From Candidatus Sumerlaeales bacterium (GTDB lineage Bacteria > Sumerlaeota > Sumerlaeia > Sumerlaeales > Sumerlaeaceae), in contig JBBSQY010000003.1 in the NCBI GenBank assembly GCA_038243585.1, positions 1-64,000 on the forward strand: a stretch of DNA of 64,000 nt, read 5' to 3'. The notes under the pieces were generated by a model that searched no databases, was not told where the DNA came from, and was given only the letters and a program-made list of their open reading frames with translations. The position numbers and the translations under genes are program-made. This document shows, piece by piece, positions 1-64,000 of this stretch (position 1 is the first letter of the stretch; every line of letters starts with the position of its first letter).

Positions 1-431
<431 letters not shown>

Positions 432-582
432 ATTTTTTATTAATTTGTATATTCGCCTCGAGAGTCTCTCAAGTGCGTCTTGTTTAACCAGCTCCTTATA
501 AACACAATCTCAAAAACTACTATTCATAGGACCTAGTCTGTCCGGCGCGGCTTTAAAGCCTGCGACGGAATTAGACAAAGTT

Positions 583-700
583 TCCCGGCGATTTTAGCGA
601 GAGGGTCACACCCGTTCCCATTCCGAACACGGCAGTTAAGCCTCTCAGCGTCAATGGTACTATGTGGGTAACTGCATGGGAGAGTAGAACGTCGCCGGGT
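583..700 (+). rRNA. rrf: 5S rRNA
   Basis: Terminal stem CCCGGCGA...TCGCCGGG, conserved CACCCGTTCCCATTCCGAACACGG and GGGAGAGTAG; follows 23S. Confidence 0.97.
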
Positions 701-707
701 TTTAATT

Positions 708-756
708 AATAGCCCCTCTAATCTGTATACCAGATTGCAGGGGCTATTTTGTTTTT
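708..756 (+). terminator. Intrinsic terminator of the rRNA operon
   Basis: AATAGCCCCT...AGGGGCTATT stem with inner AATCTG/CAGATT, followed by a T-rich tract. Confidence 0.8.
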
Positions 757-794
757 ATATACTAGTGCTCTTATTTCCTAGCCGCAAGGCTAAT

Positions 795-819
795 AAAAAG
801 GCCTCCGTTTCCGGAGGCC
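795..819 (-). terminator. Intrinsic terminator for the minus-strand gene ending at 882
   Basis: GGCCTCCG-TTTC-CGGAGGCC hairpin preceded by an A run on + (U tract on -). Confidence 0.75.
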
Positions 820-881
820 AAATTACACTGCATAACCTAAATATTACATATTATCCATATAGCCAGGGCAATTTTATTAGA

Positions 882-1655
882 TCAGTATACAGACCAGTCT
901 GAAACAGAAGCTATCGGTATGTAAGTTAGGTTGTCATGATAAGCAAACTGGGTTGGAATACTCGCGCCAGCGCCAGTATTGATTACGTGTTGAAACCCGA
1001 TTTTGCCTGGTGCCGCAGCGTTTACCGGGATAGCAGGTGAAACCAATTCATAGACCCCGTCTAAATCTCTGTCCACCGACATGAACGCTTCGGCTCCCAC
1101 CATTCGAAGTTTGAAGCGAACCCACCTTGCGACAGGTTCGGCGCCAGTCCCGAAGGCATTGTATGTACTAGTAGATCCACCGGCTCTCCACCCGTATCCA
1201 TCCGGTAAGGTACTTGTTTTGCGGGAGTAAAATATATGGAAGACGGAAAACCCGCTTGTCCATCGGCCAAATATGCCGACTTGATAACGTTCGGAATACG
1301 TCGGGTTAATATAAATTTCGGCTGTTGCCTCAAAATCCGTTGTTGTACCCGTCGTTCCACCGGCCCGGCCGTCGTAAACCGCAGTGCTTACTCCGTTAGG
1401 TTGAACATCTGAGCCAGTACGCAGCCATTTACTATTATTGTAGCCCGCGGCAACATTCGGTGGAACGGCATAAGGTGGAGAGTCTGCAGGGGTGTTTTCG
1501 CCGGATACAAAAACAGTATTGCCACCCGCTACATCGGTAAAACCATCCGCATCTGCCGCCTCTTCAAAATCCAAACTAAAAGCGCTGTCATACGACCAGC
1601 CGAAAGCGGGCAATGCGGCCAGTACTGCTATAGCAAAAAAATAAGCTGGTTTCAT
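882..1655 (-). CDS. Secreted hypothetical protein, probable beta-sandwich/lectin-like, with C-terminal ASVSDWSVY motif
   Basis: 257 aa ORF, GGGAG RBS, Sec signal peptide (MKPAYFFAIAVLAALPAFG), beta-rich composition, DRDLDG calcium-loop-like motif. Confidence 0.8.
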   Translation of the reverse strand: MKPAYFFAIAVLAALPAFGWSYDSAFSLDFEEAADADGFTDVAGGNTVFVSGENTPADSPPYAVPPNVAAGYNNSKWLRTGSDVQPNGVSTAVYDGRAGGTTGTTTDFEATAEIYINPTYSERYQVGIFGRWTSGFSVFHIFYSRKTSTLPDGYGWRAGGSTSTYNAFGTGAEPVARWVRFKLRMVGAEAFMSVDRDLDGVYELVSPAIPVNAAAPGKIGFQHVINTGAGASIPTQFAYHDNLTYIPIASVSDWSVY

Positions 1656-1741
1656 ATATTGCTCCCATTAAGGTAGAATAATCTTTCATTAATATCGGAG
1701 CGCAAAGAGTCAAAGCAATTGAACTGTCATAGTAAAAGAAT

Positions 1742-2809
1742 TTAGTTTGTCGTAGTCGCGGCTCTATTAAGCCTGTCTGTTATTCCTGCCCAGATGGGGC
1801 TGGAAGGAGGCTGTTCGCACACAATAACTTCTAAATTATAGGAATCAAGGAGATGCAGAGCTGCGTAGAGTTGTTTTGCGTACGCGGTAGGCTCCTCAGG
1901 CATGTCAACCACGGCTGGCGAAGAGTTGTTTTCGGGATTTTCTACCTTCATGATGGCCTCTGTACAGTCGAAGCCAAAAGTAGTTTCCGCAGAAACTCGC
2001 ATGTATCCTACTTTTTTTCCCTGTAACAGTAGGCTAGAAACCGTTTCTGCCGCTTCGTGTTTATGTCTAAGAAGAAGCAGTGTTGTGGGGGCGTAGTGGA
2101 CAGGCATCTGACCTGGAGATTGTGGAATATTTTTTCCCAAATGATCAACAGCTGGATTTGTGAGTGCCACCTGTATTCCGCACCGTTCAAGTATCGCGGC
2201 GGGAATTGGCCCTGGTCTCAGAATCTGTGCTGGACTGGTCACCAAGCTCAATACTGTCGATTCAATCCCGGCCTTACATGGGCCGCCATCCAGCACAAGA
2301 GGAATTCTCCCGTCTAGTGACGCAATCACATGCGCGGCAGTTGAAGGAGAGATATAATTACTTCGGTTTGCGCTTGGCGCTGCCAGTGGAAACTTACATG
2401 CTCTCAACAGCGCCAATGCTACCGGGTGGTCCGGGCAACGAATTGCGACCGTTTCGCCTCCCGCTGTTACGATCCCGGGTATTTTACTGTTTTTTTTCAA
2501 GACTAACGACAATGGCCCAGGCCAGAATGCAAGCGCTAGCGCTTCTGCTTCCGGCGTCCAGTCAGAAGTTAATCCACGCGCCTCTTCAATATCTGAGACA
2601 TGGATAATTAAAGGATTGTGTGCTGGTCGCCCCTTAGCAGCGAAAATTTTTGCAACCGAAGCCTCATCGAGGGCATTTGCCCCAAGCCCGTAAACAGTCT
2701 CTGTGGGAAATGCGACAACATCTCCCGACCTTAGCAGAGATGATGCATGCGCCAGCGCAGACATATTGATTCCGTCGCTACCGTAGGCATTTAATATGTG
2801 CGTTTCCAA
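1742..2809 (-). CDS. sua5: L-threonylcarbamoyladenylate synthase (Sua5/TsaC2)
   Basis: Motifs VAFPTETVYGLG, AKGRPAHNPLI, PSAN, GIESTV, PGQMPVHYAP, plus C-terminal SUA5 domain. Confidence 0.95.
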   Translation of the reverse strand: METHILNAYGSDGINMSALAHASSLLRSGDVVAFPTETVYGLGANALDEASVAKIFAAKGRPAHNPLIIHVSDIEEARGLTSDWTPEAEALALAFWPGPLSLVLKKNSKIPGIVTAGGETVAIRCPDHPVALALLRACKFPLAAPSANRSNYISPSTAAHVIASLDGRIPLVLDGGPCKAGIESTVLSLVTSPAQILRPGPIPAAILERCGIQVALTNPAVDHLGKNIPQSPGQMPVHYAPTTLLLLRHKHEAAETVSSLLLQGKKVGYMRVSAETTFGFDCTEAIMKVENPENNSSPAVVDMPEEPTAYAKQLYAALHLLDSYNLEVIVCEQPPSSPIWAGITDRLNRAATTTN

Positions 2810-2814
2810 TGTTG

Positions 2815-3981
2815 TTATTTTGAGTTATACGATTGAAATTGATCTACACTGGCAGGATTTTGTGTGGCCAATATGGCACGTAGTGCAGGCTCATATTTTA
2901 AGGCTATCTGATAAAATCCAAGGTCCGTTGGATGTGTCCCGTCCACAGTTGCCTCTTCGCGCGTGTTGTACATTTCATTGTTTGTCAGGTAATGGAGCTT
3001 AGTCATTCCGTCTGCAGTCATCTGTTCAAACGCCTTACGCCATTCGATGTTCCGATCGTTGTTTTTTGCATTTGGGCTTTCGACCATTAAAATGGTAGTA
3101 TCGGGTTGCTTGGACCGAAGAGCGGTAATAAAAGGTACAGCACGCGAGGTGACCATAGCGGCATCCATGTTTGCTACAGTTTCTACAACGTAGATTGCGG
3201 CGGAAATTTCTGCCAGTACATCCGCCATAATCAGTTCGCACTTCCCGCTTCCACTAAATCCGAGATTAATTGATGGGTGATCAAGCCAGCGCCGTAAAAT
3301 ACTCGTATGGGCCATTCCGGGCCGCGATGCACATCCCCCCTGAGTTATAGATGTTCCATAATATACAATCGGAAGGTTGTTAACGTACCTGTTCGTCCCT
3401 GCGGCAATATTCGCGGTTTGGCCTATTCCAATCTCCACTTTGTCTACTTTGCTATATAACGGCAGGAAAAGAAGGTACTCCGTCGCCGTCATGGCTTTCC
3501 CTGTCTGTAATACTTTCTCGTTTTGTACCCCAGACGGCATTCCAATCCCACGGAAAACCCATTTGTTATTCTCAAGCGCATACAAATCAACTCCACTGGT
3601 TCCAGTCCAAGGCATATGAGACATAGGGTCTTTAACATCTCCCCACTTGACGGAAATATCGGGTGAGTTTGTAACGAAACGAAGAGCAACTCCAGCCGCA
3701 CTAACTGAGTTAGTCCAAACGCCGCCTGTTACCTGACCTTGGTATTTTTTAGCCAGGCGCGAATATGAGGTTTCGGTATCTGTGAAACCGCGGCCTTCCA
3801 GCGTTAGATATTTCCCGTCGATCCAGCGCAATGTTGACTTAGGGTTTACCGTCGAACTGGTGGTTTCAATGGAGCTGGATTGTAACCACGAAGTCGGATC
3901 CGGAACTGCGGCATTAACTACCTGAATGAGTGAACAGATTCCTGTCACCGCTAAAATTTTGACAGCAAAACGGTTTTCCAT
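2815..3981 (-). CDS. Secreted SGNH/GDSL hydrolase with N-terminal GxDLY domain
   Basis: Signal peptide, GVDLY, YGTSITQG (block I Ser), NLGFSGSG, DGTHPTDLG (block V). Confidence 0.9.
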   Translation of the reverse strand: MENRFAVKILAVTGICSLIQVVNAAVPDPTSWLQSSSIETTSSTVNPKSTLRWIDGKYLTLEGRGFTDTETSYSRLAKKYQGQVTGGVWTNSVSAAGVALRFVTNSPDISVKWGDVKDPMSHMPWTGTSGVDLYALENNKWVFRGIGMPSGVQNEKVLQTGKAMTATEYLLFLPLYSKVDKVEIGIGQTANIAAGTNRYVNNLPIVYYGTSITQGGCASRPGMAHTSILRRWLDHPSINLGFSGSGKCELIMADVLAEISAAIYVVETVANMDAAMVTSRAVPFITALRSKQPDTTILMVESPNAKNNDRNIEWRKAFEQMTADGMTKLHYLTNNEMYNTREEATVDGTHPTDLGFYQIALKYEPALRAILATQNPASVDQFQSYNSK

Positions 3982-4069
3982 GGATTAGCGCCTTTTGTTT
4001 GGAGTGGACGACAATTAAGTTATAATTCGGGATTTGTAGGCTTAAACCACGTAGTCAATTTTTTGGTGG

Positions 4070-4891
4070 CTAGGCTTGGCCAGTTAAATCACTGGGCGGG
4101 GTAAAATCGGTGCGATTTCTTCGTGTAGGTATATTCCAATAATGTGCAAGCGCCCGTTCTATTGCTGCCGCCTGCATTGTGTCGCTGGAAAATGCGCCGG
4201 TTTCATTGACGTTCTGGCCGATAGCTCCTTCGGCGCTTGAACGTTTAATGAGGGATACCGCCAGTTTGTCTGCTGCTACAATCCATACATCACGGTTGTC
4301 TTGATCTACCCGTATCGTCGATCCCTGAGGTACGCACAGCACGGCCTGGCAACGCAGACTAGTTTGAGGCACCACCTCATTAATAACCTCACCGACAGCC
4401 TTGTCTTCATCAAGCAATTGTTCCAAGTCGGCTGATCGGGCCCACCCGTTAGTATCCAAAGTGGCGGAAGATTTAATAGTGTACACTCCCGACGGTCCAA
4501 CGATAATATGATCAACCCAATGGTCATGCGCCTGCACATGACTAAATATGGCAAACCGATCGTCCAATTGAGAAAGCACCTTGTCCAGTCGTTGATCCAC
4601 GTTAACTTCTCCGCGAGTAACTACATGCATGGATAGGAGTGACCTGTTCATAACAAACAAAAGCACGAGAGCAGCAACCGCTACGACAATTGCTGCGACT
4701 ATAGAAAGTGTTGGATCGATGCGCCCGCGGCTCAAATAATACAGGACTACCGCCGCCAGCACAATTCCCGGAGCTGCTATCCAAAAACGAATTAGGGCTT
4801 TGCGTGTTACCGGATCAAACGACGTGAGACGCGATCCTTCAACGTCCTGTAGTTGGCTGTTTTCTTCCGGAAATTCGTAAATTCTTGCCAC
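4070..4891 (-). CDS. Membrane protein with NERD-like domain
   Basis: Two N-terminal TM helices, then RGExxV and VDHIIVGPSGV resembling NERD motifs. Confidence 0.7.
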   Translation of the reverse strand: MARIYEFPEENSQLQDVEGSRLTSFDPVTRKALIRFWIAAPGIVLAAVVLYYLSRGRIDPTLSIVAAIVVAVAALVLLFVMNRSLLSMHVVTRGEVNVDQRLDKVLSQLDDRFAIFSHVQAHDHWVDHIIVGPSGVYTIKSSATLDTNGWARSADLEQLLDEDKAVGEVINEVVPQTSLRCQAVLCVPQGSTIRVDQDNRDVWIVAADKLAVSLIKRSSAEGAIGQNVNETGAFSSDTMQAAAIERALAHYWNIPTRRNRTDFTPPSDLTGQA

Positions 4892-4978
4892 GCTTAGGTT
4901 CCTTAACTGCTGCTGATAATGTATAATTTCCCTGATTTACACAATTTGCGCATGAAGAATGCCAAGAAACTCGGATAA

Positions 4979-5935
4979 TTATTTGCCTGGCGCCAGCAAC
5001 TCGTCCACCCGCGAAAAAGAATATCCACGCTGCTTTAGTTTTGTCACCAGATTATCCAGATGGTTATATAGGTGATCTTTGGTTCGGCCCGGTCCAGCTC
5101 CTATGTGCATTAATAACAGGAAGCCGTTCATGCCATCAGGATCTTTGGACTCGAAATCTAAAATGGACTGTACCATTTCCTCGGATGTAACATAATTGGG
5201 ATCATCGTCCTGCATATAATCCGCGTGGCTCCGCGTTCCGCGGGTCAGGTTAATGAGCGACAGTCCTTTCATCGTAGTCCAGTCGGATATTTCCTCGGTA
5301 TAATGTTCGTAAGGCGGTATGAAAAAACGCGCCTGCTGCTGCGACAACCCGAACTTTTCAAGTTCACGCATGTTAGCGTCCAGATCGGCGTTAAAATCTT
5401 GCTGGGTAATCTCAAGTTTTGGCGGATTATCCCATGACGCGTAAAGGGGATGTTTGTCCGAGTGCGGCCCCAAATAATGGCCCTCGTCGCGAATCCGCTC
5501 GATAAGCAGGCGAAATTTAGGATCCCGATAGAAATCGCCAATAAAGAAAAACGACGCCTTAATACCCTGGTTTTTTAAGGTTTCCAGGATTGTTGTTCCG
5601 CCATCCGCAAAGCTTCCACCCGTAAACTCCAGCGCGATGACTTTTTTATCCCGCGGACCTCGCACGATACATCCACGGTCCAGAGTTACCGTCGTTCGAT
5701 TATCAGCAACTTGTTCCGATGCCATGGCTTTTTCCTGTCCAGTTATAGTTTGTGTTGTTGCCTTCGCAATTCCGGGCAGCGCAAAACTTAACAGCCCGAG
5801 GCCACAAAATCCAATTATTTGTAAACCGGAGCAAATGGGTCTTCTCATTTTTAAACCACTGCTGCTATTCTTATGAGGGGTGTGAACTGGTGTCAGCGTA
5901 TTGCGCTTTGGTGTACCTTTTGGTTCCATCTGCAT
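4979..5935 (-). CDS. Polysaccharide deacetylase (CE4/NodB) family protein
   Basis: ASFFFIG, HYLGPHSDKH, FFIPPYE, LLLMH motifs; N-terminal hydrophobic segment. Start uncertain. Confidence 0.85.
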   Translation of the reverse strand: MQMEPKGTPKRNTLTPVHTPHKNSSSGLKMRRPICSGLQIIGFCGLGLLSFALPGIAKATTQTITGQEKAMASEQVADNRTTVTLDRGCIVRGPRDKKVIALEFTGGSFADGGTTILETLKNQGIKASFFFIGDFYRDPKFRLLIERIRDEGHYLGPHSDKHPLYASWDNPPKLEITQQDFNADLDANMRELEKFGLSQQQARFFIPPYEHYTEEISDWTTMKGLSLINLTRGTRSHADYMQDDDPNYVTSEEMVQSILDFESKDPDGMNGFLLLMHIGAGPGRTKDHLYNHLDNLVTKLKQRGYSFSRVDELLAPGK

Positions 5936-5937
5936 TT

Positions 5938-7272
5938 TTAATTCCCCCCCGCCGCAGGACGTTCCTGCTGAATTTCCGACATTGTAATCTGAGATTTCCA
6001 TAGGCAGTAAAGTCCAATTCCGGTAATGGGGAAATATTGAAGTGCATGCACTATTAAAGCGTAAGCCATAATCCTGTTTGGATTGGTGTCAATTGCGAGA
6101 ATGACCATGCCGAACTTAATGCCTAGTTCCATTAAGCCCCAATAGCCGGGCGCGGCAGGGATTAAAATCGCAAGGCAGGTGATCACCATAAGCGCTGTCG
6201 CCTCCGACATTGTCATCGCCTGCATACCATCAAAACCATAAGGCATGATCTGCATACTCCATGCAATGGTCATCCAGACCGCAATGGATTGGGCTGTAAT
6301 AATGGCAATCAGGCGTGGGCTTCGTAGCGACTGCATACCTTCTGCAAACGTTTGCGTAAGCGAAATCAGTCCCTTACGCAACCCGACTGGCAACATCGGA
6401 AACCCCGTGATGATTTGCCGTATTACGCGACCCGCCGCTGGCCAAACCAGCAAAAGTGCTCCCGCCAGCAGTACCACGCTGGCCATGGCGACTTTTGTAG
6501 AAAGTTGTTTTAAAGTTACGCCATTGATTTCATATTCGGACCCGTATGCGACTACCTCAGGCAGAACCGCAAGCAAAACCGGGGAGACCAGGAGCAGAAT
6601 AAAGCCGCTTGCTAAAAATGTTTTGCTAATGATGGAAAGGTGCCGCTTGGCATTTTCTACTCTGAAACGCTTCAGCACTGCAAACCCAACAGATACAAGA
6701 ACAGCTCCGAAGATTAGAGAGGCACTGGCGAGCACCAAGCGGCTCATCTCGCCTTTGGTACTGTAAGGATAGCTAATGTCCGGGTTGATTTTCAAGGTGG
6801 TAAAAACGTAAACCAGCAGGCCCAGCAGGATGAACATATCAAAGATGCGCTCTACAACGATGGTCCCAAAAACCCGCGGAAACGGCAGGTTCTCTTGACG
6901 AGCCAGCACGTAAGGTCTAGCAAACTCCCCGAGCCGCGCCGGCAAAAGACCATTCATGGCAAATCCTGCCATCATAGGGCCGAACAGCCGCGCCGTGGAA
7001 AGATCAGCCGTAGGTAGCAGAAAATAACGCCATCTCCAAGCCCGAAGCCACATGCTGAATAGGGTAAGGGCGAGGAACGGTGCCGCCCACCACCAGTTAA
7101 AGGTTGATAATGCCAGCCACAGATCGCGAAGATTTACGCCCCGCAAGGCGAGATACAGAAATACTAGACTTAGCGCAATGCCGAAAATCAGTTGTATACG
7201 CGGGTTTTTCATCCAGTTTGTTGGCTTTCTTATTAATAACTTAGAAGTACACTCATTGTCACTGCCTGCCAT
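5938..7272 (-). CDS. Lysylphosphatidylglycerol synthase TM region / flippase-like (UPF0104) protein
   Basis: LRAWRWR, NGLLPARLGE, VVERIFD, IPAAPGYWG motifs; multiple TM helices. Confidence 0.88.
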   Translation of the reverse strand: MAGSDNECTSKLLIRKPTNWMKNPRIQLIFGIALSLVFLYLALRGVNLRDLWLALSTFNWWWAAPFLALTLFSMWLRAWRWRYFLLPTADLSTARLFGPMMAGFAMNGLLPARLGEFARPYVLARQENLPFPRVFGTIVVERIFDMFILLGLLVYVFTTLKINPDISYPYSTKGEMSRLVLASASLIFGAVLVSVGFAVLKRFRVENAKRHLSIISKTFLASGFILLLVSPVLLAVLPEVVAYGSEYEINGVTLKQLSTKVAMASVVLLAGALLLVWPAAGRVIRQIITGFPMLPVGLRKGLISLTQTFAEGMQSLRSPRLIAIITAQSIAVWMTIAWSMQIMPYGFDGMQAMTMSEATALMVITCLAILIPAAPGYWGLMELGIKFGMVILAIDTNPNRIMAYALIVHALQYFPITGIGLYCLWKSQITMSEIQQERPAAGGN

Positions 7273-7429
7273 CTATGTACACAAGGTGTTTTTCCATTAA
7301 GCGAGCGCAATGGATTTTATCACACTTAAACAGAAACCGTATGAAGTGCACAGCAGGCGCAATCAAAAGCAGGACTTTCTAATAAGGAACGTATCTGTTT
7401 AGAGAGTCTGGCTCTATAAAATTGTAAAC

Positions 7430-7524
7430 CTAACAGTTATTGTTAGCATTTTGTTAAAATTCGGCTATCGAGGTGCGAATATTCTTTGCGTGTCGTTGCT
7501 TTTATTAGCAAATTGTTAAAATTC
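7430..7524 (+). promoter_or_regulatory. Putative operator sites upstream of the XRE-NfeD-flotillin-PspA operon
   Basis: Two 20-bp near-identical copies (7443-7462 TTAGCATTTTGTTAAAATTC; 7505-7524 TTAGCAAATTGTTAAAATTC), each with imperfect dyad TTAGCA-N3-TGTTAA; also perfect dyad CTAACA-N5-TGTTAG at 7430-7446. Confidence 0.65.
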
Positions 7525-7536
7525 TAGGGCTTGTTT

Positions 7537-8070
7537 ATGAATCTTGCGGACAAAATGCAGCTTTTAAGGGGGCTAGAAGGAAACTTAAGAGGTCTTAAAC
7601 GGCCGCTGACGAAAAGCGAGGTGGCGCGTCTTGTTCAAGAGGAGCACTCTGATAAAATCAGCATAGCCTACCTTAGCCAGATAGAAAGCGGAAAACGACC
7701 TCATATGAGCGAAACCACTCGTGACCTGCTGGCGAGATTCTATAAGGTGCATCCCGGCTTTTTTGTCAGTGACCCTCTGGATTTCGACTCAAACGTTACG
7801 TCTGTTTCTATGGACGAGCACCGCCTTGACTCATGGATGTTTTCAGGAGCTCATCAATTCTCATTGTGTGATCCGGAGCTTGCTTCGGCATTGAGGGATC
7901 TAGCTAACCACGAAGACAGCCGCTCGATAATTTTGCTGATGAGTGAACTTGTCCGCAATCCTGAGCTGGTTGATCGACTGCGACGCACTGCAACACGACA
8001 ATCGTCTGATTCAGCTCCGAAGCATCGGGAAGTGCCACCTGAGGAAAATTTTGAAAAGGAGACACTATGA
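7537..8070 (+). CDS. XRE-family helix-turn-helix transcriptional regulator
   Basis: LTKSEVA...ISIAYLSQIESGKRPH Cro/C1-type HTH; ATGA overlap with next gene. Confidence 0.88.
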   Translation: MNLADKMQLLRGLEGNLRGLKRPLTKSEVARLVQEEHSDKISIAYLSQIESGKRPHMSETTRDLLARFYKVHPGFFVSDPLDFDSNVTSVSMDEHRLDSWMFSGAHQFSLCDPELASALRDLANHEDSRSIILLMSELVRNPELVDRLRRTATRQSSDSAPKHREVPPEENFEKETL

Positions 8071-8675
8071 CCGCACTATTTGCAAATATCTTTCTTGGAT
8101 GTTTTATCGTGGGTTTTCTGCTGGCTATCGGTAGTTTTATGATAGGGTTTGACAGCTCGGGCGGTGGTGATGGGTCCAGCGGAGGGGACGGCGCCGGCGA
8201 TCCGGGAGATGGAACTAGCCACGGGCCAGGCCTTCCAATACTTAATTTCAATTCGTTCGCCATATTTCTTACTTGGTTTGGCGCAGCAGGCTACGTGCTC
8301 AATTCCGAAGCGCGGCTAGGGCCCTTATTGTCATTGGCAGGTGCTGCCGGTGCCGGGATTATCGGAGCCCTTACTATTTGCGCGTTTGTAAATAAGTTTT
8401 TGATTAAGGGCGACACCACAATGCGTGCGTCTGATTACTACCTGCCGGGCACACTCTGTAAGGTTACATCCTCGATTAGAAAAGGCGGCGCGGGAGAGAT
8501 CGTTTATGTTCAAGGTGGAACCCGCAAAACAGCTGGGGCCCGAAGCGATGAGAACGCACCGCATCCATTTGGACAGGAGGTTGTGATTGTAAGGTACGAG
8601 AAAGGGCTGGCGTATGTGCGAGCAGTTGATCCTGATGATCTGGGGTTGTCTTCTGCCGACAATGCATCGGAGTAA
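8067..8675 (+). CDS. NfeD-like (YqiJ/YuaF-type) membrane protein with C-terminal OB fold
   Basis: Three TM segments, Gly/Asp linker, FLTWFGAAG, C-terminal GEIVY...EVVIVRYEKGLAYV; directly upstream of flotillin. Confidence 0.85.
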   Translation: MTALFANIFLGCFIVGFLLAIGSFMIGFDSSGGGDGSSGGDGAGDPGDGTSHGPGLPILNFNSFAIFLTWFGAAGYVLNSEARLGPLLSLAGAAGAGIIGALTICAFVNKFLIKGDTTMRASDYYLPGTLCKVTSSIRKGGAGEIVYVQGGTRKTAGARSDENAPHPFGQEVVIVRYEKGLAYVRAVDPDDLGLSSADNASE

Positions 8676-8738
8676 AATGTTATAAAGAGTTCATAACTGG
8701 CGCTTATCCGCGCCACATTTTAGCAACAGGAGAATTTT

Positions 8739-10262
8739 TTGATGGATGAAATTACCGGGATTACATTGGTGATTGCAGCGCTGGCGGCACTGGCTTTTCT
8801 CGTACTAATCTGGGGCCTTGCGAGGATGTACCGCAAAGTGGGGCCTAATGAAGCGCTTATTGTATTTGGTTTTGGCGGCACTCATATCGTAACTGGAGGC
8901 GGTCGGGTCGTCTGGCCGATGATCCAGCAGGCTTCTCAACTGTCTCTGGAGTTAATGAGCTTTGACGTTGCTCCCAGCCAGGATTATTACACCAGCCAAG
9001 GCGTCGCTGTATCTGTGGAAGCGGTGGCTCAGATCAAAGTTAAGAGCGATGCGGAGAGCATTCGTACGGCAGCGGAACAGTTTCTTACAAAAGCGCCGCA
9101 GGATAGTGAAGCTCTTATTAAGCTGGTAATGGAAGGGCATCTACGCGGGATTGTCGGGCAGCTGACCGTAGAACAAATTGTAAAGGAGCCAGAAATGGTT
9201 TCTGAAAAAGTTCGTACCACCTGCGCCGAAGATCTTGGCAAGATGGGCCTTGAACTTGTCAGCTTCACCATTCGGGAAGTAAGAGACCAGAACGAATACA
9301 TCGGCAACATGGGCAGACCAGATACCGCCCGAGTCAAACGCGACGCGGATGTTGCCATTGCCGAAATGGAACGTGATACCGCTATCAAGCGGGCTGTCTA
9401 TATGCGGGAGAGTGCGCAGGCTACAGCCCAGGCTGACATGGAACGTGTACTGGCCGAGACGATCAGCTCCACCAAACAAGCCGAAGCCCATCGCGACCTT
9501 GAAGTAAAACGCGCGGAATATAACGCAAAGGTTTCTACTCAGAAAGCATCTGCGGACAAGGCATATGACATCCAGGCGAACATCATGCAACAGCAGGTTG
9601 TGGCCGAACATGTCAGCATTGACCGCATTGAGCGTGAAGGCCAGATTAAAGTCCAGGAAGCAGAAATTATGCGCCGGGAGAAAGAATTAACAGCGACCGT
9701 GCTGAAAGTCGCCGAGATGGAGAAACAGCGTATCATTCAGATGGCCGAAGGTGAGCGCCAACGCCTGTCGCTTGAAGCAACGGGCCGCGCGGAAGCTCAG
9801 CGAACAGAAGCCCAGGGCAACGCAGATGCTATCCGGGCTATCGGATTTGCTGAGGCGGAGGCCATTAAAGCCAAAGGCTTGGCGGAAGCCGAAGCCATGA
9901 CTCAGAAAGCCGAAGCTTTTGCCGGTTACAACGAAGCCGCTATCATTGATAAGTTTCTTGAAAACTTGCCAGAATTGGCTAGAGCCATGAGCGAGCCTCT
10001 TAACAAGGTAGATAAAATTACTATTCTGTCTACGGGCAACGGAACGGGTGCCGGAACTGATAAGGTGACCGAGGACATTGGAAAAATGATGGTTCAGATT
10101 CCCGCACTGTTTGATACTCTGACGGGCATTAATTTTCAGGATTTCATTAAGCGTTTACCCCAAGTGGGCGGGCAGGACGCAAATGCGTCACGTCCAGCTA
10201 AAAAAAGTGAAGTCGTTGCCGCTAACGAATCAGTAACGCGAGGCGCGCCACCAGCAGAATAG
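8739..10262 (+). CDS. Flotillin (SPFH/band 7 family)
   Basis: N-terminal TM, KVGPNEALIV, AAEQFL, EGHLRGIVGQLTVE, AEAE-rich coiled coil; AGGAG RBS. Confidence 0.95.
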   Translation: MMDEITGITLVIAALAALAFLVLIWGLARMYRKVGPNEALIVFGFGGTHIVTGGGRVVWPMIQQASQLSLELMSFDVAPSQDYYTSQGVAVSVEAVAQIKVKSDAESIRTAAEQFLTKAPQDSEALIKLVMEGHLRGIVGQLTVEQIVKEPEMVSEKVRTTCAEDLGKMGLELVSFTIREVRDQNEYIGNMGRPDTARVKRDADVAIAEMERDTAIKRAVYMRESAQATAQADMERVLAETISSTKQAEAHRDLEVKRAEYNAKVSTQKASADKAYDIQANIMQQQVVAEHVSIDRIEREGQIKVQEAEIMRREKELTATVLKVAEMEKQRIIQMAEGERQRLSLEATGRAEAQRTEAQGNADAIRAIGFAEAEAIKAKGLAEAEAMTQKAEAFAGYNEAAIIDKFLENLPELARAMSEPLNKVDKITILSTGNGTGAGTDKVTEDIGKMMVQIPALFDTLTGINFQDFIKRLPQVGGQDANASRPAKKSEVVAANESVTRGAPPAE

Positions 10263-10443
10263 CAGAATGTAGGATCGGCATTTTCATTGCGTTTCTATGT
10301 GTCTGTCCGAACGGAACAGAATGATCAGCCGTTGGTCGCGAGTTCACCACGGTGGCCATCGGCTGCAACACCTAAAATTAACTATGTAAATCGTATCCCG
10401 CAAAGACGGCAGAACCACACCGTCAATGAAAGGAATTACCATA

Positions 10444-11118
10444 ATGAACATCCTACAAAAAGTCAGTACTCTTGTCCGCGCTAATATCAATGACCTGATC
10501 GATCGTGCGGAAGATCCTGAAAAAATGATTAAGCAACTTATTCTGGATCTAAACAACCAGCTCATACAAACCAAAACCACGGTGGCCCAAAGTTTGGCCG
10601 ATCAGTATATGCTGGAGCGGAAACTCACCTCAGCGCGTGAAGAAGTAGAGACATCGGAGCGTCGGGCGCAGCTGGCGGTCGACAAAAACAATGATGACCT
10701 TGCCAAAACGGCGTTGCAACGCATGAACAGTTTTCAAAAGACTGCTGATGAAATGGATCGGCAGCTTAACGAACAGCGTAAAGAATCGGAAGCGCTTAAG
10801 CTGGCGCTGGGACAATTGGAAATGAAGATAGGTGAGGTCAGGCGGGAGCGGGATGCGCTGCTGGCCCGTCATCGCCGGGCGGTCGCAAAAGAGCGGATGA
10901 CCAAAACGCAGAACCTGATAAACCCGGACCGGGTGGATGAACTGCTGGATGCTATAACCGGCTATGTTGATAAGTCCGAAACGTCGGCCGGGGCATACTC
11001 GGAGCTGGATCTGGAAAGTGATAAGCGGAAGCTTGGCCGCCTCGAAGAGGATGATAAACTTGATAAACAACTGGAAGAACTCAAGGCGCGTCGGCAACCG
11101 ATTATTCAGCTGGAATAG
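10444..11118 (+). CDS. pspA: PspA/IM30 family protein
   Basis: N-terminal MNILQKVSTLVRANINDLIDRAEDPEKMIKQ signature; long coiled coil; AAGGA RBS. Confidence 0.93.
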   Translation: MNILQKVSTLVRANINDLIDRAEDPEKMIKQLILDLNNQLIQTKTTVAQSLADQYMLERKLTSAREEVETSERRAQLAVDKNNDDLAKTALQRMNSFQKTADEMDRQLNEQRKESEALKLALGQLEMKIGEVRRERDALLARHRRAVAKERMTKTQNLINPDRVDELLDAITGYVDKSETSAGAYSELDLESDKRKLGRLEEDDKLDKQLEELKARRQPIIQLE

Positions 11119-11135
11119 GTTGAAACTGAGCACTT

Positions 11136-11165
11136 TGGCGTGCGGTAATTTGTTGCCGCACGCCA
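11136..11165. terminator. Strong hairpin between convergent pspA and sulfatase
   Basis: TGGCGTGCGGTAA / TTGCCGCACGCCA inverted repeat; no clear U tract. Confidence 0.6.
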
Positions 11166-11216
11166 TGATGCCGGTCACCCTATTCTGAAATCAATGCTTC
11201 TTAGCTAAGACCGAGT

Positions 11217-12716
11217 TTAGTGTTTGGCTTGGGGCACTACTGGTGTCGGATATTTGGCGTCCATGGATTCAAGCCAACTCGTCAATTTCGCAGATAACTT
11301 TTTAACTTTATCCGGCTGTTTCAGAGCCAGATCCTTTTGCTCTTCCGGATCAACCTTCAGATTAAAGAGTTCCAGACGATTCCCCTCGTACCATTTGATC
11401 AGCTTCCAGTCACCGGATCGGATGCTGGACCCTGGCATTCCGCCCTGATCACCATAATGGGGATAATGCCAAAAGATGTCCCGGGGGGAGTTGACTTCCG
11501 CGCCGTCGTTTAAAAGTACAGCCATGCTTTTTCCATCGATGTGCTGTTCCGGCATCAGTGGCAGGCCCGCCATTTGCAGGATAGTTGGATAAAAGTCAGT
11601 TCCTGTAACGACAGAATGGTTAATTGCGCCGGGTTTAATCCGCGTTGGCCATTTTACAATAAGCGGGACGCGGACGCCTCCTTCGTACAGCCAGCCTTTT
11701 CCAGCGCGAAGCGGCCGATTTGAAGTCGGCCATCCTTGCTTTGTGGAAAGGCCGCCATTATCCGAGGTGAAAATCACAACAGTGTTGTTATCCAGATCAA
11801 GGCGTTCAAGAGATTCTACAATACGACCAACCCCCAAATCCACGGCTTCAACCATGGCAGCATAAGTTGGAAGGGATTGGTTCATTCTGACGGATGTTTG
11901 TCCTTCAGATGTAAATTCATCACTTAGTCCCAGAGCCAACCGCTTCGCTTCATATTTTTCGAGGAGATCTGGACGCGGCTGCAAAGGTGTATGCACAGCG
12001 TAAAACGGCAGGTAAACAAAGAATGGCTGGTTCCTGTTCTGCTCAATAAACGACACGGTTTCCGAGGTTAGTCGATCTGTAAGGTATTCTCCTGGTGGCC
12101 CATCTTTCAGATCTTCGTTGGCGTATGGGGAGAAATAGGTTTTCGGATGCCCAGAAGAATTGGCACCAATGTTAATATCGAAACCCTGGTTTTGCGGTTT
12201 ATACTTCTCGCCTTTTCCCAAGTGCCACTTGCCGGCGATGAACGTCTTGTAGCCATTTTCTCGAAGTGTTTCGGCAATGGTGACTTCTTCCAGATCCAGA
12301 TAGGGTTGGTAGCGCGCCGGTAGCAACGGCTTTCCTTCGTGAAGTTTCTTCAATTTGTCTGGCTGCGATGCGCCGAAATAATCTGTCGTACCAATTCGCG
12401 CCGGGTACTTGCCCGTCATAAATGCTGCACGGCTGGGGGAACAAACGGGGCAGGCGGCATAGCCGTTTGTGAAACGTATCCCGTTAGCTGCCAGCCTGTC
12501 AATATTGGGAGTCTCATAGAACGTGCTGCCATAGCAGCCAACGTCGGTGTACCCCAGATCGTCTACAAGCACTACTACGAAATTAGGCTGTGTCGTTTTG
12601 GAAAAAATGGTTGGCTGTTGGGCAGCAGAAAATGCCGGTAATCCCGAAATAAACATTAAAAGGAAACCGCACCAACACAATTTGTCAAAAACAGTCTTAT
12701 AGGAAAGAATCTGCAT
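11217..12716 (-). CDS. Secreted formylglycine-dependent sulfatase (S1 family)
   Basis: Signal peptide, PNFVVVLVDDLG, CSPSRAAFMTG (CxPxR), GKWHLG, SDNGG, YEGGVRVP. Confidence 0.95.
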   Translation of the reverse strand: MQILSYKTVFDKLCWCGFLLMFISGLPAFSAAQQPTIFSKTTQPNFVVVLVDDLGYTDVGCYGSTFYETPNIDRLAANGIRFTNGYAACPVCSPSRAAFMTGKYPARIGTTDYFGASQPDKLKKLHEGKPLLPARYQPYLDLEEVTIAETLRENGYKTFIAGKWHLGKGEKYKPQNQGFDINIGANSSGHPKTYFSPYANEDLKDGPPGEYLTDRLTSETVSFIEQNRNQPFFVYLPFYAVHTPLQPRPDLLEKYEAKRLALGLSDEFTSEGQTSVRMNQSLPTYAAMVEAVDLGVGRIVESLERLDLDNNTVVIFTSDNGGLSTKQGWPTSNRPLRAGKGWLYEGGVRVPLIVKWPTRIKPGAINHSVVTGTDFYPTILQMAGLPLMPEQHIDGKSMAVLLNDGAEVNSPRDIFWHYPHYGDQGGMPGSSIRSGDWKLIKWYEGNRLELFNLKVDPEEQKDLALKQPDKVKKLSAKLTSWLESMDAKYPTPVVPQAKH

Positions 12717-12779
12717 GATTGCCTAACTGGAAACGTAAGGTGATTTTCGAGAAACTTTTTTCTATAGCTTTCTTAAGCC

Positions 12780-13967
12780 CTAAAGCACGACGTGTTCCAG
12801 CGCCTGTTCGACGTCTTCACGCAGGTCCTCAAAATCCTCAATTCCCATGGACATGCGGATCAGCTCATCGAGGATGCCTAGGCGTTTGCGGTCTTCGGCG
12901 GTGTAGTCATAATAGCTGATGGTCATCGGGTGAGTGATAAGCGCTTCGACGCCACCGAAAGACGGACCGACCTTAAAGATTTTTGCGCTGTTCAGGAAGT
13001 TCGTGATTTGCGCGAAGTCCGAGGTCGCGAGTTCGAATGTTACTACGCCACCAAATCCGGTCATATATTTGATAGCTTTATCGTAATCGCGGTGAGATGG
13101 TAACCCTGGGTAATATACCCGTCGAACCTTCGGGTGGGTTTCAAGCCATGTTGCCATCTTCATAGCGTTGCTATTGAGACGTTCCATTCGAAGTGATAGG
13201 GTTTTCAATCCGCGTAGCAGTAAATAACTGGTCATCGGCTCCATCACGCCACCGGTGGTGTTGCGGTAGTCGCGCACGGCAGAGACCAGCTCAGTCGAAC
13301 CCAGAACAACGCCGCCAAGGATATCGTTGTGTCCGCCGAGATATTTTGTTGTGCTGTGGATGACCAGATCTGCTCCTTGCTTAAGTGGACGCTGATTATA
13401 GGGCGACGCAAAGGTGGAATCCATTGCGAGTATAAACCCGTACTTTTCCTTTAACTCGCGCAAAATATCCATATCTGCAATGTTAAGGTATGGGTTGGTG
13501 GGCGATTCGCTGACGATCATGCGGGTCCCGGGATTGGCTTTAAGCGCATCTTCCATTTGATCGTAATCGCCCATCTTTACTACGCTGGCCTTGATGCCGA
13601 AACGGGGCAGCACCTTTTCGCAGAACATCAGTGTTTTTTTATAGGAATCATCTGTAATAACTACATGATCGCCCATCTGCAGGTGACCCAACATGGCGCA
13701 ACACACGGCACCCATGCCGCTGTCAAAAACCTCAGCGTCTTCTGCTTGTTCCAATTCACGTAGCTTTTTGATGGCAACCGCGGTTGTGGGATTGCCGTAC
13801 CGGCCGTACTCAAAGCGGTCCACTTTTTTAGTCACATAATCAATTACCTCTTCCATGGTCTCAAACGTGTAGGAGGAGGTAAACACTACTGGGGTTGTAA
13901 TCGAATCCATGTACTGGCGGCGAGGCTCGCCGGCGTGTACGGCTTCGGTGGAGAATCCTTTAGTCAT
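12780..13967 (-). CDS. Cystathionine gamma-synthase/gamma-lyase family PLP enzyme
   Basis: YGRYGNPT, ESPTNP, DSTFASP, HSTTKYLGGHND (PLP lysine), YYPGL, IRMSMGIED. Confidence 0.93.
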   Translation of the reverse strand: MTKGFSTEAVHAGEPRRQYMDSITTPVVFTSSYTFETMEEVIDYVTKKVDRFEYGRYGNPTTAVAIKKLRELEQAEDAEVFDSGMGAVCCAMLGHLQMGDHVVITDDSYKKTLMFCEKVLPRFGIKASVVKMGDYDQMEDALKANPGTRMIVSESPTNPYLNIADMDILRELKEKYGFILAMDSTFASPYNQRPLKQGADLVIHSTTKYLGGHNDILGGVVLGSTELVSAVRDYRNTTGGVMEPMTSYLLLRGLKTLSLRMERLNSNAMKMATWLETHPKVRRVYYPGLPSHRDYDKAIKYMTGFGGVVTFELATSDFAQITNFLNSAKIFKVGPSFGGVEALITHPMTISYYDYTAEDRKRLGILDELIRMSMGIEDFEDLREDVEQALEHVVL

Positions 13968-14327
13968 CGTAGGAAAAGTATCCGTTTTGCCGCATCAAGG
14001 CGGCAGTGTTTTAAAGGTTTAATACAGGGTAACAGCCAAATTCTGCAAATGCAGGACAAATCAAATTAAGCAAGGAGCAATGCTCGGAATTATAAGAGTC
14101 GTAGATTCCATAGTACATTTGAGGGTGTGCAGGTCTGAGTCATATCTGTTTACTCTCAGAAATTACTCGCTAAAATGCAATCTCTTCTTGCCCGGAATGC
14201 TTTTTGCATGTGCATAGCCGATTAGCAAATAGATCAGTAGTTAAAGATTTTGGCCAATAGGTTATTGGGGCCAAACTCATATCGAGAGGTAACGCGCTTG
14301 TTAAAAGGTAAGGAAAATGCCAAAGGG

Positions 14328-15908
14328 ATGCTCTGCCTCATGCTGCACGCGCACCTGCCCTTTGTTCGCCATCCGGAATACCCGGACTTCCTGGAAGAAG
14401 ACTGGTTTTACGAAGCAATAACGGAGACATACATTCCGTTGTTGCAGGTGATGAATGGGCTTGCGCGCGATGAGGTGGATTTCCGACTCACGATGAGCAT
14501 AACGCCACCACTGGCGGCGATGCTCGGGGATGAACTTCTTCAATCGCGATATAAAGACCATATAGAAAAATTAATAGAACTAACCGAAAAGGAAATTGAG
14601 CGGACGCGTTTTGAGCCAGAGTACCAGGAACTGGCGCGGATGTATAACCGAAAATTTTCCTCGTGCAGGCGGACATTCGTAGATGAATACAAGGGGAATC
14701 TACTAACGGGATTCCGGGCTTTACAGGATCACGGTAAGCTGGAAATTATCACTTGTGGTGCCACTCACGGATTTCTGCCATTGATGCAGACAAATCCCAA
14801 CGCAGTGCGCGCTCAAGTGGCCGTGGCGAGACAGAGCTATGAGCACGCGTTCGGACGTCCTCCGCGAGGGATCTGGAATGGCGAGTGTGGCTATTATCCT
14901 GGTCTGGATAATGTACTGGCGGAAAACGACATTCGATTCTTCTTCGTTGATACTCACGGGATACTATTCGCTGACCGGCGGCCCAAGTATGGCGTATTTG
15001 CGCCACTATATACTCCTACAGGTGTTGCAGCCTTTGGTCGCGACGCCGATAGCTCAAAGGCAGTCTGGAGCGCCGAGGAAGGGTATCCTGGAGATCTGAA
15101 TTATCGTGAGTTTTATCGCGACATCGGGTTCGATCTGGATTACGATTATATTAAGCCTTACATCCATGAAAGCGGCCTGCGCATCAACACTGGTATTAAG
15201 TATTACAAAATAACTGGAAAAACGTCTAACAAACAACCGTATAATGAAAAGATAGCGCTAGAGCGGGCCGCCAGCCATGCCGGGAACTTCATGCATAACC
15301 GGGAGAAGCAGGTCGAGCATCTTGCTGGCCTTATGGATCGCAAGCCGATAATTGTGTCGCCGTATGATGCGGAACTGTACGGGCACTGGTGGTATGAGGG
15401 GCCGGAATTCCTGAACTTTCTATTGCGCAAAATCCATCATGATCAGTCGACCTTGGATCTGGTAACGCCTAGCGAATATCTCGAAATGTACCCGGAAAAC
15501 CAAGTGGCTACGCCGTCGTTTTCAAGCTGGGGGCACAAGGGTTATAGCGAAGTGTGGCTTGAGGGCAGCAACGACTGGATTTATCGCCATCTTCATAAGA
15601 TCGAAGAGCGGATGGTAGAACTGGCGAACCGGTATAAAGGGACAGATGATGACCTGGAGCGTCGAGCGTTAAATCAGTGCGCACGGGAAGTGCTGCTGGC
15701 TGAAAGCAGTGACTGGGCATTTATCATGAAAACAAACACGATGGTTGAGTACGCCGTGAAGCGCACAAAAGATCACGTGGCACGCTTCAATGATCTCTAC
15801 TTCGCCATCAAGGGCGGCTCCATAGATCCCGGCTACCTCTCGGATCTTGAATGGAAAGATAATATTTTTCCGCATATCGATTTCCGTGTTTACGCCGACC
15901 CCGAATAA
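14328..15908 (+). CDS. GH57 1,4-alpha-glucan branching enzyme (DUF1957)
   Basis: LHAHLPFVRHP, EAITETYIPL, THGFLPL, WNGECGY, DAELYGHWWYEG, ESSDWAF. The true start may be ATG 14317 in another frame (see findings). Confidence 0.95.
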   Translation: MLCLMLHAHLPFVRHPEYPDFLEEDWFYEAITETYIPLLQVMNGLARDEVDFRLTMSITPPLAAMLGDELLQSRYKDHIEKLIELTEKEIERTRFEPEYQELARMYNRKFSSCRRTFVDEYKGNLLTGFRALQDHGKLEIITCGATHGFLPLMQTNPNAVRAQVAVARQSYEHAFGRPPRGIWNGECGYYPGLDNVLAENDIRFFFVDTHGILFADRRPKYGVFAPLYTPTGVAAFGRDADSSKAVWSAEEGYPGDLNYREFYRDIGFDLDYDYIKPYIHESGLRINTGIKYYKITGKTSNKQPYNEKIALERAASHAGNFMHNREKQVEHLAGLMDRKPIIVSPYDAELYGHWWYEGPEFLNFLLRKIHHDQSTLDLVTPSEYLEMYPENQVATPSFSSWGHKGYSEVWLEGSNDWIYRHLHKIEERMVELANRYKGTDDDLERRALNQCAREVLLAESSDWAFIMKTNTMVEYAVKRTKDHVARFNDLYFAIKGGSIDPGYLSDLEWKDNIFPHIDFRVYADPE

Positions 15909-15941
15909 CGTGTCTGTTGCTGTAGCACTTCTATCAGGACT

Positions 15942-15981
15942 AAAAAGCAGGATGGACACAACCGTCTGTCCTGCTTCTTTT
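15942..15981. terminator. Intrinsic terminator, possibly bidirectional
   Basis: AAGCAGGATGGAC / GTCTGTCCTGCTT stem flanked by an A run and a T run. Confidence 0.75.
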
Positions 15982-16015
15982 CTCGGAACTCAATTCCGGA
16001 TAATGATACTTTGTT

Positions 16016-16564
16016 ATGCCTGAGAACCTTTTTAAATACTACGTCCTAGGCGGCGGCTGGGTAATGATTTTTCTTATTCCTGCTTCCATTGTTGCACTTG
16101 CCACTATTTTTCGGGTCGCCGGCCACTTGAGGGGTTCCGCAGTTAAACGGTTGAGCAATCAGCTTAGAGCAACCGTCATCGCGCATAAGCACTCCGCTGT
16201 CTCATCGATGGATTTTACTGACGCCCGAATGCTTGCCGCCGACGCCTCCATGGGAGTTTATGTTTCGCTGCAGCCGTTATCTGTTATTTACGCTGTCGCT
16301 CCTATGCTTGGTGCTGTTGGCTCTGCGTGGTCGCTTATGCTGGCATGGCGCGGCGCGGCGAGCCTCCAAAACAAGAACCTTGCCGCAGCTCTCGAACACG
16401 CATTCATTCCCTTGGGATGGGGGGTACTGGTGGGCCTTCTGTCTATCACGGGCTACGCAGTTCTGCGAGCGCGACTTGTTCGGATCGAAATAGATATTCT
16501 GGCCCCAGCCGCCATGGCGGCGCTCGGTGAACCACGGGAGGGCCGGAATGGACAAAAATTTTAA
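16016..16564 (+). CDS. Divergent MotA/TolQ/ExbB family protein
   Basis: GGGWVMIFL N-terminus, APMLGAVGS helix, three TM segments. Confidence 0.75.
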   Translation: MPENLFKYYVLGGGWVMIFLIPASIVALATIFRVAGHLRGSAVKRLSNQLRATVIAHKHSAVSSMDFTDARMLAADASMGVYVSLQPLSVIYAVAPMLGAVGSAWSLMLAWRGAASLQNKNLAAALEHAFIPLGWGVLVGLLSITGYAVLRARLVRIEIDILAPAAMAALGEPREGRNGQKF

Positions 16565-17012
16565 ACCGTCTGCTGTGCCCGCTCCGGAAAGCTCAGTACA
16601 GACGGCGATGACGGGACCGCTGGATCTTCCTGTTCATTACCTGCACAGGACTCCTTCCCCCATGTTCGGTATTATCGCCCTCATGTTGACATTGACTCTG
16701 CTCGCTCTCGGCACTTCGGTAATACAAAACGCTGACGACGAAGCTTTCCTTTCCATCTCCGCCACTAGCACGGGAACTGATGGCATTCCTATTTTAAGGA
16801 TTACGGATACGACGTGGGCTATTGATGATCAGCCGATTCATGAATCTGATATGCCATTTCGCCTTTCTACTTTGTCCGCTCATTCTCAGGCAATAGTTAT
16901 AGAACATGACCCTGCCCTTACTGCTGAAAGATTAACTCAGGTACTGGAAACGGTCAACAACGCGGGCTTTGGCCAGGTCGGGATCAGGCGGGCGGATATC
17001 CCGAAAGATTAG
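16548..17012 (+). CDS. Divergent ExbD/TolR family protein
   Basis: Single TM, C-terminal IVIEHD...VLETVNNAGFGQVGI typical of the ExbD periplasmic domain; overlaps the exbB-like gene. Confidence 0.7.
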   Translation: MDKNFKPSAVPAPESSVQTAMTGPLDLPVHYLHRTPSPMFGIIALMLTLTLLALGTSVIQNADDEAFLSISATSTGTDGIPILRITDTTWAIDDQPIHESDMPFRLSTLSAHSQAIVIEHDPALTAERLTQVLETVNNAGFGQVGIRRADIPKD

Positions 17013-17073
17013 CGCTTTTAAATTTTTAATAAAAAATCAAGGTTAACACACCCTTTGCTACTGAAAGCTTTTT

Positions 17074-18027
17074 ATGGATGACATTACATTAGATACTGAC
17101 GCAATTCCTATCGGACCGCTTCCGTCTACTGAATCCCCCGGTGGTCGGATAATCGGACCAGGTATTCCGGAAAGCACGGAGGCCGAGCGTAAGGAAAAAC
17201 GGGATCTCATATTTAAGCGCCACTATAAAAAAAGCCATCTGGAAATGCGTCTGGATGACCGGCTGAAAGCAGTATGTCCGGGAGGGAAACTTTGCGATGT
17301 GGTTACCGGGATAATTAATGACCCGCTTGTCGCCAGTATCCAAAACTATGCAAATGTTGTCAGCATTCAGCGCCTCGGTTATAACGACCATGGCCCGGTT
17401 CACGCACGCATTGTGGCGCTCAACACTCTTCGCATTATTGATCTACTTAATGATGGTGGAGTGCCGCCTTCCGTCGTATCTGAAGAGGTTGCTACTATGG
17501 ACGATGCAAAGGTCGCTGGGTTTTTGGCCGCGTTCCTTCATGATCTCGGAATGGCCGTCACCCGGGACGACCACGAGCGGCACAGCATACAAATGGCCGA
17601 CCATATTCTTGATCGTCACTTGTCTAAAGTGTATGACGACGAAGGCCAGTTATGGATGATGAAATGCCTTATCAACGAATGCATTATCGGCCACATGGGC
17701 AATTACCGAATTCACAGTGTTGAAGCGGGCTCCCTTATGATTGCCGATGGGGCAGACTGTACTAAAGGGCGGGCTCAGATCCCGGTGCTCCTCAGCAAAC
17801 ACCCCATGCTTGGTGACATCCACCGATTCAGCGCTTCCGCCATTACTGAGGTGCGCATCGTTAAAGGGAAACGTAAGCCTGTCCGGATAGAAGTCGACAT
17901 GACTGCAAGCGCCGGGCTTTACCAAGTGGAAGAAGTGCTAATGGCCAAGGCTAAACTCAGCCCAATCATGAACTACCTGGAAATCGCTGCTTATTTGGAT
18001 GAGAAAGAACGTCTATATCTCCAGTGA
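17074..18027 (+). CDS. HD-superfamily metal-dependent phosphohydrolase
   Basis: YNDHGPVH, FLHDLG, H...IADGAD motifs. Confidence 0.88.
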   Translation: MDDITLDTDAIPIGPLPSTESPGGRIIGPGIPESTEAERKEKRDLIFKRHYKKSHLEMRLDDRLKAVCPGGKLCDVVTGIINDPLVASIQNYANVVSIQRLGYNDHGPVHARIVALNTLRIIDLLNDGGVPPSVVSEEVATMDDAKVAGFLAAFLHDLGMAVTRDDHERHSIQMADHILDRHLSKVYDDEGQLWMMKCLINECIIGHMGNYRIHSVEAGSLMIADGADCTKGRAQIPVLLSKHPMLGDIHRFSASAITEVRIVKGKRKPVRIEVDMTASAGLYQVEEVLMAKAKLSPIMNYLEIAAYLDEKERLYLQ

Positions 18028-18087
18028 AATAGATGGTTTTGGCACCGGATTGTCTCATTTTTTGCACCTTTTTTATATTTAATCAGG

Positions 18088-19254
18088 CTATGTAGACAGG
18101 CCCAAATCCCTGTATAAGGCAGAGTTTGCCTCATATACGCGCTTCTGGTGTTTCGGTTCTCCCGGCAGGCCGTTGAAGATAATTGCGACTGCCATTCCGT
18201 TTTCCGGATCTGCGTAGGCTGATGAGCTCTGCATTCCGCCGTGTCCGAAGGTTTTGTCTGATGCGTGTTGACCATATCCGTACGGATCCATGGTTGCTCC
18301 GTACCGGCTGGAATTTATCAGGAACCCCAGTCCCCAATCCACGACTTGCATAAACGAATGGTCCTTCATGCCGATTCGTTGCCTCGTCGTCATTTCCTCC
18401 ACTGTGGAATTCCGCAATAAATGGGCGCCTGTTGGGGTTTTTCCATCGTCTAACAGGCACTGATACAATGCTGCCAGATCACTTGCCGTCCCTATGGATC
18501 CCCCACCAGGATTATGCGCTGACGCACGCTGAGCATCGTCTCCAACCCATTGCGCTACGCTAGCTTCGTTAAAATGACCGTCCTCGACTCCTAAGTTGAT
18601 TCTCTCCCGCGCAGCCCTTGTGGTATCATATAGCACTGCCAGTTCCCCGGCTTGCCGCGCGGCAGTCCATTTGTCCGCATCCATGCCGATACTGGCGTGG
18701 TGGCAACCCAAGGGCTCCAACACTTCCGCTTTAACAAATTCGTGAAAAAGCTGCCCTGTCACCCGCTCTACTATCTCTGAGAGGAGATACCATCCGGACT
18801 GGGGATCATAAGCGGCATACTGCCCTGGTGTCTCGCCTTTGATGGGTATGGCATGGCAAATCTGTTCGATAACCTGGTCTCGCGACATCCGCGGCCAGTC
18901 CAGGCGTGGTGGGCGATATGCGTGGGTATGAGACAGTAGATGGCGAACCGTGATGTCATCTTTGCCATTTCCCGCAAATTCAGATATGTAATTGCAAACC
19001 TGCGCGTCAAATGACACTCGCCCCCGGTCTGACAGGATACCAACAGCCAAGGCAGTCAGTGGTTTTCCGGCGCTAAGCCAGAGTATCCGATGATCAGGCC
19101 GAAGAGTTGTATCAGCTGCCCAATCGGCAGCTCCGACTGCAAAGTCCGCAACAATTTTACCATTTTGCCGTACGTGGACAACAGCGCCGGGATGAAGCCC
19201 TGTTGCTATGCCCGCTTCAATAGTTTTAACTAATTCAGGGTAATTGGTTTTCAT
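18088..19254 (-). CDS. Serine hydrolase, beta-lactamase/class C esterase family
   Basis: SAGK (SxxK), ITVRHLLSHT, EPLG, FGHGG. Confidence 0.9.
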   Translation of the reverse strand: MKTNYPELVKTIEAGIATGLHPGAVVHVRQNGKIVADFAVGAADWAADTTLRPDHRILWLSAGKPLTALAVGILSDRGRVSFDAQVCNYISEFAGNGKDDITVRHLLSHTHAYRPPRLDWPRMSRDQVIEQICHAIPIKGETPGQYAAYDPQSGWYLLSEIVERVTGQLFHEFVKAEVLEPLGCHHASIGMDADKWTAARQAGELAVLYDTTRAARERINLGVEDGHFNEASVAQWVGDDAQRASAHNPGGGSIGTASDLAALYQCLLDDGKTPTGAHLLRNSTVEEMTTRQRIGMKDHSFMQVVDWGLGFLINSSRYGATMDPYGYGQHASDKTFGHGGMQSSSAYADPENGMAVAIIFNGLPGEPKHQKRVYEANSALYRDLGLST

Positions 19255-19268
19255 AGGTTCGTGTTAGT

Positions 19269-19832
19269 TTATCCGCCGGCACCATATTCTACAACTACAT
19301 CCAGCGTGGGACGTCCCCATTTCTCTGTCTCCCCGTGGCCGGTGAAGAAGATATCGATTCGCTGAGACCCTTTGATTGCGCCACCGCGGTCGCCTACGAC
19401 GCCCCATCCCCATCCCGGCACGTACATTCGCGTTCCGAAAGGATAATGGCTCGTGTCAGCCGCGATGGTGCCGAGCCGCTGGCCTGCGCGCCAGGGGAGC
19501 AGGACCTTGCCTGGAACTGTCCAGGGTTTGCGTACCGTTTCGCCTGAGATTAGTCCAGCCCGTGGCTCGGCGAGTTTGCCGCCGCTGGCTGTCTTGCCGG
19601 TGTAACGATCGCCTTTGCTTCCGCCCTCGCTCACGTAGCGATTCCACACGTCCAGCTTTAGAAACTTCCAGCTTCCGCGCTTGTAGCCGTTACATTCGCC
19701 ACAGTCGCAGTAGGCGGTCACCACCATTGGTACCGTATATTGCTGCGCCGCCTCTGCCGGCGACAGGCCGGCAGCTAGCATTATAATTAAAATATTCTTC
19801 CACACGCGCATCAACATGCCCAGCTCCCGCAA
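19269..19832 (-). CDS. Secreted 3D (Asp-Asp-Asp) domain protein
   Basis: VTAYC, TASG, TIAAD...YPFGT, GDRGGAIKG, RIDIF. Start may be a few codons downstream. Confidence 0.9.
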   Translation of the reverse strand: MRELGMLMRVWKNILIIMLAAGLSPAEAAQQYTVPMVVTAYCDCGECNGYKRGSWKFLKLDVWNRYVSEGGSKGDRYTGKTASGGKLAEPRAGLISGETVRKPWTVPGKVLLPWRAGQRLGTIAADTSHYPFGTRMYVPGWGWGVVGDRGGAIKGSQRIDIFFTGHGETEKWGRPTLDVVVEYGAGG

Positions 19833-19913
19833 AAAAAGAGTTCATTAACCGTGAGTAGATGAAGTTGTTACAGGCTTTTCCCGGATTGAAAAGAAAATAA
19901 TTTCTGCGTGTTT

Positions 19914-20314
19914 CGGACGGCTCGATAAGCCATTTTCCGTCGAAAAATGAGTTGTTTTTCAAGGGTTGAGTTTTTATGGCGGATTCCTTTATGGGTGGCG
20001 GCTGAGCGAGCAGTTTTCCGTTTTTAGGGGTTTTTGTGGCGCTCAGCCCTATGGGCGCTGGTCGAGCGACCACTTTGCACACGTTTTCCTGTTTTTTATT
20101 TTTTAGGATTTCGGCTTGTTGGCCGGCTGGGTTAGTTATCGTGGTTTATCTCCTTTTGGCAGGGTTGCATTTAAGAGAGACGTTACGCGACGAAACGGAG
20201 CAGGTAATTCCCGCATGGGGTCTTAATGGTGCATTCTAAAGTTTGGGTTCGGACGGCTCGGCGAGACGTTCCAGCAGATTAGGTTGTCAGACGCGGACGG
20301 CTCGGCGAGCCTTC
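19914..20314 (+). repeat. Three degenerate copies of a REP-like palindrome (CGGACGGCTCG...)
   Basis: 19914 CGGACGGCTCGATAAGCC; 20250 CGGACGGCTCGGCGAGACGTTCC; 20294 CGGACGGCTCGGCGAGCCTTC. Confidence 0.7.
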
Positions 20315-20439
20315 ACGATCGATTAAATAAATATCAGAAGCGGGATAGACGTTTAATGTACGTTACTGTTTGTCGAGTGTTTATCTTATCCAATTAGCTG
20401 GATATGACTACTGAACTTTTCCAACAGGAGCTAAAAATT

Positions 20440-21474
20440 ATGTCGAACACACCAGAATGGTACGTCGCCAACAACGGGCAGAGCATTGGCCCTCTCACTA
20501 TTGACGATCTTATCGAAAAGATACCGCAACATGGCGGGTCCCAGGCGCTTATCTACGGACCGGGCGTGACCGAGTGGAAGCCTGCCGGGAGCGTGACCGA
20601 GATAGCGCAGCGGCTTTCGCCTGGAGCTGTGCCCGCCATGCCACCTGCCCCCGGCACCATAGCCGTTACTCGTCCCGGAACTCGAATTTCCCATGAGATC
20701 GATTATGAGATTCATGGCGAGGAAATGCAGTATGCTGAGATTACTCTTGACCCAAATGAGACCGTAATAGGCGAACCGGGCGTGATGATGTACATGACCT
20801 CGGGGATACAGATGGAAACTGTTTTCGGCGATCCCAGCGAGCAGAACCAGGGCATGATGGGCAAGTTGTTCAGCGCTGGAAAGCGCGCCATGACTGGGGA
20901 ATCTCTTTTTGTTACTACTTTTACCGCCCGTGGCAACCAAAGGGAATCTGTTGCTTTTGCTGCTCCATTTCCGGGCAAGCTTCTGCCTATGCATCTGGAC
21001 CAGCTCGGCGGTGAGCTTATCTGCCAAAAGGACTCGTTCGTCTGCGCCGCCATGGGCACTAAGATCGGAATCGCTTTTCAAAAACGCATTGGCGTTGGCC
21101 TGTTTGGCGGCGAAGGTTTCATCATGCAGCGCCTTACTGGAGATGGTATCGCCCTGATTCATGCGGGGGGCAATATGATGCAGCGCGACCTGAAACCTGG
21201 CGAAGTGCTAAAGGTGGACACGGGGTGTCTGGTTGCCCTTCAGCCCTCAGTCAACTACGACATTCAGATGGTTGGCGGAATTAAAAATACGTTATTCGGC
21301 GGCGAAGGGTTGTTCTTTGCTACACTTACAGGTCCTGGGCGCGTCTGGCTTCAGTCTATGCCGTTCTCGCGGTTGGTGGGTCGCATTGCCGCAACGATGC
21401 CAAGCAAGTCCGGTGGCGGCACTGGCGAAGGCAGCGTGCTTGGATCACTCGGCGGTATGCTCGGCGGGGAGTGA
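20440..21474 (+). CDS. TIGR00266/AIM24 family protein with N-terminal GYF_2 (DUF4339) domain
   Basis: N-terminal WYV..NGQSIGP...GVTEWKP; AIM24 motifs TGESLF, FAAPFPG, GLFGGEGFIMQ, VDTGCLVA, VWLQSMP. Confidence 0.92.
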   Translation: MSNTPEWYVANNGQSIGPLTIDDLIEKIPQHGGSQALIYGPGVTEWKPAGSVTEIAQRLSPGAVPAMPPAPGTIAVTRPGTRISHEIDYEIHGEEMQYAEITLDPNETVIGEPGVMMYMTSGIQMETVFGDPSEQNQGMMGKLFSAGKRAMTGESLFVTTFTARGNQRESVAFAAPFPGKLLPMHLDQLGGELICQKDSFVCAAMGTKIGIAFQKRIGVGLFGGEGFIMQRLTGDGIALIHAGGNMMQRDLKPGEVLKVDTGCLVALQPSVNYDIQMVGGIKNTLFGGEGLFFATLTGPGRVWLQSMPFSRLVGRIAATMPSKSGGGTGEGSVLGSLGGMLGGE

Positions 21475-21481
21475 GGGAAAT

Positions 21482-21512
21482 TGGCCGGGCTTTGATGCCC
21501 GGCCAGTGTTTC
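21482..21512 (+). terminator. Hairpin terminator after the TIGR00266 gene
   Basis: TGGCCGGGC-TTTGAT-GCCCGGCCA followed by GTGTTT. Confidence 0.65.
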
Positions 21513-21609
21513 GAAATGAGCGGGTTTTAAAGTCGGGTGGTAGCTGGAATCGCTGCGCTGTGGTTCTGGCGCCTCTCTGGAACGGCGATAGTTTTTTTGT
21601 TCCTTCTGG

Positions 21610-21670
21610 GGGCTGCGTAGCTTCACTTCTGGACCCCGGCTACCATTCTAATGTCCCATCCGGACAGGCG
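21610..21670 (+). repeat. 61-bp dispersed repeat, copy 1
   Basis: 50/61 ungapped identity (counted by eye) to 36864-36924. Confidence 0.8.
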
Positions 21671-21867
21671 CAAGCTTATGGCTGATGGGTTTCCGGACCA
21701 TTAACGGTTAGGGATAAACAGGAATGTCTGTCTTACTTTTTTGTGTTGTTGGGTTATACTCTGGCCGTGTGTTGGACTTTATGGTGGGTTGGGGAGCTTT
21801 TGTGAGTTACACGATTCACTTTAACCTGTGTCCACTGAGACGGGCAGGAATACCCATCCTACGTTTG

Positions 21868-22461
21868 TTACTCTTCTGGCTGAACAATTGGAACCTGTGG
21901 TCCCATTGCCTGACGAAATTTCCGTTTTGATCTGATCATCAGTGTCCCAAAAATCAGGTCGGCAAAGGGAAGAACCACGTTGAAATTTTTGTGCATATAC
22001 CGATGGTGCAGCAGATGGTGAGCGTTCAGCCGCCGGAAAACCCATAACCTTTCCACAAGGCGCATTGGGTGATTTTTCGGTAGGTGCATGCACCAGTGGA
22101 TGTACTCGTACACACCGTAATAAACGACAAGCACCGCCAGGAATGTGCCCGATATGAGCCAGTTGTCGAATATTACGCTCAGGATTATCGTGGGAAGGGT
22201 CGCCACGATACAGAGCGCGGGACCATTCCACCATTCCATGGGAATGGTTCCCTTGTCTACATCGTGATTATGGTGAGAGTCCAAATGGTAGGACTCGTCT
22301 GCTTTAAAAACTTGGTGGTGAACTTTCGCGTGAGCCTTAAAAGGGTAATCAAAGGTCCCAATTCCAAATCTTACGGGCTTGTGCATAACGTAGCGATGAA
22401 TTGCCCATTCATAAACCGATGCCACTAAGAGGCTGGCGATAATAATTACCAAATAGATCAA
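21868..22461 (-). CDS. Sterol desaturase/fatty acid hydroxylase family protein
   Basis: His boxes HRYVMH, HAKVHH, YEYIHWCMH, HHLLHH, plus NFNV; TM helices. Confidence 0.88.
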   Translation of the reverse strand: MIYLVIIIASLLVASVYEWAIHRYVMHKPVRFGIGTFDYPFKAHAKVHHQVFKADESYHLDSHHNHDVDKGTIPMEWWNGPALCIVATLPTIILSVIFDNWLISGTFLAVLVVYYGVYEYIHWCMHLPKNHPMRLVERLWVFRRLNAHHLLHHRYMHKNFNVVLPFADLIFGTLMIRSKRKFRQAMGPQVPIVQPEE

Positions 22462-22711
22462 TTTATTAGTTTTCCTATGAAAAGTTTTGATGCAAATTTA
22501 ACAGACTCGCAAGAATCGTGGGCGTTTTTAAATGGTTTTGCGTTTCATTATATGGCAATTAATCGATGATGCGCGGATAGACGGCCACATGACCGGAATC
22601 TTTACCCTTTAATTCGAATTAGTTTCAAATTGAGTACTGTTCATTCGCAGACTTTTGTTTTCTTAAAAAAATTTTTGATTAGCCTGCGCCAGTAAATGTG
22701 GGTTCAACCCT

Positions 22712-23854
22712 ATGATTACATTTATGCATATAGCGCTAAGCATAGCGTCTTTATTTTTAATTCTCGGCACACTGATGAACCTCTCCAAAAATCCTCATTG
22801 GTTTGTTCGGAGCTGGGATTTTCCCCGAGTTTTTATCGCAATTATCAGTGGCATATTAGCGGGCGTTTACTCCTGGTTTTTTCACGATTCCGTCTGGGAC
22901 TTACTTATTCTGTTGGGGCTGGCCGGGGTTGTCGTTCGGCAGGTATACATGATATTTCCCTATACGCGCTTCGCCCGCAGGACGGTATTGGAGACTGAGC
23001 GTCCTCCGGGAGACGAGCGGCTAAGGCTTCTTATGTCGAACGTGTTGATGGATAACCACAATTATGATAAGTGGCTGAAAGTTGCGCGAGCAGCGAAAGC
23101 TGATATTATTGTGGCCGTCGAAGTTGATCAAGGCTGGATAGATGCAATTGCATCACTGCAGGATGATTACCCCCATGCAGTTCACTACCCGCTGGATAAC
23201 TTTTATGGTATTGTGCTGTACTCCAGACTGGAATTTGATGGCGAACCGGAACTGAAATTCCTTGTGCAGGATGACATCCCGTCCATACATGCGACCATAA
23301 TTTTGAAAAACGGCCAACGCATCCGGCTCCACGCGCTGCACCCGCGTCCGCCGGAGCCTATTTATAACCAGGATTCTACGCCGCGGGACGCCGAACTGGT
23401 CATTATGGGCCAGGAGATTGAAAAACTCGAGCGCAACGTTCCCACTATAGTATGCGGCGACCTTAATGACGTGGCCTGGTCCTATACAACGCAGCTGTTT
23501 CTTCGGCTGAGCAAGCTGCTTGATCCGCGAATGGGACGCGGAATGTATAATAGTTTTAACGCCAACAGCCGTATTTTTCGATACCCGCTAGACCACGTGT
23601 TCCATTCCAACGAGTTTAAGCTGGTTGATCTGCACGTGCTGGAACATGTAGGGTCCGACCATTTTCCGGTGCTGATTGAACTTAGCTGTGAGCCAGAAGC
23701 CGCGCTGGAGCAGGAGGAGACCCAGGGTCAGGATGGCGATCATGAGGCAGCTGAGGAATTTCTGGAGGAAGAGGCAGAGCGGGAAATGGATGGCAGGGAA
23801 GACGGTCATGTAGCCCAAAACAGTGAATATGGACAGGGGAATGGGGCCGCATAA
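22712..23854 (+). CDS. Membrane-anchored endonuclease/exonuclease/phosphatase family protein (YafD-like)
   Basis: N-terminal TMs; SNVL, AVE, HPRPP, GDLND, PLDHVF, GSDHFP; acidic tail. Confidence 0.9.
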   Translation: MITFMHIALSIASLFLILGTLMNLSKNPHWFVRSWDFPRVFIAIISGILAGVYSWFFHDSVWDLLILLGLAGVVVRQVYMIFPYTRFARRTVLETERPPGDERLRLLMSNVLMDNHNYDKWLKVARAAKADIIVAVEVDQGWIDAIASLQDDYPHAVHYPLDNFYGIVLYSRLEFDGEPELKFLVQDDIPSIHATIILKNGQRIRLHALHPRPPEPIYNQDSTPRDAELVIMGQEIEKLERNVPTIVCGDLNDVAWSYTTQLFLRLSKLLDPRMGRGMYNSFNANSRIFRYPLDHVFHSNEFKLVDLHVLEHVGSDHFPVLIELSCEPEAALEQEETQGQDGDHEAAEEFLEEEAEREMDGREDGHVAQNSEYGQGNGAA

Positions 23855-23873
23855 CCGCGGCCTGACGTTGCGG

Positions 23874-24611
23874 ATGTCAACAGCAGTTACGTTTACCCAG
23901 CGCGCGGTGGCCTATGGGGTTCACCTGTTCACCGCGGTTGGAGTGGTGTTCGCTTTTCTTGCGGCGGCGGAGGTTTGCTCCGCTACACCGGATCCGCGCC
24001 TTGTTTTTTTCTATCTGGCTGTTCAGGTCATTATAGATGCGGTTGACGGCCCGTTGGCACGCGCGTTCCATGTCAAGGATCGGGCTCCACGAATCGACGG
24101 GCGAAAGATCGACGACATTGTTGATTATCTTACCTACACTTTCGTTCCATTGCTGCTGGCCTGGCGCATGGACTGGCTCCCGGGACTTGCCGCTGCCTGG
24201 GTGGCCCCGGCCATGGTCGCCAGTCTGTTTGGCTTTTGCAACACCGGCGCGAAAGATGAGGATGAGGGTTTTTTTCTCGGGTTCCCATCTTACTGGAACA
24301 TTGTTGTATTTTATATCGGGCTCTGGCTGCCCCTTGTGGGCCCTTGGCCGGGCGCAATTTTAATTGGGGTGCTCACTGTTTTAACAATTTTACCGGTGCG
24401 TTTTATTTACCCGAACCTGGCTCCGCAGCCTTGGAAGCTGCCGACTCTTATAGGCGCAGTAATCTGGACGGGGCTTTTCGCCTGGATGACCTGGAATTAT
24501 TACCAGACGCCGCCGTGGGTGATGTGGGTTTCGTTGGTATATCCCATTGCCTATGTAGGCTTGTCTCTGTACCTGGATTTTCGTTTGCGCCGGAAGGGGA
24601 GCGGGTTGTAA
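23874..24611 (+). CDS. CDP-alcohol phosphatidyltransferase, phosphatidylcholine synthase-like
   Basis: VHLFTAVG, DAVDGPLAR, IDGRKIDDIVDYLTY, FFLGFPSYWNIV match the Pcs family. Confidence 0.85.
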   Translation: MSTAVTFTQRAVAYGVHLFTAVGVVFAFLAAAEVCSATPDPRLVFFYLAVQVIIDAVDGPLARAFHVKDRAPRIDGRKIDDIVDYLTYTFVPLLLAWRMDWLPGLAAAWVAPAMVASLFGFCNTGAKDEDEGFFLGFPSYWNIVVFYIGLWLPLVGPWPGAILIGVLTVLTILPVRFIYPNLAPQPWKLPTLIGAVIWTGLFAWMTWNYYQTPPWVMWVSLVYPIAYVGLSLYLDFRLRRKGSGL

Positions 24612-24740
24612 GGGGACATGCGTGGGTTAGTTCGGGGGTGGATCTGAGTATGAGGCGTTTCTTTTTTATTAGGGCTGGTGTGTGTCTGGTATCGTTTTTT
24701 TGTTTTTTCAATACCGTGGATAGTATGGGTGTGATGAATT

Positions 24741-24766
24741 ACACAGGCGGGACGCCTATGCTACTT
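24741..24766 (+). repeat. REP-like 26-mer, copy 1 (ACACAGGCGGGACGCCTATGCTACTT)
   Basis: Copies with one mismatch at 34505 and 37026; internal AGGCG/CGCCT dyad. Confidence 0.85.
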
Positions 24767-24798
24767 CACGCTGCGCAGGTGGTTCTTTTCTGATTTTT

Positions 24799-25533
24799 TT
24801 ACCGTATAGTTGCGCCGCCATCAACGGTGATTACTGTGCCTGTAATGAATCCTCCGTGGGCTGCGAGGTGGCCTACCATTTTAGCCACATCATCCGGCGA
24901 ACCGGGCACTTGAAGGGGCGATCGGCGGATCGCCTGCTCTCTAAAGGCTTCGTCCGCATTTTCAGGAACCAGCACGGTGCCGGGTGCGATGGCGTTTACT
25001 CTTACTTCTGGCGCAAGCTCCAGCGCCAGGGCTTCAGTCATGGTAACTACTCCGGCCTTTGAAACCAGGTAGGGAAGGAAATTACGATAGACTCTCCGCA
25101 CGTTGCAGTCGGCGATATTAACAATCGTGCCGGCACCCCGCGCTTTCATGCGAAGACCGAATGCCTGACAAAGCAGCGCGGGCGCGCGAAGATTGATGTT
25201 CATGATTTTATCCCAGGTCTGGACGTCGACATCCTTCAGAGGAGTGGGAAAGTAAACCGCGGCGGAATTGACCAGGATATCGACATGAAGATTATGCCTG
25301 TCGAGTTCTGCCGCCATTGCCTCGATATCCGCCGGCTTTTCTAAATCCCCATATACAGTATCTACTTTTCTGCCCATACACATGATTTCTGCCGCAAGCT
25401 CGTCAGACTCTCGCGTGCTGGTGTGGTAGTGGATGATAATATCAGCTCCCATCTCTGCCAACCGGAGAGTAATGGCGCGTCCTACTCGCCGGGCTGCCCC
25501 CGTTACAAGAGCTCGTTTTCCGAGTAATTCCAT
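24799..25533 (-). CDS. Short-chain dehydrogenase, pteridine reductase/FolM-like
   Basis: TGAARRVG, IIHY, NSA, NIAD, YLVSK, VNAIAPG; AAGGAG RBS. Confidence 0.88.
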   Translation of the reverse strand: MELLGKRALVTGAARRVGRAITLRLAEMGADIIIHYHTSTRESDELAAEIMCMGRKVDTVYGDLEKPADIEAMAAELDRHNLHVDILVNSAAVYFPTPLKDVDVQTWDKIMNINLRAPALLCQAFGLRMKARGAGTIVNIADCNVRRVYRNFLPYLVSKAGVVTMTEALALELAPEVRVNAIAPGTVLVPENADEAFREQAIRRSPLQVPGSPDDVAKMVGHLAAHGGFITGTVITVDGGATIR

Positions 25534-25710
25534 CTTGTTCTCCTTAAGGTTAAGCCTTCCAGACAAGCCCATTAGCACACCAACTAGAAGCTGTTTCAAC
25601 AAATGAAGCAAAAAACTTCGCAGAAATGCCGTTTAACCTTTGATTTCAACATACGTGGGACTTCTTATCCCACTGATTTTCAAGACAATTAAAGGGAACT
25701 TCCGCATCTC

Positions 25711-27213
25711 ATGAAAACGTGGATAGCAATCGTTGCGGTATTGGCACAAGTGTTTTGCCTGACCGGAGCCGGCTGGGCTCGGCCCTTTACTAGAATTGTT
25801 TCGCCGGTGCAGGATCAATGCGTGCCTGGTCCGGACGTTACTGTAAAATTTGAGGCCGGCGGCATGACCCTTGGCGCTTCCGCATGGAATTTGCACTTCA
25901 TGCTCGACAATGAACCTTTCCAAATACAATATGACGGCAACCACGCTCATGTGTTTAAGAACGTGCGCCCGGGCTCTCATACGGTGCGGGTTTATGCAGC
26001 CAATGCCATGCAGGAAGCCATTCCGGGCACTCAGTCTACGGTCAGCTTCAGCGTGGCTTATGCGGATAAAGCCAATTATGTAATGCCAGGCAGCCCAACC
26101 CTTACTTATAACCTGCCGCAAGGGGAGTACTTCGGGATTGACGCTGCTGACATAACTGTGGATTTTCTATTAGAAAATGCTGTCGTAGCACCTGGGGGAT
26201 ACCAGGTGGCTTATTACGTGGATGGTCGGCGTTTTCTAATTCAGGATCAATGTGGTCCTCGCCATGTGAAAAACCTGAACCCTGGCCTGCACCGCGTCAG
26301 GATTGAATTGCAGAATCAGTTTGGTGACTTGGTTCCGGGTGCGTTTAATTCGACAGAACGTTCTATTTTGATCTCTCCGAGCAGAGTTACGAAAAGCCCG
26401 TCAACTGTTGATGATGGCTACCATGGACTGCCAAGACTGGACTCCATCAAAGGCAGCATGACAATGGGACAACACTGGTCTGCGACTGCGCCGGTAGAGC
26501 CGCTTTCGCAGGCGGATATCGAGAAGCAGGCATCGCTGACCGTGCGTAACGCAAAAGGCGAAAGAGTTGGCGTTCGTGAGGGACGAGTTCTTAATCCCCT
26601 CGACGCGGCAACTGATGCGGACCCGATCGAGACGCCAGCGAAACAATTTACCGTGCGCGCCGGCGGCGAACCTGATTCAGAGACAATGGACCTGGATGAA
26701 GGGAATGCCAGCAACGTTCTCCTTGGAACTGTATTTGTAGATAATAGCGACGATGACGACGAAGATGTGGAGTCTGAGACAACAGCCACGGTTGTGAACA
26801 ATGCCGACGCAGAAACACCTGTGGCAAAGAGCGCTGTAAAGGCTACGACTCGTCGCCGGGCGGACGGTACCTCGACAACCGTGATCCAGACGACGGCAAC
26901 ACAACGCCTGGCGGATCGACCAGGAATGCGTACCGTGGAAACTCAAACAAGCCGTACCGTTTATCCTTCGGGAAACCTCACGACCGCGACTAAACAAGCG
27001 ACTAAACAAACCACCGAGACGCTGACTAAGCCAGAGAGTAAACAGACAACCGAGACTGGGAAACAGGATGCGTCAGATAAAACAACCACTCAAGCTCTGA
27101 CGCGACGAACGGGCAACAAACAGACCTCTGAAACTGGAACCTCGGGCGCAGGACGCGAAAGAAAAGCCGGAAGCCGCAGAGAGACTAGCCCGCTGTTGCC
27201 TGCTATAAATTAA
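25711..27213 (+). CDS. Secreted hypothetical protein: two tandem Ig-like repeats plus disordered Thr/Lys-rich tail
   Basis: Signal peptide; repeated F/VKN-x-x-PGxH-x-VR beta units; acidic stretch then KQTTET-like repeats. Confidence 0.8.
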   Translation: MKTWIAIVAVLAQVFCLTGAGWARPFTRIVSPVQDQCVPGPDVTVKFEAGGMTLGASAWNLHFMLDNEPFQIQYDGNHAHVFKNVRPGSHTVRVYAANAMQEAIPGTQSTVSFSVAYADKANYVMPGSPTLTYNLPQGEYFGIDAADITVDFLLENAVVAPGGYQVAYYVDGRRFLIQDQCGPRHVKNLNPGLHRVRIELQNQFGDLVPGAFNSTERSILISPSRVTKSPSTVDDGYHGLPRLDSIKGSMTMGQHWSATAPVEPLSQADIEKQASLTVRNAKGERVGVREGRVLNPLDAATDADPIETPAKQFTVRAGGEPDSETMDLDEGNASNVLLGTVFVDNSDDDDEDVESETTATVVNNADAETPVAKSAVKATTRRRADGTSTTVIQTTATQRLADRPGMRTVETQTSRTVYPSGNLTTATKQATKQTTETLTKPESKQTTETGKQDASDKTTTQALTRRTGNKQTSETGTSGAGRERKAGSRRETSPLLPAIN

Positions 27214-27227
27214 GCTGGCGGTATCTG

Positions 27228-28187
27228 TTGGGAATTATTCCAAAAGTCGATCACCCATCGCCGGCTTTCATTCATGTTGATATTGATGATCTGTGGGCCA
27301 TTGCCGAATGCTATGGATTTGAAGTTGCCAGGGACTGGATCCATCACGTAAGCAGTAATTCTCTGCCGCGTTTTAAAAAGCTTTTCCACGAGCAGGGTCT
27401 GTCTGCTACGTTTTTTCTGGTGGGGCGGGATCTGGAGTCGCCTGCGTATGTGGAGCTTATACAGGAACTTTTGCAGGCAGGGCATCGGGTTGCAAATCAT
27501 AGCCTTACGCACAGCCTTAGGTTCAGGGCGTTAACTGCGGCTGAAATGGCTGCCGAAATAGACGGTTGCCACCAGATGGCGCAGCGAACGCTTGGGCTTG
27601 AGATGGAAGGATTTCGCGCTCCGGGTTATGCCTGGTCTGTTTCATTGATGAAACTGCTGGATGAGCGCGGGTACAAATATGATGGGTCGTTGATGCCTGG
27701 GCCGTATGGGGGAGTTTTTCGCTGGATGGATTCCCGGCTGCGCAGGAGTCTGCCTGGTGATTCAAAGGGAGCCGATTTGCGGTCTTCATCCGGAGCAGGA
27801 GAATCGGCTAAAACCCAGTATCCGCTGTTTTCGGACACGTGGAATTCCCTTTATCCGACACCACTTCATAGCGCCCGGCTGGTGGAGGTGCCTTCTGCTA
27901 CAGCGCCACTCATGCGTCTGCCGTTTCAGGCTGGGGTTTGCATGAGGCTGGGATGGCCTTATTTCCGCGCCTGCTTCGAACCGTACCGATGGAATCGCGC
28001 CTTGCCCGTGGTGTTTCTGTTTCACGCTGCTGATTTGACGGATTTCTCCAGCGTCCCTTACGACTTTTTTCGACGATCTTCGTTTTTTAATACGCCGGTC
28101 GATGAGCGGGTGAATCTGGCTCGCCGGTTTCTCGAGACCATTCAGGCGCATCGCCCGATAGTTACGACGGAAGAGTGGTTGGATTAA
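27228..28187 (+). CDS. Polysaccharide deacetylase family protein
   Basis: HVDIDD, ATFFLVG, HRVANHSLTH, GFRAPGY, YDGS. Confidence 0.88.
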   Translation: MGIIPKVDHPSPAFIHVDIDDLWAIAECYGFEVARDWIHHVSSNSLPRFKKLFHEQGLSATFFLVGRDLESPAYVELIQELLQAGHRVANHSLTHSLRFRALTAAEMAAEIDGCHQMAQRTLGLEMEGFRAPGYAWSVSLMKLLDERGYKYDGSLMPGPYGGVFRWMDSRLRRSLPGDSKGADLRSSSGAGESAKTQYPLFSDTWNSLYPTPLHSARLVEVPSATAPLMRLPFQAGVCMRLGWPYFRACFEPYRWNRALPVVFLFHAADLTDFSSVPYDFFRRSSFFNTPVDERVNLARRFLETIQAHRPIVTTEEWLD

Positions 28188-28360
28188 CGGCCCGCCGCCA
28201 CACCGAAGGGTTAGCTTTACATCCCAGTTTGTTGATTTACTAGATACATTTTTCTGAGTTGAGCCCGCAAAAAACCAAACCTGACCGGATTTCCGAATAG
28301 GCCTTTGCTCCTTCTGTAAACGAAACCGGCGCAGATTTTTGTGCGCCATTTTTTATGTAT

Positions 28361-28435
28361 GGGCGAGTAGCTCAGCGGTAGAGCAGTGGACTTTTAATCC
28401 ATTGGTCCTGGGTTCGATCCCCAGCTCGCCCACCA
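28361..28435 (+). tRNA. tRNA-Lys (anticodon UUU)
   Basis: Acceptor stem GGGCGAG/CTCGCCC, D arm TAGCTCAGCGGTAGAGC, anticodon loop CTTTTAA, T loop GGTTCGATCC, encoded CCA. Confidence 0.97.
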
Positions 28436-28538
28436 TACGTTCAATGCGCATTACTCGGATCCTCAGCTTTTGACAAACATAATATGCGAGCCGGCTAACA
28501 CCATGAATTCAACGGCAAAAGATGCACTCATCAAGGTT

Positions 28539-29243
28539 ATGTCACGTTCGGCCGATCGCGGGTTTACATTGATCGAGCTGCTGATCGTTATCGCCATTAT
28601 CGCGATACTTGCGGCTCTTGCGATACCTAATTTTACGGAGGCCCAGGCGCGGGCGAAGGTTTCGCGGGCGTCTGCGGATTTTCGCGCTGTCGCAACGGCT
28701 CTTGAGGCTTATCGCATGGACACGGGCCGATATCCAAAAGGCAATCACAGTTCAAGGGTTTTGAACCCGTGGCCGGAACGATATGGATATCGACCTACTC
28801 TCGAAAGGCTGTCTACTCCCGTGGCGTATCTGACGGGGGAGAGCGCCTTTTATGATCCGTTCAAAGCGTTGTGGCGTTATGATAACGACTTGGAAGAACG
28901 CGACTCGATCGATATCCCGCCGGGAGATCTTAAGAATAAACAGCTCTATTGGTATGCGGCGCGTAACGCAACCGGCGCGGCGGAATGGGATCAGCCTAAT
29001 GATCCCGATCCATTCTGGTACTATCTGGAATCTGCCGGCCCTGACCTTGCTCATCATAACGCGGGAACTTTTTTTCTGGGTATCAGATCAGACACTTCAA
29101 ACAGTCGGGGCCGGGTCGGCAAGTTGATCTATGATGCTACGAACGGCACAAATTCCAGGGGCAGCGTGTGGCGGGTGGGCGGCATCCCGACAGGTTACGC
29201 AAAATCGTTTTACTTTATGGTGCAGCAGAAGTACGGAAGTTAA
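28539..29243 (+). CDS. Type IV pilin/GspG-like protein with prepilin N-terminal cleavage/methylation motif
   Basis: RG|FTLIELLIVIAIIAILAALAIPNF, ALEAYRMD, SAGPD. Start chosen among several ATG/TTG. Confidence 0.92.
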   Translation: MSRSADRGFTLIELLIVIAIIAILAALAIPNFTEAQARAKVSRASADFRAVATALEAYRMDTGRYPKGNHSSRVLNPWPERYGYRPTLERLSTPVAYLTGESAFYDPFKALWRYDNDLEERDSIDIPPGDLKNKQLYWYAARNATGAAEWDQPNDPDPFWYYLESAGPDLAHHNAGTFFLGIRSDTSNSRGRVGKLIYDATNGTNSRGSVWRVGGIPTGYAKSFYFMVQQKYGS

Positions 29244-29301
29244 ACTCAGGCTGTGGCACAACTTCGCCGGCTTTAATGTCCATGATCTTTTGCAGTGGAT
29301 T

Positions 29302-29337
29302 AAAAAAATGGCCGGACGTTTAAGCCGTCCGGCCATT
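29302..29337 (-). terminator. Intrinsic terminator of mdh (between convergent genes)
   Basis: AATGGCCGGACG / CGTCCGGCCATT stem with A run on +. Confidence 0.8.
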
Positions 29338-29368
29338 ATGCTTTTGGATTAAATCGTGATCGAGTGGA

Positions 29369-30319
<951 letters not shown>

Positions 30320-30411
30320 TTAAAATTGTGAAAATGTGGTTGCGTAGCTTTTCGCAGACGGTTGAATACTGCAAAAGCATGACGGCCCTTAAAGGCTACC
30401 GGTGATTTGTG

Positions 30412-30861
30412 CTACTTATCAGCGCGAACGACATTTATGGTAATTTCAGCGATCACTTCGGTGTGGATCTTAATCAGCACCTTGTGGGGCCCGACGGTTT
30501 TAATTGCTTCAGGAATGTCGATCTGCTTTTTGTCTACTGTGAAACCTTTTTCTTCCAGAGCGTGGGCTACGTCTGTAGACGTTACCGCGCCGAAAAGCTT
30601 TTCACCGGTTCCGGCTTTTGCGGGAAGGTTGAACTCGACGCCTTTAATTTTTTCTTCGAGCTCACGGGCGTCTGCCACCTGGATCGCGGCCATCTCGATG
30701 GACTTCTTTTTCATTTTCTCGTAGCGTTTCAGCGCTGCGGGAGTGGCTTCTTCGGCCAGACTTTTTGGCTTTAAAAAGTTGCGGTAGTATCCCTCGGATA
30801 CCTTTACTTTTTCGCCTTGGCGACCCAAGCCCTTGACGTTGTCGAACAGTATGACTTCCAT
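30412..30861 (-). CDS. rplI: 50S ribosomal protein L9
   Basis: MEVIL..VKGLG..G..VKV..GY.RNFL.P, KLFGAVT, IKTVG.H.V. Confidence 0.96.
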   Translation of the reverse strand: MEVILFDNVKGLGRQGEKVKVSEGYYRNFLKPKSLAEEATPAALKRYEKMKKKSIEMAAIQVADARELEEKIKGVEFNLPAKAGTGEKLFGAVTSTDVAHALEEKGFTVDKKQIDIPEAIKTVGPHKVLIKIHTEVIAEITINVVRADK

Positions 30862-31011
30862 GGGTTCTCCTTCGTTGTTTCTCGATGTGATGTTGCCTAC
30901 AGTTGCGCGGTGTTCTTGATCATTTAGAAAAATTTGATGAAGTGGCCGTCGACATCATGGACAGAACTGGCCTTCTGGACGGGATAGGTTACTGTGTATA
31001 AAGGTGAAAAT

Positions 31012-31695
31012 CTATGTAATTATTGGCTCTCTGTCGGGATCTGTGACAGGGAAAATGTTTGCTTCGCTTAGCTTTGCCAGCATTACGTCGTAATCCAGGG
31101 TTTGGGCAAGAATCATTTCTGAGTCCGTGACGCCCAGGCAGAGCAGCAGGTCTACTGTTCCCGATGGCAGTTCGAATTGGGGAGTCAGGTGCTCGGCTTC
31201 AACTATTATTAAATTCTTAATCAAGGAGGCTGGCCTCTGCGGATCAATGCTCGTATGGAGCGGAATGCGTCCGCCAGCACAGACGGTTTCGCCCTGAAGC
31301 AGGCCGCTCGCGGCGAGTATATTGACGGCCATCAGCCAGTGGAGAACTTGAATCGCCCAAGGTGCTGCGACGGGGGTGTGCATCAGCAGTTCAAAGCCGA
31401 GGCCACTCGGTTCTGCCTTGTTTACTGTCGCGGGGTCTTCTCCCCATGGATTGCTTAGCGCCGTGGTTATATAGGACCAGTAAGGGAGCTTTTCTGTTGG
31501 GGACACTTCGAACACGCCATGAACGAGCCAGCGTGGATCAGGTTTCGCTTGGTGGCCCAGCCGTTGGAAAAGCTCGGGAGGAATGGTATGGACATGAGGG
31601 CCGACGGATCCAAACAGCTGTCTATACACTGTCTCTTCGCGGTGAGCCCACACGTCCTGAAACCACTTTTGCCATTCATCCTGGGTCGTAGTCAA
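31012..31695 (-). CDS. Suppressor-of-fused (SUFU) domain protein
   Basis: WSYITTALSN, GLGFELL, FELPSGTVDLLLCLGVTDSE, FPVTDPDR resemble bacterial SUFU domains. Confidence 0.8.
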   Translation of the reverse strand: MTTTQDEWQKWFQDVWAHREETVYRQLFGSVGPHVHTIPPELFQRLGHQAKPDPRWLVHGVFEVSPTEKLPYWSYITTALSNPWGEDPATVNKAEPSGLGFELLMHTPVAAPWAIQVLHWLMAVNILAASGLLQGETVCAGGRIPLHTSIDPQRPASLIKNLIIVEAEHLTPQFELPSGTVDLLLCLGVTDSEMILAQTLDYDVMLAKLSEANIFPVTDPDREPIIT

Positions 31696-32744
31696 CGGTG
31701 GGCTCCCTTTGATTGTGTTTTTGCTGGCGGCGGTCCGTTAAACCCGAAAATCTTTTTTTGAGGAAACAAACCGAACATGCCGCCCGTGTGGATAAAAAGT
31801 ATTTTGTCTTTCTTGCGAAAGCGACCTTTTTGAATTTCCTGTATCATGCCGTAGAAGGCTTTGCCAGTATAAACAGGATCGAGAACCAGGCCTTCCAGCC
31901 GCCCTGCTTCGATTAGCAGAGCAATTTCTTCCGGATAGGGAAGCGCGTAGCCCTCGCCGACGTATCCATCGAGCATTTGAATTTTGGTGGCCGCCGCTGA
32001 AAGTTTGAGAGCAAATTTTTGGTTTAATTCTTCGAGAATACGGCGTATATCGGCTTGGAAATAGGCCGCATCGTCACAAACATTAACACCCCACACTTGT
32101 GGCTTCTTAAGTCCGGAGATTGCTCGACCGGCGATTAGGCCAGCAGTTGTTCCACCACTGCCGACCGCGCTTACGATATGGTCAAATGTCAGGTTCTTTC
32201 GCTTGCTCTGCGCCTGAATCTCGTTCCATGCATGAATGTACCCCCAGCTCCCGATGGCATTGGATGCGCCGACGGGAATCCAGTAGCAGCGCTTTCCCTC
32301 CGCCGTGTATTTGTCAACGAGTTCGTCAACAATTGCAGGCTGACGGGTGGAGTATTCTTCGGCAGGAAAATAGGAAAAGGTTGCGCCAGCGAGTTGATCG
32401 AGCAGGAGGTTGCCGTCCGGTGCTCCATGTTGCTCTCCGCGCAGAATCAGATGGCACTTAAGCCCCAGGCGCGCGCAGGCTAACGCCGTGGCGCGGCAGT
32501 GGTTGCTCTGAATACCACCCGCTGTGATTATAACGTCAGCTTTCAGGCTCAGGGCTTCAGCGAGGGAGAATTCCAACTTCCGAATCTTGTTGCCACCCAG
32601 CACACTACCCGTCAAATCGTCTCGCTTGACCCAGATTTCCGGGCCGCCCGCCAGCTCCGTTATGCGTGGTAGAAACTCAATGGGTGTCGGAGTTAGGGCG
32701 AGTTTAAGGCGTTTTGGAATAGCGGGCAAGTCATGTTTCTCCAA
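31692..32744 (-). CDS. D-cysteine desulfhydrase / ACC deaminase family PLP enzyme
   Basis: PTPI, KRDDL, GGNKIRKLEF, QSNHCR, GSGGT, LDPVYTGKA, FIHTGG. Confidence 0.93.
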   Translation of the reverse strand: MEKHDLPAIPKRLKLALTPTPIEFLPRITELAGGPEIWVKRDDLTGSVLGGNKIRKLEFSLAEALSLKADVIITAGGIQSNHCRATALACARLGLKCHLILRGEQHGAPDGNLLLDQLAGATFSYFPAEEYSTRQPAIVDELVDKYTAEGKRCYWIPVGASNAIGSWGYIHAWNEIQAQSKRKNLTFDHIVSAVGSGGTTAGLIAGRAISGLKKPQVWGVNVCDDAAYFQADIRRILEELNQKFALKLSAAATKIQMLDGYVGEGYALPYPEEIALLIEAGRLEGLVLDPVYTGKAFYGMIQEIQKGRFRKKDKILFIHTGGMFGLFPQKKIFGFNGPPPAKTQSKGAHR

Positions 32745-32750
32745 GGCTGC

Positions 32751-32788
32751 AAAATAAAACGCGGTTAACCAATAGATGGATAACCGCG
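32751..32788 (-). terminator. Intrinsic terminator downstream of rpmB
   Basis: CGCGGTTA / TAACCGCG stem with AAAATAAAA on + (U tract on -). Confidence 0.7.
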
Positions 32789-32835
32789 AAAAACTGGTAC
32801 AGGCATCGCGCCTGGCGCCGGTGCTTAAAGTTTAA

Positions 32836-33024
32836 TCAGGAAGCTTTTACAACCCGGTTGGACTTTAGGCAATTGGTACAAACTTTAATGCGTCTTACGC
32901 CACCGGCGACTTTCGCACGAACCCGCTGCAGGTTTGGCAACCAGCGACGCCGCGTCTTGTTATTGGCATGGCTTACATTGTTGCCCGTTGCAGGGCCTTT
33001 TCCACAAACTTGGCATTTTGCCAT
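32836..33024 (-). CDS. rpmB: 50S ribosomal protein L28 (Cys-containing form)
   Basis: [29 protein letters not shown]...[15 protein letters not shown]. Confidence 0.97.
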
Positions 33025-33278
33025 TTCAGTCACTCCAAAAAAAATTACCGAGGTCAGCCGCGTCTGATTACATTTGTTGCAACCCGACTGACAGCCGGAA
33101 TCGTTATGCGCTATTAGGCCTATTATTCAATTACACAACGCGACCTACGACAGATTTCGGCTCAGTTCGTGCTGCAATCAATTGTAAAAACACCGTACAA
33201 ATCCCTTGCCCTTGCCATACTCAGAGGGCCTCTTCGATACAGTTAACCGCTACAAAAATCTTTAAAAGGTTCGGGCAT

Positions 33279-34367
33279 TTGGCTTATACGCAACAAGTAG
33301 ACAGGTATGTTTTCCATAAGCCCCTATGGCGTAAGGTGCTGCCGCTTTTCCTTTTAATACTTATATGGATAGTGCCGCTTTTTTTGTGGCGCGGCACCGC
33401 CATCAAGTTACCGGAACCTTTTGACACCTGGCCAGCGATTGGATTGGATTGGCTGGCTCAAGTAGGAATTACCTTTAAAGATACCTTTCCGATTGCGTTG
33501 GTCCTCACCGCGGTCCTGGTGTTCTGGTGGTATAAAGCTTTTGAGATCCTTATTATCTCCGCCGATGCCATTACCCGCAGTTCGCTGCTGGGTTTTCGGA
33601 GGACCCTGCGCTGGGTTGATGTGGACGAGGTCCTTATCGATCACCTGGAAGCTCGTATGGAAGGAGATGCGACCGCGCGCAAAACCCTTTACCTGTATGA
33701 GGTTCCCAAAGGAATTTTCGGCCTACGCCGTCGGATGAAAATTAACAACCGGCAATTCGATGGATTTGAGGATGTGGAACGGATTGCGGTTCTGGTCAGC
33801 GTGCCGGCCGTAGCGGAACGGCTTCGCCAGCGTGTTGAAGCCACCAAAAAGTCTGCTACCTTTGCCGTGCTCGATCCTGGAGAGCTTCTGATGGGTAGCC
33901 TTTCGGTGCTGCTGGGTCTGCTGATGGTGGCTGCGGCTTTTTATGACACGCTCTGGCTGCTCTTTGAAATCCCTTACGAGATGGCCGTTCGGCCCGCTGT
34001 TATTGTGGCGGGAGTGCTTCTTTTCTTGTTTGGTTTGTTCAAATTCTTCTATAAGCAAATCGGGGTCGACGGAGAAAATGTTTACATTATGCGCGCTAGA
34101 TGGGTGCTTAAGCGTATCCCAATTGATACTATCGCTGATATCCAGATTCGCGAAAATCAGATGCGTGTGTATGCATTTGTAAAAGATCCGGAAATCCCGA
34201 AACAAGTGTTTAAGACCAACAAGTACGTGCGCAACCGCGGCGTAATGCTGCGGCTTATCCGAGAGATCTACGATGTGCGCCGTAATATGGATAATGTCCC
34301 TATTCCTGGGTTGTCAGGCGGGGCTCAGCCTGCGGCAGATCACAATCAAGGCATTGATCCGATTTGA
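33279..34367 (+). CDS. Membrane protein with two TM-hairpin plus PH-like repeats
   Basis: Two repeats of paired TM helices followed by a beta-rich segment (LRWVDVDEV; IPIDTIADI). TTG start inferred. Confidence 0.7.
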   Translation: MAYTQQVDRYVFHKPLWRKVLPLFLLILIWIVPLFLWRGTAIKLPEPFDTWPAIGLDWLAQVGITFKDTFPIALVLTAVLVFWWYKAFEILIISADAITRSSLLGFRRTLRWVDVDEVLIDHLEARMEGDATARKTLYLYEVPKGIFGLRRRMKINNRQFDGFEDVERIAVLVSVPAVAERLRQRVEATKKSATFAVLDPGELLMGSLSVLLGLLMVAAAFYDTLWLLFEIPYEMAVRPAVIVAGVLLFLFGLFKFFYKQIGVDGENVYIMRARWVLKRIPIDTIADIQIRENQMRVYAFVKDPEIPKQVFKTNKYVRNRGVMLRLIREIYDVRRNMDNVPIPGLSGGAQPAADHNQGIDPI

Positions 34368-34371
34368 TGCA

Positions 34372-34530
34372 GTCGCAAGGACGCCCGCCTGTGCGAGGCT
34401 AGGGCTCCATTTTTTCCCCTGTTTGATCTACATAAGTTATCTCGACCCAACCACAGCACTATTTTATCGATGTTGACTGCTGACGATAGCGTCTTGTCCA
34501 ACTGACACAGGAGGGACGCCTATGCTACTT
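34372..34530. repeat. REP-like 26-mer copy 2 (34505-34530) with a degenerate inverted partner (34372-34393)
   Basis: ACACAGGAGGGACGCCTATGCTACTT; upstream GTCGCAAGGACGCCCGCCTGTG resembles its reverse complement. Confidence 0.75.
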
Positions 34531-34579
34531 TAAATCTCCATGAAGCGATTCTCGCTGCGCGCGTAGGTAGAAGCACCAG

Positions 34580-36853
34580 ATGTTTGACCCAGAAACCATC
34601 TCCAATTTTCCGACTGCGCCCGGCGTTTACATTATGAAGAATGCCGCGGGTGATGTGATTTATGTCGGCAAGGCTGCCAACCTCCGCAACCGGGTGCGGA
34701 ATTACTTTTCTCAGACGGGCGACGGGCGTTATACAGTGCCGTTTCTTGTGCGTCACGTCGAGACAATCGAGACGATAATCGCGTCGTCAGAAAAAGACGC
34801 TTTTCTTCTCGAAAACAACCTCATTAAAAAGTATCGCCCGCGCTATAATATCCGTCTACGCGACGACAAGACGTACCTCTCCCTCCGGTTCCGCATGAGC
34901 CACCAGTATCCGCGGCTGGAAATGACGCGGGTGCGCCGAGCGGAGTTGGGCAGCGCAGGTACGACAGCAATGGGCACGGGCGAAGCTCTTACCGAGCCTA
35001 TCGAAGAAAAGAAAAAACGTGTCAAGCGCGACAACGACCTTTATTTCGGCCCGTTTACATCCTCTGGCGCTGTCCGTGAAACGCTGCGTTTTCTTCTTAA
35101 GGCATTCCCCGTTCGCACCTGCCGCGATTCGGTGTTTCGGAATCGCACCCGCCCATGTATTCTGCATGATGTCGGCAAATGTTGCGCTCCTTGCACCGAA
35201 CAGGTAACGCCAGAGCATTACGCGAACCTGGTGCAGCGCGTGGCTACTTTCTTTAGCGGAAAAGATGATGAAGTGCGCCGCACGCTTAGCCTTCGCATGG
35301 AGGAGCTGGCGGAGAACCTTGAATTCGAAAAAGCGGCACTGATACGGGATCGTCTGAACGCGCTGGATCGTACGTTGGAGTCGCACCAAAGCGAGTCGCA
35401 CATGGGAGGGGACAGGGACGTGATAGCGATCGCCAGTTCGCAGGGACGCTCTCTGGTGGTCATTCAGCAGTTTCGCCGCGGTGTTCTGATCCACTCGACT
35501 GATTTTTATACGCGCAACTATGAGCAGGAAAACAGCGAGGTTCTCTACTCGTTTATATCTCAGCAGTACGACGGCCTCGCGGGGCAGATTCCACCGGAAG
35601 TCCTGGTGAGCGAAGAGCCGCAGGATTGCGCGCTGCTGGAGGAGTGGCTTCGCGAGCAGCGCGTCGGGGCAGTGCGGCTTCATATGCCCCAACGGGGCAA
35701 GCTGAACGCTGTCACTCATACGGCCCTGCAGAACGCCCGCATGGGCTTAAATCGCCGCCTGGGTGGAGAGCGCACGCGCGAAGAAACCTTGGAAGAGCTC
35801 AGCGAACGGCTAACTTTGGAACGTCCGCCGCGCACCATAGAATGTCTGGATATTTCCAATATCATGGGAGTCCTGGCGGTTGGATCTATCGTGCGTTTTG
35901 AAGACGGCGAGCCGGATAAATCCGGATACCGCCTCTATAGGATCCGGACCGTAGAGGGCAGCAACGATTTCGCAATGATACGAGAAGTAATGCTGCGGCG
36001 GTTTCGCCCGGAAAGTGATCGGGCGCGGGAGTTCCCAGATCTTTTTATTGTGGACGGGGGGAAGGGCCAGCTTGGCATGGCGGAAGAGGTTTTTCGCGAA
36101 CTGGGAATTACGGATGTGAGCCTGGCCGGTATGGCGAAGAGCCGCTTAAAGGTACGGGCTCCGCGCAAGTTTCCTGGCGTGATAACCGGACCTGCTGCGG
36201 ATCGGGTGTCAGAGCCACGGCCGGATACTTCAATTGATGGCACCGAGGCAAAGTCGATAAATGATTACTTTCCCGATGCGCCAGATTACGTGGGCGGAGA
36301 ACCTGAGGCGGACGAACCAGTTACCTTGAAAGCCCGGGAACGTTTCAGGCCACTTACGGTGCAAGGATATGGCAAGGAAGAGGTTATCCGATTTCGTACT
36401 GAAGAGCGCATCTTCCTGCCCGGACGGAAAAATCCGGTCACTTTTGCCACGAATTCGCCCGCGTTGTTTTTGCTTGAACGGATTCGAAACGAAACCCACC
36501 GCACGGCGATCAATTATCATAGAAAACTTCGGGAAAAAACCAACCGACGCAGTATGCTGGACGAAGTGCCGGGGGTGGGGCCAAAGCGCAAGGCATTGCT
36601 GCTGCGCCATTTTGGAAGTCTGACAGCGTTAAGGGCAGCGACGCCCGAGGATATTGCAGCGGTAGACGGAGTCAGCGCGGACGCTGCACAGAACGTTTAC
36701 GATTTCATCCATGCCCAGGGAGTTGCCCCGGCACCTGTCAAGATTGAAGTTGAAGAAGAATGGGTTACAGTGGACGAGGAACCGGATAATATAGGAAGCG
36801 AGAAGCCGGAGGATCTGCTGGACCCGTCCGATCGTCGGTCGGTGGACTTGTAG
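34580..36853 (+). CDS. uvrC: Excinuclease ABC subunit C
   Basis: PGVY...IYVGKA GIY-YIG domain, Cys cluster, UVR coiled coil, DISN and VDGGKGQ RNase H-like domain, HhH GVGPK. Confidence 0.97.
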   Translation: MFDPETISNFPTAPGVYIMKNAAGDVIYVGKAANLRNRVRNYFSQTGDGRYTVPFLVRHVETIETIIASSEKDAFLLENNLIKKYRPRYNIRLRDDKTYLSLRFRMSHQYPRLEMTRVRRAELGSAGTTAMGTGEALTEPIEEKKKRVKRDNDLYFGPFTSSGAVRETLRFLLKAFPVRTCRDSVFRNRTRPCILHDVGKCCAPCTEQVTPEHYANLVQRVATFFSGKDDEVRRTLSLRMEELAENLEFEKAALIRDRLNALDRTLESHQSESHMGGDRDVIAIASSQGRSLVVIQQFRRGVLIHSTDFYTRNYEQENSEVLYSFISQQYDGLAGQIPPEVLVSEEPQDCALLEEWLREQRVGAVRLHMPQRGKLNAVTHTALQNARMGLNRRLGGERTREETLEELSERLTLERPPRTIECLDISNIMGVLAVGSIVRFEDGEPDKSGYRLYRIRTVEGSNDFAMIREVMLRRFRPESDRAREFPDLFIVDGGKGQLGMAEEVFRELGITDVSLAGMAKSRLKVRAPRKFPGVITGPAADRVSEPRPDTSIDGTEAKSINDYFPDAPDYVGGEPEADEPVTLKARERFRPLTVQGYGKEEVIRFRTEERIFLPGRKNPVTFATNSPALFLLERIRNETHRTAINYHRKLREKTNRRSMLDEVPGVGPKRKALLLRHFGSLTALRAATPEDIAAVDGVSADAAQNVYDFIHAQGVAPAPVKIEVEEEWVTVDEEPDNIGSEKPEDLLDPSDRRSVDL

Positions 36854-36863
36854 CTTGTTCCGA

Positions 36864-36924
36864 GGGCTGCGTCGCTGCGCTCCTGACCCCCGGCTACCAC
36901 TCTGATGTCCCTCCGGGACAGGCG
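36864..36924 (+). repeat. 61-bp dispersed repeat, copy 2
   Basis: Homologous to 21610-21670; contains perfect TGTCCC-TCC-GGGACA hairpin. Confidence 0.8.
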
Positions 36925-37025
36925 TATATAATAAACGTTTAGTGATAGTCGAGTGACATCTGTTTTGTACTTTGGTGGGTTGTAGCGATTTGGGAGGATC
37001 CTGAATGCGTCTTTCGCTTGGGTTT

Positions 37026-37051
37026 ACACAGGCGGGTCGCCTATGCTACTT
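37026..37051 (+). repeat. REP-like 26-mer, copy 3
   Basis: ACACAGGCGGGTCGCCTATGCTACTT, one mismatch to copy 1. Confidence 0.85.
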
Positions 37052-37132
37052 CAGGTTTTTGGTCCTGTAAAGTGGCGCGATTTTGGTAAACACAGAGTGA
37101 CAATAGTTTGCATTATTCTGCATTGCGGCTGA

Positions 37133-38605
37133 CTAGTGCATTCCTGACTTGCTGTAGCCGTGGGCTGGGGCGAACCAGGCGAGGGCAAACAGAATTGTTC
37201 CAACCACTGAGAATCCGCAGATGGCCTGAAAGAACATGGACCAGCCGTAGTGTTCAGCAATATAGCCGACTCCTACGCCACTGATAATTCCGCTGAGATA
37301 CCCAAACAAGCCAGTCAGCCCAACGGCCGTCGCAGCCGCATGTTTGGTGGCAAGGTTGGCGACTGCAATTCCTACAAGCGCCTGAGGCCCATAGATACAG
37401 AAACCAGCAAGGCCCATGATTGTGGCTGCAACAAGCCCTGAGTCAAGGGGCAGCTTCCATAGAGCGAAGACAGCCGCGGTGCATCCGGCCATATAGAATA
37501 AACAGGTGCGCGAGCCGCGCCCGCCGAAGACATTGTCTGTCAGCCAGCCGGCCAACAACATGCCGAATATACCTGCAATTTCGAACGTGGCAGTGATCCA
37601 TGCGGCGTGGCTTAGGTCAAATCCTTTGGCCTCTTTAAAGACCGTTGGTGCCCAGTCGAAAATGGCGTACCGGACGGTGTAAACAAAGAAGTTGGCAATA
37701 GCAAAAATCCAGATGTAGGGGTTCGAAAACACTTTTTTCATGTAGCTGGACTTCGGATTTTCTTCCAGAGACTCGTAAAGATTCTCAGCAGTGTCCGGGT
37801 TAACATCATGGCTGGTCTGATCCAGCTTTTGATCGTCCAAAGTTTCCACCGGAGGCAGGCCGAGAGATTCCGGCGTGTCTTTTAAACTTATCCACAGGTA
37901 GATGGCTACGGTAGCTGCAATGGCGGCCGGAACATAGAACAACGATCGCCAACCAAAGCCTGTCGCCACAAGCAATCCGCCAAGAGCCACCACCCCTGCA
38001 GCGCCAACGGAGTGCGAAATATTCCACAACGACATGCGGGTAGCCAGAATTTTCGGTGGGAACCAGTGGGTTAAAAGGCGCGCACAGGGTGGAAACCCCA
38101 TTCCCTGAAACCACCCGTTGGCCATCCAGATCAACCCGAATGCCCAAGCCATCGCGCTGAATCCGAAAATGGCCGAGGTCGCGCCTTTTGTAAGCATGGC
38201 ACTGGCGGCAAAAGCCACATTCAGGACTGCGCAAACAACAAGGCCCACAACCATAAAAACTCGCGCGTTTGACCGGTCTCCCAGGAAACCGTTCACGAAT
38301 TTGCTCACGCCATAGAGGATACCGTGGAGTGTCAGAAAAAGGCCCAGGCTGGTTTTGGTAATTCCCAGGTCCTGTTCCATGAGCGGCATGGCGACGCTTA
38401 AATTCTTACGGACAAAGTAAAACGCCGCATAGCCAATCATTGTGGCGATGAGGATCTCCCTTTGATATTTCCGGTATCCCGCCCGAACAGCGGTAGCGTC
38501 GGTAATCCTGTGGGAAGCGGGCGGATCTGGCTGGAAAATTCCGAACACACCTTGTTTCTTTTCTGCGCCATTATATATGTTTGGCTGCCTGGGTGACTGG
38601 CTCAT
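37133..38605 (-). CDS. MFS organophosphate:Pi antiporter (GlpT/UhpC/PgtP family)
   Basis: GYAAFYFVRKN, NGWFQGMG, WNISHSVG, YTVRY, YGPQ, GLTGLFGY; both substrate-binding Arg positions appear present. Confidence 0.93.
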   Translation of the reverse strand: MSQSPRQPNIYNGAEKKQGVFGIFQPDPPASHRITDATAVRAGYRKYQREILIATMIGYAAFYFVRKNLSVAMPLMEQDLGITKTSLGLFLTLHGILYGVSKFVNGFLGDRSNARVFMVVGLVVCAVLNVAFAASAMLTKGATSAIFGFSAMAWAFGLIWMANGWFQGMGFPPCARLLTHWFPPKILATRMSLWNISHSVGAAGVVALGGLLVATGFGWRSLFYVPAAIAATVAIYLWISLKDTPESLGLPPVETLDDQKLDQTSHDVNPDTAENLYESLEENPKSSYMKKVFSNPYIWIFAIANFFVYTVRYAIFDWAPTVFKEAKGFDLSHAAWITATFEIAGIFGMLLAGWLTDNVFGGRGSRTCLFYMAGCTAAVFALWKLPLDSGLVAATIMGLAGFCIYGPQALVGIAVANLATKHAAATAVGLTGLFGYLSGIISGVGVGYIAEHYGWSMFFQAICGFSVVGTILFALAWFAPAHGYSKSGMH

Positions 38606-38608
38606 GCA

Positions 38609-39958
38609 TTAAACCTTTGCTGCGGCGGATTGAAAAAGAGAAGCCATGGCTTTTTCAAACAGTCCTGCTCGGTGGACAAGATCTAGAACAGTGAATCGGC
38701 GACGAATATGGAGGGCCTTGCGATAGGCCTCTTCCATTTTGTCCGCTGAAATACCAATGGCCTCACTGCTGCTCGGTGCGCCGGCTTTTTGCAGACTGTC
38801 GGCAAGTTGTGCCTGTGAGGGAATCTGCTTTTGCAGGCGTTTTTTAAGTTCCGGCCACGCTTGTTTGAGCGTCAGTAGTTGCTGCCTCAGCTCGTCTGCG
38901 GGTATGTACTTTTCCCGCTGTTCTTCCAAGGCCTTGATGCGAATTTCTTCGATGGTGAAGAGACCGTTTATTTCGGCTTCCATCTCATCCCATGTGGGCC
39001 ATTGGGACACGGCTGCTTCAATATTCAGCGATTCGAGAGGCTGCGTATAAAGGAACTCATAAAGCGCGGAACTGGCAAGGGTCCCGATGCCAACTTTAAA
39101 CCCGTGGCTCACGGAATGACCTTCGAACTTGTGGCTTTCCATATCCCACAGATGGCTGAACTGATGTTCAGCGCCGGAAGCGGGGCGGCTGTTTTGCAGA
39201 TGCTGCATGGCGAAGCCGCCCATCATAAGGCCGGCGACCAGAGACTCCAGCGCGGCAGAGTCTGCGGTTGCGATGCCTGCGGGGTTGGCCAGCCATTCTC
39301 GCAGGTTGCCCTGCACCATTTGCCATGCAGGCGGATCGATGGGCTCGATGCCGAGAGCGTTGGCAACAATCCAGTCGGCCCCCGCCGGCAGCTTGGCAAG
39401 GAGGTCCGCATAGCCACTGGCGTTCATAGAAGGGGGGGCCTGGGCAATGACATTCAGATCGGCTACGACGGCCAGCGGAGCGGGACAATTGAAAGTCTGC
39501 TTGCTGCCTTTAAACGTGATGGAAGCGCCGTAGGCGGTATAACCGTCCATGCTCGCTGCAGTTGCCACGCACATATAACGGCGTCCGGAATGGCAGGCCG
39601 CCAGTTTAGTAATATCGTTAACACTGCCTGACCCTACGGCCACTGGTATGGCGTCGGTTTGATTTAGTGCCTCTTCTAACTGATCGACAAACTTGTACTC
39701 CGCATAGATGGACGGATCTTCGAAAATAAATGGTTTATCGCAGTCGATGTCTTGCGCCAGAAGGGCATCATAAACCTTTCTGCCGCAGATTTTAAAGGTC
39801 TCTGCATCCGCTACAATTAGAGCTTTCCGGCCGGAGAAACAGGTGTGGAATGTTCGAGCCACATCCGAGGCATTATCGCGACCAATAACTAGATATTTAG
39901 TATCGGTAGCAGCGGTAAGGGCCTTGTCTAAGTCAGCTTGGTATGGGGACTGAGTCAT
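38609..39958 (-). CDS. sn-glycerol-1-phosphate dehydrogenase (AraM/EgsA family)
   Basis: GSGSVNDITK, TAASMDGY, ASGYAD, SRPASGAEHQFSH, HGFKVG metal ligands, RRRFTVL. Confidence 0.88.
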   Translation of the reverse strand: MTQSPYQADLDKALTAATDTKYLVIGRDNASDVARTFHTCFSGRKALIVADAETFKICGRKVYDALLAQDIDCDKPFIFEDPSIYAEYKFVDQLEEALNQTDAIPVAVGSGSVNDITKLAACHSGRRYMCVATAASMDGYTAYGASITFKGSKQTFNCPAPLAVVADLNVIAQAPPSMNASGYADLLAKLPAGADWIVANALGIEPIDPPAWQMVQGNLREWLANPAGIATADSAALESLVAGLMMGGFAMQHLQNSRPASGAEHQFSHLWDMESHKFEGHSVSHGFKVGIGTLASSALYEFLYTQPLESLNIEAAVSQWPTWDEMEAEINGLFTIEEIRIKALEEQREKYIPADELRQQLLTLKQAWPELKKRLQKQIPSQAQLADSLQKAGAPSSSEAIGISADKMEEAYRKALHIRRRFTVLDLVHRAGLFEKAMASLFQSAAAKV

Positions 39959-39988
39959 GGGTGGAAATCTTTCAAAGTATTAATGAAG

Positions 39989-40963
39989 CTAATTTGCGGC
40001 GGAAGTAGCGTCGTCGATCGACGCGGTGGGGAGATTGTAGTAATCTTTTATAGCTTTTCTGGTGGTTTCCGGATGATCTGTGGCGAAAGACATGAAGCCC
40101 AGGTCCAACAGTTTCCAGTAAGCTTCAGCGCTTGTTCCGCCATAAGGCAGGGTCTGGTAGAGTATGTTATTTTCACGTAGAACATCTCCTGCGGAAATCA
40201 AAAACTTATCCGACGAGGTAAACGGATTTACAAAATCGCGACGGATACTTTCGGCAGATGTGGTCAGATGCGTGTGAATCTGAACCTGGGTAATAGCCTC
40301 AAAGTCCCGCGCTTTAGCAGCCTCAAATTTGGTTGCCTGTTCCGCTTCGGTTTTGCCGCTCACCCATAAAAGTGTTTCCGATTTCGGCACCAGTTTTTTC
40401 CATTCGACAATCTGGTCATGGTGCTGGGACGCCAGCACGACCTGACCTTCGATCTTGTGCTTTTTTACCAGATCTGCCAGCTTGGAAAGGTCCACTTTTT
40501 TGATATCCAGATACAAATGGCGCTCTGGCTTTCCCGCCATCAGGGCAAACACATCCTCTATAGTCGCCACTCTGCGATTGAGAAATCTATCCCCCAGCCA
40601 AGAGCCGACGTCCAACATTTTTAGTTCGTCAAATGTCACATCTTCGACGCCTTTTTTTGCCAATTCTGGCGATGCGTTCTTTACGACGCGTTGGAAGTTT
40701 GTGTCATGAAAGGCGACAATTACGCCGTCGCTGGTCGTGCGCACGTCCGCTTCCGGATAGGTTCCAAGCTTCCAACCAAGCTCAAAAGCCTCTACGGTAT
40801 TTTCCGGGGCAAGATCGCCGGCGCCGCGGTGGCTTTGAACTATGGCCTGCTCGGGCTTCATGTGGCTGCGTATATTCCATTCGGCTTGAGTCACTTCCTG
40901 AGCTGTTGCTGTGAATGCAGCAACGCAGAAAAGTGCGGTTGTTAAAATGGTGGGAGTTTTCAT
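39989..40963 (-). CDS. Secreted glycerophosphodiester phosphodiesterase
   Basis: Signal peptide; SHRGAG..APENT, EADVRTTSDG...HD, LDIK, ATDHP; AAGGAG RBS. Confidence 0.92.
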   Translation of the reverse strand: MKTPTILTTALFCVAAFTATAQEVTQAEWNIRSHMKPEQAIVQSHRGAGDLAPENTVEAFELGWKLGTYPEADVRTTSDGVIVAFHDTNFQRVVKNASPELAKKGVEDVTFDELKMLDVGSWLGDRFLNRRVATIEDVFALMAGKPERHLYLDIKKVDLSKLADLVKKHKIEGQVVLASQHHDQIVEWKKLVPKSETLLWVSGKTEAEQATKFEAAKARDFEAITQVQIHTHLTTSAESIRRDFVNPFTSSDKFLISAGDVLRENNILYQTLPYGGTSAEAYWKLLDLGFMSFATDHPETTRKAIKDYYNLPTASIDDATSAAN

Positions 40964-41126
40964 AATATCTCCTTATTATTTGCTCTAGATGTAAATCAGG
41001 ATAAGAAGATTATGTTTGTGTCCAGAAAAAACATTCTGGTATAAAAATTCAGGAGTCTGCTGCTCAGTGGTTACAGGCGTCATTTCATGCTTGAACATAC
41101 GTAATCGTTAAACGTAGAGCTTCCTT

Positions 41127-41894
41127 GTGTTGACCAAAAGAATCATTCCGTGCCTTGACGTTAAAGACGGCCGTGTTGTCAAAGGGGTTAACTTTGTAAA
41201 CCTCGTGGATGCCGGTGACCCCGTTGAGGCGGCAGTAGCCTATGATAAGGCCGGCGCCGATGAGCTGGTTTTTCTCGATATAACAGCCACCCACGAGCGG
41301 CGCGCCACCATGATCGATGTGGTACAGCGAACCGCTGCGCAGGCATTTATGCCGGTGACGGTCGGCGGTGGCATTCGCACTCTGGATGACATAAAAAGTC
41401 TGCTTCGCGCCGGCGCGGATAAAATTTCTCTTAATACGTGTGCCGTTGAGCACCCTGAGTTTGTCAAGCAGGCCTCGCGGCGTTTCGGCACGCAGTGCAT
41501 AGTAGTCGCGATTGATGCGAAGCGCTCGAACAGGCCAGATATGGATTACGAAGTTTATACTCACGGTGGGCGAAAGGCGCGAAGCCTGGACGCCGTTGAA
41601 TGGGCAAAGCTCATGGAAAAGTATGGGGCTGGGGAGATTTTGCTGACCAGCATGGATCGCGACGGTACCCGCGACGGCTATGATATTGAACTTACCAGGG
41701 CGATTAGCGAGGCTGTTAATATTCCGGTGATTGCGTCCGGCGGAGTCGGTAACTTACAGCACCTGGTGGACGGCATAGTCGACGGCAAGGCGGACGCCGT
41801 ATTGGCGGCTTCCATTTTCCACTTCGGAATTCACACGGTGCGTGAAGCCAAAGAATACATGGCGGGGCAGGGCGTTGCAGTTCGGCTGGAGTAG
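41127..41894 (+). CDS. hisF: Imidazole glycerol phosphate synthase subunit HisF
   Basis: [52 protein letters not shown]. Confidence 0.98.
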
Positions 41895-43932
41895 GAGATT
41901 TCTGGACGCATCGATATCCTGCTGGATATTAGGTGCCTTTTTAACTACAGTTAATCCGGTCGTAGTTTATGGTCAGGAAAGTCCAGTTGTTCGTCAGGCC
42001 ATTATAAGTTCCATGACCGGCAATGACGAGGGCCTGAAGCAGGCTTACCAGGCTGCGCAGCAACAGAGGGCGGCAAGCCCCGGCGGTATTTCCACCGGGG
42101 AGGCGATCTGGTATCTTTATAATTCCACCCGCACAAACAGGGATGAGTTCCTGTCGGGACAGGAAATTCTGGCCGCAAATGCCAAGGACAAAGATTGGCA
42201 GAACCGGGTGCTTATAAGTCTGCTTACGGACGAAGTTTATGAGCTGAACCGCCTGGAGGGGCAGAACCGGTTTAACAAGTATACGCGAATCTTCAACCGT
42301 GTGAGCACGAGTCTCAGCCAATTGGTGATGCTTCAACCCCAGGCCGCGGCATCGCTGCTTTGGGATGGTATGTATAGCTTTCGACAAGGGAAGGCAGCGA
42401 CTGTCAAAGAGCGTAAGATGGTTTTTCTGTGTGAGCAGTTTCTGAAAAAATATCCAACCGCCCCGGAGCGCGCTGAGGTAACGGCCTTGCGGGAGCAACT
42501 GAAACAGAAAATGACTGCGGATCGTGCAAAGGCATTGTTAGCGGCGGGTCGCGCGGCAATTGCCAAAGGTGAGTTTCAGTCTGCCGAATGGCACTTGGAA
42601 AAAGCGGCTTTGCTGGCGCCTTCCGAGGCCGATACGGCCACCCTGCTTGCAGAGGCTCGTGTTCTAAAGATTCGCAGCGAAGAGGTGCGCGGACTTACCC
42701 TTGGCGTATCTGACGCAGAAAGACGCATGGCACCTGAACAGGTAGCTGCCGTCGGAAAAATTGCGCGCGCTTTAATTACATCTGATATTGAGACGCTTGA
42801 TGAGCTGCGGCGGAATGTCGCTTATGTAGGGGACAGCGTTGAGTTCGCTTATGCCGCAATCTCGGAAAAGGGTGGTGACCATGGCGCCGCGATTACGAGG
42901 TTGCAAGGTATAGCGGCGTCAGCGCCGACCAGCCCGGGTGGGCGAGCCGCGATTAAATTGTTGGATAATCCCAACTTCAACTTAAACGAGGGATATCAGG
43001 TTGCCCTTTCGGATATGGCCTCTGATAAAAGTCGATTTATATGGACTGGTAAACGCAGTCGGGATGAAGGCGTGTATGCTGCCGGTAGCGCGGCGATCCA
43101 GAGCGCATCAAATCCGGCGGGCGTACCGATTTTGTTTGGTATGGATGCGGCCGTTAGGGCCATCTCGGAAAAGTTTAAAACCCAGGTCAGCGTGGACGGT
43201 GTTATTGATGCGGGAGCGCGCTACCTTCGTCGGTACCCGAAAACCCCCCGCAGTCAGGAAATTGCGCGGCAGCTGGCGGAGCTTTCCAAAAAATCGGGTG
43301 ATTACGACCGAAGCATGGAGTACATGGAGGAAGGTGGCGGTGGAACTCCTGCCGATGTCGCAAAGCTCAAAGAAAACCAGGCTATCGCCTTATATGATCA
43401 GGTGAAGTCCAGCGGAGACATTCTGGAAAAGCGGCGCCTGTTAAATAAGTTAATGACGGACTTTCCTGATTCTAAGATTGCGAAAAAGAATGGAGTCAAG
43501 GAGCAGGCGAAGCTGCCACCCGCATTGGCGGATGATACGATAGTACTCCCTGGTAGTGCGCTGGGGCGGGATATGCGACTGGCTCAGTTTCTCGGCGTGG
43601 CACCGTATCTATTGGATGGTAACAAGGGGAATGGGGAAATTGACACTGAAGGGGTTGCCATCACGCCAAGCGCCGACGCAGTGGAGTTTAAGATGCGTAA
43701 CGAGGAAATCTGGCGCAGGGGGGCACTGACAAAAGAAGGGCGCGACCGGTTGCTTTCGGCCGCGCGCCAGTTACGTCAGGAGTTTATGTCCTCAGAAGAA
43801 GGAAAACAGCTGCTTTACCGTCAGAAACTGCCATTTGCGGTTGAAGGTGGAGTCGGAAGCGGCGGCGTCGATATGGCCCCGCAAATCATTCCTTATTCCA
43901 CCAGCTCACAAGACAAAAAGCGGTTCAATTAG
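41875..43932 (+). CDS. Exported helical-repeat (TPR-like) hypothetical protein
   Basis: Long ORF (~690 aa), signal-like N-terminus, TPR-like segments ([20 protein letters not shown]). Start uncertain. Confidence 0.75.
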
Positions 43933-43973
43933 GATCCCATAAGCTGCGCTCCAGCATATAAACCATAAGCGGT

Positions 43974-44318
43974 TTAGAGTTCAGTCTTTGTCGCATTATG
44001 GGTTACCTGACCATTTTCGTCGTGCTGCGCGTATGCCAAAGGAAAGCCTGCGGCCGATTGTTCTTCATACGCCACAAGAACTGCTTTTTCCACGTAATCG
44101 CGCATTTCCTGGTTAAGGGGATGGGCTACATCTCGAAAAACCCCATCCTTACCTCGACGGCTCGGCATGGCTACAAACCGGCCATTATTGCCCTCAATGA
44201 TTTTTAAGTCTTTGATAATGAACGCGTTATTTAATATTATGGACGCAAATGCTTTTAGTTTTTCGTCGCCGCCCGTAAAGGGCCTGATTGTTACGCCGGT
44301 TATTTCAATGGAACCCAT
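43974..44318 (-). CDS. spoVG: SpoVG family nucleic-acid-binding protein
   Basis: EITGVTI, LKAFASI, IIEG.NGRFVAMPSR, FRDVAHP; downstream of ispE. Confidence 0.95.
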   Translation of the reverse strand: MGSIEITGVTIRPFTGGDEKLKAFASIILNNAFIIKDLKIIEGNNGRFVAMPSRRGKDGVFRDVAHPLNQEMRDYVEKAVLVAYEEQSAAGFPLAYAQHDENGQVTHNATKTEL

Positions 44319-44396
44319 GGTGTACATCTCCAAACTAGGTTGTGTATCAGTTGTGCCAGTTATTACTGCAAGATGTATGCACAAACAGACGGAAAA

Positions 44397-45263
44397 CTAT
44401 TGGCGGGTTTTGGTTTTTGTAGGAATTCCTCCTACAAAAGTGGCAATTTTTCTCGCTTCGTCTTCATTTCGTACCAAGCCAGCGATAGTTGAACCACTGC
44501 CACATAAGAACGTACGCAAGACCCCCACCTTTTTAAGGGTCTTTACATAGTCGCGATACCATTGGTAGTTTTGTGCAACAATATCGAAGTCGTTGTGGAT
44601 AGCAGTGGCCAAAACCTCTGGGTCACCGGAGTTCAAGACTGTCAGGAATTGTGACATTTTGTACTTTTGGGCTGTTTCTTGGAGTGCTGATTCCCGAATT
44701 TTGTCAAGCTGTTTGTATGCTTCGGCGGTCGGTATCCGTTGATCGGGTATTATTAATACGAGCCAGTAGGTCGGGCAAGAGTGCAGGGTTTCTACAATTT
44801 CACCACGCCCTAACCCGGTGGCGCTCCCGCCGTCTAAGAAAAACGGCACATCAGAACCAATGTTAGCAGCAATCTGGCGCAAATCCTGGAGCTGAGCGTT
44901 TAAGCAGTACAATTGGTTGATTCCGTTTAGTGCAATAGCCGCGTTGGAGCTGCCCCCGCCGATTCCGCCGCCTTGAGGGAGAGTTTTTACGATTGAGAAC
45001 TGAAAGCCTGCAACTTTGTCCGGATATGCCTGCTGCATTAGGTTCCAGGCTTGGGTCACAAGGTTTGATTCAGCTGGGATGTCTTCTGGAAAGCCGTCAA
45101 GAATGCACTTATTATCAGACAACCTCGACATTTTTACCTGCTCAGAAACTTCGAGTTCCTGGTAGACGGTTTCAAGTTCATGAAAACCGTCTGACCGGAC
45201 CGGGCCGACTTTAAGCCACCAGTTAAGTTTTCCATGGCTTGTTCCTGATATCGCTTCTGTCAA
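44397..45263 (-). CDS. ispE: 4-diphosphocytidyl-2-C-methyl-D-erythritol kinase
   Basis: GKLN, DGFHELET, KTLPQGGGIGGGSSNAA, GSDVPFF, GSGST. Confidence 0.93.
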   Translation of the reverse strand: MTEAISGTSHGKLNWWLKVGPVRSDGFHELETVYQELEVSEQVKMSRLSDNKCILDGFPEDIPAESNLVTQAWNLMQQAYPDKVAGFQFSIVKTLPQGGGIGGGSSNAAIALNGINQLYCLNAQLQDLRQIAANIGSDVPFFLDGGSATGLGRGEIVETLHSCPTYWLVLIIPDQRIPTAEAYKQLDKIRESALQETAQKYKMSQFLTVLNSGDPEVLATAIHNDFDIVAQNYQWYRDYVKTLKKVGVLRTFLCGSGSTIAGLVRNEDEARKIATFVGGIPTKTKTRQ

Positions 45264-47230
45264 TTCCCCGGTGATCCTTTCACGTCGTCGGCTATCTTCG
45301 TCACCAGTGCTTCGTATTTGCTTTCGGATTCAGGCAAATAGTTGTATTCTACCGCCCGTTTTGCAAACACTAAGGCGTCCTTTTGTTGCCCGAGCTCCTC
45401 TAATCGTTTTGCATAGAGAAAGTTGTACTCCGGGTTTGTCGGATATATCCGAATTGTGTCTTTTATATGGGCGAACGCTTCGCGATTCTGACCTAGTCTT
45501 TCATAAATATCCGCTGCCTGGGCGTGTGTGGAGGCGCTTTCCGGGTTTAGTTTCAAGGCTTTTTCAATCAGCATCCTCGCAGAAGAGATTTCTCCGCTGA
45601 TCGTGGCCATGGATGCGCGGGCGGCAAAAGGCTCCGGATCGCGTGGCGCCCATTCACTGGCCCGTTTCCATTGTTCTTCCGCTTCGTGCTGGTTACCCGC
45701 ATACATTGCGTCCCGAGCCATTTGTTTGCTGCTGGCTCCGACCAAAAACGGAGCTTCAAGGATCGTGAACAATGCGGTGATGCCCAGGAACCCTGTCAGC
45801 CTGCTGGATTGCCGGAATCTGAAGGGACCTGGCGGCGAGAGGGATCCGGTGCGGGCTATTAGTATTCCGCATACAAGGCCGAATAGAGACATGATTTCAC
45901 GCTGATTCCAGCTCACCTGGAGCAGACCATCAAATAAGATAAGGAAAAACAGCACCCCAAGCGCGCGATCAAAGGGGGTGCGCCACAGCCGCGCTCGCAT
46001 GATGCCAACTGTTACCGCACTAATAAACCACAGCGTAAATCCAAGGCCTACAAGCCCCGTTTCCGCCCATGTTTGTGCGATCCAGTTATGCAGATACTTT
46101 GTTTCCCGAGCCTCTGGGGGTTTAAGGCGTCCAAAATAGAGTTCCACGCTGCCGGGACCAAGGCCGGCAACAGGAGCCATTGTGATCATCCTTGCGCCTA
46201 CCTGCAGATAGAAGAGTCTCTCTCGCACAGTGTCTGAGCGCCAGGCCCAGCTGGATTTTGCTGGTTGGGACTCGGTAACAGACGTGGTTTGGCCCGTCTG
46301 GCCTTGGCTGCCTGCAGGTATAATCCCAAGCGCAGTGATAGTTAAAAGCAGAGCAGCAATTCCCAGTCGTGGATTGCGGCCGAAGCTTAGTTTCATCATC
46401 AATAAAATTCCGTATATAAAAAAAACGCCTATAGCATCCAGCGCCCCGCCTCGGCTGCCTGTATAATATATTGCGGCAGCGCAGGCAATGATGGATGCGA
46501 CACTTAAAATTCCCGTGAGCACTACTGGGCGGAGGCGAGAGATTATTATTTCGAACGATGCGCATAGGGACATCGCGGAGAATGTGGCTAGGGTGTTTGG
46601 GTCGCCCCAGATGCTGGCAACCCGGCGAAGTTGCAGGTGGTGCAGCAGCGCGGCCTCTGTTCGATCCGGAGTCCGGCCCCCAATGGACGCGAGCAGGGCT
46701 TGATACGAATCCGCATATGCAACATGGTACTGCCAGACCGCATGAAGCCCACAAAGGAGGCCGAGAGCCGATAAGGCCACCAATAATACGATCGTAAAGA
46801 GAGAATCAGTAAAGCCCTCTTTTGCGGTCGTTTTCGCCGGAGTACTATATAGAAAAAAGGCAATTCCAAGATATGTGGCAGACCAAAGATGGGTTCCAAC
46901 CGTGGTGGATCCACTGGCGGGAAAACCCTCTGCTGCCCAGCGTATTACAACCCATACCACTAATGCAAATCCTGGCAAAAGAGCAGAATGTCGCAGTACA
47001 GCGCTTCCGGCTGTCCTCGCCGCTGCGAAGGCGCGCATTAACATCAGAAACGCCATAGCCACTATAATTGGAAGCAGACACAGACCCAGCGCCGGATAGC
47101 TAAGAGGCGGATATTGCACTTGCGCGAGCCACAGGGTGATAAGCAGCAGTATTCCGGGCAGGTTTTGCCGTTGCGGACCAGTTACCGTTGCAAATTTTAT
47201 TGTCGAGGACGAAGACACGTTGCCCATCAT
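45260..47230 (-). CDS. O-antigen ligase (Wzy_C) family protein with C-terminal TPRs
   Basis: About 12 TMs, WGDPN, TGSRGG, GLGPG, HNW...ETGLVG; C-terminal TPR repeats. Confidence 0.88.
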   Translation of the reverse strand: MMGNVSSSSTIKFATVTGPQRQNLPGILLLITLWLAQVQYPPLSYPALGLCLLPIIVAMAFLMLMRAFAAARTAGSAVLRHSALLPGFALVVWVVIRWAAEGFPASGSTTVGTHLWSATYLGIAFFLYSTPAKTTAKEGFTDSLFTIVLLVALSALGLLCGLHAVWQYHVAYADSYQALLASIGGRTPDRTEAALLHHLQLRRVASIWGDPNTLATFSAMSLCASFEIIISRLRPVVLTGILSVASIIACAAAIYYTGSRGGALDAIGVFFIYGILLMMKLSFGRNPRLGIAALLLTITALGIIPAGSQGQTGQTTSVTESQPAKSSWAWRSDTVRERLFYLQVGARMITMAPVAGLGPGSVELYFGRLKPPEARETKYLHNWIAQTWAETGLVGLGFTLWFISAVTVGIMRARLWRTPFDRALGVLFFLILFDGLLQVSWNQREIMSLFGLVCGILIARTGSLSPPGPFRFRQSSRLTGFLGITALFTILEAPFLVGASSKQMARDAMYAGNQHEAEEQWKRASEWAPRDPEPFAARASMATISGEISSARMLIEKALKLNPESASTHAQAADIYERLGQNREAFAHIKDTIRIYPTNPEYNFLYAKRLEELGQQKDALVFAKRAVEYNYLPESESKYEALVTKIADDVKGSPGN

Positions 47231-47397
47231 TACGCGGCTGCCTACTAAAGTATTTGGCCGGGAAAATGCGTAGTATCCTGATATGTGTCTGGACGCGAAA
47301 GTCTTATAGGCGCGACACTTGCTCTATTAAACTCCTATATTACCTCGATAACTACTTAATGTGCGAACAAGCAAACGAACTAACGGGACAGACGAAA

Positions 47398-47733
47398 ATG
47401 AAAAAAGCCACAGCTGCAGCAACAGATACATCACGCAAACCGACGCGAGTTCGACGTCGCGAAACCGCAAAACCACGGGTTGAGAGAATACTGGTAGGGG
47501 TTCGGATTGAACCTCGCCTCGTTAAAGTTATGAAGGCGCTGGCAGAGCTGCATAATTGCGCTTTGGGAGAGCTTGTTGAAAAGGTATTCTGGCATTCAAT
47601 GGAGGGTGAGAATGCATTTGGGGATAAAGGTAAACTATCCGCTGAAACTAAAAGGCAGATTCGAAGCCTAAAAGAGGTGTATGGCGTGAATTACGACATT
47701 AGCGATCTTGCCAAGTCAAAGGGCAACGATTAG
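47398..47733 (+). CDS. Small hypothetical protein, ribbon-helix-helix-like
   Basis: VERILVGVRIEPRLVKVMKALA...LGELVE pattern (strand-helix-helix). Start uncertain (47359 or 47398). Confidence 0.65.
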   Translation: MKKATAAATDTSRKPTRVRRRETAKPRVERILVGVRIEPRLVKVMKALAELHNCALGELVEKVFWHSMEGENAFGDKGKLSAETKRQIRSLKEVYGVNYDISDLAKSKGND

Positions 47734-47742
47734 CCTAAAAGG

Positions 47743-49125
47743 ATGGATTTTTTCGAAAGTACCGACGGAGTTTCCACGCGGAACACAGATTTGAAATCTG
47801 GGGCCGTGCCTCTTGCGGAGCGTATGCGGCCCGATACGTTGGAAGATTTTGTGGGTCAGGAGGAAGTTGCGGGTGCGGGCAGTCCACTTCGTCATCTCCT
47901 GACAGGCGACGAGAACTTGCGCTCCATGATTTTATGGGGGCCCCCAGGCAGCGGAAAGACTACCCTTGCCCACATCATTGCCGCTAACACTCGTGCGCGT
48001 TTTGTAGTAATCAGTGCCGTTACGGCATCCATTAAAGATGTTAAGCAGATTATGGAAATGGCTCGCCACGGGCTGAGGGATTCTGGTCGCCGCACGTTAC
48101 TTTTCGTTGACGAAATCCATCGTTTCAACAAGGCTCAACAGGATGCTTTTCTGCCGTTTATTGAAGATGGTTCCATTGTTTTAATTGGAGCTACCACGGA
48201 AAATCCCTCCTTTTCGCTGGTATCTGCACTGCTCTCCAGGAGCCGCGTATACGTATTAAAGCAGTTGGATGACGACGCATTGATAAGGGTGATGAGACGT
48301 GCCCTGGAGGATTCTGAAAAAGGTCTTGGGAATTCCGGAGTTTCCATCGAAGACGAAATTCTGCGCCAGATGGCCGGAGTCAGTGATGGGGATGCAAGAC
48401 GGGCCTTAAATCTGCTTGAACTTGCCGTGCAAATTTCTCCGCTGGATCCCGCCACCGGAAAGCCTTTAGTTGACGCCGACGCGCTGCGTCAGGTGCTGCA
48501 GCGCGAACATTTAGTTTACGATAAGACCGGCGAAGAACACTATAACACCATTAGTGCCATGCATAAAAGTATGCGAGCCAGCGATGTCCAGGCTTCTGTG
48601 TATTGGACTGGTCGAATGCTTCAATCGGGCGAAGAGCCACTTTATGTGCTCCGCCGCATGATCCGCTTTGCCAGCGAAGATATTGGTAACGCTGATCCTC
48701 AAGCATTGGCCATGTCCCTGGCAGCCCATGAAGCCTATCGGATCCTTGGCTCGCCAGAAGGGGAATTAGCGATATTTCAGCTAGCGGCGTATCTCGCCAG
48801 CGCTCCAAAGTCGAACGCCAGTTACGTCGCTGAAAAAAAGGTTAAAAAAGAGATCTCTGCCACTGGTTCGTTACCGGTTCCCATGCACATACGAAACGCG
48901 CCAACGAAGCTGATGAAGGAAATTGGCTACGGAAAAGGGTATCAGTACGACCCGAACTCCGCCGACGGCTTTTCCGGGCAGGATTGCCTGCCGAAACGGG
49001 CCGCCGAGCGGGAGTTCTATACCCCCGGCCCCCACGGCTTTGAACGGGAAATTCAAAAGCGCATGGACTGGTGGGACAAAAAAAGACAGGAACTGATACA
49101 GAAACCTGAATCAGACCTTACGTGA
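47743..49125 (+). CDS. rarA: Replication-associated recombination protein A
   Basis: PLAERMRP, GPPGSGKTT, DEIHRFNKAQQD, ATTENP, HYNTISAMHKS, SEDIG, APKSN. Confidence 0.96.
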   Translation: MDFFESTDGVSTRNTDLKSGAVPLAERMRPDTLEDFVGQEEVAGAGSPLRHLLTGDENLRSMILWGPPGSGKTTLAHIIAANTRARFVVISAVTASIKDVKQIMEMARHGLRDSGRRTLLFVDEIHRFNKAQQDAFLPFIEDGSIVLIGATTENPSFSLVSALLSRSRVYVLKQLDDDALIRVMRRALEDSEKGLGNSGVSIEDEILRQMAGVSDGDARRALNLLELAVQISPLDPATGKPLVDADALRQVLQREHLVYDKTGEEHYNTISAMHKSMRASDVQASVYWTGRMLQSGEEPLYVLRRMIRFASEDIGNADPQALAMSLAAHEAYRILGSPEGELAIFQLAAYLASAPKSNASYVAEKKVKKEISATGSLPVPMHIRNAPTKLMKEIGYGKGYQYDPNSADGFSGQDCLPKRAAEREFYTPGPHGFEREIQKRMDWWDKKRQELIQKPESDLT

Positions 49126-49204
49126 GTTAGGCGTGCCAGTAGTCAAATAGGTTTCAGAACATTACAGCAGCAGGAAAATCAAAGGTCAGCAGCGATGGTG
49201 ATTG

Positions 49205-50218
49205 TTACTGTTTCATTCTTTCAATGATCGCATTGGTGTATTCGGTGGTGGATGCTGTGCCACCCAGATCTCGGGTAAGTACCTGACCTTCTGCTAATAT
49301 GGCAAATGTCGCCTTTTCCACTCTGTCGGCAGCGTCAAATTCGTGAAGGTGCCTTAACATAAGAACTCCAGAAAGCAGCACCGCAGTTGGATTAGCAACT
49401 CCGCGGCCGGCAATGTCCGGTGCGCTGCCATGGACAGCTTCAAAGACAGCAATGTCCTGCCCGATATTGGCTGCCGGAACAACACCTAAACCACCAACGA
49501 GTCCCGCGCATAGATCGCTTACGATGTCGCCGTAGAGATTTTCCAGAAGTAGCACATCGAACTGGTGCGGGTTCATTACGAGCTGCATACAGCAGTTGTC
49601 GACGATGATCTCTTTGTATTCGATTTCAGGGTATTCCGTGGCCACCCGACGACAGCAATCCAGAAACAGACCGTCGCTGAGTTTCATGATGTTGGCCTTA
49701 TGCACGGAGGTGATCTGTTTGCGACCATGAAGGCGGGAGTATTCAAAAGCAAACCGGGCTATGGCCGTTGACGCTTTTTCAGTAATGATTTTAATGCTTT
49801 CGACGACGCCGGGCACTACAATGTGTTCAAGACCAGCATAAAGGTCTTCTGTATTTTCCCGAACCACTACAAGGTCAATGTCGTCGTATCGGGTTTTTAA
49901 AGCGGGAATGCTTTTGGCAGGTCGAAGATTGGCGTAGAGGTTCAGTTTCTTACGAAGGGCAACGTTGACGCTGGTAAAACCTTCACCAATGGGCGTAGCT
50001 ATGGGGCCTTTTAACGCTACACCGTTGCGGATTATGGAGGTGTAGACGGTTTCAGGGATGGGAGTACCATGGGTCACGGCGACTGCTCCGCCTGCGTCCT
50101 GTCGATCCCAATTGATGGAAACGCCGCTTGCTTCGATGATTTTTATAGCGGCGTCTGTAACTTCTGGACCAATGCCATCGCCGGGTATCAATGTAATGTT
50201 ATGGGTTTTTTTGCTCAT
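49205..50218 (-). CDS. NAD-dependent isocitrate / isopropylmalate dehydrogenase family enzyme
   Basis: GDGIGPEV, SVNVALRK, RENTE, HKANIMK, NLYGDIVSD, EAVHGSAPDIAG; most like NAD-IDH. Confidence 0.92.
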   Translation of the reverse strand: MSKKTHNITLIPGDGIGPEVTDAAIKIIEASGVSINWDRQDAGGAVAVTHGTPIPETVYTSIIRNGVALKGPIATPIGEGFTSVNVALRKKLNLYANLRPAKSIPALKTRYDDIDLVVVRENTEDLYAGLEHIVVPGVVESIKIITEKASTAIARFAFEYSRLHGRKQITSVHKANIMKLSDGLFLDCCRRVATEYPEIEYKEIIVDNCCMQLVMNPHQFDVLLLENLYGDIVSDLCAGLVGGLGVVPAANIGQDIAVFEAVHGSAPDIAGRGVANPTAVLLSGVLMLRHLHEFDAADRVEKATFAILAEGQVLTRDLGGTASTTEYTNAIIERMKQ

Positions 50219-50297
50219 GAAAAATATGTCCAGCTTTCAATTTACATTATCCCGGCGGAACTTCCGCTGGTTTAAGCTTACTTGGTCATTAAGAGGC

Positions 50298-51929
50298 ATG
50301 GAAGAAAGGCGTCAATCGTTGTTATTGGAAATACTAAAATTTGTAAAAAGCATGCCTCTTGTTTATATCGCCGCCGCTGCTGTGCTATTTTCAGGATGTG
50401 AGGGTGGGCGCCCGGACAAAAGCCAGACCGGCCCGCGCAGCCGGAATTCCATCGTTTATACCATTGGGAACGACATCTCCAACATGGATCCGGCGCAAAT
50501 GAACGATGTTGAATCTGCCCTTGTCGCCAACCAGGTTTATGAAGGGCTTGTGCGATTTAAGCTCGACTCCGTTGAAGTGGAACCGTGCCTGGCGACGACA
50601 TGGGATGTGTCAGCAAATGGGCTGGAATGGACGTTTCGCCTGCGGCCGAATGTGAAATTTGACGACGGGACATTGCTGACGGCGGACGTCGTCGTATTCA
50701 GCGTCATGCGGCAGTTGAACGAGAATCATCCGTATCATGTGAGCGGTCGAATGCGCTATGCAGGACTGCTTTTCGGCGATCCGACTTCAACTGCTTCTGC
50801 GCTGCTGAAAACAGTGGAGGCGGTTGGTAATGATACGGTGCGGTTTACGCTGGTTCGACCTTATATGCCATTCCTGAAAAACCTGGCCATGACTCAGGCC
50901 GCAATTATAAGCCCGACGGCGGCGCGTGTGTTGGGAGACGACCTGAACACGACGATGGTTGGCACGGGGGCTTTCCGCCTTGCGAAGTACGATCGGGATC
51001 AGCGTATCAGAGTGGTTAAAAACTCAAAATACTGGGGCCCAAAGGCGCAGTTGGATGAAGTGGAATTTCGCGTTCTACGAGACGCCAATACGCGCATGAA
51101 CAGCCTGCGGCGTGGCAACAGCGATTTGATTACCGGCATTGAGCCCTATTCGCTGAAGCTGTTGGAGATGGACAAAAATGTGACAGTGCTGAGCGAGCCA
51201 TCAATGAACCTTGGTTATATCGCTCTGAATTGCGCGAAACCGCCCTTCGACAACCCAAAGGTGAGACTAGCGATGAATTATGCTATTGATAAACCTTTTA
51301 TCGCGGACGTGCTGTTTAACAAGACAAGTGTTGTGGCGACGGGAATTATTCCGCCTGGGATGCTGGGTTACGATAGGGACAGGCCGGGGTTCCCGTTTGA
51401 TCCGGATCGGGCGCGTCAGCTGCTGACGGAGGCCGGTTTCCCGGACGGTTTCGAGGTTGTATTTTCCACTCATAACCGTGCGCGCATTTACTCGCCAGTG
51501 GGCGTCGTGTTGTCGGAACGCATCCAGCAGGACCTTAGTGCGGTCGGGGTAACGGCTGTACTGGATCAAATGGAGTTTCCTACATTTCTGGAGCATCAGA
51601 AATCTCGTGACTTCGTCATGGCCAACGGCGGATGGATATCAGACAACGGCGACCCCGACAACTTTTTGTTTGAACTGGTCGGACGGGAAGATAACAATTT
51701 AAACTACGTGAATCCGGAAGCGACTGCCCTGATGCGCGTGGCGGCGGCGGAAAAAGACACGGTAACGAGAGAGGAAATGTATCGGCGGGCGGAGGCAATG
51801 GTAGCGGAGGCACCGCCTATGGTTCCCTTAAATCACGCAAAGCAGATCATGGCCATTCGAAACCGGGTTCTGGGATTTAAGATGCATCCGACAGGAGTAA
51901 ATCGACTTGATACGGTATCTTTGCGTTGA
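50298..51929 (+). CDS. ABC transporter substrate-binding lipoprotein, family 5 (DppA-like)
   Basis: Lipobox FSGC, MDPA, YEGLV, LATTW..S.NGLEWTFRLR, GTGAF, VRLAMNYAID. Confidence 0.92.
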   Translation: MEERRQSLLLEILKFVKSMPLVYIAAAAVLFSGCEGGRPDKSQTGPRSRNSIVYTIGNDISNMDPAQMNDVESALVANQVYEGLVRFKLDSVEVEPCLATTWDVSANGLEWTFRLRPNVKFDDGTLLTADVVVFSVMRQLNENHPYHVSGRMRYAGLLFGDPTSTASALLKTVEAVGNDTVRFTLVRPYMPFLKNLAMTQAAIISPTAARVLGDDLNTTMVGTGAFRLAKYDRDQRIRVVKNSKYWGPKAQLDEVEFRVLRDANTRMNSLRRGNSDLITGIEPYSLKLLEMDKNVTVLSEPSMNLGYIALNCAKPPFDNPKVRLAMNYAIDKPFIADVLFNKTSVVATGIIPPGMLGYDRDRPGFPFDPDRARQLLTEAGFPDGFEVVFSTHNRARIYSPVGVVLSERIQQDLSAVGVTAVLDQMEFPTFLEHQKSRDFVMANGGWISDNGDPDNFLFELVGREDNNLNYVNPEATALMRVAAAEKDTVTREEMYRRAEAMVAEAPPMVPLNHAKQIMAIRNRVLGFKMHPTGVNRLDTVSLR

Positions 51930-51969
51930 CGCACGGAATGGCGCAATTTGACGCCTCGGGATAATAGCT

Positions 51970-54900
51970 ATGACTCCATTTAATTTTACCGCAGATCAAC
52001 AAATGGCACTGGATTTTCCTGGAAATGTGATAGTTTCTGCGGGAGCAGGTTCGGGCAAAACACGAGTGCTGGTGGAAAAGTATTTTAGGATGCTCGTGGA
52101 TGAGCATCCGGAGTGGCCTGTGGATGCTGTTGTCGCGATAACGTTTACCCGAAAAGCCGCGGCGGAGCTGAAATCAAGAATCATTAAGCGGGTGCTGGAT
52201 GAACTAGAGCTGGAAACTGAAGCGGGTTCGAGGAGAAGCCGCCTGCGCCAATTGCGTAGCGATGTGGGCGCGGCGCCGATTGGAACGATTCATAATTTTT
52301 GCGGGCGGATTTTAAAGGAATTTTCTTTTGATGCGCACTTGAACCCGGACTTTTTGATTGTGGAAGGGGCGCAGGAGGGGGCGCTTCGGATGACAGCCGC
52401 ACGAGATGCTATTGCCACGGCAACGGCGGACAGTGGTGGAAAACTTTATAATGCTCTGCTCGCTTTGCTAAATGTCATGTCTGCCTCGGCCCTGAGCAAT
52501 GTATTGGCGGGAATGCTGGCGGGAAGAGCATCATATCTTGAACCATCGCGGCAGTATGTGGAGCATTCTCTGGAGGAGTTGTTTAATAAACTGTCGGAGT
52601 TTCACAGTGAGTATGTGCAGGACCTGCGCAGGGAATTGGGTAGCGCCTGGATTGTGATTTTGCGGGAGCTGGATAGACAGGCTGAGCCCGGAAAGCTAAA
52701 GGATATTACATCGTCAGCAGTGGAGTGTTGGCCGGAGGATTCTGTGGCGGATTGGAGCGTGTGCTCCTCAATCCTTGAACAGGTCATTCCCGGATTACTG
52801 ACCGGCACTTTTACCTGTCGGAAATCGGAATTTAAGAAAGCCGGCTTCGAAGAATATGATCAGATTCGGTCGAATCTGGAGGTTCTTGTGGCTCGCCACA
52901 ACAAGACCTGCCTTGACGACCTCTCGGATATTGATAGGGATAATCTGGAACTATCCCGGAAGCTGGCGTTTCTCTTTCTTAAAACCGTAGAAATCTATGA
53001 AGACCTGCGGGGGGGGGCAACGGATGACGCCGAAGCGGAACTTCTGGATTATGCAGACCTGGAAATTCTGGCGGAGAAACTGGTGTCGGAAAACGCTTCC
53101 ATACAAAGACAGATTCAGGAGCGTTACCGGTTCCTGATCATGGATGAGTTTCAGGATACCAGCCAGTCACAATGGAACATCGTTAAGCCGCTGGTGCTAG
53201 GAGAAAATGGCGAGGCGCGACCTAAATGCCTGTTTGTGGTGGGGGATAAGAAGCAGGGGGTTTACGGCTTTCGCGATGCGAATGTTACTCTATTCGCCCA
53301 GGTTCACGATCTGGTTACCGCCTCGAATGAAGAATGGGAAAACTGTCGTGGCGCGGTAAGTATGGCTGCTAACTTTCGCACGTCGGAAGCTCCGCTAAAT
53401 TTTATCAACCGCGTTTTTAATAAACTGCTGACCTCCGAGCAAAATGCTTACGGGGTGGAATTTGAAGCCCTGACCGTGCAACGAAGCGACTGTGAGGGGC
53501 GGGTGGAGTTTCTCCTTTCCGGATCGGAAGAAGAAACGATTGATCCTGACACAGGGAAAGCCGTAGCGAAGTCCGCTGATGAAAAGAGGCATGAGGAGGC
53601 GGAACTGGTCGCATCGCACATTAAGCAGTTGATCGATACTGGTGAGGTCGTCCATGGACAGATTGCATTGTTGTTTCGGAAGCGATCTGTATTTTCTTAT
53701 TATGAAGCCGCCTTGCGCGAGCGGAGAATTCCTGTGGTAACGCAGCAGGGGTTTAACTTGTTTCAGCAACCGGAACTTGCGGATATGGTGGCAGCGCTAA
53801 ACGCTGTAGTTTATCCTCATAAAGATGTAGTACTCGTCCATTATTTCCGGTCGCCTGCAGTCGGCTTTACAGATGATCTATTGCTGAAAATTTCCCGCAC
53901 GCCAGGGCGGTCGTTCTGGGACAAGACGAACCGGGTGTTAACGGAAAAGCGGTACAGGCTGGATGACAAATGGCTGCCTCTCGGGGAGATGGAACTGGAA
54001 TGTTTGTCGTTTGCGCTGGAGGTGTTGCAGGAGACGCGCACGCTGGTGGGCAGAGTATCTCCGTATAATGTTGTCAGGCACATGATGGATGCACTAGGGT
54101 TTCGTATGATTGTAAAAGCCGGCTACCGGGGAGAGCAGGCCGTTGCAAATCTGGATAAGTTGCTCACGGTGGCGAGGTCAGCGGAGTCTCTCAGTTTTGA
54201 AGATTTTCTAGAATACGTAAAAAGCGAAGGCCAAAGCGACAAGGGCACGACGGAGGCTGCTGATTTAACATCGTCGGCCGCAGTAAAAATTATGACGATT
54301 CATGCAGCGAAGGGTCTGGAATTTCCGGTCGTATATTTACCCGATTTAAATTCAGGGACATCGGGGGCCCCACGCCAGGTAAACGGCGATGGCGAACACT
54401 GGATGACGTTCCGTCTGCCGCGGGATCTGATGCCAAAGCCGTCCTTCCTTATGGATTATTTTAAGCTGATGGATGAGAAAAAAGGGGAAGCGGAAGAGCG
54501 TCGGGTTTTTTATGTGGCAATGACCAGATGCGAGCAACGACTGGTATTGAGCGCAAACCGGGAGAAGCAGCGGGCACAGAACACGTTTTACTCATGGATT
54601 ACTGACGAGTTTGAGCAAGGTCGGGGCCTGGGTCTTCTTGTTACACCTGAGGATATTCCGCAGGCAGATGACGTGGCCACTATGGATCCGCCAACTCAAA
54701 CTACAGCCCGTCAAAAGGCGGGAAGAGAACTACGCATTGACGCAGCCTTGCGGGCGGCGGTCTCCTTGGGCGGTGGAACGCAAACCTCTGCACCGCCTCG
54801 GGGCTTGCAGCCTGCGGCATCAGAACTTAATCCAGATGTGCTGAGGGAATTCCTGCCGCTGGCGTGGAACAGGGGAGTTGAGCTTGCGCTGCAGGAGGTG

Positions 54901-55242
54901 GAAACCACATTTGCTATGGAGTTTGCTGAGGAATTCATGGGCGAATGGCATCGACAGCTACGCGAAATTTTTGAGTGGATGAAAGGTGCTTTTACAGAGG
55001 ATGAAGATGTTCTGTTTTTTTCAAGCATTCGGTTGATTACCCCGCTGGGCGTAAAGCAATTTAAGCCTCATGTGGCTTCGATCAAAACCATAGGATATGC
55101 TGTCCTGCCTGGTGCCGCCGGCGATCAAGTGCGGCTCGAGGTCGCTCGGATGCGCAATGCGTTTGATGCTGTTCCCGACGCTCCGGAATTATCCGTTTAT
55201 ATAGATGAGATGGCGATCCAATCGGCAGCGCCCTCAGCGTGA
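51970..55242 (+). CDS. AddA/UvrD-like SF1 helicase
   Basis: AGAGSGKT, TFTRKAA, TIHNFC, DEFQD, GDKKQ, NFR, MTIHAAKGLEF, YVAMTR. Confidence 0.92.
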   Translation: MTPFNFTADQQMALDFPGNVIVSAGAGSGKTRVLVEKYFRMLVDEHPEWPVDAVVAITFTRKAAAELKSRIIKRVLDELELETEAGSRRSRLRQLRSDVGAAPIGTIHNFCGRILKEFSFDAHLNPDFLIVEGAQEGALRMTAARDAIATATADSGGKLYNALLALLNVMSASALSNVLAGMLAGRASYLEPSRQYVEHSLEELFNKLSEFHSEYVQDLRRELGSAWIVILRELDRQAEPGKLKDITSSAVECWPEDSVADWSVCSSILEQVIPGLLTGTFTCRKSEFKKAGFEEYDQIRSNLEVLVARHNKTCLDDLSDIDRDNLELSRKLAFLFLKTVEIYEDLRGGATDDAEAELLDYADLEILAEKLVSENASIQRQIQERYRFLIMDEFQDTSQSQWNIVKPLVLGENGEARPKCLFVVGDKKQGVYGFRDANVTLFAQVHDLVTASNEEWENCRGAVSMAANFRTSEAPLNFINRVFNKLLTSEQNAYGVEFEALTVQRSDCEGRVEFLLSGSEEETIDPDTGKAVAKSADEKRHEEAELVASHIKQLIDTGEVVHGQIALLFRKRSVFSYYEAALRERRIPVVTQQGFNLFQQPELADMVAALNAVVYPHKDVVLVHYFRSPAVGFTDDLLLKISRTPGRSFWDKTNRVLTEKRYRLDDKWLPLGEMELECLSFALEVLQETRTLVGRVSPYNVVRHMMDALGFRMIVKAGYRGEQAVANLDKLLTVARSAESLSFEDFLEYVKSEGQSDKGTTEAADLTSSAAVKIMTIHAAKGLEFPVVYLPDLNSGTSGAPRQVNGDGEHWMTFRLPRDLMPKPSFLMDYFKLMDEKKGEAEERRVFYVAMTRCEQRLVLSANREKQRAQNTFYSWITDEFEQGRGLGLLVTPEDIPQADDVATMDPPTQTTARQKAGRELRIDAALRAAVSLGGGTQTSAPPRGLQPAASELNPDVLREFLPLAWNRGVELALQEVETTFAMEFAEEFMGEWHRQLREIFEWMKGAFTEDEDVLFFSSIRLITPLGVKQFKPHVASIKTIGYAVLPGAAGDQVRLEVARMRNAFDAVPDAPELSVYIDEMAIQSAAPSA

Positions 55243-55934
55243 TATTGCTTAGCCGCAACCAAACGCGATATTTCGTTATGGGTATTCTGGCGGCGTGCTT
55301 GATGCTTTATCTGAACATATCGGCGCGGATTTACTACGGAGCGTATCTGCTAACACGGGCGGAACTTGGGCGTAAGACGGTGAACGAATATAACGATTTT
55401 ATCGCATTGGCCTGGAAGCAAAATCCCTATCATAATGATACCAGCCTGAAACACGCGCAGGTCCTACAGTCGAAGGGACAGTGGGAACAATCGCGGGCTG
55501 TGCTTTTAAAGTCTGTCGGCGGTGCTAACCATTGGCAGGGGTGGGCAATGCAGGGAATTGCCTGGGAGCGACTGGCGTTTAGCGATGTGGGAACACTTGC
55601 GGACGCCGAGCGGGCAGCGGTATTGTATGACAGGGCGCTCAAGGTGCATCCAAGGTATATTAAAGGGTTGGAGCGGCGGGGACTGTTGGGATTGAAGCTC
55701 GGCGACTGGGGCGCGGTGCATGACCTTGCAGCGCGGTTAATAGCGATAGACGCCAACAATAGAAACGCTCTGTATCTGCGAGCCCGCGCCGCGGAAGGAT
55801 CTGGTGATTTGCTGTTAGCCTGGGATTTATATGGTCAGCTATCCGCAGGAGGGGCGCATCCACAAAATTCCTGGTTTACATCCCGGGAAGTCTCGAACAA
55901 GCTGGCAATCCTGAAAGAGAAACGCATCCAATGA
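55239..55934 (+). CDS. Membrane-anchored TPR protein
   Basis: N-terminal TM, TPR-like helices; GTGA overlap with helicase. Confidence 0.75.
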   Translation: MILLSRNQTRYFVMGILAACLMLYLNISARIYYGAYLLTRAELGRKTVNEYNDFIALAWKQNPYHNDTSLKHAQVLQSKGQWEQSRAVLLKSVGGANHWQGWAMQGIAWERLAFSDVGTLADAERAAVLYDRALKVHPRYIKGLERRGLLGLKLGDWGAVHDLAARLIAIDANNRNALYLRARAAEGSGDLLLAWDLYGQLSAGGAHPQNSWFTSREVSNKLAILKEKRIQ

Positions 55935-57418
55935 AGAAGTCTCATATAGTGTGGCTTGCGCTTATAGCGCTGATTTTGGCCGCAGTGGTTCTCTGGATAT
56001 CGCGGGATTTCTTTATGCAAAACAAGGTTGTTTTTCTCCTGAACCAGCGACAGTTCGCGGCTGCAAGTGAAGTTCTCGAAGAGATGGAAGAGGACGGGAA
56101 GGTCAGCCTGAAAACACAGTTTTTGCGAGTCAAAACTTTGACTTTGCTAGGGGATTACGAGCTTGCCGCAGGTATGAAAATATCTGACAACGCCAGGAAT
56201 GCGTACCCTGAAATCTATTATTGGAAAGCCCTGTCGGAATACGAACTTGGAAGGACCGAAGAGGCAGAGCAGACAGTTAAGAAGTTTGTGCAAACCGGAC
56301 AATTGCTGCCAAATGGCGCTGTAGATATTGCTAGTGCACTGGCTGGTGAGCGGTTTCTGATGGAAGCGCCCGAGGTTGATAAAAATCCTTTTCGGATGTT
56401 GTTCCCAATAGAGCAGGCGGTTTACACCGGGCTTGCGGCTTCGCAACAAATGGAAATTGGTCGCGTGGAAACCGCAGCAAAACTGTTTAGAAGTTCATTC
56501 ATTCTGGGCAACCGTAATCATGCGCTTCTTTCTCAGGCATGCAGGGCCAGCGCTCTCGTTGGTTATGTGGGAGATGCTCAGATGTATTTCGATTACTCAG
56601 GCAGCGACAGTATCCTGCCCTTGTTGGAAGACTTTGATAAGGCTTACAGAGAGTATAAAAATGCTTCGTTGACGCTACATAGCGGCGACCTTGCGCAGGG
56701 TGGAAGGAAGATTGATGTCGCCCGCGCCTTAGCCTGGAGTGCGAATATGTTCCTCAAAGAAGACCACCAAAAGCATGCACCACGCGTAATGGGTATAATT
56801 AATGAACTAGTGAAAGAGTACCCTTTTGATGTTGTGTTGCAGGTTCAAAAAGCGTCAATACATAAGCATTTGAACGAAACAGAGACCGCTCTTTCCATTT
56901 ATGATAACCTGTTCCAGAAGTTTCCTAACTATACAGTGCTTGTAAAAATGGCGGTGGTCGCGGGGGCGTCCGAGGAGGAATTGTCGGCACGTTCGGATGC
57001 TTTTATGAAAAATTTACCTTCGGTTATTTCCGCACCGTTTCGCGGCGGAAAACCCACGAGCGACGGAGAGGACACATTGCAACGTAAGCTTGATCCCGGC
57101 GAATCCGTGCGTGCTACAATTACCGTAGAAGAACGTGGCAGTTACATTATAATGATAGTGGGTAAGAGTAGTAATTCCGGAAAGACATCGACCCTGATAA
57201 AAATGTTTGTCGATGACACATTTATTGGCGTCGCTTATGTTTTTCGGAAAAATTGGGACTGCTATTCCGTGACAGTTCCTTTGGAAGCGGGATCACACAA
57301 ATTGGAATTATTACATGATGATGAGTTGATGACTGAGGTCGGGAAGCGAACAAATAGCGTGGTGAGTTTGCGAGCGATTTATGTCGCCCTGACAGGAGTC
57401 GCGAATGTCCAGTACTAA
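55931..57418 (+). CDS. Membrane-anchored TPR protein with C-terminal beta-sandwich (carbohydrate-binding-like) domain
   Basis: N-terminal TM, helical repeats, C-terminal ...MFVD...VPLEAGSHKLEL...; ATGA overlap. Confidence 0.72.
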   Translation: MKKSHIVWLALIALILAAVVLWISRDFFMQNKVVFLLNQRQFAAASEVLEEMEEDGKVSLKTQFLRVKTLTLLGDYELAAGMKISDNARNAYPEIYYWKALSEYELGRTEEAEQTVKKFVQTGQLLPNGAVDIASALAGERFLMEAPEVDKNPFRMLFPIEQAVYTGLAASQQMEIGRVETAAKLFRSSFILGNRNHALLSQACRASALVGYVGDAQMYFDYSGSDSILPLLEDFDKAYREYKNASLTLHSGDLAQGGRKIDVARALAWSANMFLKEDHQKHAPRVMGIINELVKEYPFDVVLQVQKASIHKHLNETETALSIYDNLFQKFPNYTVLVKMAVVAGASEEELSARSDAFMKNLPSVISAPFRGGKPTSDGEDTLQRKLDPGESVRATITVEERGSYIIMIVGKSSNSGKTSTLIKMFVDDTFIGVAYVFRKNWDCYSVTVPLEAGSHKLELLHDDELMTEVGKRTNSVVSLRAIYVALTGVANVQY

Positions 57419-59420
57419 AGACGACTATCGCACGAGCATCAACCGAGAGAATCTCCTGGTGGAAGCCACGTTTAAATACTGGTGGCAACGGCGGAGGTTT
57501 ATTGTAGGATGCATGTTGTTATCCGTCGTGTGTTTTGCTGCGGTGTTGCTGATCCTGCCCACTGCATACCGGGCGCAAGCGGCGATAATTATTATGCCTC
57601 CGCGTTTTATCCCGGAAATTCGTACTGAACCGTTAACTGTGCTTACGGCCAAAAGCTTACTCGAAACAAACGAACTTTATCAGCAAGTAATTCTGCGGTT
57701 GCGCAGATACCGCCACCTGCTGATAAAGTTTGCAGGGACGGACGATCCGGCGGATAATCTTGTTGACCGACTTAGCCAGGCCTCGGTGTTACAGCTGACG
57801 GCGGGCGGCGGAATGAGCGAAGAAGAAGCGGACATACTTTCCAGATTAGACCAAACCGAAATCCGCGGGCTCTTGGAGTTTGATGACGAAGATCTGGCTA
57901 ATATGACGGTGGATGGCATAGCAAGGGCCCTGTCGAGCAAGGAATCCGTTGAAAAGAAAACCGCCGCGGATCTGACATTTTCTCCTGTCTTGCAGCTGTT
58001 TGCGGTTTCTGATTCCGGCAATAAATCTCAGGTCATGGTAAACCTTTGGGCACGACTTTTTGAAGAAAAGTATGAGTCACTGACACGCGGTCAAACTCAG
58101 AAGGTTTTTGAATCCTTGGAGAATCAGCAGGAGGCCGGGCAGCAGGAACTTGAGACCATGCAGAAAGTCATGGTTGATTTCAAACTGGAGCACAATCTGG
58201 AGCTCATCCAGCGGCAAATCGCGGATTTTACGGAAAGCTTTAGCGCCTACCATAAGCGGCTGGTCGCAAATGTTGAGCAACTAGTGACTTTGGAGTCAAA
58301 AGTTAAGAGTCTGCAGGAATTATTAGGTGCCGTGGAAGGACCTGATTTTACCTGGGTGGGAAGCCTCGTGATCGATAACGAAACCACAGAACCTGGAAAT
58401 CTTGCTTATAAGTCTTTGGGCAGCGAGGAGCTGTCCACAACCGGATCCGAGGTAATGCGAAGACGTAGGTGGGAATCGGTGCAGAGCCGTACTGACTTGG
58501 TACAGGCGCTTGATCAGGCCGCAAAGTACAACCGTCAAAATCAAATCGAACTGATGACGGCTGAGCGTGAACGCCTTGAGGCAGAATACCTGCTGGAAAA
58601 GTCGGCTTACCGCACGAACTTGGTACAAGTGGAAGTGGCTGAAAAAAGTCTTGAGGAATTGAATCAGGCTATAACAACGACGTCTCAGTCCATCCCGCTG
58701 TTGACCGGTCTACCGGATGAGGTTTTAGGCGATGTGCTAATGTCGGGGCGCAGAGAGGGTGTAGGTATGGTAACATCTTTTCACCTGAACAAAGAGCAGC
58801 TTAATCCACTCTGGGAGACACTGGTTAAACAAAGAGCAGAAGTCTCACGAAGCCTCTATGAAGCAGAGGCAACCGTGGCCGAGTTGGCTCGGGAGCTTCC
58901 TGCTAAAGAAAATGATTTGCGTGAGTTGGGCGAGGTTGTTTTTCGGGCCGTACAGGGGGAGAAGCTGGTTGGGCGTCAGGTTGAGCGGATGGAACAGATG
59001 AACCAAACCCTATACGCCGACTATGCGGAAATGCGGGAGGATGTGTTTGCCACAGGATGGAAGATTACTCTGTTGAAGGACGAGATCGAATCCCTGAACC
59101 TGGCGATTACCAACAGCCGAAATGACATCGAAGCATTGCGGAAATCTTCAGAAGCGGCCTCCGCTACTCTTGAGATTCTTGACCTGCGGAAGAAAGCAAT
59201 TTCGCAGCGTGCGGAACTGCTAACTCAGAAGTTGCAGGAATCGATGGTGGCGGTTCGCGAGGAAGTGAGCGACGTTTCATTGGCGTCGAAGGCGGTTGCT
59301 CCAACGGAGCACTATTTCCCTCCGCGCAGCATTTTGCTTTTCGTCATGACGTTAGTGACAGCGGCCCTACTATTGTGGGGCTTGTCGCGAAAGCGTTACA
59401 GACAGCTTATGGCCGAGTAA
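57405..59420 (+). CDS. Polysaccharide co-polymerase (Wzz/GumC-like) with long coiled coil
   Basis: TM1 followed by P..YRAQA, long coiled coil, A.AP....PPR before C-terminal TM2; no kinase domain. Confidence 0.8.
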   Translation: MSSTKDDYRTSINRENLLVEATFKYWWQRRRFIVGCMLLSVVCFAAVLLILPTAYRAQAAIIIMPPRFIPEIRTEPLTVLTAKSLLETNELYQQVILRLRRYRHLLIKFAGTDDPADNLVDRLSQASVLQLTAGGGMSEEEADILSRLDQTEIRGLLEFDDEDLANMTVDGIARALSSKESVEKKTAADLTFSPVLQLFAVSDSGNKSQVMVNLWARLFEEKYESLTRGQTQKVFESLENQQEAGQQELETMQKVMVDFKLEHNLELIQRQIADFTESFSAYHKRLVANVEQLVTLESKVKSLQELLGAVEGPDFTWVGSLVIDNETTEPGNLAYKSLGSEELSTTGSEVMRRRRWESVQSRTDLVQALDQAAKYNRQNQIELMTAERERLEAEYLLEKSAYRTNLVQVEVAEKSLEELNQAITTTSQSIPLLTGLPDEVLGDVLMSGRREGVGMVTSFHLNKEQLNPLWETLVKQRAEVSRSLYEAEATVAELARELPAKENDLRELGEVVFRAVQGEKLVGRQVERMEQMNQTLYADYAEMREDVFATGWKITLLKDEIESLNLAITNSRNDIEALRKSSEAASATLEILDLRKKAISQRAELLTQKLQESMVAVREEVSDVSLASKAVAPTEHYFPPRSILLFVMTLVTAALLLWGLSRKRYRQLMAE

Positions 59421-59421
59421 A

Positions 59422-60342
59422 ATGGGCCAGCACGGACCCTGTGGCCAGCCGGGAAATGCATTCGTCTGGGCCTTTTTTATTTGTTTGGCCGCCTTCTGTT
59501 GCATGGTAGCCGCCGTGCCGCTTCTATCGTTTATAGTTATAAAATCGTATCCGGAAAACTACGCCTGGCAGATTGAGCAAGCCATGAAGTCCGGAGAGGT
59601 TGACCGGGCTGTGGCTATAGCCCGGACCCGAGTATCGACGGAGAGTTACGATTTTACTGCGAAGAGACTGCTGGCTCGGGCACTGATATCAGACGACAAC
59701 GCTACCGGGGCGGTTGATACAATGCTTGGGTCTCTGGAAGGCGCGCGGTCGGTGCCACAAAGGGACGTTTTTAGTATCGGATTTGATCCTGCAGCAGATT
59801 ATGCTTTGCTAAGCGAAGCGCTCACCGCGCAGGGCCGCGTTGCATTCGCGGAGGAGATGGCCCGTGTAGCCGATGATCATCGCCGCATGGCTCACGGGAG
59901 CCTGGCAGAATTTGATACGACTACGCCTCTGACTGCATTTACGAGTGCGCCGCCACAAGATGGCGGAGTTGTGATTGATTTGAGTGCTTTTGCTAAATCT
60001 GCTGGTATAATCAAAACGCCGGCAGGGACTTTGCATTTTTCCAGAAATGCGTCCACCTCCGCAACGCTGCCGCATGGCCAATCGGCAGGTGGAACGCTGG
60101 CGGTTCAGGTGCGCGGTGGCTTGGCAATGGGAATGGGTGGAATTTTGGTTTTGGTTTGCAATGGAGCTGAACTGATACGCATTTACGCCAATACGGCTGA
60201 GCCGCGGTGGATTTTCGTGCCACTGCCTGCTCACCTTTCGGAGGAAAATCTCAAACTAACGATGGAACTTGTAAATGATGCGTATGACCCAATATCGAAA
60301 GCGGATAGAAATGTAGAACTGATGCAGCTTCAGATTTTATAA
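59422..60342 (+). CDS. Membrane-anchored hypothetical protein (TPR-like plus beta-sandwich)
   Basis: N-terminal TM, helical middle, C-terminal ...ND.YDP...DRNV beta domain. Confidence 0.68.
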   Translation: MGQHGPCGQPGNAFVWAFFICLAAFCCMVAAVPLLSFIVIKSYPENYAWQIEQAMKSGEVDRAVAIARTRVSTESYDFTAKRLLARALISDDNATGAVDTMLGSLEGARSVPQRDVFSIGFDPAADYALLSEALTAQGRVAFAEEMARVADDHRRMAHGSLAEFDTTTPLTAFTSAPPQDGGVVIDLSAFAKSAGIIKTPAGTLHFSRNASTSATLPHGQSAGGTLAVQVRGGLAMGMGGILVLVCNGAELIRIYANTAEPRWIFVPLPAHLSEENLKLTMELVNDAYDPISKADRNVELMQLQIL

Positions 60343-60391
60343 GGTTTCATTGTGTTCGCAGCACCAAGAAAATAGAAAGTCGTAGAGATTT

Positions 60392-61606
60392 ATGAAGTTA
60401 CTGTTCGTTGTATGCCTTTTTGCGTCCGCCTTTAACATAAACGCCCAGGTTGCGAATCAACCGGTCGGAAAGACAGTCGGTCCGGGAGTTACCTGGAGAC
60501 AGGAAACCGTTGCGGAAGGCCCACTCAGTTTTAATGTGATGCGGGTGCAGCTTGATGATCCACGGATTACCATAGAAGCCGAGTCTGCGAAGGACAAACT
60601 GTTTGTCGGGGAAAAAGTACATCAGTCTGCGGAGCGGGAAGCTCAGCCGGGTCAGACTGAGATAATTGGAGCGGTTAATGGCGATTTCTATTCTCTCAAG
60701 AACTTCTTTCCTATTGGTCTTTTGGTAGCCGACGGAATGATTTATGACATGCCGTCGAAGTATCGGAGCGCTTTTGTACTAACGAAGGATGAGACTCCAT
60801 ATATTGGCCCCGTATCACTTGATGTTTCTTTAAAAGTGGGTAAGAAGCTCCTGAAAATTGATCGCATCAACAGTGGAACAAAAAGTGGTAATTCTGTTGT
60901 TCTTTTCACGCCACCTTATGGCGCGGAGGTGGAACCGGCGAAGGGAAAGCGGTTTGTATTTACCATGAAGGGCACAGAGTTTCTGCCCAATCAGCCGGTT
61001 TCCGTTAAAGTTTTCGAAGTTGATTCCGCATCAAGCACACCTCTGACAGCAGATACTATGGTTCTACACATCCCTCCTGGCCAGATAAAGAAACTTGCCG
61101 CTTCTAACCTTGATTCCAAAGAGGGGATTCTCTCTGCACTACTTCCAGAGGTTTCCGGCGTGATAGCCAGCGTATGCGGCGGAGGGCCCGCGATTGTCGC
61201 AGAAGGTAAGATTAACGTGCGATATATGGAAGAAAAAATGGAAAAGGCGCATTTGAACAAACATCCCCGGACCGCCGTTGGATTTACAAAGGACAAAAAA
61301 ACCGTATACTTAGTGACAGTTGACGGACGTCAGCCACGTCTGAGTGTCGGCTTAACCCTGGATGAGCTGGCGGAATACATGAAAAATCTTGGTTGCTGGG
61401 CTGCTCTCAACCTGGACGGGGGTGGGTCTACGAGCATGGTTGTTAACGGCAAGGTTGTAAATAGTCCCAGTGATTTGTTAGGTCCTCGCACCGTAGCCAA
61501 TTCTTTGCTCGTAGTTGCTTTGGTGGGTGGTGGGGCGGAGACGTCAGCGACGTTGGAAGCTGGTTCTCCTACGGCGGCTTCACCGCGAAACGCTGAGAGC
61601 TTTTAA
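60392..61606 (+). CDS. Secreted phosphodiester glycosidase (NAGPA family)
   Basis: Signal peptide, AVNGDFY, GGGP, HPRTAVG, VDGRQ, ALNLDGGGS, RTVANS. Confidence 0.93.
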   Translation: MKLLFVVCLFASAFNINAQVANQPVGKTVGPGVTWRQETVAEGPLSFNVMRVQLDDPRITIEAESAKDKLFVGEKVHQSAEREAQPGQTEIIGAVNGDFYSLKNFFPIGLLVADGMIYDMPSKYRSAFVLTKDETPYIGPVSLDVSLKVGKKLLKIDRINSGTKSGNSVVLFTPPYGAEVEPAKGKRFVFTMKGTEFLPNQPVSVKVFEVDSASSTPLTADTMVLHIPPGQIKKLAASNLDSKEGILSALLPEVSGVIASVCGGGPAIVAEGKINVRYMEEKMEKAHLNKHPRTAVGFTKDKKTVYLVTVDGRQPRLSVGLTLDELAEYMKNLGCWAALNLDGGGSTSMVVNGKVVNSPSDLLGPRTVANSLLVVALVGGGAETSATLEAGSPTAASPRNAESF

Positions 61607-61713
61607 TATATAAAAATGAAACGGCCTAAGGTAGAAAAATATTGCATCCAGTAGGCCTGTCAGAATAAAGTCTTACAACATTATCCTAGTTGATTGCGCC
61701 CCTTCTCATCACA

Positions 61714-62463
61714 ATGCTTAGCCTTGAACGAAAAAAAGAACTTACCCGTTTCCTGGAACGATACCGGTTGCCGATGATGGCGGATCTCGCCTTGCTGGAC
61801 AGGGCGCTTACTCACAGCAGCTATGCGTTTGAACGGCAGTTGCCTCATGATAATGAGCGCCTCGAGTTCCTGGGCGATTCTGTTCTCGGCCTGGTTGTGT
61901 CGGAGTATCTTTTTCACGAGTTTCCAAAATCGAGAGAAGGGGTATTGTCTAAGCATAAATCCCAGATAATCAGTCGCGGAGTATTGGGAAAACGCGCCCT
62001 GGAAATGGAAATTGGACCGCTAATCCTCCTCGGGCGTGGTGAAGAACTGCACGGCGGTCGTGAGCGTACTGTATTGCTAGGTTCCGCGTTGGAGGCCCTT
62101 GTGGGCGCGCTTTATCTAGAATTTGGAATTGATCCCATGCGCGATTTCCTGAACCAGGAGATATTTGCACCCGCAAAATTACTCTCCACCACAGACGAGT
62201 TTGGAGATTATAAATCCATGCTGCAGGAATACGTTCAGAAGCATTATCAAATGGTGCCAGAATATGTGGTAGTGTCGGAGACGGGACCGGATCACTCGAA
62301 GCACTTTGTAGTAGACGCATTTGTAAACGGCGCGCTCACAGGACGTGGAGAAGGATCGCGTAAGAAGGTTGCAGAAAACAATGCGGCGATGAAAGCCTAT
62401 TGGGAGTTAACCCAGGCGGCCATGCCAACGCAATCCCCGGAGCCTGCGCCGGGCCCGGATTAA
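61714..62463 (+). CDS. rnc: Ribonuclease III
   Basis: ALTHSSY, NERLEFLGDSVLG, EALVGALYL, dsRBD DYKSMLQE...GPDH...KKVAE. Confidence 0.97.
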   Translation: MLSLERKKELTRFLERYRLPMMADLALLDRALTHSSYAFERQLPHDNERLEFLGDSVLGLVVSEYLFHEFPKSREGVLSKHKSQIISRGVLGKRALEMEIGPLILLGRGEELHGGRERTVLLGSALEALVGALYLEFGIDPMRDFLNQEIFAPAKLLSTTDEFGDYKSMLQEYVQKHYQMVPEYVVVSETGPDHSKHFVVDAFVNGALTGRGEGSRKKVAENNAAMKAYWELTQAAMPTQSPEPAPGPD

Positions 62464-62472
62464 AAATCCGGG

Positions 62473-62940
62473 TTATACCAACATTTTCAGTTCATCGATG
62501 ATTTCGTCGATATGCCCCTCGACTTTTACCCGGCGCCAGATTCTGACGATCTTCTGGTCAGGACTGATTAAAAAAGTCGATCGTTCCACTCCGATTATTT
62601 TGCGGCCATACATATTTTTTTCTTTCCACACACCATAATCCAGAGCTGTCCGATGATCCGGGTCGCTGAGCAGAACAAACGGTAGATCATATTTGCTAAT
62701 GAATCTGTCATGAGAACGGAGGTCATCTGGGCTGCACCCGAGGATGGTTGCGCCAAGGCCAGTTAATTTGGCGATGAAATCTCGAAATGTGCAAGCTTCG
62801 CGGGTGCACCCAGGCGTGTCGTTTTTCGGGTAAAAAAACAGCACTATATATTTATCCGGATAATCAGCAAACGTCACCGTCCGCCCGTTAGACGCGTCAG
62901 CATTTATCGCCGGGGCGGGATCTCCAGAAGCTAGCTCCAT
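62473..62940 (-). CDS. bcp: Peroxiredoxin BCP/PrxQ
   Basis: FYPKNDTPGCTREAC, LLSD, ERSTFLI, VKVEGH. Confidence 0.95.
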   Translation of the reverse strand: MELASGDPAPAINADASNGRTVTFADYPDKYIVLFFYPKNDTPGCTREACTFRDFIAKLTGLGATILGCSPDDLRSHDRFISKYDLPFVLLSDPDHRTALDYGVWKEKNMYGRKIIGVERSTFLISPDQKIVRIWRRVKVEGHIDEIIDELKMLV

Positions 62941-62997
62941 TTAGTAAGTCCTCGTTGGTAAGTAAAAGCATGAGGGCTTACCAGCCTTATCCGAGTG

Positions 62998-64000
62998 TTA
63001 TTGTCCGGCGGATGGCGAAAGTCTTGTAAGAAAATTTCGGGCAACAACGAAGAACATTGTAAGTATCGCCGCCGCTGCTGCGGCAACCGCGGCGCTTGTT
63101 ACGCGCTTTGGCCACACGCGGGCTTCAGGGGTAACCGGCATGGACAATGCACGTATATCTCCTCCTCCCGGCAGATCGCTTTCTGTCATGACATCTTTAT
63201 AAACGGCCGAAGATACGGCAAAGCGTGATATTGCTTCGTTGATCGCAGTCTGATTGGCTTTAAGCATAATCAGTTGTCGTTTGATATTCGCCTCTTGGAA
63301 AACCGCGTCCGCCAGTCCTTTTTCTGCTTCTGTGATACTGGATTGCGCATCTTGAACCGAAGTCATAATTGCATTCAACTCCGCGGTGGAAGTAAGTTGA
63401 ACGTCTCCCGCTCTTGTTCGCAACAACCCTTCACTGTACCGCTCCAAAAGGCCGGGCATCATGCGAGGACTTCTCATTGCAAGGTCAAGAGTTATACGAT
63501 CGCTATCTGGGTCTCGCAGCGTCAGCCGTGATGGTGACAATAAATCCAGCTTTTCTGCAAGAATTTTCCGCTTATAGGGGAGGTTGGATTCCGCCTCCGC
63601 CGCCAACAGCTCAAGCTTGGCAATTTCCTGATCCAAAGCTTCCTTCTCCAAAAGGAAGGCATCTCGCTTGCTCACGGCTTCCTGGGTCATATAGTTTCCG
63701 AACTGCGAAACGAAATTCCGTATCCACCGGTCCATAATGTACCGGGTTTCGCTGCTGCCGCGCGCCTCAACCTGGAGACTAAGCACGGGAGAAAACTCTT
63801 TACGCACGCTAGTATCCTGAAGCACAAATGTTTCCACATCAAACTGCTTTGCAAACCGTTCTACCGGAGGACTGGATTCCAGATTAAACGCCTTAACATA
63901 GTCGTTTCTGACTTTTTCGATTACGGACTGGCTTTTTAACAAAGCGACCACTGTTTCAGGATTGGGTGTTTCTGCGTCGGGCGCGCTGGCTAAACGGTTA
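62998..64000 (-). CDS. Second Wzz/GumC-like co-polymerase (5' end outside window)
   Basis: Frame is open to the window edge; FSPVL motif shared with 57405-59420, coiled coil, PVTPEARVWPKR plus C-terminal TM. Confidence 0.75.
   Translation of the reverse strand, partial: NRLASAPDAETPNPETVVALLKSQSVIEKVRNDYVKAFNLESSPPVERFAKQFDVETFVLQDTSVRKEFSPVLSLQVEARGSSETRYIMDRWIRNFVSQFGNYMTQEAVSKRDAFLLEKEALDQEIAKLELLAAEAESNLPYKRKILAEKLDLLSPSRLTLRDPDSDRITLDLAMRSPRMMPGLLERYSEGLLRTRAGDVQLTSTAELNAIMTSVQDAQSSITEAEKGLADAVFQEANIKRQLIMLKANQTAINEAISRFAVSSAVYKDVMTESDLPGGGDIRALSMPVTPEARVWPKRVTSAAVAAAAAAILTMFFVVARNFLTRLSPSAGQ

Follow-up and report, generated by a model that had tools for sequence, protein, structure and literature searches.

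Glycerol phosphate systems related to the locus

Among the closest described counterparts of the locus reported here is the E. coli glp system, in which a periplasmic glycerophosphodiester phosphodiesterase (GDPD), GlpQ, and the GlpT antiporter are encoded in one operon and their action is followed by oxidation to DHAP by the FAD enzymes GlpD or GlpABC. sn-Glycerol-1-phosphate (G1P) is the archaeal lipid backbone, the repeating unit of lipoteichoic acid (LTA) and the head group of phosphatidylglycerol (PG), and is therefore abundant in soils, oceans and guts. Dehydrogenases of the AraM/EgsA family make G1P for ether lipids with PcrB/GGGPS, a known G1P consumer. Bacterial uptake of G1P was first documented in 2025, for the GpxBCD and UgpB ABC transporters of marine bacteria, one of which can use G1P as sole carbon source (PMC12718374); catabolism of this compound is thus biologically plausible. 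These transporters depend on binding proteins and ATP and have no kinship with MFS antiporters, and the accessible part of that study names no cytoplasmic G1P-oxidising enzyme (PMC12718374). Among GDPD-family proteins, the B. subtilis and S. aureus GlpQ teichoicases and the S. aureus lysophosphatidylglycerol phospholipase D act on poly(glycerol phosphate) or PG-derived lipids. GlpQ has strict sn-3 specificity and is unable to degrade LTA, and, in the accessible part of the same report, sn-3 glycerol phosphate is the only form set free by the GlpQ orthologues characterised (PMC7086022), so that a GDPD releasing G1P would be unprecedented.

Here we describe a candidate operon in a 64,000-nucleotide window (the whole stretch of DNA analysed) that probably allows a soil bacterium to cut external phosphodiesters and import glycerol phosphate, which a relative of G1P dehydrogenase would then oxidise. 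The initial annotation had been aware of no characterised pathway of this kind; in agreement with this, the literature searched yielded G1P uptake (2025) and no description of catabolism based on a G1P dehydrogenase.

The candidate operon and its three products

The ORF listing and translations contain three genes on one strand, separated by gaps of 30 nt and then 3 nt (Table 1). A strong Shine-Dalgarno sequence, AAGGAG, lies 5' of the GDPD gene at 40969-40974 (minus strand). We found no promoter-like site above shuffled expectation and no Rfam match in the divergent intergenic region, and no convincing intrinsic terminator or inverted repeat in the convergent one. No regulator gene, GlpR-type included, is present inside the operon, which in this respect differs from E. 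coli glp. The flanks are housekeeping genes (UvrC, HisF, a TPR protein, SpoVG and a GHMP kinase). We infer that the three genes are co-transcribed.

Table 1. Positions of the operon genes and of the intergenic regions on either side within the window
Feature	Coordinates	Strand	Remarks
Exported glycerophosphodiester phosphodiesterase (GDPD), P0001	39989..40963	-	324 aa; operon gene 1; Pfam PF03009
AraM-like NAD(P)-dependent dehydrogenase, G1P dehydrogenase homologue, P0002	38609..39958	-	449 aa; Pfam PF13685
GlpT-like organophosphate:phosphate antiporter (OPA-family MFS), P0003	37133..38605	-	490 aa; MFS_1
Divergent intergenic region, hisF (+) / GDPD gene (-)	40964..41126		presumed promoter and Shine-Dalgarno
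Convergent intergenic region, uvrC (+) / transporter gene (-)	36854..37132		presumed transcript end

The first protein, P0001, matches the GDPD family at 1.1e-23 (85 bits; cut-off 23.6). At its N-terminus, MKTPTILTTALFCVAAFTATA/QE, a hydrophobic core (Kyte-Doolittle mean of 1.76 for residues 5-21) is followed by A-T-A, which fits a predicted Sec signal peptide; P0001 is the only one of the three operon proteins with an export signal. Alignment with E. coli GlpQ demonstrated that P0001 retains H45-R46, E53, E71/D73, H86-D87 and the K of LDIK, so that the catalytic His-Arg, the Glu/Asp metal ligands and the second His of the domain are all present; no sequence in the alignment departs from H36, R37, E63, D65 and H78 (E. 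coli numbering). The third Ca ligand of GlpQ is changed from Glu to Asp. Furthermore, where GlpQ has its 'QCF' motif, P0001 has 'LASQ' and its orthologues have LAS/TTT plus P/T, and the operon GDPD clade lacks Gln188 and Phe190 of GlpQ. In GlpQ, Gln188 is a ligand of the C3 hydroxyl of Gro3P, and Phe190 is part of a hydrophobic side that precludes productive sn-1 binding (PMC7086022). P0001 belongs to a divergent subfamily: it scores below the GlpQ equivalog cut-offs (NF008354, 27.3 vs 254; NF006989, 59.2 vs 264), and its second-best NCBIfam match is the lysoPG-PLD model, with 48 bits, far under the cut-off of 450.

The second protein, P0002, matches Fe-ADH_2 at 1.3e-32 (113 bits). B. subtilis AraM is nearest to it by both sequence and fold. 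Among solved sequences the best match is AraM (9h4x, 3.1e-42), ahead of M. jannaschii G1PDH (4.8e-19) and GldA (1.6e-9); 9h4x is also the top fold match (TM 0.84) of the AF2 model (pLDDT 93.3), which, as its top matches 9h4x, 3ce9 and 4rfl indicate, has the Fe-ADH_2 / DHQS-like two-domain fold. P0002 carries about 52 residues more than AraM (query 301-376 vs AraM 326-349). D185, H265 and H285, which we take to be the metal ligands by homology, and the SRPASGxEH motif do not vary among 37 members of the family; these three residues and R258-S261-G262 have counterparts at the aligned positions of AraM and M. jannaschii G1PDH, so that the Asp/His/His set and the SRPASGxEH..SH motif are common to all three enzymes. 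The SRPASG motif may take part in phosphate binding.

The best NCBIfam match of P0002 is the G1P dehydrogenase model NF002022, at 166.6 bits and under its cut-off of 413; indeed, all three operon proteins score under NCBIfam equivalog cut-offs. Family annotation of this kind can mislead, since a haloarchaeal protein annotated as a G1P dehydrogenase is a glycolaldehyde reductase with, according to the accessible part of the report, no notable activity on G1P or DHAP (PMC9700705). The dehydrogenase could by analogy act on an unphosphorylated alcohol or aldehyde, either glycerol (as GldA does), freed from glycerophosphoglycerol along with sn-glycerol-3-phosphate, or glycolaldehyde, while the GDPD and transporter handle sn-glycerol-3-phosphate. 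P0002 does match the GldA (45 bits) and glycolaldehyde reductase (42 bits) models weakly, and no glycerol kinase scores over the cut-off in the host genome. We nonetheless consider this very unlikely, given the far higher score of the G1P dehydrogenase model, the SRPASGxEH motif common to both structurally solved G1P dehydrogenases, and the co-evolution of the dehydrogenase with a dedicated clade of organophosphate antiporters.

This clade includes the third protein, P0003, which matches MFS_1 (175 bits) and the OPA subfamily model TIGR00881 (356 bits) and has E. coli GlpT (1pw4, 7.6e-87) as its best solved sequence. It shares 38% identity with E. coli GlpT and retains R45, K80, H165 and R269, presumably the substrate-binding residues of that protein. 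Its score on the GlpT model TIGR00712 (350.5 bits, against 195 on the UhpT model) falls under the cut-off of 632.55, and neither TIGR00712 nor NF008433 assigns it as an equivalog. In the tree P0003 does not group with E. coli GlpT; instead, all 20 of the 20 full-length dehydrogenase-adjacent transporters, P0003 among them, form one clade (support 100/100) that leaves out E. coli GlpT, UhpT and UhpC as well as a second GlpT-like gene of the host genome.

Taken together, these results bear out the initial annotation on the anatomy of the locus: the three co-oriented genes and their spacing, the signal-peptide GDPD, the AraM/EgsA-family dehydrogenase, the OPA-family MFS antiporter, and flanks that hold neither archaeal-type lipid-synthesis nor arabinose genes.

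Evolutionary coupling of the three genes

Conservation of the neighbourhood, a check that the initial annotation had suggested, was followed across 84 dehydrogenase loci, which fall into 49 clusters at 85% dehydrogenase identity. Eighty of these loci are metagenomic and are the best 80 of 557 matches, so that the sample leans to close relatives; the other four are L001, L002, L008 and L009. In this sample (best 80 of 557 plus four loci), 41 clusters have 400 bp or more of downstream sequence. The gene that follows on the same strand in these encodes an OPA-type MFS protein (24 clusters), a HAD phosphatase (6), an Ig/VWA protein (2) or another MFS protein (1); the other 8, which count against the module, have none of these classes there. 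At least one phosphoester-module gene occurs in 34. A NagD-type HAD phosphatase adjoins the dehydrogenase in 11 of the same 41, an arrangement that we take to resemble the araL-araM pair. Upstream, a GDPD of the same subtype directly precedes the dehydrogenase in 6 of 39 clusters (again from the best 80 of 557 plus four loci). In addition, there are seven distinct, leaderless fusions of this GDPD subtype to the dehydrogenase (P0124, P0127, P0128, P0136, P0334, P0336 and P0337). Lineages with a linked GDPD are dispersed through the dehydrogenase tree, in which the starred branches force at least five changes. Within the host genus, one genome (G002) has the order hisF-GDPD-dehydrogenase-MFS, and the sister genome (G001) has hisF-GDPD only, lacking both the dehydrogenase and the transporter.

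Because the arrangement recurs across many lineages, the linkage of the three genes is far beyond chance. Four observations support one functional module: the conserved adjacency, the dedicated transporter clade, the fusions and, within the genus, a dehydrogenase and transporter that are either both there or both missing. That the three are neighbours without a shared function would suit an operon that has no regulator gene and whose promoter and terminator scans gave no site above expectation and no convincing terminator. This is barely credible, however, when dozens of lineages, from no fewer than two named phyla, keep the adjacency, genes are fused, and gain or loss of the dehydrogenase goes with that of the transporter.

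A few lineages make other polyol phosphates possible, since RpiB is linked to the module there: it directly follows the transporter in L041, and in P0126 it is fused to a dehydrogenase that shares 50% identity with P0002. For these two a longer polyol phosphate therefore fits better than G1P. The same architecture might accordingly serve ribitol-5-phosphate or a tetritol phosphate from teichoic-acid-like polymers, with the ketose phosphate passing through RpiB or housekeeping isomerases to the pentose-phosphate pathway, and FGGY kinases, GlpD/EryB-like enzymes and SorC regulators at some loci are in line with this. As a general account it is unlikely: RpiB is present in 1 of the 41 lineages (best 80 of 557 plus four loci) and missing from the host operon, the transporter keeps the GlpT residues and prefers the GlpT over the UhpT model, and the dehydrogenase is closest to AraM. 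Moreover, in the accessible part of the GlpQ report every characterised GDPD enzyme acts on glycerophosphodiesters (PMC7086022).

A candidate route for sn-glycerol-1-phosphate

We consider it about an even chance that the trio is a three-step catabolic module for the sn-1, or "mirror", glycerol phosphate. The exported GDPD, acting in the periplasm or extracellularly, would hydrolyse glycerophosphodiesters to glycerol phosphate, with LTA fragments, glycerophosphoglycerol and PG head groups as likely substrates. The dedicated GlpT-like antiporter would bring in the monoester in exchange for phosphate, and the AraM-like dehydrogenase, working in the oxidative direction, would convert G1P and NAD(P)+ to DHAP, which would enter glycolysis. 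Such a module would parallel E. coli glpQ-glpT plus glpD, with an NAD(P)-dependent homologue of G1P dehydrogenase, from the family of the opposite enantiomer, in place of GlpD.

A catabolic role of the dehydrogenase, as the initial annotation had proposed, is favoured by the genome context. No PcrB/GGGPS (PF01884) was found over the cut-off in four carrier genomes (the host, G000, 89.7% complete, and G002, G075 and G076); the dehydrogenase-free sister genome has only a 20-bit match, under the cut-off. Neighbours at other loci also point to catabolism: these are DeoR/SorC regulators, GlpD-like enzymes, HAD phosphatases and metallophosphoesterases, and in an Odoribacter MAG the dehydrogenase lies inside a SusC/SusD utilisation locus. 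The opposite direction has been considered as well, in which sn-glycerol-3-phosphate is taken up, GlpD or GpsA yields DHAP, and the AraM-like enzyme inverts the chirality by making G1P for some G1P-containing product. The characterised family members, AraM and archaeal EgsA, are all biosynthetic in the accessible part of the literature (PMC4244643), GlpD-like genes adjoin the dehydrogenase at four loci (L023, L028, L033 and L047), and the host genome carries an LtaS-like gene elsewhere. This anabolic supply is quite unlikely in view of the lack of a PcrB/GGGPS match in the four carrier genomes, the tie of the dehydrogenase to an importer and a hydrolase, fusions included, and the SusC/SusD placement. 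The dehydrogenase also has a patchy distribution (2 of 75 genomes from the phylum and 1 of 401 Bacteroidota sampled) and in this is unlike a core biosynthetic gene.

For the catabolic module, a substrate distinct from that of the ordinary glp genes is plausible, because the host genome also has a GlpD-like gene, GpsA, the second GlpT-like gene, which has a SorC regulator next to it, and another GDPD in which the 'QCF' motif of GlpQ is retained, and because the operon GDPD clade has lost the Gln/Phe pair. The mirror-image glp module put forward in the initial annotation is partly supported, as a single module with AraM kinship and a catabolic context. We infer the G1P stereochemistry from AraM homology in sequence and fold, the conserved metal ligands and the loss of the Gln/Phe pair; release, transport and oxidation of G1P by the three proteins are putative, as are the substrate's identity and the oxidative direction of the dehydrogenase.

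If the AraM-like dehydrogenase is the enzyme that handles imported G1P, thousands of bacterial genes annotated as "lipid-divide" biosynthetic G1P dehydrogenases would be re-read as catabolic. This would also define a GDPD of inverted stereochemistry, an antiporter clade for G1P and a route of teichoic acid and phospholipid head-group turnover, human-gut Bacteroidota included, that is testable with three recombinant proteins. Somewhat more tentatively, a dedicated glp system of inverted stereochemistry may be spread over several bacterial phyla, composed of a GDPD subfamily that frees G1P from LTA or PG head groups, an antiporter clade of its own and a G1P dehydrogenase run in reverse; it would supply the missing cytoplasmic step of G1P recycling in marine bacteria and give an 'archaeal' enzyme family a widespread degradative role in Bacteria. 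The phyla concerned are the host's small phylum, Verrucomicrobiota, Planctomycetota and Bacteroidota, human-gut lineages among them.

The three-gene module and its surroundings

The minus-strand trio encoding an exported GDPD-family phosphodiesterase (P0001), an AraM-like dehydrogenase (P0002) and a GlpT-like OPA-family antiporter (P0003) is a real, conserved module, and in all likelihood it serves catabolism. Read most economically, and with about an even chance, it is a stereo-inverted glp system. The exported GDPD would release glycerol phosphate from its substrate, the antiporter would import it, and the sn-glycerol-1-phosphate (G1P) dehydrogenase, run in reverse, would oxidise it to DHAP. 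The proposed chirality of the putative substrate, G1P, rests on homology and on indirect changes in the pocket.

Features of the window discussed in the text
Feature	Coordinates	Strand	Length	Domain or model match
GDPD-family phosphodiesterase P0001	39989-40963	-	324 aa	PF03009, 85 bits
Dehydrogenase P0002	38609-39958	-	449 aa	Fe-ADH_2 PF13685, 113 bits
MFS transporter P0003	37133-38605	-	490 aa	GlpT and OPA-subfamily models, 350-356 bits
Antisense ORF within dehydrogenase gene, most likely spurious	38879-39631	+	250 aa	
UvrC	34580-36853	+	757 aa	UvrC RNase H endonuclease domain, in two stretches
SUFU (Suppressor of fused) protein, downstream of PLP-dependent enzyme gene	31012-31695	-	227 aa	PF05076, 2.7e-20
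Long ORF	25711-27213	+	500 aa	no Pfam match at E <= 1e-3
Long ORF	32934-34367	+	477 aa	no Pfam match at E <= 1e-3

ORF listing, translations and Pfam and NCBIfam searches bore out every detail of the trio as described in the initial annotation: its shared orientation, its families, and its gaps of 30 nt (GDPD to dehydrogenase) and 3 nt (dehydrogenase to transporter). The top NCBIfam match of P0002 was the archaeal G1P dehydrogenase model NF002022 (166.6 bits); none of the three proteins reached the curated equivalog cut-offs. Among the trio, the GDPD alone carries a hydrophobic N-terminal leader, ending in A-T-A, and its start codon is preceded by a strong AAGGAG.

The trio is flanked by housekeeping genes (uvrC, hisF, a TPR protein, spoVG and a GHMP kinase). 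Scans for promoter-like and terminator-like sites gave 7 (3.9 +/- 2.1 expected) and 8 (5.7 +/- 2.7 expected), respectively, and neither number is informative. A search for sequencing runs listed DNA runs and no RNA. No Rfam match at E <= 1 was found in 36700-41300, and the only inverted repeat in the two flanking intergenic regions was a single 9-nt palindrome, located inside hisF. The split of the UvrC endonuclease domain match into two stretches suggests an insertion of about 100 residues relative to typical UvrC.

Properties of the three proteins

In sequence searches against solved structures, P0002 matched 9h4x best (3.1e-42), followed by the G1P dehydrogenase of M. jannaschii (4.8e-19) and glycerol dehydrogenase (1.6e-9). 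The same structure, titled as the Ni2+-dependent G1P dehydrogenase AraM of B. subtilis, was also the top fold match (TM 0.84 on the target) of an AlphaFold model of P0002 built with 37 relatives (pLDDT 93.3). D185, H265 and H285 align with the Asp/His/His metal ligands; these residues and the motif SRPASGxEH..SH are common to P0002, AraM and the M. jannaschii enzyme and are unchanged across the 37-sequence alignment. We infer that this motif binds the phosphate. An unphosphorylated substrate for the dehydrogenase appears improbable. PMC9385802 gave no information on the active site. Compared with 9h4x/AraM, the stretch of P0002 between query positions 301 and 376 is longer by about 52 residues. 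The dehydrogenase family is large (among 1.84 billion representatives, 3759 matched at E <= 1e-3, of which 835 reached E <= 1e-30), with Verrucomicrobia, Opitutaceae and Tepidisphaeraceae among the named sources; an ESM Atlas search returned family names only.

P0001 aligns with its catalytic His-Arg, Glu/Asp metal ligands and second His retained, and its third calcium ligand is Asp rather than Glu. Where E. coli GlpQ has 'QCF', P0001 and the orthologues linked to a dehydrogenase have LAS/TTT plus Q/P/T; the second GDPD of this genome keeps 'QCF'. According to PMC7086022, Gln188 of GlpQ contacts the C3 hydroxyl of sn-glycerol-3-phosphate (Gro3P), and Phe190 forms part of the hydrophobic side of the cleft, by which sn-1 glycerophosphoryl groups are kept from productive binding. 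Loss of 'QCF' may bear on the sn-3 specificity of the P0001 clade, but is suggestive only, because the Gln is also missing from cytoplasmic GDPDs such as 2pz0. About 60 further relatives from Verrucomicrobiota, Planctomycetes and others (P0273-P0331; 577-637 aa; scores against the 324-aa GDPD reaching 490 bits) have PF03009 as their sole domain and look like tandem double-domain forms of this subfamily. In two other GDPD relatives the fusion partner is a sulfatase/phosphodiesterase (P0332) or a nucleoside hydrolase domain (P0335).

The closest solved relative of P0003 is GlpT (1pw4, 7.6e-87). Identity to E. coli GlpT is 38%, and R45, K80, H165 and R269, substrate-binding residues of that protein, are all conserved. 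In a tree of 25 transporters, from which fragments shorter than 400 aa were left out, all 20 dehydrogenase-adjacent transporters formed a single clade with 100/100 support; E. coli GlpT, UhpT and UhpC, the second GlpT-like gene of this genome and the transporter of locus L017 fell outside it.

Conservation, fusions and distribution

We examined the best 80 of 557 metagenomic stretches encoding a dehydrogenase relative. Grouping these and four further loci at 85% identity of the dehydrogenase left 49 clusters; the 33 members of one are largely contigs labelled human-gut metagenome. Conservation of the neighbourhood, proposed earlier as a check, was confirmed. Families were called from seeds. 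In 24 of the 41 clusters having at least 400 bp downstream, the next same-strand gene encoded an OPA-type MFS; in 6 it encoded a NagD-type HAD phosphatase, in 2 an Ig/VWA protein, in 1 another MFS and in 8 none of these. At least one module gene was present in 34/41. A GDPD lay directly upstream in 6 of the 39 clusters with sufficient upstream sequence. These fractions are not a census, because the sample leans towards close relatives of the query. Further recurrent neighbours were DeoR and SorC regulators, metallophosphoesterases and FGGY kinases, with RpiB in one locus and GlpD-like FAD dehydrogenases near the dehydrogenase in four (L023, L028, L033 and L047). A longer polyol phosphate as the true substrate seems rather unlikely.

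An Odoribacter MAG carries the dehydrogenase-transporter pair within a polysaccharide-utilisation-type locus (L008:80-13297) ordered SusC/SusD, GDPD, metallophosphoesterase, AraM-like dehydrogenase, OPA antiporter and HAD phosphatase. A Big_2/beta-propeller protein, one more MFS and one more metallophosphoesterase are encoded there too. In this gut Bacteroidota lineage the locus is a candidate for the use of teichoic acid or phosphoglycan.

A P0001-type GDPD is joined directly to the dehydrogenase, leaderless, in seven distinct proteins: P0124, P0127, P0128 and P0136, from a Pfam scan of 12 long dehydrogenase relatives, and P0334, P0336 and P0337, from precomputed domains of 67 longer GDPD relatives. 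The first four are each a one-member cluster on one contig, and the other three have one member sequence and one contig each. Taken singly, any of them may be a read-through artefact, an explanation disfavoured by the occurrence of seven divergent fusions from different sources. GDPD linkage is scattered over a 56-row dehydrogenase tree, where the starred branches imply a minimum of 5 changes; the linkage label did not cluster beyond shuffles (51/500). The dehydrogenase is also fused once each to RpiB (P0126), DUF1667 (P0139), a SorC domain (P0207) and a NadD-like domain (P0158), and 4/12 scanned proteins had no second domain. We had considered P0158, a CTP_transf_like-dehydrogenase protein, as TagD-like and dropped it as evidence, its N-terminal motif looking NadD-like.

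Within this small phylum, strong dehydrogenase matches occurred in 2/75 genomes, namely the window's own (completeness 89.7%) and one of its two congeners; five more weak matches were distant paralogues. Among 401 sampled Bacteroidota, the dehydrogenase was found only in the Odoribacter MAG chosen as sample centre. Congener G002 has the same order as here, hisF-GDPD-dehydrogenase-MFS. In congener G001 (81% complete) the GDPD adjoins hisF, and neither dehydrogenase nor transporter was found at this site or in the rest of the genome; the two genes are therefore gained or lost jointly. At hisF itself (window 40964-41894 and stretches L112-L121), the neighbour is the GDPD cassette in this genus and a hisA-like paralogue in the family's other genera. 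The cassette is thus the mark of a his-cluster rearrangement particular to this genus.

Catabolic or anabolic role of the proposed glycerol 1-phosphate system

The catabolic leaning of the initial annotation held up: PcrB/GGGPS, given in PMC4244643 as the sole known bacterial consumer of G1P, was found in none of four carrier genomes (the window's own, G002, the Odoribacter MAG and a Pedobacter MAG). An anabolic or stereochemical-inverter role looks improbable.

The initial annotation knew of no characterised pathway of this kind, and full-text literature searches likewise found no catabolic role for a G1P dehydrogenase and no paper linking one with GlpT or a GDPD. Growth of Phaeobacter on G1P and two ABC uptake systems are shown in PMC12718374 (Dec 2025). 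In its available portion, that paper describes G1P transporters as previously undocumented and mentions G1P dehydrogenase solely as a biosynthetic enzyme; a term search of the available supplement gave chloroacetaldehyde dehydrogenase as the lone 'dehydrogenase'. As PMC9700705 illustrates, a protein annotated as G1P dehydrogenase can have a different activity.

The genome also has a GlpD-like gene, gpsA and a second GDPD, and its second GlpT-like gene adjoins one for a SorC regulator; no glycerol kinase was found above cut-off in it. It thus already possesses an ordinary sn-3 route, to which the trio adds a further system. Outside the window (contig C7:93897-96968; L105:4897-7968), the 'QCF'-keeping second GDPD adjoins a 648-aa protein with a sulfatase-family domain at 284-555. 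We take its architecture to resemble that of LtaS/OpgB-type phosphoglycerol transferases, which would presumably themselves make sn-1-glycerophosphate-bearing polymers.
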